NCBI GenBank assembly: GCA_000182565.2
Contig: KQ257450.1
Origin: Spizellomyces punctatus DAOM BR117
Lineage: Eukaryota
DNA: 46,364 bases
Reading direction: 5' to 3' (one strand)
Of this stretch, positions 1-46,364 are shown in pieces (within the stretch, counting starts at the first letter, position 1; the number at the start of each line of letters is the position of its first letter). The notes below the pieces were generated by a model, which searched no databases, was not told where the DNA came from, and saw only the letters and a list, made by a program, of their open reading frames with translations. Made by a program: the position numbers and the translations under genes.

Positions 1-2586
1 GATCCTGGATGCAATGCCCGGATTCCAGCTCCATCCGAGTCCACACTCCGGACGGTATCCCCCGGTGCTGGGCGATGATACCCTGACCTCGCTACGGCCG
101 CCAACGTGGCAGACGCTAGGCCCTCGGGACTTACCGAAATCGCATTGCCTGTGATTGCGTTACGATTTGGCCCTATGCTTTGCTGGTGCCCATCGGTGCG
201 CTGCCCTGTTCGCCCGGCCTTAACGCCGGCTGTTGCATCATTCTCCAGCGTTATAGTGTTGACAGTGGAGTTTGATCGGTGCTTGAGCAAGGGTTTATGT
301 CGGTTGCTGGGCGCAAAAACAAGCTCGTCATAACGATCGCAATCAAAGGGGCTGTCAGATTGAACGGACACGGCTGGGCTGTCATCGTCATCTTCGCCCC
401 CAATTTCAAACCTAACTCCGCCTTGTCCGGCTCGTTCAGGATGTCCAGCAGAACGCTCCGAACGATTTACAACTGCGTCTAAGGCTAAGGGTTTACTTTC
501 AGATATTTCGTCGCCACTTGCGTTTTTGTCAAAATACGGTGCTATAATGGCGGAGCCAATCTGTTCCATTACACCCATCATCTGCACTTCATACATCTTA
601 CAGCGCAGCGTAAATCCGGATCGTGAGTTTTCGTCGTCGCGCGTCCAAAAGCTACACATCACCCAATTAGGCATCATAAAAAAGGGGCGTTCAGGATTGC
701 TTGGAGACGGATCGTCATAATAAAGAGGATCCCACGCTTCCAATCTTCGTTCCGCACCGGGAGCGGTCCCACCTCCAGCCATTCCCCCTCCGGCAAAATT
801 AACCCCGGCACCGCCAACCCCAAGCCCTACTTTTTCAAATGACCGATCGACTAATCGACCATTCGTTGCGCCAGGACCAGGAGTAGCCCATCGTTTTTCA
901 CCGCTAATCGCACTTTCTGTGTCAGCGCTTGTTCCACTGTTGCTCATCGCCCAACCCGAGATCCCTGCCCAGTCCTTTGAGAGAAACTGAAAGAGAGGGA
1001 CTGTGTACAATGGAGGTTTACTTAAGCAAACCAGGTCTAAGCCTATTCCGTTGTCCACCATTCGCTGCGCGGTGAGTCTGAGGAGCTTTTTATCCACTTC
1101 GAAGGTACCCGAACCAGGGGTTATAATAACAATACTCAGGCCGGTGCGGGATAAATCTCGGTCAATGTAGTGGCGATCAAAGGGATTTAGAGCCAGGTTA
1201 ATCGCTTCGAGAATGTTTCCCTCACATGCTGGTGAATTCGAACCGGACAATACAGTTGAGCCGTCTCCGGTAGGTTGCTGGAGCACATCGCGTTGAAAAG
1301 AAATGAATTCCTTCTTCAAAGGGATGAGCACCTGTGACCACTCGCTCCGAATCTCCCAATCAACCACGACTCGATAGAAGTCTCGATACGCTCGTCCAGA
1401 GGTGTCTACGAGTATTGGCACAGCGTGGTTATCGCCGTTTTCAGCTTGATCCTCAAACAAAGAGGACCTCTTATCTGACGCAAGCTCCTCTTGGTTATGG
1501 TAATGGATACGTGCAAATAAAACGATGGATACTACGTGATTTGTTCCGCCTTCCTTCCACTTTGAAAACAGTTGCGGTAAAAATCCATGCACGCACTTTT
1601 CGAAATAAAGTTCCCCGTCTTCATCGAATTCCCACATTTCTTTGCTCATTTGAATGAAGATGAAATATTTGGCCGTTTCGGATCGAAAGATTGTCTTTGT
1701 ATTTTCCGTAATATACCCGCATGCAAACTTCCCAAAGAATTCTAATTATTAAAACAGTTAATTGCTGAATGTCCGTATGCGGTGCTTACCCTTTTTCCTG
1801 CCACTACAATATCCTTGATCTGGGCGCGAATGCCGAGTGAAGATAGCTTTTTGCCGTGATATACGCAACTGTTTGTTAGCATGGTCTTTAATCGCCACAT
1901 GTCGCTTCGTCCAACGTATTGATCTCGAAAATTCAGCTCAACGTAGTCTGCAGCTACAGTGTCCTTGTCAATCTGCGACACGCAGCAAGTTAGCATGACG
2001 ATATACCTCCGGAAGATAGAGAATCCACTTACTTTACGAACGATGACATCCGTCCGTGCCTGAAGCTCGAAAAGTGCAGCAACATGTTGGGCAATAGATA
2101 TCTGGAGATGGGGAACATGCCGTCGGGGCGTCAGCTCAAACCGTAAAACAAACGGTTCACCAGCAACAGCTCCGCCGAGCACCCACCACAGGCTCAGCCC
2201 ACCTGCAACTGCGGCTGCTTGCCAGAAATTTCACGATCTATCGACGTCACTTGCAGGACAAGCGTCTTTGCTTTCCGATGTGGTGCATGAGGCGTCCTAG
2301 GTTTTGTGGGTGGAGAGACGCTCTGTTGGGGTTGGGCTGAGCGTCCTGGGGTACTGTGAGACTGAGATGGTTTCCCTACACCAGAGTTTGTATTTGATGT
2401 TCCATTTGGGGCCGTGGGATGAAAGATTTCCAAGAGATCACCGACTCGACAGCCAGGAAAACAGTCAGGATTGATTACAAGGTCCTGTTTTGAGAAACGA
2501 TCATCATGAACCCAGAGGTTGTAAGAGGAACGAAGTACTTGCTTTTGAGGAGTCTGGCCAAATTGTCGAGAGTAAGATGGGAGCAT
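1..2586 (-). CDS. IML1: IML1/SEA1/DEPDC5 GATOR1 subunit, N-terminal part; multi-exon, continues beyond window start
   Basis: ATG at 2586 (MLPSYSRQ...LWVHDDRFSKQDLVINP). Spliced exons give VELNFRDQYVGRSDMWRL, SKEMWEFDEDGELYFEKCV, GNILEAINLALNPFDRHYIDRDLSRTG and DLVCLSKPPLYTVPLF, all IML1/DEPDC5-type motifs. Confidence 0.93.
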
Positions 2587-2814
2587 TTGGGGCCAAGAAA
2601 GCAAAACGACCAGCCCAACAAAGCCGCGCATTCGCGCTTTTGATATCGCGTGTCACTCGCCTTGGCCAAACCCTCAGCGCTCTTTCCCCAAACAAAACAT
2701 CGTTTTCCTACGCTTGTGTTTGTTAATGAACATTGTGTTTTGCTACTTGACATGAATCACATCAACGGAGTTGGACAGTCTGCGTGGACTGAAGGTGGGT
2801 TTGGTGTAGGAGAG

Positions 2815-4484
2815 ATGACAGTGGAGGTCTTTAGAAGCGGCGCTGATCTTTGGCTATTCCCTCGTCCCAGGTGTGGCCTACCCTCCTCTTAGCGACGTTC
2901 CCGTCGTTGCCAAGAATTACCGCCCAACGAATCAGGCAAGTTTGCAAGGCAACTGGAAATTGTCAGCTTTGTCCTGACTCTGACGAGTCCAGTGTGGCTT
3001 GACAACGTATAGGTCTCTCTCCCTTACACTTACTTGGACGTTGAAGACAATACTGTGGAAAATGTAGGGCTGCCAAACGATTTGAAAGCGCAAGACAAAA
3101 TCATTAATTTAATAAACGGCTCTTTGGTTGGGCAGTTCAACTATGACTTTTCTCTCGAGCGCGGCGTTCTCGAGGAAGCAAATCGCATTCAAACGGAACG
3201 ACAGCTTATGGCCGCTGCCCAGGATGTACTGAAGCGCAAACTGGAGGCAGACAAACTAGCAAAGCAAAGAAGGCAGGCCCCTGGGCTTGCAGTTGATGGA
3301 GAGATAATGCAACCTACATCAGCGTCCAGCTCGCCCGCAGCCTTGGGACGGACAGATTTAAAACTCAAAACGCCCTCTCCAATTCCCCCTTTGGATGCTT
3401 CAGCTCTTAATTCTCATGGCCGACTCTCTGAACAGGAAGGCAATCGATTGGCAGGCTCAGTATCATCACTATCAGATAGTGGACGTTCCGGAAGCAATCC
3501 AAGCGTAGCTGACAGTGCGCGGAAGCATCCCGGTATTGATTATCTGGAGTTTGAGCAGGGTCTCCCTCCCCCAGACCCTTGGCGCACGGAAGATGATGAT
3601 GACGACTTGCGAATGCTAAAAGAGGTTATGGGTGTTCCTGAATCCAGAGGAACGTCATCGGTTGCACCAAATGGCAACGCTGCTGCTAGGAAAGGGAACG
3701 CCCAGCAGCGGTGGTCAGCCTTGCCTACCAGAAATGCGAGGTTAGATGCCTTAGCTGGTCATCACTCTGTGACATCAAGTCTAGAATATGACGATGTTGT
3801 GGGCCGTGCAAGAGCCCTAATGGCGGACCTTGGTCTTGGAAGCCAGTCGTCTGGTCCACCACCGCCACCAAAACCCGTTGGCTTGCAAACTAATAACCCT
3901 GGGCAATCGTCATCGTCCAGAAAGCGTCAGTCCTTGCAGTATCCTATTCTCCCGGGAATATCGACCGGTTCTTCTGCTCAGAACCAACTGGCACTGGGGC
4001 ATGACATACCGTCGGGGGTTCCCTTTGACATGCGGGTTTGTGAAGCTATTGCATTAAAAATGTTACTACCCATATTGATGCTCTTCTGTCGTAGGATACA
4101 TTTCTGAGAATTACCCAAATGGGGTTCAGTCACGAGGCAGTTGAACGAGGTATTATAAATCATGCGAGGGACGAAAAGAAGGTTAAATGTCGATTTGTCT
4201 CAAGTGCGATGAAAATGTATATTTCGGCTGATCTTTTTGGCATGTAGATTCTCGACTTTGCTATTGCATTTGAGGAGCATCGGCATGCAGGATTCAAAGG
4301 GGATGACATTCAAGTTGCAATTGGTCTATATGACCATGACATCGCGAAAGAGAGGACTTTCTTGGAGGCATATACAGCGTTGGCGGAGTTTGGCTTTCCA
4401 AGAGAGCGGATACGGGAAGCACTAGTGATGAAGAATAATGACCGAGATCAAGCCCTCGATTACTTAATGCAAGAGCGAAAGTAA
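2815..4484 (+). CDS. UBAP1: UBAP1-like protein (N-terminal UMA domain, low-complexity linker, C-terminal SOUBA overlapping UBA repeats)
   Basis: YTYLDVE...VGLP...FNYDFSLERGVL resembles the UBAP1 UMA domain. Two spliced 3' exons read ITQMGFSHEAVERGI...ILDFAIAFEE...GF...ALAEFGFPRERIREALVMKNNDRDQALDYLM, stop at 4482-4484. The start (MTVE micro-exon at 2815) is tentative. Confidence 0.8.
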
Positions 4485-4570
4485 TATACAGACACATTCT
4501 AGTCATTCCCCATATCGTGTATTTCGCCATTGCAGCCGAGTGTTTAGAGTGTTTAAGGCCACAAAACGTA

Positions 4571-7140
4571 TTATTTCCGTCCCCACAAACCACTTAGCAC
4601 ACCCATAATCCCCTTGGCTTTTTCTTCTTCCTCCGATTCACCACGTCGCCTCCTCTCCAAACCCGTTGAACGACGCTCAATATTAGATACCGGAAAGTCA
4701 AGACCATTGTATGCAATGTCGAAAAATAGCGGTTTACATGGTGCTGGTAGAAAACTTGGGGGAATTGCGATCAGATTAGGATTGCTACCATCAAAGTCCG
4801 ATATGAATGTGTTGAGGCGGGAGGTAACAGGGGCCTATTCGGGGCAATTTCATTAGCGGAGAATAGGGCCAGTATTCCTTGTTCAGGTTGCTCACCTGAA
4901 TCTCGCCGTATCCATCGTTCAGTTCTATATTTTGAATCCCCTTTGAAATTCCATCGACAGACACTCCCCGTTGATGTTGTTCCAGATACCATTTGCCTTG
5001 TTCTTTAATTTTGCCGCCCCGAATATCAGTCTCTGTGCGCAATATCTTATCCCGCAGCTGTAGCAGGTCCTCCCCTGCTCCCGTGTCATGGCGAGCAGCG
5101 CCTTCAGCTTGCGCCCTTGCGTGAACGACATGTTCATTAGCACGTTCATACAAAGCAAGCGCCTCTCCATGTTTGTCAAGGCTGGAATATGTTTGAGCGA
5201 TGAATGTAGCTCTGGAGTAGCGCATGAATTCAAAAATCTGGTCTCAATCGTTATAAACACCAACTGAATATACCTTTGAGCCTTATACATGTGACTCTGG
5301 GCGGACAGAAAGCTGTGCAACGCTAGATCGGAATCAACCACACCGAATTTCTTCATGTCGTCCAAACCCTGCGCTCAAAGAAATACATTAAGACCAATGA
5401 GATGGATTGCAGTACGCGCAAATCCTTGATACCTGAATGATCGCGTCATAAAATCTTACAATATCCTCGGGTTTCGCCCCTTTCTTCATCCCCTTTGCCA
5501 GGAATCTCCCTTGGCCATGGCGCTTGCTTTTGGCAACTTCTATCAACTCCAGATTCCGGTCAATGGAAATCGATAAACGTAGAAATGTTACATAGGCCAA
5601 GGCCAGTTGCAGGTTTGCCGAATTCTGGTCGCCCTTCGATGACTTGACCTTTGCGGTGGCAAGCTACGAAAAGACCAATCAGCACAATCAAAATTTTTGC
5701 CTTACAGATAAGCATGCTCAAATTCACCTCGTCATTCTTCACATCTTCTTTGGCCAAATGGAGAGCAATAGCTGCACTAGCTAGAGCCTTCTCAAAGCGT
5801 TCGAAATGGGCATCCAGTACTGCAGTATCCGATGTGCCGTCAAGCAAGATCGGTCGAGGAGTTGATCCTTTGAGGCCTTCGAAGGTCTTGACGGTTTCGG
5901 AGATCGCCTCTACTAACTTTTCATTTCGGGTTGGTATTATCCTCCCCCGCCACCGTATTTTGAATGTCCCGTCATTATTTTCGCTGGAAATATCAGACAA
6001 CATACTCTAAAAGCGCAGAAAGTGTTTGACGTGATTAGTAGAGGAAAAATATGATCGGTTACGTCAAAACCGCTATCGTACCCCCACCCTCGCTTCCAGA
6101 CTACGTAACTCAGATCGTGAGCTTTCGTTCGTCTGCTCTATTAAGGAGGAAATCTCCAGATTCTGAGCGCCCTTGATCTTCAAGTTGTATGCGCAGAAGC
6201 GAATGCTTGGATCAATGGAGTCAATCACCGACTGACAAAGGGCCTCCTGTTGAGCAGTACCGGCCTTTGCAAGTCTCTGATATATGACTCTAGAGTGGCC
6301 AATTAAGAGGCGCAATTAACTTCATGCATATGAGTACATGTACCCACCGTGCAGTGGCAAACTTATCGAGGGCTTCTTCCCAACGCTGCTGCTCGAAAAA
6401 GAGAAAGCCTGCCATTGTGGCGGCATACGCCTTTAAAATGATGGTAGGTTATAATTGGTCTCAAGCGCACTATAGCTTAGAACGCTAGCTACCTGCACAT
6501 CCAACAACGTTCGATTGTCCGCTTGACAATTCTGGCATATGTCGTGCAATCGCTTGGCAGCTTCCACTGCCTTCTTTAATCTTTTCACCTGATGAAAGCG
6601 TTTCCGAGGCTCATCCCTCACTTCTGCTTTCAATTCCATTGCATACGCCCATCCCCGTTCTGCCTCGAAGAGTAGAAGTTGCAGATGCCTTCAGACGTGT
6701 TCGGAAATGCAATGGGTCAGCGACAACCGTCATGATTCCGGTATTGTGCCTGCTTACTTTTCTCCCGTCACGACTTCGGCGGTCACTGGCTTCTTCTCAA
6801 ACCGCCGTTTTGCTCCAGCTTGCACCAGGTTGCAACCTTTCCGTAGCCTCTGCACTTTGTTCGCGCAAAACTGCCTAAATTTATCACATTTTATATTAGC
6901 ACTTACATCTACCAATGTAAAGGAGAACTACCATTAACCTATAGCGCTGATAGTCCTGGTGTCGCAGACCATGCATGTTTCTCGCTTCGTTGGTGAGTGC
7001 TAGAACTGTGACGCGGAGAGGTGAATACGACCACCGAGCCGACTCCAAGCGGTTAAGAAAATATGCACACCATTCAGATAGAGTTCGCCAGGCTGTAGGG
7101 GCAAAGCACCTGTTGGCGCATCAGTATCCATTGGGTCCAT
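4571..7140 (-). CDS. SRP68: Signal recognition particle subunit SRP68; multi-exon
   Basis: ATG at 7140. Exons give ARNMHGLRHQDYQRY, LFEAERGWAYAMELK, IDPSIRFCAYNL, PPSFLPAPCKPLFFDIA and the C-terminus GIMGVLSGLWGRK*. Confidence 0.93.
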
Positions 7141-7312
7141 TTGTCCAAAAGGTACCAAGCTCTTTTATTGAGTTTTGCAACCAACGTCCACTGGGATCAG
7201 TCGCAACGATCTCGTCCTTCGCTCGGCTCTGCGCGGCTCGTCCAAACTGGCTGTGCCACGTGTTGGTATGGCAACAAGATCCTACAAGCAGCTGTTCAAG
7301 GCAAGCTTCACA

Positions 7313-10300
7313 ATGTCAAATCTCAAACGATCGACTGGAAAAAACGGCATGGCCGAAGAGGATATCCGAAAAGCACTTTTGGATGTGCTAGCGCAGGTGT
7401 CTGGGTTGGCGAAGGAAGATAAAACACGAGTGTTTCGCGAAGCAGTACGGGAGAAGCTCAGTGTGGAGCCTGCATATCATGGAATGCTTTCCACTGCCTT
7501 CAACTCCATAATGCTTGACATTGTGGTGCGTGTCTGAAGTGCAGAGCAAGCATGCTTCATATAGATTAAGCGACGTTATCTTGCAGGAAAGGTCTTCTCG
7601 TGAAGATGATGCCCTATTCGCCGCCCTTTATGATCTCTTGGACGCGGCGTTGCACTGTACCGAAGCTGGTAGGCAGACATCTTGTACGATAAACTGTTCG
7701 TTAGATTTAGTCTCACCCACCACCGGTGCGAAAATTGGATTTAGGCGTTCAAGACCAAACCGTTCCTTTTAATATAATCGAAGACTTGCTCGATGTGCTG
7801 ACGATATCCGGTGCTGAGCGGGTTGTCGAGTATCTGGAGACCCGTGCGGATAGATTAACTGTGGTAAGTGCACTGACTCTCTCTGTCAAAGAGGTAACGC
7901 AATCTAATAACCATGTTGTCTTGGTCTAGGGGATAAACCCAAGTAAAGGAAAAGGGTTGGTGCTTTTGCGACTCTGTAACGAGATCCTTCGACGATTGTC
8001 GAAAACAAAAAATACGGTAACTTCCGGGCGGATTTTGATGTTCATGGCGAATGTGTACCCTCTTAGCGAGAGATCTGGTAAGGCAAAAGCGGACCTTACT
8101 TCCGTCAGACCTGATACGATTCTGAACAATGAATGCCAAAGGTGTCAATTTGCGTGGAGAATTCAATGTCAAGAATGAGACGCATTATGAAGGCGAAGAC
8201 ATACAGGATCCCATGGACATTGACGAAGCAGACGCACTGAACAGTAAGGCAGGCCGCGAGATTGCTCGGCTGGACCCCGTGTTAATGTAGTTTGGTGTTA
8301 CAGGCAGTCAGGAAAGCCTATACCGGATATTCTGGCATTTACAGCGATTTTTTGCGAATCCCTCCCTTCTATGGCAAACTGCCAACTTCAACAGATTTCA
8401 AAAGGTAGCATACGATAGCTTTCTTTTGCGCTGTATGGATTCTCAGAGCTTGCTATAGGGGATAGACGCGACTCTAAAAAGATTTGACGACATCAACAAA
8501 GAGACCACCTCGCAGTCAGCAAAACATAAAGACGATAAACAAGGCTCCCATGATCGAAAAAGGAAGCATAGAGCCAGTGACTCGTCAGAGCAAATCGATG
8601 CCGCAAAACACCCATCTGCAAATGGCAAGATTGAACTTTTTTTCCCCAAGTTTTTGACCAGTCCGAATCTGTTCGACTTAGAGGTATGTTATTTCCAGTC
8701 AATGATTCGGGTTCGCGTGGGCTTGTATAACCAAGACATTGGCTCGTCTCCATAATTGCAGTTGCGAGATCCCTACTTCCGTCGGCAAATTTTGGCGCAG
8801 TTTTCAATCATTTTGCAATACCTGTCGGTGTTGACACAAGATGAGAAAGATAAAGTTGCAAAGGAATTTGCTGAGAACAAGGACTCCATCTTGAACAAAG
8901 CCGTGCAGCAGGCATACACCTTAACGTCCGAGCAGGTGATTGACGGCCTATAACGCAGAAGGAGAAAACAGCATATATAAATTTATTTATCGCAGGAAGC
9001 ATGGGTGAAGGATGCGCGGAATCGTGCATACAGCGTCTCTGAAGCTACATATCCTTACGGTAAACTGTTCGCGAGAAATCTGAGCACCGTTATTACGCAT
9101 GAAAGGAATTGGGTGAGAATCGGTTAGCCATTTCCGTATGTTTTTTGGCGACTAATTTGGTTTTGGATTGATAGATTGAATGGAAAAACCGATCGTGCCA
9201 AACTTTCGAAACACCCCGTATCAAGGTAGAGGAAGGGGCAGCAAAACCTAAATTGCAGGTAGATTATGGAATGGATGCTTGAATGAAGTAGAGTATTTTT
9301 CAGTGACCGATTCCACACCAGGGTTCAGATGCGGTGAGGAGAAGTAATTGGCTCGGCAGTGACCATATGACTTCGCTGTGGGCGCAAGGAGACAAGGCAG
9401 AGGAAGTCATGCGGGATGCAAAAAGAAGGTGTGAGCGCGACCTTTCAGATATTGGCAAATTTGATGCGCTGAAAGTACTTTACCCTATTAGAAGAATGAT
9501 GCCGGCATTGGACACACTACTTGAGCAGCTGGATGAGCAGCTAGACGATAGTGGTAACCTAACTGGAGGTATCGAAGAAGAGTATGCATTACATAAGGAT
9601 ATGGTGCGCCCGAATCTTGCTGCCCACCTGCAAATCCTTTGCGATTACTTACATGTCTGCTATATAGCGATTTAGCTGGCGTTCGTATCGCGTGGCAATG
9701 CGTCACCATATGTACCTTTTTCATGGATCTAGACAAGTGGAAATACAAATCGACAATCAAGCACCGGGGAAAACCCTGCTGATGGAATGGCGGAAAGAAA
9801 GGAAACGGGCGGAAACAAGCACCACAGAGCAGAATGGTGCGCGGCTGCAGGCACTTTTGTTGGCGAGCACATTACTGATCCCTAATTATCTCAACAGAGA
9901 CTATCGCAGATGCTACCCAGGCAAATCAACAAGATACGGACATGGCGGATATGGAAGGATCTACCGGCGAGGTTGAGGAGAAACCGCAGTCAAGCACAAC
10001 CTTATCCACTCCCGATCACAGCCAGCAACGCCTTGTTAGCGAGCTGGAAGTCGGAGAGGTAACACCGCCTCTGGTGAGTCATTCATGGGTAGATCGCTAC
10101 ATGTATCATACAATAGTCTATTCTAACTGGACATTTCAGAAGGGAATATCAAAGGATCCAGCGGATCAACCTGAACCAGGATTAGTGGATCCAGTAAATC
10201 AACCTGAAGCAGAAGTTTCTGCTAACGAAGAAACGACAGTTACGGACGAGGCAACACCCACGGCAGCATTGCCCATCACGGCAACGATAATAGCGGGAGA

Positions 10301-10313
10301 TGCCGCGTCGTGA
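7313..10313 (+). CDS. THOC1: THO complex subunit 1 (THOC1/Hpr1); multi-exon
   Basis: [19 protein letters not shown]...[50 protein letters not shown] and ERNW..WK motifs; acidic low-complexity tail. Exact 3' exon structure is uncertain. Confidence 0.9.
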
Positions 10314-10530
10314 TGAATGAGCCCGTCAGCTCGCATTGTAGATAGAAAAAATGGAATGTATATATATGCAAATATACAAAGAGATCTTTATTTGACTGAT
10401 AATGCCACAAGGTGGACTGTTTGGTGACCGAATTTTGCTCAACCGGGCATACGTTTGCGCGAGCCAGGGCGACCTGCATGCTCCTGTGACCCGGTCGTTT
10501 CCAGTTGAGATCTGTGATGATGTACCCTCT

Positions 10531-11907
10531 TTATGCTCCGAAGCTTGCCGTGACGTATTCATAGAAGTGTTCCCTTTTCCCATTGTAACCAGAAATTACA
10601 GCGTACACCTGTCCAGCGGTTATCTCTTTACGCTTAATCACTGCCAGTAATGCTTTGAACCGCTCCTGCACTTCTGCATTGCCAAACGTTGAATAGTCCA
10701 ATCCCACATTGGCGCTCGATGCCGCGAGAACTTGTTGAAGGAACTTCAAATGGATCTCTCCGCCAAATATGCCACAACCCCAGTGCGAAGTGGTGATTTT
10801 TCGCGCACCGTCCGTTTCAGTAGAGGCCACATACGAGAAGGCCATATAGGCTTTGCGAAGATCCCTATCAACCATGGCTTTATCAAAATGACGGAATGTA
10901 CACGCATCCAGGGCCAAGAGAGTATGGGATCGTGGGCTGCCGTTGTAAAAGCCAGCAAACTGGAATGTATCTCCGTAGCCCGTATATTCGGAGAATCTCT
11001 TTACATTGCTAATGATGATTACCTCGTCGTCACTTATGGTTTCACAGAAGAGCAATCCCACAAATGCTTCTGGACAGCAGCTAAATAATATCTCCTCCTG
11101 CGTGGCGGAAGGGATAATAGAATGAACGTGCAGGCGCCTATTGGCGAAGTCGACAATTGCGGAAGCATCCGACGACTCCATGCGTCCGGTATGAACGTTA
11201 ATGCGGGTGACATCGATCTTTCTGGCAAGCGAGGCAAACTGTGGAATTTGCATAGCGTTTTTTGTACGTCGAGTGAACGACACATTTTCCGCTCCCATTT
11301 GCGGTGTTTGATCGATTTTTTTGTTTTGTTCAAAGTAGCTCAGAAGGCACAGAGTTCTATGAATGCCTACCTCGTCCCCGCCTACGTATATTCGGTGAAA
11401 ACTTATCTCCCCCAAGCGCCCCCTGTAGCTTTGATTCAGTGGCAACACATTTATGAAAAACGCTTGTGCAAGGATATGGCGGATCGTTCTTCTCGTCAAG
11501 CACGTTCTCGCATCTTCTCCATGGCGCAGCGTTCGCACACAGATACCCTCATCTCCATTATAGTCAGTAGCCCAGCGATGAATGAGCGGTAAAAGGTCTG
11601 CATAAAAGTTATACGTTGCGCACTCTCGTCTCGTCCTCATAAAATCTTCAAAACGAGTTATAGCAACTTGGAGTCCTGCAAGAGCACTGGGCGGAACATG
11701 CGTTTCTGGAAATAGTATTTGGAGCTGTCGAGTAAGTAAGTCATGCAGACTCCCGTAACCAGAGGGTGGTAGTTCTCCCAGGAGAGCCACAGTCGCGCTT
11801 TTTGAAGGTAGAACGGAGATGCTTTCTGGGAGATCCATCGTACACCCACTTTGATCGACTGCGTACGGGCAGTGGCCAGGTTCTCCCTTCGCAGCAGATT
11901 GCCCCAT
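10531..11907 (-). CDS. PARG: Poly(ADP-ribose) glycohydrolase (canonical PARG macrodomain family), intronless, variant catalytic loop
   Basis: 458-aa ORF with VDFAN...QEEILF...PE, FSEYTGYG (tyrosine clasp), RDLRKAY and HWGCGIFGG motifs. Confidence 0.88.
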   Translation of the reverse strand: MGQSAAKGEPGHCPYAVDQSGCTMDLPESISVLPSKSATVALLGELPPSGYGSLHDLLTRQLQILFPETHVPPSALAGLQVAITRFEDFMRTRRECATYNFYADLLPLIHRWATDYNGDEGICVRTLRHGEDARTCLTRRTIRHILAQAFFINVLPLNQSYRGRLGEISFHRIYVGGDEVGIHRTLCLLSYFEQNKKIDQTPQMGAENVSFTRRTKNAMQIPQFASLARKIDVTRINVHTGRMESSDASAIVDFANRRLHVHSIIPSATQEEILFSCCPEAFVGLLFCETISDDEVIIISNVKRFSEYTGYGDTFQFAGFYNGSPRSHTLLALDACTFRHFDKAMVDRDLRKAYMAFSYVASTETDGARKITTSHWGCGIFGGEIHLKFLQQVLAASSANVGLDYSTFGNAEVQERFKALLAVIKRKEITAGQVYAVISGYNGKREHFYEYVTASFGA

Positions 11908-12674
11908 TGTACACCAAGTTCAAGTGCACAGCCACACGCCTTTTCTCATGGACAGCCTTGGTCGAGGTGTTTTTGTATGTTCACTCGACGACAGTGATCA
12001 GCTCTCCTCTTCAATCAAAACGCTTTTGCAGGCACCCTGACATTGAATTTGCAAGCCAACCGAAAGAGCACCTTGAATCTTAGATACGGGTTACTCCAGT
12101 GCAACATGCCCGATATCTTTAGAAACTTTCGTCAGACTCTGATGAATGTCGTAAAATCTGTTTGTTTACACCAATTCACTAGCTTTCGTGTCTTGAGCTC
12201 ACTGCACCCTAACCCTATGGACCATGGTACTGTATGTACGTTGTCCTGGCAACAACGTCTGCTTAAATGCAAGGATTTTCAGATTCCACTCGTGGTTTCC
12301 ATCATTGGGCAGCGATCGTGATGAGCGCACAATAGCGATGTTAGAAGCCCGTCGCTATCCTGCTCTCTTTACAACAGTGCTCAACGGCTGATTATCCATT
12401 TTCTTGCACCATTGTGTACAGCACGATTTTGTTTCCTATAAATCATTGCTGAAGGTTTTGGTGCAAAACGCAATTGCGCCTGTCAAGGGCTGCAGTGGAC
12501 TACTCGCACAGTGTTGGATGCGGCGGATATCGACTGTCGTCGTCCTTGTGACCTGCGTCCAATATTTCCATCGTCTCTCATAGGGCTATACTGAATACTG
12601 CACCGAAATAGCTTGAAGACGAAACACTCCAGTGTGGGCCGTTGTGCATTTATTTCCAGCAAAAATCCAATGAC

Positions 12675-14109
12675 CTATTGAGCCACCAAGGCAGCGCTCG
12701 GTACCAAGTTGAGTTCCTTCAACGTCTTTGAGCGGTCGTCGCCATCAAGGACTTTCCGAGGGAAAGTTTGGAGAAGCTTGAAGCTGGTGCCTGGTCGGCT
12801 CTTTGCAACAAAATCATACACGGCAGAGAGTTGGTCATCAGCACGGAAGGTTTGCGTAATCGGAGCGCCGTCGGGGAGGCGTATCTGCAAGAGCATGACG
12901 TTGGTCCAAACCCGCCAACATTGTCCAAGGAATGCCGTTACCTGTAGTCGTGTCTCATCATAGTTTTTCGACACGATAGCTGGCGCCGGAGCGGGCTTTG
13001 CTTCCACTTGATGCTGTGTTGTGGAAATTCCTTGCGCAGCTAACTTGCGTTCTTCTGCCTATGTAAAGAGCGCTTATATGAGCAACTCGCCATATTCATA
13101 TGACAATCATTAGCCTCTAACCTGTCGAGCGCGTTCTCTTTTGTCGGCCTCAATTTGTGCTTTAATCTTTTCCTTGGCCCTCCGGTCTTCTTCTTTTTCT
13201 CTCTTTTTGGCCTCTAATGCTTTCTGCATCTCTTGTTCTTTTATCTTCTCCTTTAATTCAGTCATCTCCTTTCCTGTCGCCCGGCGGACCTTCTCTCGAC
13301 CTTTGGCCTCCTCTGCTTCCAAGCGTCGCTTTTCGTCCCGTTTAGCAGCAAGCCTCGCCTGCAACTCTCCTAGTTTCGCCTTCTTCTCCTCTTCCGTCAG
13401 TGGCTTGATCGCTTCTGTCGATTCCGAGAAATTTGTATGGCCGCTCTTTACGGCGTGGAACTCGGCCGCGGCGGCGTCACGCAAAAGTCTGCCGCAGTCG
13501 TCGCATTTCAATGATTGCGCCGTTGCTTGTTCCGGTGATATCACCCCTTCATCTTCAGCTACCATTTTATGTGCAAGAAAGGGATCGCGCAAGGGAAGAT
13601 AAAGAGGTGGCTCGTCTACAGCTATCGCACGCTTTCCAACATACCGCCAACATCACCCGGTCGTCCACCTCCACCATTCCCTGACGCGAGCTCTTCATCC
13701 GTGGGATCTGGGTCCTCGGCGTGCGCAAAGAGCCTAACTTAACTTCAACACAAGTACTTTTCATTACTAACTACATTCATGGACCTACCAGTCCATAGCT
13801 GGCTTCAGTATGAGAGTTGGAGTTAATTATGCGGCGGCGGTTGAAATGTAAATTTCCTTTCCGCATATTTACCTGAAGCCCAGCATTTTTGGTCACCTGC
13901 AAGGCTTTAGCACTATGTAAAAGGTTCGAAACAGGTTGGTTAGAGTTGATGCCACCATTGTCGTCAGAAGTAACGCATTAGTCGTAACGACCGTACACTT
14001 TGGCTGGGCTAAATCCCATCTCTACATAAAAAAGGCTGTCAATAAGCTATTGATGGACCGAGGACACCTCATGAAGCATACCAATCAACGTGTCCTTGTC
14101 CGATGGCAT
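12675..14109 (-). CDS. UBXN1/SAKS1-like p97/Cdc48 cofactor (UBA, C2H2 zinc finger, coiled coil, UBX); multi-exon
   Basis: Micro-exons from ATG 14109 give MPSDKDTLIEMGFSPAKVAKALQVTKNAGLQPAMDWLFAH (UBA), then LKCDDCGRLL..AEFHAVKSGH, a coiled coil, and the UBX domain (RLQIRLPDG...TFPRK...LVPSAAL). Confidence 0.88.
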
Positions 14110-14324
14110 GACGGAAAGGGTGTGGTTTCAGTGCGTGCGTTCTCTTGAGGGAAAGATCAATTTCACGCAAATTGCAAATCGTGAAGCGATCGCTACGTGG
14201 GGAAGTCTTTGGCAAACGTGGTCAGCTATGACTCATTCAAGGACGACGTGTTTTTGGAGGTTCGTGTCCAAAACAAACAAAAGATATCATCTTTGCATGA
14301 TAGATGGGAAAGTAGTTGCCGACA

Positions 14325-17300
14325 ATGGCCGCAGTTGCTACCGCCCCAAGGGCACATGTGGAGAATTGGGACTCCCGATTATTGTTGACGGAGGTGCAAA
14401 AGAAAGCCGTCACGGTGCTGCAAGAGGCTTGTGCGCATTTGCCAATACCAGAGGAGGTTGGTATTGGGTAGCCATGACCGCAGAGCACTTATTGACTCTC
14501 TCTTACTCGCTCAAATTGTTTGGGTCGTATTAATTTGGTGAAAGCTGGGGGAGAGCGACGAGGAAGTCGATGAGGTGGAGCCGGCGATAGAAGACACAAA
14601 GTATTCCGTTGTATTAGGGTTGCGGAAGCCGATTGAAACCACGCAGCAGTTCTTTAACTGGTTCGAGAAGGTTGAGGAAGAAATGGAACGTGGTCAAGAA
14701 GAGGGATACAGGTATGTGTGCCGGGTGGGTGGGTGTCTGCCAAATATCTCGACGGAGCCTAGAACTCTGAATACAGAGGATATCTCGCAACGGTGTACGC
14801 CTATCGTGACGCGTGCGATGAGATTTTAAAGAAGGTTGAATCGACCGCCGAGCTGTTGGATGGCCTACAAGTCAATTATGACTCTGTAGAGGACAAGACC
14901 AAAGCACTCCAAACTGCTTGCGAAAAGTTACTGGCAGAGCAAATGCATTTGGCGGAAATGGCGGAGCATCTTTCTACCAGGTTGAGCTATTTCAATGAGC
15001 TTGAACCCATCGCAAAGCTGTTCGGCTCTCCAGGAGATCAAGTCTGTCTGGACGACAAGTTCGTTCCAATGCTTCTGCGATTGGACGAATGCATTGCATT
15101 TGTCCAAGCCAATGTAAGTTTGTTTGACCCTCCCATTAATGTAGACGATGTGGATAACATATGAACGCAGATGCACTATCGGGATGCCGAACTTTACTTG
15201 ATGAGGTTCCGCCAATGTATGACAAGAGGTTTAACCCTCATAAAAATGCACTTCGTCAGTACGATGCGGTTGACGGCAAACGACATCCGAGGAAAGATCG
15301 CCAATAGGGTACACCGTTTCCTGATACCTACTGTACAGGATGCAATGCTAACATGGCATATCAGGGTCCAAATGAGCCACTTACGCCCAACATGCAACTG
15401 TCCCTCTTTTATGTGAAATTTCGCACTCTTGCCCCTAATCTGAGATTTCTTCTTGCACAACTGGAGGCCCGTTGTGAAAATCATCCTGAGTATGTCGCCT
15501 CCTGACCTTGCTGATATGCATATTTGCTAATGGCTGTTGGGTTGTCACAGGTACTTTGCGCTCTTGGGGGATTGTCTGTCCGCTTACTTCAATGTACGGC
15601 AGACCCTTTTGAGTTCGTACATTGCTATGCACATTCAGGCTCTTATGGAAAGCGGTGACGTGTTGGCGATCGTAAGTATATAGTTTAAAAGTCCCCCAAA
15701 GTGACTTACGGCAGTATCGCTATGCCCCCTAGCTAACTCTATCTCTTAAGTCAAGAAGTGGTTGCGCTTACATCATGCGACTATGTGCTGACGAAATGGC
15801 ACTCTTTCATCAATATTTTCATCTTGGCGAGGAAGAATTCGAGTAAGCCAAATTTGGCGCTTTCTTTTCGGTGATCGCGGTGTCCATCGAAGCATTACGT
15901 ATTCAAGCTTACTCAACTTAGGGGTTACTTGGACTCTCTTTCTGCGTATCTTTACGATACACTGCGCCCCCTCATTTTGCGAGAATCCCGGATAGACGTT
16001 CTTTCGGAGTTATGCCAAACACTGCACATATACCTTGGTTCTCCCGACGTAGCTCTGGGTCAGGTGGAAACCCACGAAGAAAGAGAGACAGAAAGAGAGG
16101 AAACGAAAAAACAACCGATCGAGTCAGTTGTGAAGTTTATCCTGGAAGATGCACAGCAGCGATTAGTTTTTAGAAGTCAAACCTATATTCGCGAAGAAAT
16201 TGAAGGGTTCACACCTAGAGATGAAGAACTAGCGATCTTAGCGAGAGGAAGAGGGTTGCCGCAACCAACAGCAATCCAAGCCGCGTACAGCGTTGCACCC
16301 GTGCTGAGCCCAACGAAACCTTCATCTCCAGCGGTTTTAGAAGTGGATCCTCCATCTGACGAAGATGACGTTGGTGGCGAGTATGATGAGTCAGCAAGAC
16401 TTCAAGAAGAGCAGGAGCCAAGCGCAAGTGCAATTGGTAAACTGGTATTTGGTGGGGGAGAATGGTATCCAACCATGCACCGAACGCTGTACATTCTTGG
16501 AAAGCTCTATCGATGCGTCCCAAATCCAATATTTGAAGATCTCGCACAGGAAGCTGTGGAATGCTGTCGTCGATCACTTATTGGAGCCGCAGAAACAATT
16601 TCGGGAAAGCAAACCAAGCTTGATGGACAGTTCTTTTTGATGAAGAACTTATTGATGTTGCGAGAGCATATAACACCGTACACTGCCAACTTTGTACGAA
16701 AGGAGGAAGTCGTGGACTTTTTACACCTTCAAGACGCGGTTTCAGCTCTTTTACGGTCACGCTGGAACATAGAGGCATTATCTACTATTGGTAAAGGCCT
16801 AATGTCTGCCGGAACGCCAGTTATTGTGGAGAGTTATGCGGATGCAAAGCAGGTGCAAAGGTGCTTTCAACGCAAGTTCACACAGAACGGGATTCAAACC
16901 GTACTCACCCTCACCGCTACGGTTCTTTCCATTGTTTGATGGGATGATCTTAGTTGGTGGACCAGGATCTCAAACGCGTGTGCGAGGAATTCATTATTGA
17001 GACCGCCAAAGCCGCCGTGGAGCCTATTTCTGCGTTCATGTTGAAGGTTTGTTGTATTCATGATTGTTGATCCACCCTTCACACTCGTAATATGCTCGTG
17101 AAGGTGTCTGAACTTCGATCTCGCGCGGACATGACCCGAGAACCACTCGTAAAGCAAGCATTTGGCACCTCTGGTAAGTTTGAGTGGTTCCTACAGCCAT
17201 TCCGAGCCCAGCATCGCGCTTACATGTACCTGCTGCGTCTTCGTTCCTTTCAAAGAGCAAGTCCTGGAGGTGTGTGACGCTTTTCGAAGGTCTCTCACTG

Positions 17301-17607
17301 AGCATGTCGGCTTTGCCGTCAACAAGATGGCCGACTACCTGGGCGATCGAAAAACGGAAGTTGTGCTAATTAAAGTCATTACAGTGAGTTAGTTTTTGCG
17401 GTCATGTACACCCGATGCATCGCTAATGTATCCACCATGCAGAGCAATATTGTAGATACTTATCAAGCCTTTCACGACACGATGGCGTCTGAATATGACT
17501 TCTCAATTATGAGACAAATTCCTCCTGTAAATGATATTATTATGATCGTAGATGCTGTCTGTCGGTCCCGACGAACATCAGCAAAAACTGGAATAGTAAG
17601 CCAATAA
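14325..17607 (+). CDS. COG3: Conserved oligomeric Golgi complex subunit 3 (COG3/Sec34); multi-exon
   Basis: QQFFNWF, YRDAELYLMRFRQCMTRGL, LYDTLRPLIL, EDAQQRLVFR, WYPTMHRTLYILGKLYRCV and DGQFFLMKNLLMLREHI motifs. Confidence 0.93.
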
Positions 17608-17880
17608 ACAACAAATGATTACCTTCTGTACTGTGGTTTCGCGCCATATACCTTTTCAAGTAACCGTCAAGAAGCTTCCGCTTTTGTTACTCATTCCCAC
17701 GTCCTAGATCACGATGGTTGGAAGCAGTGTGAAAGCTTAGCTAGTATGAGTAAGCGAGACCCCCGTTTTCTTCTGGGGTTCTCGCTATGTTCAGGAAGCT
17801 TCCCTCCTGGGGTGACTGCTTATTTTTACAGTCCTTCTCTGTCCTCTGCTTCTGCTATCGCTTTGTTCGCTTCTCATGAG

Positions 17881-18270
17881 ATGGACGCGGTAAAACAGGA
17901 ACCTTTGCACTCCACGAAAGAAGTCGATCCACTGCATATACAGCGATCCCGGATGAAAATGGAACAGGTCAGATACAGCACGCAATGTATATGCGAATGA
18001 CTATCTGCGTTGCTGATCCCACTTGTTGTACTCTAGAACTCAGAGGCGCTTACCATCGAGAGTCTCGATGCAGAAATCATCGCAACATTTGAGAAATCGG
18101 TCACTAAGGCTCAGTGGCACACAGACGAGACGCAGCTCCTAGCAGCCTTGTACCGTAAAAACAAGGCGAATATGGATGCAACTTGGAAAAAGTTTAACGA
18201 ATTAACTGGCAAGAGCAAACAGCAGTGCAGAGACAAGATTGGAAAGATGAAGAGGAAGGGTGATATATGA
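17881..18270 (+). CDS. Small two-exon protein with a C-terminal Myb/SANT-like helix-turn-helix
   Basis: Exon 1 MDAVKQEP...MKMEQ, GT-AG intron ~17968-18037, exon 2 ...QWHTDETQLLAALYRKNKANMDATWKKFNELTGKSKQQCRDKIGKMKRKGDI*. Confidence 0.6.
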
Positions 18271-18299
18271 TGTCAGATGGACTATGTGATCGTTTGATC

Positions 18300-21200
18300 T
18301 GTCATGATGCAAAATGTTGTCCCAAGGCGGTTGAAAAGTATAGCTGTGTCAAGAGGAAATATCCCTCAACCATTTGTAAAATGTAATTGTAAATGTTGAG
18401 CAAGTTGCAGGTCGGGACACAGGCAAACCTCACGATCGGCCCTGCTTAGCGCAGTACAGAACAGTTATCCTGCTAAAGGAATTTACTCCGACACAAAACA
18501 GAGCATATGGTTCCGCTGGCAGCGGGTAGCGGGCCTGGAGAATGTGGTCTGATGTACTCTGAAGTCAATCGGATTCAGCATTGATTGTTTACCTTCCTAT
18601 AATGAGCGCCGTGAGCGTTGGTCGAACCCTTCAGAGCAGCAAGGAGCACTGCCTGGAAGGATTATGCAATGCGGAGCTTGGGTACTAGCTAGAACTATTA
18701 AACAACCCATGAGTTGCCAAAGATGGGTGTCTGTCGTTACCAAGTATGCTCCCGCCTGTTCCATCTATCCACTTCCGTCCTTCGCTTTTCCCAGAAACGC
18801 AGGGAGGTAGCCTGCCTGTTAGGCGTAGATTTGATGCGATTTCTTTTCTTTTGAAACCTTTACCTATAAAGAACAATAGTGAGCATTGTCAAACAAGACA
18901 TCAAGTCCTGCAAATGCAGAAGTGGAATGCAGAATTCCGATGATAATCTGCGCCACAGCAAGTAGCTCGAGAGATCTAGGCAGGAGATGCCGAATTGTAA
19001 GGCTCACCCGGAGACAACATTAAGGCTCTTCTTATGCGCTATTCTTTGTTGGAATGAACCTGTTGGCGAAGACGAAGGGAGAGATACCGAGTGATTATGA
19101 AAACAAAAGCCGGGAAGATCTGTGACAAGGAGCAGCGACCCTGCGGTGTCATCGTATTGTCAAGCGAGTGCATCGTGTGCACTGTCGCGCCATGTCCCTA
19201 TTTCCTTTCTATACAGTTTTCACGTACTCTTGCAAATCTCGGAAATTGAACGAAGATTCAGCATCAATATCAATAATACAACCTTCCTGTGACATTTCAG
19301 GTGTTCTGCGCAGGGCCAAAACAAATGCAATGGCTTCACCGGATCATATCTCCGCTGAAGCTGACAGAAGAAGCACAGTATACTTTTGGTTATTTGTATA
19401 AGACCATCTGCCCAACCTGCCACTCCATTTCTAAAGCCCCTTGCCAAAGAAGATATGCCCGACAATCAGTCAAATAAGTTCTCTGACAGACCAAGGCCAG
19501 CAGCAGAAGCCATTCGTAGTTCCACCTGAAATTACGCCTGCATCGTATCAAACACTTGCACCTACCAGCACTTTTTTGTCCAAATTGAGCACGGGGGTTT
19601 CTCATGCTGTCACCATTGTATTTGCTGCTTTTGGCGACAAAGTTCGCTTGGAAATTCGCAGAGAAGGTGACAGAACGCTTGGGTGCGTAGGGGGCTAGGT
19701 GCGACCTTCTGTTGCGTCTGACTTTAAAGATGGGCCATACCTAGCGTCGGCCGTTGATACTTGATCGTGATCACTTAGCATGCACATTGATCATGTTTAC
19801 AGGAGAAGCCCTCGACTGACGAGCATGAGTTTCCGATTGTAGACAATATCCCATGGCTAGAAGAAATTGCATTTACCCTTTTGAAGCCGACCTGGTACCT
19901 TGATATTCTAATGGCTAGCAGTGTTGGCTGGATCTTCATGAAGGGAGGTCTGGGACTCAAAGTGCGGCATCCATCTGACGGCGAATTTGGTGGAGCACTA
20001 TCGCACACTCTTCATTGCCAGTATTTGAAGAGAGACAAACAATATGTATGTTATCGCTCTCAGTTGCTGAACTGGCAATGCTCTTTGTTAATTGCTTTCG
20101 TACAATGCAGAAACACCGATACATCCTCGACATGACTCTTCGCCTACCAGTGGTGATTTGGGGTGCATCCGATGCTCCATTTTCCGTGTAAGGTCCCCCA
20201 TTACAGTCGCCTCTGCCCTTTGTATCAATGGGCAGGTATTCGCATTTGCACATCTCACAGCGACCAGGTTGATGTGTTCACAAAGACCATCCGTCCAAGC
20301 ACGCACCCTCTCTGTCAGCTCATTGAGCCGAACTATCGATTTTCGCCAGTACTGAACAATATAGTTCTCTTATGGCACAGTTCCGTCCTGTATCCCACAT
20401 GATGGAAAGTTTATGCAGGGTTTCCGCGTACCAAGAGAGGAGAGCATGACTTGATCTTCTACAGTTCTATGTGACACAGTTCACATCTATGGAACCCGCT
20501 CCAAGCCATATCGCCAGGCTTGACTGCTCCAAACAAGTTGTTGGAAGTTCGATACGGATTTCAAGATGCCGACATGAAGGTGGCTGAAGAGATGTTCCGG
20601 AAGGATATGCAACAAATTGCACGGTGTCCGAGGGATCCCGTGGTTGGCATGAGCGGTGAAGAGTTTTCAGCTTGTATTGAACGGTGAATCGATGGTGGCC
20701 ACATAGGAATCTTTGATAGTCATAGACAGTCCTTATTTCCTTCCCGTTAGTGGGCGCCCTTTTTAAGGAAATAGTAGCTCATGAGCGGGAGAGCGCTTCA
20801 ACATTCGTTTGTAACAAATATACGTTGTCATCACATTATTTTAGTGCATGGGCACCCTCTCCATTATAGCGACAGTTGGTATTTGTTCAGACCTTGAGCC
20901 AAGGAATATGTACGAGACGTAGAAAGTCAATCCCTTGAATACTTGCCTTCCAATGGGGCAGCTTAGAAACGGCGCTCTTGGAATAAATAGTGTACTGATG
21001 TAGGCCGCTCAAGACTCCGAGCGAACAATTGCAATTGTGTGGAATAGCTGGTGGAACCGGAAGTTATCACCATCAGTTCCAACTGTCTACTTCATGAACT
21101 TCATGATAGAAGCAATTTACTATTGGGCACCCAGATCACTGGCATCAGATTTCACTGCCAAACGTCAACCTACTGTTGGAGGCCGCAGCTATTAGTGTCC

Positions 21201-24200
21201 AACAATACTGGACCAGATTGACTGGATCGCCCCGGGAGCAAGGAAGCTCAACAAATAACTGTTCGTGAAGATATCGGGGCGGGCAAAGTTTCCGTACTCA
21301 AGTCTATGCTCTGGTTACTGTATACATACTTCCAATCTAACCTTGCCGTTCAAACATTCTAATCCTGGTCCGCATAAATCGTGCAGCTCATCACAAAAAG
21401 TCTTGGTCATGGCACGAAAAACGACTAGACTTACCAACTATGTAATAGCCACCTTTGGGCGAGTTCAAATCCAGCCGACTCTGAGCTGAAGGTCCTTGAA
21501 CCGGCTCCTTACGATCTTGTCGAAGTACCCTTCCTTTTCCGGCCTGCCAGCAGTCCATCTCGTTCTCATAATTGCACTTGCGGTTGCTGATGCCAATTAA
21601 ATGGGTAAGGTTACTAGAATAAAAATCTTTGGGAGGCATTCTACGTAGCTCTCACAAAATCTTGGCTGAGGAACCTAAAGAAACCTGGACGTAATGGGGC
21701 GATACACGAGAATCGCATCGGAAGGGCAAGGCATGCAAATCCGCCCAAGGCGGTAATTTGTGATAATCATATGCTGGAAGCAACCAATATTGTCCTAAAA
21801 GTGAAGCACTGGCTGTTCAGATATTAAACTATGCGGATCAGGTTAGGGTTGGTGGAAATGTCTTCGGGTAGCCTTTCCTGTGGTTACCAGAAAGTTTCCA
21901 GTAGCCCTGATACCCTCTTTATGGCAATATCAGGTGAATGCTTGCTCCTTCCGAGTCCCTTGGGGGACATCTTCGAAGTCCGCTGGACAGCGATACGAGA
22001 TCAACCAAGAGCGCTGCGTTCTATTCCTGAAGAACATCTTTGGGCATTAGCGCTCCGCCGGAAGTTCATAATCATCGTGTGCTGCTTTCGAGAGTGTAGG
22101 TAAAGATGGGCGGGCATTCGAGAGCGAGCACAGCACCCAAAGGCGCAACTTATTTGACTATTGGTCTCTCGATGATTCCATACTTCTGCACCACCCAGTG
22201 GAAAGGACCTACTCCACCGCCTCTTGGTATTTGAAGATTAGAGGTGCAACGGGCTCATGAGTTGTCTCCATTAGTCTCAACATGACGACAGGAACCTCGA
22301 GGTCGGGGACGCTTTCATGTTCTATCCCAGAGGACAACCTGACAGACTGTTTCCGAAGGCTCCGATCTCTACATGGTCGAGGAACTAAGTTGTTGTCAGG
22401 GCAAAGGCAACCCATTGCCAAGAGGCGCATTGAGACATGCACGATTGGTCGGATTCTGCGTTCTAGACTTGTTTGTTTTCTAGAAGGGGGCTGTCCGTGT
22501 AGTGTTTTGGATAATTATGGAGATGTTACATTAGACGATAGGTACCCAGCCGGCTCCTGTTTGCCATAGCCAGGTCGCGTAGACAACCTCGGGGCCACCA
22601 AAAATGGGGTGAAAGAGATGGTGTATTGAGATGATTGGCGACAGGCGTGCATGGCTCTTCATAAATGTTTGCAGAGACCGAGAAAAAGGTGCTGATATCT
22701 CCGTAGCACTGTTATTGTCAGACTCACAAGATGGTGGATCCTTGGTATCGCACAGCACGCCATAGACATCGTCAGATTGCAACTCATATTTCCAGTGTAT
22801 CAGTCCACACGCTTTGCGGTGTTTTTTTTGGATGTCCGGAGGAATATCACAAATTCCACAAACGTGTCCTGTATGTATGCGACCAATTGACTGACATCCA
22901 ATTGGAAGTTGAGCAAGCGGCATTCTTCTGCGGCATATCCAGGGTCATGCTTGGCCTAGGGCAATTGGCGCAGGAATGTTTGTCATGGCCGGGGCAAACC
23001 AGTATAACCTCCTTACTTACTTCTGGAAGAAAGCGAATGAGTACATAGATGCCGTGATCCCAGTACTGTATGCCCGTCGCTGCATCAGCAAAAGGCCATA
23101 ACCGGTCACCTATTGAGGTATTTGACGATAGAATACTCTCAACAATTTGTACTAGACTCGGTGGTCTGTAAATAATGCAAGCTGCACGAAGCTGGTAAGC
23201 ATTTAAAACGTGCAACATATATCTTATTCTAAAACCGTTGTTCATGGTTTAGCGAAAAAAAGAAAAGTGGGATCATGCTGTAGCCACAAATCCTAAATGT
23301 CGTTGACTTCCCGAAGACATTGACGGATTGTTCGCCTTGCCGACATTGCAGAGGACCAAACCAGCAAATGTCTTGGCGATTTCGGAACATGGACGTACTA
23401 CTAAAGTTTGCCATGCTTGCGAATTCATCCTTCTGGACCTTGCCTTCACCAAGAAGGCAACAAACCCACGGCGGGATCCCTCGTTGAAAGAAAGACCTGT
23501 CGAATGTTTACATCGAGTTTTCAAACTGTGGTTGCGCTATACCGATCGCGGCAACTCTACAGCTCGGTGCAGAAAGCGGCGCTTTCGATAGAGTCTATGT
23601 AGGGAACTACATATGCATTGCCTTTTGGGAGCTTAGCGGGGAGAACGACAGATTCCTGGCCTAAATCTCTGTTTGAGCGGAGCCTTCGTCAACGCAACGG
23701 AAATTGAGGCTCGCAGATTTTCCTGATGGACTTGCCATGCACACTTTATCAGTAAAAGCTACAAAAGATATGCCCACAAAGGCCATCATTCTTGCTTTCT
23801 GGATGATAAATAATTAAAAAGGAAAACATGTATCATTGCCACTGGAGCTTCCTTCTGATATGCGACCACCACTACATCTCGGCATTCCGAAGTCCGCAAC
23901 CAGCATAAGAGTGCATATATGGCGTCTTCCTTCACCACACCGGCCAGAACAGTCTTAAGCTGTCTACAATAAAGGTGGTTCAAGTTTTGATTAGAAGCAG
24001 GGCCTTACCGCATATCTCCGTCGAGAAGATACTCGTACATAATTTTATGGTCACAGCGATTGGGTTTGTTTCCCTTGTTACGAAAAAAAAGCGGGGTACT
24101 TTCCTCTATGTGACTGGTTCAGTTGTGATAGAAACTAGTGAGCATTGCAGAATTGATGTGCACATCACATTTGAGCAAATTCCCGAAGTGGATAATACGC

Positions 24201-25330
24201 TTCTGAAAATAGTGCAAGGACAAACGCATGTACAGCCGAAGGCAAACATGGCAAAAGCCACGCACGCAGGAGCATGGTAGCCCGATGAGACACTTAGGAT
24301 GCGAAACAGGCAACGAAGCACGCCTCTTTGCTGTTTGCATTGGGGAAACATAGGTTCTAAACCAGTGCCGCAACCACATAGTCCGACATAATTACACAAC
24401 TGGAATAACGGGCAGCCAGTTTCCATACTAGGTCTAGCGCAGGTCAGGGTCTTTGGAAGCGTCTTGAATAATTCCGCCTCATTGCACGCCCATTTTACTA
24501 TCGCCGCAGATGCGATTTATGCCATCAGGTTCATCCTGGGATGGAATTCAAGGTGATATGTCATTACAATGATTCTGGATATAATGTGGGAGAGGATGAT
24601 GAAGATCGCAGTTTTCGACCTGCTTCTTCCTCCTGTGAATTCATAGATAAAAGCTTTTGAGGACATCAACGGTCCTGCATGCAAGCCATAGACTGCGTTG
24701 GAAGACGACTGAAGCTTTCAAACCAATATACTACTATACATATTTTAAATCGTTCATCGTGTGACAGAAGATACCGTAGCGAAACAAGTGGAACTTCAGA
24801 GCAACTAAATATACATATCTTGTCCATTGCTGATCCCCACCAATAAGTGGACTATGTTTTCTCGGTAGAAAGCCTAAGCTCCTCTGAATGCCCCTCGGGT
24901 CAGTTCTCGACTCGACAAAAGATGCGATAATAAAAAAGATGCACCAAATCTCCAGCCACAACCGTTTGCGAGCTAAAACAGTGGTCTAAATGACGCAGGA
25001 CTCCAAGCATGCATCGAAAGTTGTAAAAGCCCGCAAATGCATTATTGAAGAAGTTGACGAGGAAAAAATCTTTGATAAAGTCCGTCGAGTTGCAATAGAT
25101 AAGGACCCATAATGTCAACATAAGTTTGGCCTGACCGCAACCCACTAGTGGCGACATTATCTGTATGGTTTGGCCCTGCGCAAATATCCGCTGCGAAAAC
25201 TGCTGGGAGCGAGACAATTCTTTCAAACCTATGCTCGAGTAGCTCTTCTGTTTTGTGCGGCACTTTTGCATCATGGTGTGCCGCCGACATGAAAGTTCCA
25301 TGGACGAATTGAAGTTTTGATGTTTATCCA
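18300..25330. pseudogene. Decayed coding/transposon debris: several stop-interrupted reading-frame fragments
   Basis: No intact spliced gene model in ~7 kb. Protein-like fragments broken by stops and frameshifts at ~19190-19500 (-), ~20250-20380 (-), ~20490-20690 (+) and ~22530-23250 (-). Confidence 0.4.
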
Positions 25331-25374
25331 AGTGTCCTATCGATCCCGTTCATTAGTTTTCCAGATCTTACTCT

Positions 25375-25463
25375 TTCTTCACGGGAAGGCAGACCCGGAT
25401 CTTGACATGAAAGACGACCGGGTTCTTCACATGGAAGCGGACCGGTTCTTCACCTGAAGGAAG
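25375..25463. repeat. Four degenerate ~24-bp tandem units upstream of the ferric reductase
   Basis: ttcttcacgggaaggcagacccgg / atcttgacatgaaagacgaccggg / ttcttcacatggaagcggaccgg / ttcttcacctgaaggaag. Confidence 0.65.
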
Positions 25464-25766
25464 AAAAGCCTGCGGCCACAGCTCTGAAGGAAGCGGCGTA
25501 AAACGGAGTCAATGGCGTTTGAACGAACGGGTGTCGTTGCCTCACCATTGCTTTCATTGCGGACAATGATCTGTTAGCTCATATCTGGAGCAAATATGCA
25601 TCACCCTTGTGTTTGTTTACGGACTCTCGCGTATGAAACGAGCATCGTTTGCCTCGTTCCTCGCGTAACTAAGCCACCGATCTGAGCCCTGCAAGCGCAA
25701 GATATATAAATTAGCGCTATAGCCAAACCAGCATAAACACTGCGCGGAAGCACCCACATTCACAGC

Positions 25767-28065
25767 ATGGAGAGCAAAGACAAAGACAGCCTTATCCCAA
25801 TTATTAAGATTTTCCCGACCGACACCTCTGATGACTTTGCTCAATTCCACCGCCCGTATACTACATTCACCTTTGGCCAAGTTGGGATAGCCGCTGCTGG
25901 GGTGGCCATGGTCCCCATTGGGTGGTTGCTTGGGCTGTACATGCAGAGTCTACATTGTTATGCTGACGTTTGTCACGATATTGGCGATTCAGACATCATT
26001 CGGACCTTTCAAGTCAATTTTTCCGTCTTCTACATCTGGATCTTGCTGACGATAATGGCTTACCTTGCTGCTAAGAAGCACGACTCGTGGCGAAAATGTT
26101 TATCGAAGCCTTGTGATATGGGGGGCTTTGCTCCTGGCTTTACCAAAGGAGAAATGCTTTTCTTTCTCTCGGCCGGTGCAATGATGCTCTTTAATGTGGG
26201 GTTCGTACCTGAATGCTCCGCTTTAAACGGTGGTTGCGGCACATTGTACTAATGTACTTCCTTGCAGGTACTGGTCAGCAACTTATAGATACTCAGTCTT
26301 TAGCAACAAAGACGGAGCATACCACTGGCTGACGGATACCCCAAAACGCATCCCAGGGTACTTTGTAGCCCTTGTGACTGGGAGGATGCTCGACCTCGGC
26401 CTTGGAATGCTGCTGATTCCAGTGGCCCGAAACTCCTTCCTGCAAATCTTTTTTGGCATATCTTTTCAGCATGCATTGCGCTTTCACAGATGGATGGGAT
26501 ACTTTGTATTCATCACAACGACTGTTCACCTCATATTCTATGTCTGGTCAGCGGCGGCTGATCCCACCTCGGTAACGTTCGCATACATCTTGCCTTTGCA
26601 CAATCTCAAGCTCCTACTAACATCGCTGTATTTTAGACTGTTTGGAATCACATGTTCAACATCCCCGGCGGGAGCAAGAACCGAGATACGGCAATGGCTC
26701 TGAGGTGGGGAAAGGGAAAGTAAGTAATTGGCGCCATCGCCGCTGGGTTAAATTAGCTCCTATCTTGTAAATGAATCTGACAACGTCCATGGTTATCTAA
26801 TAGCTGGGGAATACCTTTCGGCAACGCCTCCTACCTGTTTTTGATTCCCGTCATCCTGACATCCCTTTCCTACGTCCGACGAAAGCACTTCAATCTATTT
26901 TACTTCACACACTTTGTCGTTTTTGTCAGCTTGTTTTTCGCGTACCTTCATGCACCTTCGGCCTTCTATTACACGATCACTGGGCTCGGAATGTATATGA
27001 TCGACCTGATGTTCAGATGGAAGGCATCCACCTCCTCCCACATTATCCGTAATGTCGTAAGAGAGGATATAGGATACTTGCGGTTTGATGTTGAGATGAA
27101 TGATCTCGCATTGAGGAGCGTACCAGGCCAATTCATGTTTATCAATTTTCCGGAGATTTCTCGGAGAGAGTGGCATCCTTTCAGGTAGCGTCACCAGCAT
27201 CCAGTCTACGGCCCTTCGTAACTTTGACTAATTTCACGACTTGAAACTTTCTCAACAGTCTAGCGTCAATACTAAGCGATTCATGCTCCACTGCGACATT
27301 CATCTTCATGCCTTCAGAGAAACAAAACGAATGGACCGCTAAGCTTGCCGCTCATCTCATCTCCCGTTCCGCCCAGATTGAAGCTGGGCGCTTCCGTATC
27401 AATCTCGACGGACCTTTCGGATCCAGTGGATTTGACCCAGCATCTATGGACGTTGTGCTCATATTGGTTGGAGGAACTGGTTTGTCACCCGGTGTCGCAG
27501 TTGCGTTAGCAGCACTCCAAGCGGGGAGCTGTGCCAGGCTTGTGAGGATTGTGTGGTCAGTGGGTGGCGCCGGCTCTTCAACAATGTCGGTCCTCCGAGG
27601 TATGGAAGCATTTATGTCAGAAGAATTCATTTTCGCATCATTTTGAAGGGCGGCCCTTCTTCCGCAGACTTGACCAGACGGTGCAATCCCGCATTGAGTA
27701 TTCACGTTCATCAAACGCAAGTGAACTGCATAGACGTTTCGCGGCCTGGCTTTAGTATTGACGATTCCAACGTCGACATCGACATACCATATCCTGTATT
27801 CCACTCGCGGGTAAATTTTACTGGTAGGTTTGCTCAAGAACAGGCGCTTCCTAAAGAGAAAGTTTAACATGAGAACCTCTTTGTTTGCCTACGCATATTC
27901 ATAGAAACGATAAACGCTGTATGCACCGACGACAGTACCGCAAAAATAGGAGTGTTCATCTGTGGCCCATCAACCTTCGTCCAGGACGCAAACAAAGCGG
28001 CCATGGAACGAAAAGCACAAGGCGGCGTACATATGGCTATTTGGCAAGACGGATACTTATTCTAG
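25767..28065 (+). CDS. Ferric/cupric reductase (FRE/NOX-like flavocytochrome b); multi-exon
   Basis: ALRFHRWMG and LFYFTH...YLH (heme histidines), PGQFMFI, EWHPFS, LDGPFG, VGGTGLSP and ICGP motifs; TATA-like TATATAAA at ~25703; stop at 28063-28065. Confidence 0.9.
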
Positions 28066-29401
28066 TGGTCATAGGAAAGATAGGACAGATTTGATCCCTC
28101 AAGCTTCTTTCATGTATATATTGTACAAACGTTGCGTGTATATATCTATAGAACATAGGTTTCGTTCGGATGTATGTATATATTTATTTGGAGTGTTCGA
28201 ATAAGAATTCGGGCCCTCGAAATGAGGAAAAATGTCGGTGATGCGAAACTGCATCCAAATTGTCCCATCTCGAGATCGAGATTGAGAACATAGAGGCATT
28301 TCTCTGCAATAGATTCGTCACCTTTTGGAATGCAGTTGGGATTCCCCTGTGCATGATTATGCAGCAATTGGTGTTCATGCAAGTCGCGAAGATGATGAGA
28401 TTCTCCCATCATCTCCACTGAATCAGAGTGCAGATGACTGCTCGGAACCTCCAATGCCAGAAGCTACCCACAGGCAAGAAGGAAATACTTTGGAGGAATA
28501 TTTGGACGCTGCCATGCAGTGCGGTGAAGTGTGCGATTATCTCAAATTCCTTCATATAACGCCAGATATCAATGATGTAGATCTCATCCAAAATCAAATC
28601 TGTCGTCAAATGGGGAGGAAAAGGAACAATACCTTGAACACTTGTTTCTTTTCAACCTTTTCCTTTCTCGGAGTTACTTCATGCAAGCACATGATGTAGG
28701 ACTGTCGACGAGATGACCACAGATACATTTAGATTGCGACATTCCGACCACCGACATAAATCAAACAAATGAACTGCCATTAAAGCTCTGCATAAAGCTG
28801 ACGTATCCGTGGCAGGTATTGCTGTTGGACAAAACCAGCCAAATGAGCTGCCATTGTAGCCCTGCATAATGCTGACGCATCCGTGGCAGGTATTGCTGTT
28901 AAAGAAAAAGTTAACTTTACCACAATTCAGCATACTTTGAAGAAGAACAGAGAATATAGCTTATTTGAAACCAAAAAAGTCCCGGTCGACCAACAAAGTT
29001 ATTTGACTTTGGAAAGCGTGGCATATTCTATGATGGTGATGGTCAAAGCAGTCGAAGTCTATACACTAGTAACAGAGTTTGCTGATATCTCTTTGCAAAA
29101 ATGGACATTGCAGAAGTGGCTGCTAAACATCATGGAATGAACAGTTGATGGAAATGCCGCTGAATTGAGTCAAGCGGTTTTGACTACAGTCCAAACTGTG
29201 CGAAGACTACGTGTTCTGTAATGAATGTCTTGTTTGATGCATTTGCGTAAGTTAAGCATAAAACCCTAGCGCTCTGAATACGTCCGACCGGAACTTACAT
29301 GATGTCAGAGGGCGTGGGATGAGATAACTCGGATTGCAGCCGACTTTGGCTCATGTCCATTCCTTACATTTCTATCCTGGACACATCCAACCGCGATCAA
29401 C

Positions 29402-32400
29402 ATGGGCTCTGCGGCATCCGCTTGCTGCGGAAAACCATCTAAACATAACACAGTTACTCCGGAGAAAGAGGAGCGCAACACTGCGAATGTAACTGTCACA
29501 CCGAAACCGTTGATCACAGTCCAGGCAAACGAAGAGATACAAGAAGTACAGTACCCCCACATTGGGGAAGCTGACAAAGATCGAAAGCCTAATGGCTCCA
29601 CTGGACTGCAAGTCATTAACACTCATGCATCTGCGCCTGAACATTTCTCGGAACCCTCTACGCCATGTCCACCATACAGTATGCCTCAAACTTCCGTTCC
29701 TGGCAGCTCATATGTGCCCGAGGGCCCTAACAAGGTTCTTTATTTGTCAAAGTAACTGCTTGCATTGCCATTATCGCTGATTCTTTTCCAAAGGCATCAC
29801 AAAATATTTCTCATGGTTCAGGTGTGCCTGACGACCATAACAAGGTTTTGTATTTGTCAAAACTACTGCTTAACTTGCCAGATCGCTGAATCCTTCCTGA
29901 AGGCATCACAAAATATTCCTCATGGTTCAGGTGTGCCTGACGACCGTAACAAGGTTTTGTATTTGTCAAAACTACTGCTTATCTTGCCAGATCGCTGATT
30001 CCTTCCTGAAGGCATCACAAAATATTCCTCATAGTTCAGGTGTGCCTGACGACCGTAACAAGGTTTTGTATTTGTCAAAACTACTGCTTAACTTGCCAGA
30101 TCGCTGAATCCTTCCCGAAGGCATCACCACATACAACCGAGCGCTCGCCGGAAAATTTAAACAGTAACCCAGTGTTGACAAAGCTTCACGCCGATCCCGT
30201 CCAATTTATTATCAACAAGGCGCCTGAAAATGCAAGGTGGAGAACCCAATGGACGATAACGGACGAGGCTGCTAAGATCCTTAGCGAGTTGGATGCACCG
30301 GTGGTGGTGATCACCATAGTGGGGGTATTCCGTTATGGTAAATCATTCCTGATGAACCAGCTGATGGGACAACAAGCAGGATTTGAGCTTGGCAGGACGG
30401 TGTGTGCAGTTACGCGCGGATTCTGGCTTTGGGCTTTTAAAGAAGAGGAAACCGGTCGAATAATTCTCCTTTTGGACAGCGAAGGCCTATATGACACAGA
30501 CAACACGGAGGAATACACTGCTCAATTATTCGTGATCGGAGTTCTGTTGAGCTCATGTCTAGTTATGAACACACCGGGCTCCAATTTGAATATCAAAGAA
30601 CTTAGCAGTTTATCGTGGGTTTCCGGGGGCACATTTATCATTCACTTCGCTATTGCATGTCTGACGACAGCATTTTCCACAGGTTCATTGTCAATCTTGC
30701 AGATCACATCAACACTGAGGCTTCCGGGAGTGAAAATGGGAACGATACGGTAGGGATCCATTTTCCTAGTCTTTTCTGGGTCCTTCGCGATCATTTCCTG
30801 GACATGAAAACGGTCGCGGGAACATCCTTAACTGAAGATGAATATTTGGAAAATGTGCTCAAACTTCAACCTGGCAATGGAGCACAGCAGCGAGAGCTCA
30901 ACAACTTGAGAATTTCTCTACGTGAATCCTTTCCGAGGCGGACATTGCGAGTACTCCCGAAACCAGTTGCTGATGATCTGCTACTAGACGCGCAGAATCT
31001 TGAGTGGATGCAGCTGGACGCTCGGTACCGCAGTAAGATTGTGAAGGTGAGACAATATCTCTTCGTGTATGCGCCTTTGAAAAGCGTTTGCTCCCGTGCG
31101 GATGGAGGCAGTGTGAATGTTACGGGCAAAGGTCGGTTGTTATAGACCTGCATGGTAGGTCAACTGGTTTAAATTCGTTGTTCTAGAGTTTCTACAGTTA
31201 GCAACTATGTACCTCAACACAATCAACGAGGGCAAAACGCCGTGCGTGGCTGATGCCTGGCAGATGCTCTCTGATATGGCGTGCCAGGACGCGATCAAAC
31301 AAGCACTCGCATCTTACAAAATGGCCATGAAGCGGTCGGTCGAGCCAGAATTGCCTGTAGAACTCAATGTCTTGGAGGACTATCATGACGCATTTGAGGA
31401 GGATGCCTTACAAGAATTCATGAGCATTGCCATTGGCCCACAAAAGGAAAAGGCCTTGGCAGAATTGAAGGTATCAGAAACATGGGGTCGTCCTTCCCAC
31501 TGGCTTCCGTTCACACTCTTCATTTCAGAGTTTGTTGGCCGAGTACCAAAATGACGGAGAAAAAGTTGTTGGTGGGGAGTTCTTTAAAATTATTGAGCTG
31601 AATACCAAAATCAGCATAGACTACTGTCGAAACTTGCTGGAAGTCCTCCACCAGGAATTGGAACAGAAAGTGAAATCGAAGAGCTTCAAGTCTTTCGACG
31701 AGTATGCCGCTGCCATACAAGACCTCAAAAAGAAGTACAGCGACGAAGCAAAGGGCCCAGGGACACTTACGGTATTGGAGAAATATGAACAAATCTTTCG
31801 AAGAGATGAACAAGTCCAAGAGTCACACTTCCGTCTCTCTGCATTGGAAAAGGCAAGATTGGAAGATCAGCATAAGTTGCGAATGGTGGCATTTGACAAA
31901 ATCCGACAAGAAGAGGAAATGAAAGCGATTTTAGCATCCCTCGATGCATATAAGCACCAGCAAGAAGTTTCTACAGCAGAACTAGAAAAAAGGCGGAAGT
32001 TGGAGTCAGATGCTTTCAAGGCAAAGCTGGAACAGGAGAAAGAACTCTGGGAGCAGCAGCTAAAGGATGCAGCAATTAAGAAGGAGAGAATCTTGGAGGA
32101 GATTTACAGTCGGAAGGTATACTTAAGCCGTAAAACGCGGTATTCGCCGCATGTACTTACCGATTGCACTTGAACCTAATACAGGTAGAAAGCTTGGAGC
32201 GTGAGATAAGCGATCGAGAACTAGCTCACAGGAGGGAAATCAGCGAATTTAGGGAACGAATGTCACAGATTGAAGATACAGCCAATCAACGAATCGGAGA
32301 TCTGATGAGAGCGATCAAGCGTTATGAGGAAGAAAATCGAAACATATTAGCTTCTGTCGAGTTTTCTCAATTGCGTGGCCGGCATGCACCAGTATATGAC

Positions 32401-32493
32401 GATGGACGGTGTGGGTCTCTCAATACTAAAACAGGACTACCTTGCCGAAATCCAACAAAGGGGGGTCGTTGCTGGATACCCGCCCATAAATAG
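29402..32493 (+). CDS. Guanylate-binding protein (GBP-type large GTPase) with helical/coiled-coil C-terminus; multi-exon
   Basis: G1 GVFRYGKS, GFELGRTVCAVTRGFWLW, G3 LLDSEGL, FPSLFWVLRDH (RD motif), YLNTINEGKTPCV, and a long Glu/Lys-rich coiled coil. Confidence 0.9.
29735..30120 (+). repeat. 109-bp tandem repeat, each unit a 51-nt exon plus a 58-nt intron, inside the GBP gene
   Basis: Exons 29794-29844, 29903-29953 and 30012-30062 (ASQNI[S/P]H[G/S]SGVPDD[H/R]NK) are separated by near-identical GTTTTG...GAAG introns. Confidence 0.9.
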
Positions 32494-32533
32494 GATTGAG
32501 GAAGAAGTGGTATTTTTGGGTCGCCAATACATT

Positions 32534-32585
32534 TTAGGGTAAGGGTTACAAGGGTGTTCTCGGGTTTTGGGGTTTACTTAGGGTT
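32534..32585 (+). repeat. Degenerate telomere-like (TTAGGG) tract
   Basis: ttagggtaagggttacaagggtgttc...ttagggtt. Confidence 0.55.
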
Positions 32586-32590
32586 GCATA

Positions 32591-33205
32591 TTAGTGGCTA
32601 TATTTCCTGCATATACACCTGATAATGTAGTCAAGGAACGGCGCCCGCTCCTTTCCCTTTTCCGCAGGTTCATGAGCTCGTGAAATTCTGCCATAAGAAT
32701 GCCAACTCAAAATATCCTCCACAGCGTGTGTGCCAATCAGTCTGTCTCCCGCCACCAACATGCGGCAGGCGGCATTCTCTGGTGGAATTATGTTCATATC
32801 ACTGAGCACCAGAAATACCACCTGTCCAATATCCGGCACACGTTTCGCCGCGTCCGAGATCATTAAACCCAGCACAGCGCGGCCGGTGCGCGTGCATCGC
32901 TCCATCGCCGTAACCTTCGACACAATGTCGGTCCATTCAATGGGCTCCGGCCCGGTGTCCAATGAAAACGGATAGATCACGCCCTCCGGCCTGGGGAAGA
33001 TGTCGTGCACCAATAATGCAATGGCCAAGGCAATCTGCTGAGCTCCTGTAACCCATGCCAGATACATATTCAGTGCAACGCGGACGTCGGGAAGAACTGC
33101 TTTGAACACGGGTGCTGCCTTTTCAACCACGTCCTGCCACTCGCGATCCAAATCGGCTACTTCGGGCGGGATGTGGGCTTCGCCAAGAGGTGCTTGTCTC
33201 TTCAT
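32591..33205 (-). CDS. Hypothetical protein, 204 aa, no recognised domain
   Basis: Uninterrupted ATG-started ORF with protein-like composition; could instead be the last exon of a decayed gene. Confidence 0.45.
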   Translation of the reverse strand: MKRQAPLGEAHIPPEVADLDREWQDVVEKAAPVFKAVLPDVRVALNMYLAWVTGAQQIALAIALLVHDIFPRPEGVIYPFSLDTGPEPIEWTDIVSKVTAMERCTRTGRAVLGLMISDAAKRVPDIGQVVFLVLSDMNIIPPENAACRMLVAGDRLIGTHAVEDILSWHSYGRISRAHEPAEKGKERAPFLDYIIRCICRKYSH

Positions 33206-35010
33206 CGCATGGGCACGCTCTATTATGCTTTTCGCGGTATCTATGTGATTCTTACCAGGTCGTCAGTAGACATAGCTTCAATATTACAGTGGTGTGTGAC
33301 TCCCCGAGGGATGGCTGATATACCACGCTATTACCACTCCACCACCACCGTTGCTCAATGGGGCACCATTTTTGGGGCAGTGTTAATGCATTCGTCTCGG
33401 TGTGGGTGGACATGCGGGTATATCACAATATAAACGTATTGTACCGTCGATTAACCACATGACCAGACGCGTTATAGATCAGATCTTGATCGTTCGCGTT
33501 GCAACAACTAGGCTTTCGACAACACAAATGCAGACAATAACACAATTAACGACTGATTTTGGGCGCATAAAGCAACTAATTCAGAAAGTGTTTTAACAAG
33601 CTTGTAGCGTAGATTCAGGGCTTTCTAGAACCATTTTGGTCTTGTTAATACGTTAATAACTCGCAAAGTCATCCAAGTTACTGTCCCATGACAATCTCGA
33701 ATGAAATCAATCAATTAATTCCGAAAGTTAAAACCATCAGTTAGTTTGGTACAACTCACTTTATCAACAACGAATTTGATCGATCTGAACACTTCATGTT
33801 ATTCTTTCTTAACAGCTGGCTGCTGGAAATCAACGCTTTGCTGCCATCGCTTGCAGCAGAAGCTTGATTTGACTATGACCTAAAACACGCCATGTTGCAG
33901 GACTGCTTTGATGTAGTGGATTTGGAGCGACGGTAAGCCGTGTAGGCGGGTTTGATCTCGTCTACAACGATGGACCAGTTCGACATGAGAGGACAAGTAA
34001 CTATGCTTCGTATTTGTGTATGTTTATCTTTTCTTTTGTTTTTCACCCATCTAATCAAAAGATAAACAAACTGACACTCTTTCTCCTCCCTCTATACCAA
34101 TCTTACGTTTAAATATAACCAGGATGTTATCAACCCATTCTGCGAGCCCCATATATGAAGAAAAGGTTTGGGAATGCCCCCGGACCATCACCGCCTAACC
34201 CTGATGTATCTGGAAGGAGTGGTGGAGCTTCTGTTCCTCTATCAGCGCCTTGCATTGGCATCACTGTTTCCGTCTCTGTGTCGGATGGGCCGCGATAATA
34301 TGCATGAAATAACTGGTTATCTTTTGTTGCGAAGTTTCATTTTTATTTTTTGGTCGAGTAGCACTTGACTAATTTGTACTAAAGACAGCAGAGCTAGCCC
34401 CAACCCCCATTCATTTGAAAGGATAGATTGCGTCCGTATGTCTTGACGGCAGGATATATTTCACAGGCCATATATGAGCGTCATCTGCCATGTTTAAAGA
34501 ACAAAGCCGATGTACGTCGCATGTACCAGCACGGTACCTGCAGATTTCAATGTGACGAATGTAAGTCAGAACAGTCACTCAGCGGTCATTTAGCGCACCA
34601 AATCCAAGCCCACCACCCACAAAACTGGAGAACCTCGGGGAGTGGCATAGGTGATATTTCACGCCCATATCCACGTTTTGGCCTGCTTGATTTTGCCAGA
34701 GTGAACATGCTTGGAATGAAAAAAAAAACGTACCATTATATCATTACAACAGCCAATACCGCCAAATTCCCAGCATTCCAGGAAACGCTGCATATCACGG
34801 TCCAGATTTTATTCAGAGAACGACTCCTTTTAATAAACCAGGTCAATCTCTACTGTCCTGCTACCTTGCCCCAAGTCCCGAAGTACAAGAACTTCGGATA
34901 TAGAATTTCCACCCTCCTCCTAACCGCCCACCTAAAATTCCGTCATTCAACAAGCTTCCATATATACTCTAGAATATTTCTACGAATGGTATAGTATCCG
35001 AGGAGAGATC

Positions 35011-38000
35011 TTATCTCTGCTTATCCCGATTAACAAAAGTAAGCAGCACGAACGCAATAATGCGCCAGACGCATCCAATCGCAAGCATCAACACAACACT
35101 CAGTGTGGTGCGTCCGGTAACGTATCCGAATACCTTAGCGGATTCTTCCGTTAAATACACGTCCTTAAACGGCATGATGGATTCCGAGTCTGTCGTTTTT
35201 TTTCCAGAACAGAAAGGCCCAAGGTCAATACTGTCATTTGTGTAAAAGCTGGACAAGGCACAGGGGAAAACATGGCAGCATAACCTACATTGCGCCTCAG
35301 CAGCCCATTTGTTGAAACTGATCGCCCACAAAAAGTCGATGCCCCAGTCCCGCGCCTGAACCAGGGTCGGACCGAACCCGGAGAATACAGCATGGAATAA
35401 CCCAACGACAACCGCCAGGAGCGCCGCATTGTCCCTTTTCACGATAGTCGATACCGTAGCCGCGACACCATACACCCCGAAAAATTGAAGGAGAATCAAA
35501 ACGTACTGAATCGCGAAAGGTACTAAAGGCTGAGCAAAGAAGTAGTATACGGCGCTGAAATGTAGGGAAGATAGGGTGAAACGATAGACGGTGCCGATGG
35601 TTTTACCCTTATGCCGCAACATGCATTAGACACAGCTCGGTATGGTAAAGAGCAAACACTTGAGCGAAATCCGAAAACTTACAACATAGTAGGAAAATCT
35701 GGAATGGCCGGCTGCAGCTTCTCTCCAAAAGACCGGCTTTTCCTCACCAAAAACTTTTACACCCGCTGGAGCACCGGCAAGCCCGATACTCATTCCAATC
35801 AACAACCCGTAGAGTGCAACAATATACTCCAGAGGGGCTGGACTCATCTTCGTGTACGGCAGCTTCCACACCCCATAGTAGAGTTCACCTTGATCGGCCA
35901 TCGCGACACCCATAAGCAAACCGGCAGCAGTACCGACAAAGACTTCGAGAACTAAACTGGACAGAGTACGTTCCTGTTGGACAAGGTAGCGGTTGTGACA
36001 GTGATATATTTGCCAGAAAATGTTTGCCCCGCGTGTTCGCCGAAGTGTCGGGACATGTTCGTGGAACTCTGTGTCTGATACTGATTGGAGACCGTCGATA
36101 TCTCCATCGCCGGCAGACCGTTTTTCCCAAGCAACTACTAGATCGTCAACAGTTATGTTCTGAAGGTTGTTTATCCCGCGCCCCGAAAGGATGTCCATGA
36201 GAACGTCGGCGGTGTTTGCAGTTGGAGCAAACTAAAAATGATGGAAACAAATTGGCAAAAGGTCAAATGCCCAAACACTGCATATAGGTTTCCAAGGATG
36301 AGAGCAAAAGGTGCCTAACCTGAAATCCCATAGCCTCAAAATACGTCTTGGCTTCGTTCACCGGGCCAAGGTACGCCGTTAAACCCCCAGGGGCAATCAT
36401 CAAAAGATCATCAAATCTCTCAAAGATTTCCACTCGGGGCTGATGAATAACAGCTACGAGTGTCAGCCCGAGATGGGTAAGACTACTCATGATGTCCGCT
36501 ACATCAAGGGCTGCAGTGGCATCCAACCCCGAGGTTGGCTCGTCCAAGAAGATGGCTAGCGGAACCGCCGCGAGTTCCATGCCGATATTGACCCTTTTAC
36601 GCTGACCGCCAGAAACGCCGCGCGTAGTTTCATCACCAATGATGGTGTGGGCGACGTGGGACAGACTTCAAGAAAAAAAGAAAAAGTAACCACGTCAATA
36701 ACAGGATAACCATCAACAGCTATAGTCAAATGGGGCAAACAATGGGCAGAACGTACTTTAGAGCCGACAGCACTCCATGTACGTGCTCCTCGACATCTTT
36801 TGCTGACCAGTCTCCGGGAAGCCTGATTTTGGCGGAATGCAGTACATTCTCCCATACAGTCAGTTCACGTAACATGATGTCCTCCTGGGGGACGTATCCA
36901 ATAACTTTTCGAAACACATGCATCTCTGATTCCTGGCCATTGACGTACAGTGTACCGCCCGTGCGCTTCACTTTTCCCATCAAGACGTTCATGAATGTTG
37001 TCTTGCCTGCAAGAAGGGAAGGAAAAAGGGAAGGAAAAAGCAGGTGGCGGAGATTTGATGAGTATTGGTCGATAAAAATGGATGCCGCAACTCTCCACCT
37101 ACCTGCTCCAGAGGGACCCATAATAGCCGTCATTCTCCCCGGGCGAATCTCGCCGGTCACTCCGCTCAGGATCGGCTTGCCATCAGGAAGTACGAGGGAA
37201 AGGTTTCGGAATTTAAAGTTCATGCTAAGATCCGTTCGGCCTCCCAACGCTCGGCTGAAGCCCTTGACAAGGCACGAGGTGTCAATGACTGACCGTTCGC
37301 GGGGGCTGTATGGCACAATCTCGGGGTCATCCTTTTTAATAAGGTCCAGCTAGATATGCGTCCCATACCACATGAGTATAACACCACCGAAAGATGTAAC
37401 AGAGAGAAACAACTGCCCATTACCTGAATCGTCTGATGAGCGACCATGTTCTCCGTCTCCTTAACATCCGCGTCTTTTCGCAGAAACCGCTGGGACCACG
37501 CTGGCAACATTACGCTCAAGGGGGTCTCTGATGCCTTCAAAGCGGCAACACGACGAGCCAGAACGAACGCAAAAAGAACAAAGTCGAGGAGCAAAGCAAA
37601 GATAAGCGGGCCATAGTACATTTGCGAATGCGTTCCCTCGCCGCAGATCGAAAGACTGTCACACTTTATTGGAGCGCTGGATCCAGAATGGCTGGTATAT
37701 TAAGGTTGCGTACCGAGAAAAAGTGAGTGGCAAGTTTCGTTGGTTAAAAACGTAAAGTTCGTGAAAGGCGAAAACCAACAAGATCTCACCAGTAATATCC
37801 AGACGGGCTATGGAATAAATTACAAAGGAATGGGTGAGGGAAAAAGTGAGCAAGCGTCCGAGATGGAAACTCGCCACTAGCTTACCATCTGATCATCGTC
37901 TTCCAATCGGGACAGTAGTACCCAGAAGGACAGACAACGGGCTCATACAATCCCTGCGCCTGATGCAATAAACGTGCGGACAAATTCATTCGATAAACCC

Positions 38001-38398
38001 GGCCGTACGAGACAAAAGCAGGGCTCAGTTTGCAATGTTGGTACAGACCTGGCAAGCTTTTCCCTGTAACCTCAGCAGCTGACAGTCATCCGTCGGAGCG
38101 CAGTAAGATGGTAAGGACGCTGGGTTTTTGCTGTCGACATGCGGGCAGTAGTATCCGGGATCGCAGGCGTGGCGATCTGAGATAATGACAGGGACAGTTG
38201 TGTTGCCTGCCAAGCAGACGCTGGCATCCATATTGGACATACTTTGTTCATCAACTTAAAGCAAGAATAGCCTACAATTTCGGAACTAGAAAGTGCAGAA
38301 CAAGAGCTAAGTTGTATATAGGGCACGGCTTCCTTGGGGCTTATGTACTGGGGCTGTGGTATTGTCGGGATCCATCCTGCGCTCTGTGGGCCACTCAT
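35011..38398 (-). CDS. ABCG-family half transporter with N-terminal Cys-rich extracellular region; multi-exon
   Basis: Walker A GPSGAGKTT (intron-split), Q-loop GYVPQED, signature VSGGQRKRVNIG, Walker B IFLDEPTSGLD, IHQP, and an ABC2 membrane domain (EKPVFWREAAAG). N-terminal CDPGYYCP/CPSGYYC repeats. Start codon uncertain. Confidence 0.92.
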
Positions 38399-38825
38399 CT
38401 CGGCAACTCAGCAACTGCAACTATTTCCCGCTGGAATGGGGGCTGACGGAGTCCCACCGGACAGAAAAAAAAAACAATCTTGCGCCATCCAAGACAACCC
38501 CCAGCCAAACCCGCGCCAAAAAAACGGAAAGCAACAGAATACGGGCCTGGGTGCCGATCGTCCATTTTGCTTTTTATATGTGGGGAGCCCGCCTGCGTTC
38601 ATATTTTGCAAGCGCGGCAATGTAAGCGGCGCTGCGATTGGGTAGATGCCTCGTGGTTGCGAATCAAAATAGAATGCTTAGGTAGTTGTAGTTATAAATT
38701 TTGGTCATTATATTTTAGAGTTTAACCTCAAGCTCATCAAGGCGCGACAGAGTTTTGCAGTGACAGGCGGGAACGATTTCTAGTACGGACCTTTGGCCTA
38801 GACTTGAGCTTGTCCGCGCGCGTAA

Positions 38826-39125
38826 AAAAAACTGCTTACTGTTTCCCGATGGATCAAGGTTTCTGGCTTCGGATCCGCTCTCGCCTCCTCCTCTCAGCCA
38901 GGATGAAGGCTGAAGTCAACCAATTTCTCTCGGTCCTCAAACGCTCTCGCCTCATCTGGTTAGCTGCACTCAACAAAAACTGCCTACTTTTTCCAGATGG
39001 ATCAAGGTTTCTGGCTTCCGACCGGGTCTCGCCTCCTCCTCTGCTCAGCAAGGATGAAGGCTGAAGTCAACCAATTTCCCTCGGTCCTCAACCGCTCTCG
39101 CCTCATCTGGTTAGCTGCACTCAAC
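38826..39125. repeat. Tandem direct duplication of ~150 bp in the divergent ABCG/transaminase intergenic region
   Basis: Copies 38826-38974 and 38975-39125 share gatggatcaaggtttctggcttc...aggatgaaggctgaagtcaaccaattt...cgctctcgcctcatctggttagctgcactcaac. Confidence 0.92.
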
Positions 39126-39405
39126 CCACCATTTTTTGAAATCACAGTCAAGGCAAACTCCGAAACGTCGCGCGATGCAAGTTCTCTGTTGCTCAGCGTC
39201 GCTCAGTGTCGCTCTCAAAGCCGTCCAATTTTTTTTCTTCTATAACACGTTGGGCGAGAACGGGCCGACAGTGGGATTTATTCTCAGCCTCCCGCCATTA
39301 GGGCTCCATCGCCAACGTGCAACTTCTCTCCATCAAGTTTCGTGGTTAAGCGGAAGTTGTTGGGAGAATAAAGAGGCCGATCTGGGGCATCGCCATCCTG
39401 GACCC

Positions 39406-39413
39406 TATAAAAA
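39406..39413 (+). promoter_or_regulatory. TATA box candidate for the transaminase-reductase gene
   Basis: TATAAAAA about 110 bp upstream of ATG 39515. Confidence 0.5.
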
Positions 39414-39514
39414 ATCCCGCCTAGGACACGCCCCTTGAGACGCAACCACCATAGCAGCCATCAAGCACGACCTAAAGAGAAGAAGAAACTAATACCGTTC
39501 CAATTCCATAACCA

Positions 39515-42500
39515 ATGACCGCCAACAACCTACCCCCTCCCACCAACGTGGTCCGTGACGTCCGTGCGGACTTCATGTCTCTCCTGAACCTCGACGTGCA
39601 TTATCATCGAGGAGAAGGTGACGTTCTCTACCACCGCCCCCATCTTCCGGCTGTCCATAGAATTGGGAAAAAGTCGGCTGAAGAAGAAGAAGAGGCACAT
39701 GATGAGAAGCAAGAGGAAGAGATTGCGGTTCTGGATGCTCTTGGCGGGTATGGGTCCACGATCCTCGGCCATAACCATTCCGCGCCCAAACAAGAGTTGT
39801 TAAAATGTCTGACTGAGAACGCGGTGATGCATGCACAGTTTTCGAGGTATGTGTCAAGGGCGGCTCACGTTTCCCCATTGGTTTGCGGTAGTTTGACATG
39901 TTTCGCGTAGACGTAATGCCGCTGAAGAGCTCGGCGAACACCTGAACGACTTTGTTCAGGAAGCTTGGCGGACAAGGGATGACGATGATATTTCGCCCAA
40001 TTCCAGTCGGAACCGGTCTGAGAGTGAGGGTAGTACAATGGTGGCGACCGAGGTAGGTTCTAGGCCCGTTTTGCAAAGGCTTTCCACTGTTTCCTGGACA
40101 CTGGCAGTTGACACAATGGCTATGCGAACAGGTTCCAGCCTACAAAGCCATCCTTGTAAATACTGGCACGGAAGCCGTCGAAGCCGCCATCAAACACGCC
40201 CTACTAGACTGGCATCGAAGAGCCGACGAGGCATTGATCCGTTTAGGAGGGCCAACCCTCCATCCTTACGCTGCAGACGCTCTCGCAAACCTCCAGCCAG
40301 TCGTGATCGCCGTTGAAGGAAGCTTCCACGGCAAAACGGCGGGAAGTCTGGGACTCACTTTCAAATCCCAATTCCGTGCCATGTACGCCTCGACTTTCGA
40401 CCACCTACTCCGTGACGGCGGCGACATGAAAGCACCATCTCCTGCCTTTGAAGTCGTCCATCTGAAACGCAATGCCAGCGTGCAAGAAATTTCGGATATT
40501 TTCAACCGATATGCGATTGATATTCCCGGCAAACCACCCGGCACTCGACTTCCACCCGTGTATGCTAACGACAACCATCCCGTGCTGAAGCGCTTTTCCC
40601 GGGTTGTAGCGTTCATCTACGAGCCTGTACAAGGTGAAGCAGGTATTCATCCGCTCAGCCGCGAGCTGCTGTCTGCTGTTCACGCCTGCTGTGTCCGCGA
40701 CGGGCATGTCCCAATCGTTGCAGACGAGATTCAAAGTGGCCTGTATCGTACGGGCGCCCCATTGGCTTGCACCGCAGTGATGCCTCGAGAGCGGGAGTTT
40801 CCACCCGAATACATCTTGCTTGGCAAGTCTCTCGGAGGCGGGTTGGCCAAAGTTGCTGCTTGTATGGTCCGCAGCGATCGCTGGCAACAGGATTTCACCA
40901 TTGTCCACACCTCCACTTTTGCCGAGGACGATTTGTCGAGTCGTGTTTCTCTGGCGGCGATCAAAGCACTGCAACAAGAGGCATCCGACGGCAAACTTGC
41001 AAAACGTTCTAAAGAGTTTGAGACGCGGTTGAAGCAATTGGGTAGTGCTCTCAAAGCAAAGTATCCTCACATCGTGACGGACGTGCGTGGGAAAGGATTC
41101 TTTATGGGTGTCGAGCTGGGCGGCTTACTGTTTGAAAAGTCGCTTCCGAATGCTTTGGAGGTATTCGCCACTTATGATGCCGTCGGCTACCTTCTCGCCA
41201 GTTTCCTCCTACACCGGCACCACGTACGAGTCGGCGCGGCGTTGGGTGCTACTGGTGTGTTGAGAATTGAGCCAAGCTGCTTTGCCCAACCCGACTATGC
41301 TGATAAAATTATGAGCGGGATCGACCATGCATGTCATTTGATCGATAAGGTACCGTATACATACATATTCTGTGGTATTCTTTTCTCTGCCCAAATGCGC
41401 ATACTAAATGACGAATCGGAAACATCCGCTTTCTTTTGTTTTTCTTTTTCTTGTGCAGGGTTACATTGTGGACTTGACCGCCCATATGTGGACCCACTCT
41501 GGCTGTCTTCTAGGTGACAAAACGGTTTCTCTTCCCAATACCAACCGCAATCTCGCTTCCCGGCGTCAATACAAACACCTTCCGGTAACCTCCTTCCTCT
41601 CGCATGCCCTCGGACCAGACTCGCTGGTGAAAGCCGACCCACTCTTTGCACGCTTGTCTCGGACTGATGTGGAACGATTCTTGCGGATATCGGCATACTT
41701 TCCTGCGGAGAAATTTATGTCGATCCACGAAATGGTTGTGGAAGGCAATCAGGGGCAAGCGACTATTTTGAGGATTGTGTATTTGCCAGGGAGCGCAGCG
41801 TACTTTGAGCATTGCCTGAGGACTGGGAACGTGGATGCAGCGCAGCGTGTACGTGGAGCGTTCCTGCAAGAAGCGATAAGAGGGTCCAAAGTCGTCGGAC
41901 TGGGGGCATTCACGAGCATAGTGACATTGAACGGCACACTCCTTCCCCAAGTCCCGGGCTGCCCGGCCACAACGGGCAACTCGCTGACGACCGCCTCTGC
42001 CATCGAAGCTCTCTCGGCGCACCTGCACAGCCATAAAATGAACCCGAGTAAGCTCAAAGTCGCGGTCGTGGGCGCAGCCGGCAACATTGGATCGGTGTTG
42101 GCAGCAACGATTGCGCCCCATTTTGAGTCTGTGACGCTGGTTCACCGACAGGGAGTGGAGGAGGCACCCAAATTCCGAGCGGTGGCCGAGGAGATTGCAA
42201 AACTGCGCGGAGGGCGACGGACGACGACGACGAAACCTCTCGCGCACGGTTTGAACAAGGGCCCGAGCTTCCAACAGAACCTGAGTTTATCCTTTTACCG
42301 GGTGCTGGCAAAGTTTCACAAGTCCACGCGGCATCTGCCGGAACCACTGGGATCCAACGGGCTCTTGTCCTTTGTCAAATATAAGCAAAGCAACACGAAG
42401 AACAAGAAGCAAAACACCAGCAGCAGCAAGATCCATGCCCGACTTGCTCAAAAGGGCATTCTTGCGACGCAGGACATGAGTGCGGTACGAGACGCAGACG

Positions 42501-42970
42501 TGATTTTGGCAGCGGCGAACGTTGCACACGGACACGTCCTTACGTCGGAGCACCTAAAGCGGGGAGCGGTAGTACTTGATCTATCAGCGCCAACGGTAGT
42601 GGATCCGAGCGTGTTTGTGCAGCGACCCGATGTAGTGTGCATTGTGGGAGGGTTTTGCAGCATGCCCAAGCAGCAGCAGTTTTACTTTCCTGCTGGGTTG
42701 GCGCCCGAGGGGTTGATGTATGCGTGTTTGGCGGAGACGCTGTCGAGCGGGTTGGCAGGAAGCAAGGTTGCACTGGCGCTTGGCTCTCTGACGGAAGCCG
42801 ACGTGCGCAAGGCAGCGCAGATGGCGCACCGTGTTGGGGTGACACCTGCCCGCGGCAAGATTGGAGGAAAGGACCATGGAATGTCCGAGTTGGGGCGAGA
42901 CGGGAAGGGAGTGGACGTGGTGCATGTCGTCAAAAAGACTGAACGTCTGAACATGGTAGAAACCCGATAG
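39515..42970 (+). CDS. Class III (omega) aminotransferase fused to an acyl-ACP-reductase-like thioester reductase (TamH-like); 4 exons
   Basis: Exons 39515-39846, 39911-40052, 40132-41349 and 41459-42970 splice in frame. N-domain: LDALGGYGSTILGHNH, NTGTEAVEAAIK, SFHGKT, EPVQGEAG, ADEIQSGLYRTG, LGKSLGGG (PLP Lys), HTSTF. C-domain: GLGAFTSIV, TTGNSLT, VVGAAGNIG, YACLAET. Confidence 0.9.
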
Positions 42971-43357
42971 ATTCAGTAATATATATAATATTCAGATTCC
43001 AGTTTGTCCTGAAGGAATTTCCATCTTACCTTTCAGATGACGGGGGCGGCGACCACAACTTTAGCTTCTTTGCGCCAACTGTTCACACTTGAACTGTGCT
43101 ACCGTGATTATGTAACAAATGTAATTTACAATTTCTCCGCTCGGTCTGCCCGCATCCGGAGCCTGTCCGTTTCGCGGGCAGTTAGCCTTTTTGAGTTCTG
43201 GATTCCGCCCCCGGAGGGTGCCCGGAGGGGGGGAAACTACTAGTCCGTTTTGGCTGAGCATGGAGGAGGATCTAATAAAAGGGGAAAAGGGAACCCTCGG
43301 TCTCTCTCGCTTTCTGTCTCTTTCTCGCTCTGTCTCCATCATCCAGCGTGTCGCAAA

Positions 43358-45069
43358 ATGTCCAACGAGAACTCGACCACCAGCAAAGAGCATCATGTGT
43401 ACAATGTCATTGTTGTCGGTGCGGGCATCGCCGGTCTCACGGCGGCTAGAAAGTGCATACAGGCCGGTACGTTGTAGTAGGGCGCCACACACACACGCAC
43501 ACACCTCATTTGTCCCCTCCATATCCATATCACCGGTGAACAGGCCTAAAGGTCTTGGTCCTCGAAGCTCGCGACAGAGTCGGTGGCCGCACGCTCTCCA
43601 AACCTATCAATGACACTACTACTCCGCCTTACAGCATCGACCTCGGAGGAATGTGGATCAACCCAGAAACACAACCGCTCATCACGGCCATCGTCTCTGA
43701 ATTCAACCTCACCCCGTTTCCTCAACACCACTCAGGAAAAACCCTCATCGAACTCAAATCCGGCAACGTTGCCTCGTACGAGGGAGACATCCCTTCCATA
43801 TCCATCCCTTCTTTGCTCGATGTTCAGTGGGCCATCTTGAAGCTGGAGAAAATGGCAACAAAAGTCCCGCTCGATGATCCGACCGCGTGTGTCGACAGCT
43901 ACGAGTGGGATGCCGTCACACTGGCAGAGTGGATGCGGAGAAACCTGTGGACCTCCCAGGCCCGCCAAATGTTCGACATGGCTACCCGTGCCGTGCTCGG
44001 TGTCGACCCGGAAAACATTTCCTTGTTGTGGTTCCTCTTTTACTGCCATTCCGGTAAAGGTCTCCGGTCACTGCTGGAAGTCCAAGGCGCCCAAAAGATG
44101 CGCATCACACAAGGCGCTCAGAGCATCTCCAATAACCTCGCCGCAGCGCTGCCAAAGGGGACCGTCCTCTTAGACTCCCCCGTGCATGCCATCGTCTCCT
44201 CCTCGTCTTCCACTCGTGTATTCACAAGATCCAGCTCCCAACCCTATCATGCCCAAACCGTCATCCTGGCCCTCCCACCTCCTCAACTCGCCTCATTGAC
44301 CTTCACTCCGCCCCTGCCCCCTTCCAAAACCCATTTTCTCCAGAAAGCCTCGACAATGGGCTGTTTTACCAAAATGATTTGTCGCTACGAGTCTGCATTC
44401 TGGCGCGATCTTGGTCTCAGCGGAGAAATGGTATCTCATGTTGGCCCCGTCTCCCTCGTATTTGATTCCTCCAACGATGACGGAAGCGTGCCGTGCATGA
44501 CTGCTTTTGTCACGTCTGCCCAGGGTCGTGTGTGGGCTGACGGAGACGAGGATAGCAGGAGACAACAGGTGTTGCAGCATTTATATAGACTAGTGGGAGA
44601 TGAGCGAGTGCTGAAGCCCGTCGAGGTTGTTGAAATGGACTGGGGAAAGGAGCTTTATAGTGGCGGGTGTCCGGTGGCATCCTTGACGACCGGCGTGCTG
44701 ACAAGCCACGGGACTGAATCCCGTCGTCCGGTGGGCAACATTCATTTTGCGGGTACAGAAACCGCAACCGAGTGGTGCGGCTACATGGACGGTGCAGGTA
44801 TTTTTAAAGATGATCGTTGTACCTATTGACCCTACGTGTCCATGTCGCTAACGTTGCTTGAAACAGTACAATCGGGCCACCGAGCCGCAGACGAGGTGAT
44901 CGCGAAACTCCAAGGAAAGGTCTTTGCGCTGGTGTCTCCTAGGAAGGTCGGGAAACGATATGATGCAGAAACCAGCGGCTGGTGGATGATCGGTGCGGTT
45001 CTTGGTGCTGTTGCTGGGAGTTGGATCATGTTCTTCCAGAATGGAAACCGCGGGCTGTTTCAAGCTTGA
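43358..45069 (+). CDS. Flavin-containing monoamine oxidase (MAO-like) with C-terminal transmembrane anchor; 3 exons
   Basis: VIVVGAGIAGLTAA...LEARDRVGGRT, DLGGMWI, SGGCP, IHFAGTETATEWCGYMDGA, and a hydrophobic tail WWMIGAVLGAVAGSWIMFF. Confidence 0.92.
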
Positions 45070-45102
45070 TGGGTGTGATTTACTGTTGCAGTAGGAGATT
45101 CT

Positions 45103-45540
45103 GGGTTAGGGTTAGGGTTTACAAAGGTGTTCCCATGTGGGTAAAAATTTTCAAGTATTCAGAATTGAAAGTGACCTTAATAAGAGTTGTTGGCCACGGT
45201 CTAAAACACACATATCTGCAAAAAAATTAGAAAGTGTTCAGGTAAAGTGTGAGAAAAGGGTTAGGGTTATGAGGTGGTCTGAAATAGTGGGTTTGACAAA
45301 AAATGGTCAGATCCTCAAGGTCTCCTAATTAATATTGTTTCATATACTCATAAGAACAAAGGATTTTAAAATCACCAGGTCCTTTTCTGTTTTGCTCACA
45401 AAAAGTAAAAAAAAAAAAAAAAGTCCAAAAAATCCATATATATTCTTAAGAGTTATCTTACCAGAGCAGGAATATTACTGATGTAAATGTACCAGCCTAT
45501 TCTGCATATATGGGTTAGGGTTAGGGTTAGGGGTTAAGGG
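45103..45540 (+). repeat. Interstitial telomere-like TTAGGG tracts in an AT-rich segment
   Basis: gggttagggttaggg at ~45103, gggttaggg at ~45258, gggttagggttagggttaggggttaaggg at ~45512. Confidence 0.75.
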
Positions 45541-45765
45541 ATGTATTGGATAGTGCAATACAAACTACTGTCATTACACCAGTCTGAAAAGACACCCATC
45601 TGGTGGGGGAAGTTGTAAGGTAGACTTGTCCTTTGGTATTCGCACGCAATTGCGAACTTAGATTTTCGCGACGCGTCTCGTCGTCATATCACCATATATA
45701 GCTATAGTCATCATGTAGCCATGTATGGCCAAAGTATGGCGCAGCGCGTAACAGTAGTTCGATTA

Positions 45766-46364
45766 TGTAAGCCCCGCCGCGCCGACGACCTGTCAAAGTC
45801 GTTCGGTTCCATGGCGGCCCCGTAGTTAGAGGACTAATTGTCCCTTTATTGCATAGCGCCAATCACTTCCGATTGGTGCAAGAGGGACCACACTGGCAGA
45901 GGCTGGAAATCTCATGCCAATGCCCCGCCAAAGGAGGGAGCAAGCATAAAAAAGTGCTGCTCCAAAGTCCCTCAAGAGGGAGGAGAAGAACTAGCCTAGT
46001 TAGCAACTCAAGGAACTATCAATAGTTCCCTTTCTCTTGTATTAACAACAAAGTCTTTATACAGCCCTCTCACAGGGCCCAATGATTTGCAAAAAATCAT
46101 CAACTAGAGCAATCTGGTCAATTGATGTTACATGGTAGCACCACCTGAGACTACCACACACACTATGGAATCAGAAGACAGTCGACCCTCTACTGTCTTC
46201 AACCCATTTGCCTCTGATAGAAACTCAGAAGTCTCTACCTTCAGCTCAGAGCCCCATGAATGATCCAAAATGTCCAAAGATGATCACCTGTTCATCACTG
46301 CCAAGGAAGAGGGAGAGGACCCAGTCTTCCAATTCGAGGCTGCACCTGGGAACAACCAGCACCG
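45766..46364 (+). mobile_element. 5' end of an LTR retrotransposon: LTR 45766-46132, primer-binding site 46133-46144, decayed gag-like start from 46165
   Basis: TGTAA...TTACA inverted termini 367 bp apart, followed immediately by TGGTAGCACCAC (initiator-Met-tRNA-type PBS). The ORF from ATG 46165 has an in-frame TGA at 46261 and then stays open to the window end. Confidence 0.75.

What the first reader, a model, noticed from the sequence alone, without database searches (positions are those of the whole stretch)
35011..45069. Putative make-export-destroy amine cluster: ABCG transporter, TamH-like synthase, monoamine oxidase
Seen: the fusion gene is divergent from an ABCG transporter (~1.1 kb intergenic) and is followed ~390 bp later, on the same strand, by a membrane-anchored MAO; the trio is flanked by repeat or decayed DNA. 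Known: MAO oxidises primary amines to aldehydes, reversing the net transaminase step, and ABCG proteins export lipophilic molecules. Inference: a small secondary-metabolite cluster for a membrane-active fatty amine with export and self-protection or turnover. No TamA-like adenylation-ACP partner or pyrrole genes are in the window, so the acyl donor and end product should differ from tambjamine.
Basis: partly seen in the sequence, partly recalled or inferred. Interest (0 to 1): 0.85.

Follow-up and report, generated by a model that had tools for sequence, protein, structure and literature searches.

The report
Bacterial amine-making enzyme in a chytrid
A chytrid fungus carries an intact gene of bacterial origin for an enzyme that probably turns a fatty acyl group into an amine; its two neighbours, a transporter and an amine oxidase, are ordinary chytrid genes, so a shared pathway is possible but unproven.

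Summary
The three genes are real, intact and arranged as described (Spizellomyces punctatus SPPG_00865-00867), between LTR-retrotransposon remnants at a scaffold end. The middle gene is a TamH-architecture class III transaminase fused to an acyl-ACP-reductase-fold thioester reductase, with the catalytic Lys390 and Cys987 kept. It is single-copy and has three introns. Its sister is one Chytridiales protein, and both nest among bacterial proteins apart from PtTamH, so it looks like an old transfer from bacteria. The cluster reading is weaker. The monoamine oxidase is a single-copy chytrid gene, also present in relatives where no fusion was found. The ABCG belongs to a large chytrid family. In the other chytrid with the fusion, both listed ABCG relatives lie on other contigs. 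None of 36 bacterial loci has an amine oxidase nearby, the spacers share no excess motifs, and no acyl donor is adjacent. For a link: an amine oxidase neighbour is rare by chance (about 0.2%) and the block is unusually GC-rich. Any functional link is about 40% likely; the make-export-destroy story about 20%. The scan noted this enzyme type before in a bacterial genome.

The parts
35011..38240 (-). ABCG half-transporter gene (SPPG_00865, 813 aa, 10 exons): Cys-rich N-terminal region, ATP-binding domain, ABC2_membrane_7 membrane domain
   Evidence: Spliced match to P0241 with 9 GT-AG introns; PF00005 and PF19055; 105 other family members listed, mostly from chytrids
38241..39514 (.). Divergent spacer, 1274 bp, unique in the genome; holds a ~150-bp tandem duplication at 38824-39125
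39515..42970 (+). Transaminase-thioester reductase fusion gene (SPPG_00866, 1067 aa); exons 39515-39846, 39911-40052, 40132-41349, 41459-42970; TA domain about residues 1-570, TR domain about 607-1037
   Evidence: model; PF00202 and PigE/AAR models; fold matches CrmG Z 33.8 and SeAAR 6JZQ Z 29.9; K390, G769/G772, C987 invariant in 10 aligned rows
42971..43357 (.). 387-bp spacer between fusion and MAO
43358..45069 (+). Flavin monoamine oxidase gene (SPPG_00867, 521 aa); exons 43358-43466, 43544-44797, 44867-45069; C-terminal hydrophobic tail
   Evidence: PF01593 E 1.5e-51; best solved relative 'Amine oxidase [flavin-containing] A' 1O5W, E 5e-76; tree and hydropathy
33553..33729 (.). Solo LTR-like repeat; two copies bracket a retrotransposon with RVT_2, gag and integrase elsewhere on the scaffold
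   Evidence: L252
45614..46360 (+). LTR plus leader/gag start of a chromodomain-integrase LTR retrotransposon; the scaffold ends inside it
   Evidence: L248, L249; window end equals contig end

Best explanation
The fusion gene is an intact, horizontally acquired TamH-type enzyme. Its reductase domain takes an acyl group from a thioester onto Cys987 and reduces it with NAD(P)H to an aldehyde; its PLP domain (Lys390) then transaminates the aldehyde to a primary amine, probably a fatty amine. The acyl donor is supplied in trans (acyl-CoA or a carrier encoded elsewhere). The ABCG and the MAO are native chytrid genes with general roles (export; amine catabolism) that came to lie beside it in a transposon-flanked island, and they do not form a dedicated pathway with it. 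Shown: gene structures, domain identity, catalytic residues, fold, phylogenetic position. Inferred: activity, direction, substrate, donor, and the independence of the neighbours.
For: Fusion: catalytic residues align with PtTamH K340, C887, G707/710/713. Model pLDDT 84, pTM 0.85; TR domain overlays SeAAR over 326 residues, rmsd 3.6. Sister to Chytridiales sp. JEL 0842 HDV05_005430 (SH-aLRT 99), inside a clade whose named members are Deltaproteobacteria, Bdellovibrionales, Bacteriovorax, Acidobacteriia and Proteobacteria MAGs, split from the PtTamH clade at 100. Neighbours: the MAO groups with three other Spizellomycetales (95), then Chytridiales (99), then an amoeba (100); its end branch (0.37) is within the range of its orthologs (0.27-0.49). 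No fusion relative between 39% and 100% identity was listed although those genera are in the collection. In JEL 0842 the fusion is on a 136,339-bp contig and 2 of 2 listed ABCG relatives are on contigs of 200,813 and 86,108 bp. MAO and ABCG relatives are on different contigs in Fimicolochytrium and Gaertneriomyces. 0 of 36 bacterial TA-TR loci have an MAO within the fetched flanks. No motif excess between spacers.
Against: About 8 loci of the genome hit PF01593 among 9,422 proteins, so an amine-oxidase-family neighbour has roughly a 0.2% chance, and the other neighbour is a transporter. The fusion+MAO block has GC 0.542, above all 70 random windows of that size (mean 0.477, max 0.511); GC3 of the three genes (0.565, 0.593, 0.625) is reached by only 3, 3 and 1 of 46 long frames. 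The direct neighbours of the JEL 0842 gene could not be seen, and its MAO was not among the 120 of 4,611 hits listed. PtTamH did not accept acyl-CoA, and no plain adenylation-ACP didomain was seen in the 7 carrier loci examined, so the donor is unexplained. Expression is unshown.
Confidence: 0.52

Rival explanations
1. One reading: a young, lineage-specific cluster. The fusion makes a membrane-active fatty amine, the ABCG exports it, and the MAO, recruited by relocation, removes the excess for self-protection.
For: Absence of linkage in relatives that lack the fusion does not test this model.
Against: No acyl donor nearby; MAO single-copy, vertical at order level, not accelerated; ABCG relatives unlinked in the other fusion-bearing chytrid; no shared spacer motifs; introns are not GC-raised (0.43-0.47 against a rough 0.47 baseline).
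Confidence: 0.2
2. A catabolic or detoxifying cluster. Both enzymes run towards the aldehyde: MAO and the TA domain deaminate incoming alkylamines, and the TR domain works backwards (aldehyde + CoA + NAD+ to acyl-CoA) to feed beta-oxidation, while the ABCG expels surplus.
For: It removes the futile cycle and the need for an ACP partner. PtTamH is NADH-specific, and an NAD-linked enzyme in a eukaryotic cytosol would face a mostly oxidised pool (recalled, not from a call). Transaminases are reversible (established knowledge).
Against: Bacterial relatives sit in biosynthetic contexts: PEP-utiliser enzyme in 7 of 36, AMP-binding enzyme in 7 of 36, SPT-like enzyme in 4 of 36. No passage on a reverse AAR reaction was found in the two reviews searched. 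PtTamH was inactive on acyl-CoA.
Confidence: 0.13
3. Tailoring rather than destruction: as PigB oxidises the PigE product in prodigiosin biosynthesis, the MAO oxidises the fusion's amine to an imine or heterocycle that the ABCG exports.
For: PigE is a TR/TA fusion whose product is oxidised by PigB. One Streptomyces locus with the PigE domain order has a PF01593 gene 2 kb downstream (L083). Best NCBIfam hit of the fusion is the PigE model, far below its cut-off (233 of 850 bits).
Against: The window MAO is MAO-A/B-like and vertically inherited; domain order is TA-TR, not PigE's; no gene for a keto-acyl precursor is nearby.
Confidence: 0.08
4. The fusion is a decaying or silent relic with no current function.
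For: Patchy distribution; expression not shown; a poorly ordered insertion at residues 825-881.
Against: Full open frame with canonical introns, all catalytic residues kept, and a long-diverged sister gene (31% identity over 1038 aligned positions) that also keeps Lys and Cys.
Confidence: 0.07

Closest known systems
PtTamH, Pseudoalteromonas tunicata tambjamine YP1 pathway (WP_009837236.1; PMC9594044)
   Same: N-terminal class III transaminase plus C-terminal AAR-like thioester reductase; K340/C887/GxxGxxG conserved; 29% identity over 784 aligned positions, E 4e-72.
   Different: Different clade; fungal host with introns; no TamA, TamT or pyrrole genes nearby; substrate untested; extra insertions.
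PigE with PigB, Serratia prodigiosin MAP branch (PMC8341465; PDB 4PPM)
   Same: Same two domains fused; a downstream oxidase acts on the product.
   Different: Opposite domain order; score far below the family cut-off; no PigD-type partner; the window oxidase is MAO-A/B-like.
Cyanobacterial acyl-ACP reductase (PDB 6JZQ) and CrmG aminotransferase (PDB 5DDS)
   Same: Closest solved folds of the two domains: Z 29.9 and 33.8.
   Different: Stand-alone proteins. The AAR fold also occurs in the carmabin terminal amidation domain (9E4S, Z 27.6; bioRxiv 2024.10.28.620694), so the fold alone does not fix the chemistry.
Mammalian monoamine oxidases A and B
   Same: Full-length match, covalent-FAD Cys motif, second cage tyrosine, C-terminal membrane tail.
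   Different: Pro replaces the cage tyrosine after the Cys (MAO-A Tyr407, numbering recalled). This is shared by 60 of 120 listed homologs, so it is a subfamily trait and not a local specialisation.
Chytrid PF19055-type ABCG half-transporters
   Same: Same architecture; 46-50% identity to 11 tested chytrid relatives.
   Different: Nothing distinctive found; orthology unresolved; substrate unknown.

Membership tests
TamH-type TA-TR fusion | N-terminal class III transaminase with PLP lysine | tested here: met
   PF00202 E 6.7e-39; D356 and K390 invariant in 10 rows
TamH-type TA-TR fusion | C-terminal AAR-fold reductase with GxxGxxG and catalytic Cys | tested here: met
   G769/772/775 and C987; SeAAR Z 29.9 over 326 residues
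TamH-type TA-TR fusion | Converts acyl-ACP to a primary fatty amine with NADH and L-Glu | not testable with these tools
   Needs an enzyme assay
Tambjamine (tam) pathway | Same clade as PtTamH | tested here: not met
   Separated by a branch of SH-aLRT 100 in a 54-row tree
Tambjamine (tam) pathway | TamA-type adenylation-ACP partner and condensing enzyme | tested here: inconclusive
   None in the window frames scanned. 7 of about 10 carrier loci examined show other architectures. The PEP-utiliser neighbour of bacterial relatives found no match; one unrelated-looking PPDK_N gene lies on C8.
PigE | TR-TA domain order and family score above cut-off | tested here: not met
   Order is TA-TR; 233 bits against 850
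MAO-A/B-type flavin monoamine oxidase | PF01593 fold, covalent-FAD Cys motif, membrane tail | tested here: met
MAO-A/B-type flavin monoamine oxidase | Two-tyrosine aromatic cage | tested here: not met
   Pro413 in place of the first Tyr; Tyr450 kept
Fungal biosynthetic gene cluster | Linkage conserved in other genomes | tested here: inconclusive
   Unlinked in 3 of 3 genomes where contigs could be compared, but ABCG orthology is unresolved and the neighbours of the JEL 0842 gene were not visible
Fungal biosynthetic gene cluster | Shared promoter motif | tested here: not met
   Shared k-mers at or below random in all 8 settings; short or degenerate motifs could be missed
Fungal biosynthetic gene cluster | Co-expression | not testable with these tools
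   No usable RNA data
Fungal biosynthetic gene cluster | Self-contained pathway including precursor supply | tested here: not met
   Only three genes between the repeats; none activates an acyl group

The most novel reading that the evidence does not exclude
A chytrid took a bacterial fatty-amine synthase, cut it loose from its ACP partner so that it works on fungal acyl-CoA or another fungal carrier, and recently gathered its only MAO and an ABCG pump beside it into a three-gene module that makes, exports and turns over (or, run backwards, consumes) alkylamines. This would be a fatty-amine pathway in a fungus and a cluster caught soon after assembly.
Probability: 0.3. Interest if true: 0.78.

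Novelty: new member of a known kind. Interest (0 to 1): 0.45.

Why it matters
TamH-type enzymes are of interest as one-protein converters of acyl thioesters to amines, but PtTamH needs its ACP partner. A fungal, intron-bearing member without an adjacent partner is a natural candidate for an acyl-CoA-accepting version, and it points to an unknown amine metabolite in chytrids. It is also a bacterial transfer missing from the 4 xenologs that one published screen lists for this species. If the neighbours prove linked, the locus would be a small model of cluster assembly from one foreign and two native genes.

Tried and rejected
RNA evidence: no RNA holder was listed. Of 4 runs laid, three were low-depth contigs running through introns and spacers, so DNA; the raw-read run gave 382 short records, 315 only partly on the stretch, and no joints. 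Nothing follows for expression. Viral vehicle: 16 viral loci matched, all only in the TA domain at 22-27%. Metagenome scan: 79 loci returned, best segments at most 37% identical, none recognisably chytrid. Subtelomeric position: considered because of TTAGGG motifs, but the scaffold ends inside a retrotransposon and has no telomere array, unlike the starts of C8 and C10; unproven. Tambjamine or prodigiosin pathway: rejected (clade, missing partners). Co-transfer of MAO with the fusion from bacteria: rejected. Pro for Tyr in the MAO cage as a specialisation: rejected, 60 of 120 homologs share it. A sigma-70 promoter scan is not meaningful for a fungus. Literature support for a reverse AAR reaction or for MAO activity on long alkylamines was not found in the listings and passages seen. 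Atlas search gave only bacterial AAR-like clusters. The 223-aa frame at 32594-33262 had no Pfam hit.
Full report
Observation. The window is the last 46,364 bases of contig C1 of a 24.1-Mb eukaryotic genome; the protein search names the three genes as Spizellomyces punctatus SPPG_00865, 00866 and 00867. Exon models built from the sequence reproduce the database proteins exactly, with GT-AG introns throughout: ABCG 38240-35011 (minus), fusion 39515-42970, MAO 43358-45069. The divergent gap is 1274 bp and the tandem gap 387 bp. To the left lie a guanylate-binding-protein gene, COG3 and PARG. The flanking repeats are a ~175-bp solo LTR at 33553-33729 and an LTR plus gag start at 45614-46360. The scaffold breaks inside the second element, so a chromosome-end position is not shown.

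The fusion enzyme. Residues up to about 570 are a class III transaminase (PF00202; best solved relatives CrmG and PigE). Residues 607-1037 of a confident model (pLDDT 84) overlay cyanobacterial acyl-ACP reductase at Z 29.9. The PtTamH paper names K340, C887 and G707/710/713 as the key residues and shows C12-ACP, not C12-CoA, converted to dodecylamine with NADH (PMC9594044, parts 1-2 of 5 read). These align with K390, C987 and G769/772/775 here. The gene is single-copy.

Origin. Among the 120 best of 627 fused homologs, the only other row with a eukaryote name is Chytridiales sp. JEL 0842 HDV05_005430; most rows are unnamed. A word-free search of 1.84 billion representatives ranks the same protein first; that library hides relatives above 50% identity, which would have shown if they were 710-2025 residues long. 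One further named eukaryote appeared among 20 hits looked up, the green alga Raphidocelis subcapitata. In a 54-row tree (quick IQ-TREE, LG+G4, no mixture model, no bootstrap) the two chytrid proteins are sisters (99), the alga falls elsewhere in the same large clade, and PtTamH is on the other side of a branch at 100; a 117-row FastTree agrees on the chytrid pair. I read this as an old transfer from bacteria into chytrids with many losses, or a later chytrid-to-chytrid transfer; the donor lineage is not resolved. The supplement of a published HGT screen lists 4 xenologs for this species, not this one (PMC11291939, supplement files searched). Five literature searches listed no paper on this gene or on eukaryotic TamH homologs (listings only). 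bioRxiv supplements were closed.

Bacterial context. Of 159 loci fetched, 36 hold both domains in TA-TR order. None has an MAO match at E 1e-5 within flanks of up to 10 kb (several are shorter); 7 have a PEP-utiliser enzyme, 7 an AMP-binding enzyme and 4 an SPT-like enzyme (queries taken from two of these loci). Pfam scans of neighbours from 13 of them show lipid-type genes. The MAO was therefore not carried along from bacteria, and the PEP-utiliser partner has no match in this genome.

The neighbours. The MAO is MAO-A/B-like and the only close copy in the genome. It groups with Fimicolochytrium, Thoreauomyces and Gaertneriomyces (95), then Zopfochytrium (99), then an amoeba, matching the orders but not the families, since Gaertneriomyces joins the Powellomycetaceae at 90. 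No fusion was listed for those genera. The ABCG is one of a large chytrid family; 11 of 11 relatives tested match it better than its paralog on C3, but the tree does not resolve its orthologs. Contig lengths show MAO and ABCG relatives on different contigs in Fimicolochytrium and Gaertneriomyces, and fusion and both listed ABCG relatives on different contigs in JEL 0842. The JEL 0842 MAO was not among the 120 of 4,611 hits shown, so that pairing is untested.

Is the adjacency more than chance? About 8 loci hit PF01593 (lower bound) among 9,422 proteins, so one of two neighbours being of that family has a chance near 0.2% (my arithmetic). The measure was chosen after the fact, and accessory genes tend to collect near transposons (general knowledge), but it is not negligible. 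The fusion+MAO block is more GC-rich than all 70 random windows, and GC3 of all three genes is in the top 7% of 46 long frames; introns are not raised, which fits codon-level selection as well as shared history. Against co-regulation, the spacers share no more k-mers than random pairs in any of 8 settings. No expression data could be obtained.

Acyl donor. The genome has 27 PF00550 matches at about 10 loci. The 7 loci examined are an NRPS, an A-oxidase-ACP-ACP-TE protein, two adenylation-carrier-reductase proteins, a reducing PKS with a terminal reductase, and two adenylation-carrier-hexapeptide proteins. None is a plain TamA-like didomain and none is near. The AAR fold is also used by a putative amidation domain (bioRxiv 2024.10.28.620694, passages), so the product class is inferred from the fused transaminase and the likeness to TamH.

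Verdict. The enzyme is a real, intact, bacteria-derived TamH-type fusion in a fungus: a new member of a known kind, with an open question about its donor and product. The three-gene cluster is neither shown nor excluded. I put about 0.5 on independent neighbours, 0.2 on make-export-destroy, 0.13 on a catabolic cluster, 0.08 on tailoring and 0.07 on a relic.

Noticed in passing
L025, L030, L033, L036, L037, L050, L156: In 7 of 36 bacterial loci the TA-TR gene lies beside a PPDK_N/PEP-utiliser enzyme (architecture recalled as PigC/TamQ-like), often with SPT-like, SDR, desaturase, MMPL or CarS-like genes: a possible uncharacterised amino-lipid pathway in Bdellovibrionota and Deltaproteobacteria.
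   Followed up: partly
P0466 (Raphidocelis subcapitata Rsub_09211); P0449, P0056, P0106, P0048: A green alga has the same fusion, not sister to the chytrid pair. A group of unnamed metagenome proteins, some with long low-complexity insertions, may be a further eukaryotic lineage.
   Followed up: partly
P0001 residues 825-881; P0018 at the same place: Both chytrid proteins carry an insertion in the reductase domain that the closest bacterial relatives lack; it is hydrophobic in P0018 and poorly ordered in the model of P0001. A membrane-binding role is possible.
   Followed up: no
L123-L124 (G000:C3, about 38600-46800): A multidomain gene with adenylation, flavin amine-oxidase-family, two carrier and thioesterase domains.
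   Followed up: no
L209 (G000:C8:499017-502487): A gene with an apparent signal peptide and a PPDK_N domain, unusual for a fungus and possibly bacterial in origin.
   Followed up: no
L126, L129 (G000:C22, C4): Two adenylation-carrier-hexapeptide-repeat genes of NRPS-like type.
   Followed up: no
window 38824-39125: A ~150-bp tandem duplication (89-95% alike) in the divergent spacer, unique in the genome.
   Followed up: no
window 45102-45532 and 32534-32583: Short TTAGGG runs just downstream of the MAO and GBP genes; similar short runs are scattered through the genome.
   Followed up: partly
window 32594-33262 (-): A 223-codon open frame with no Pfam hit, single-copy, between the GBP gene and the solo LTR.
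   Followed up: partly
L252:4923-9530: A retrotransposon combining an RVT_2 (copia-type) reverse transcriptase with a chromodomain and a Ty3-like capsid hit.
   Followed up: no
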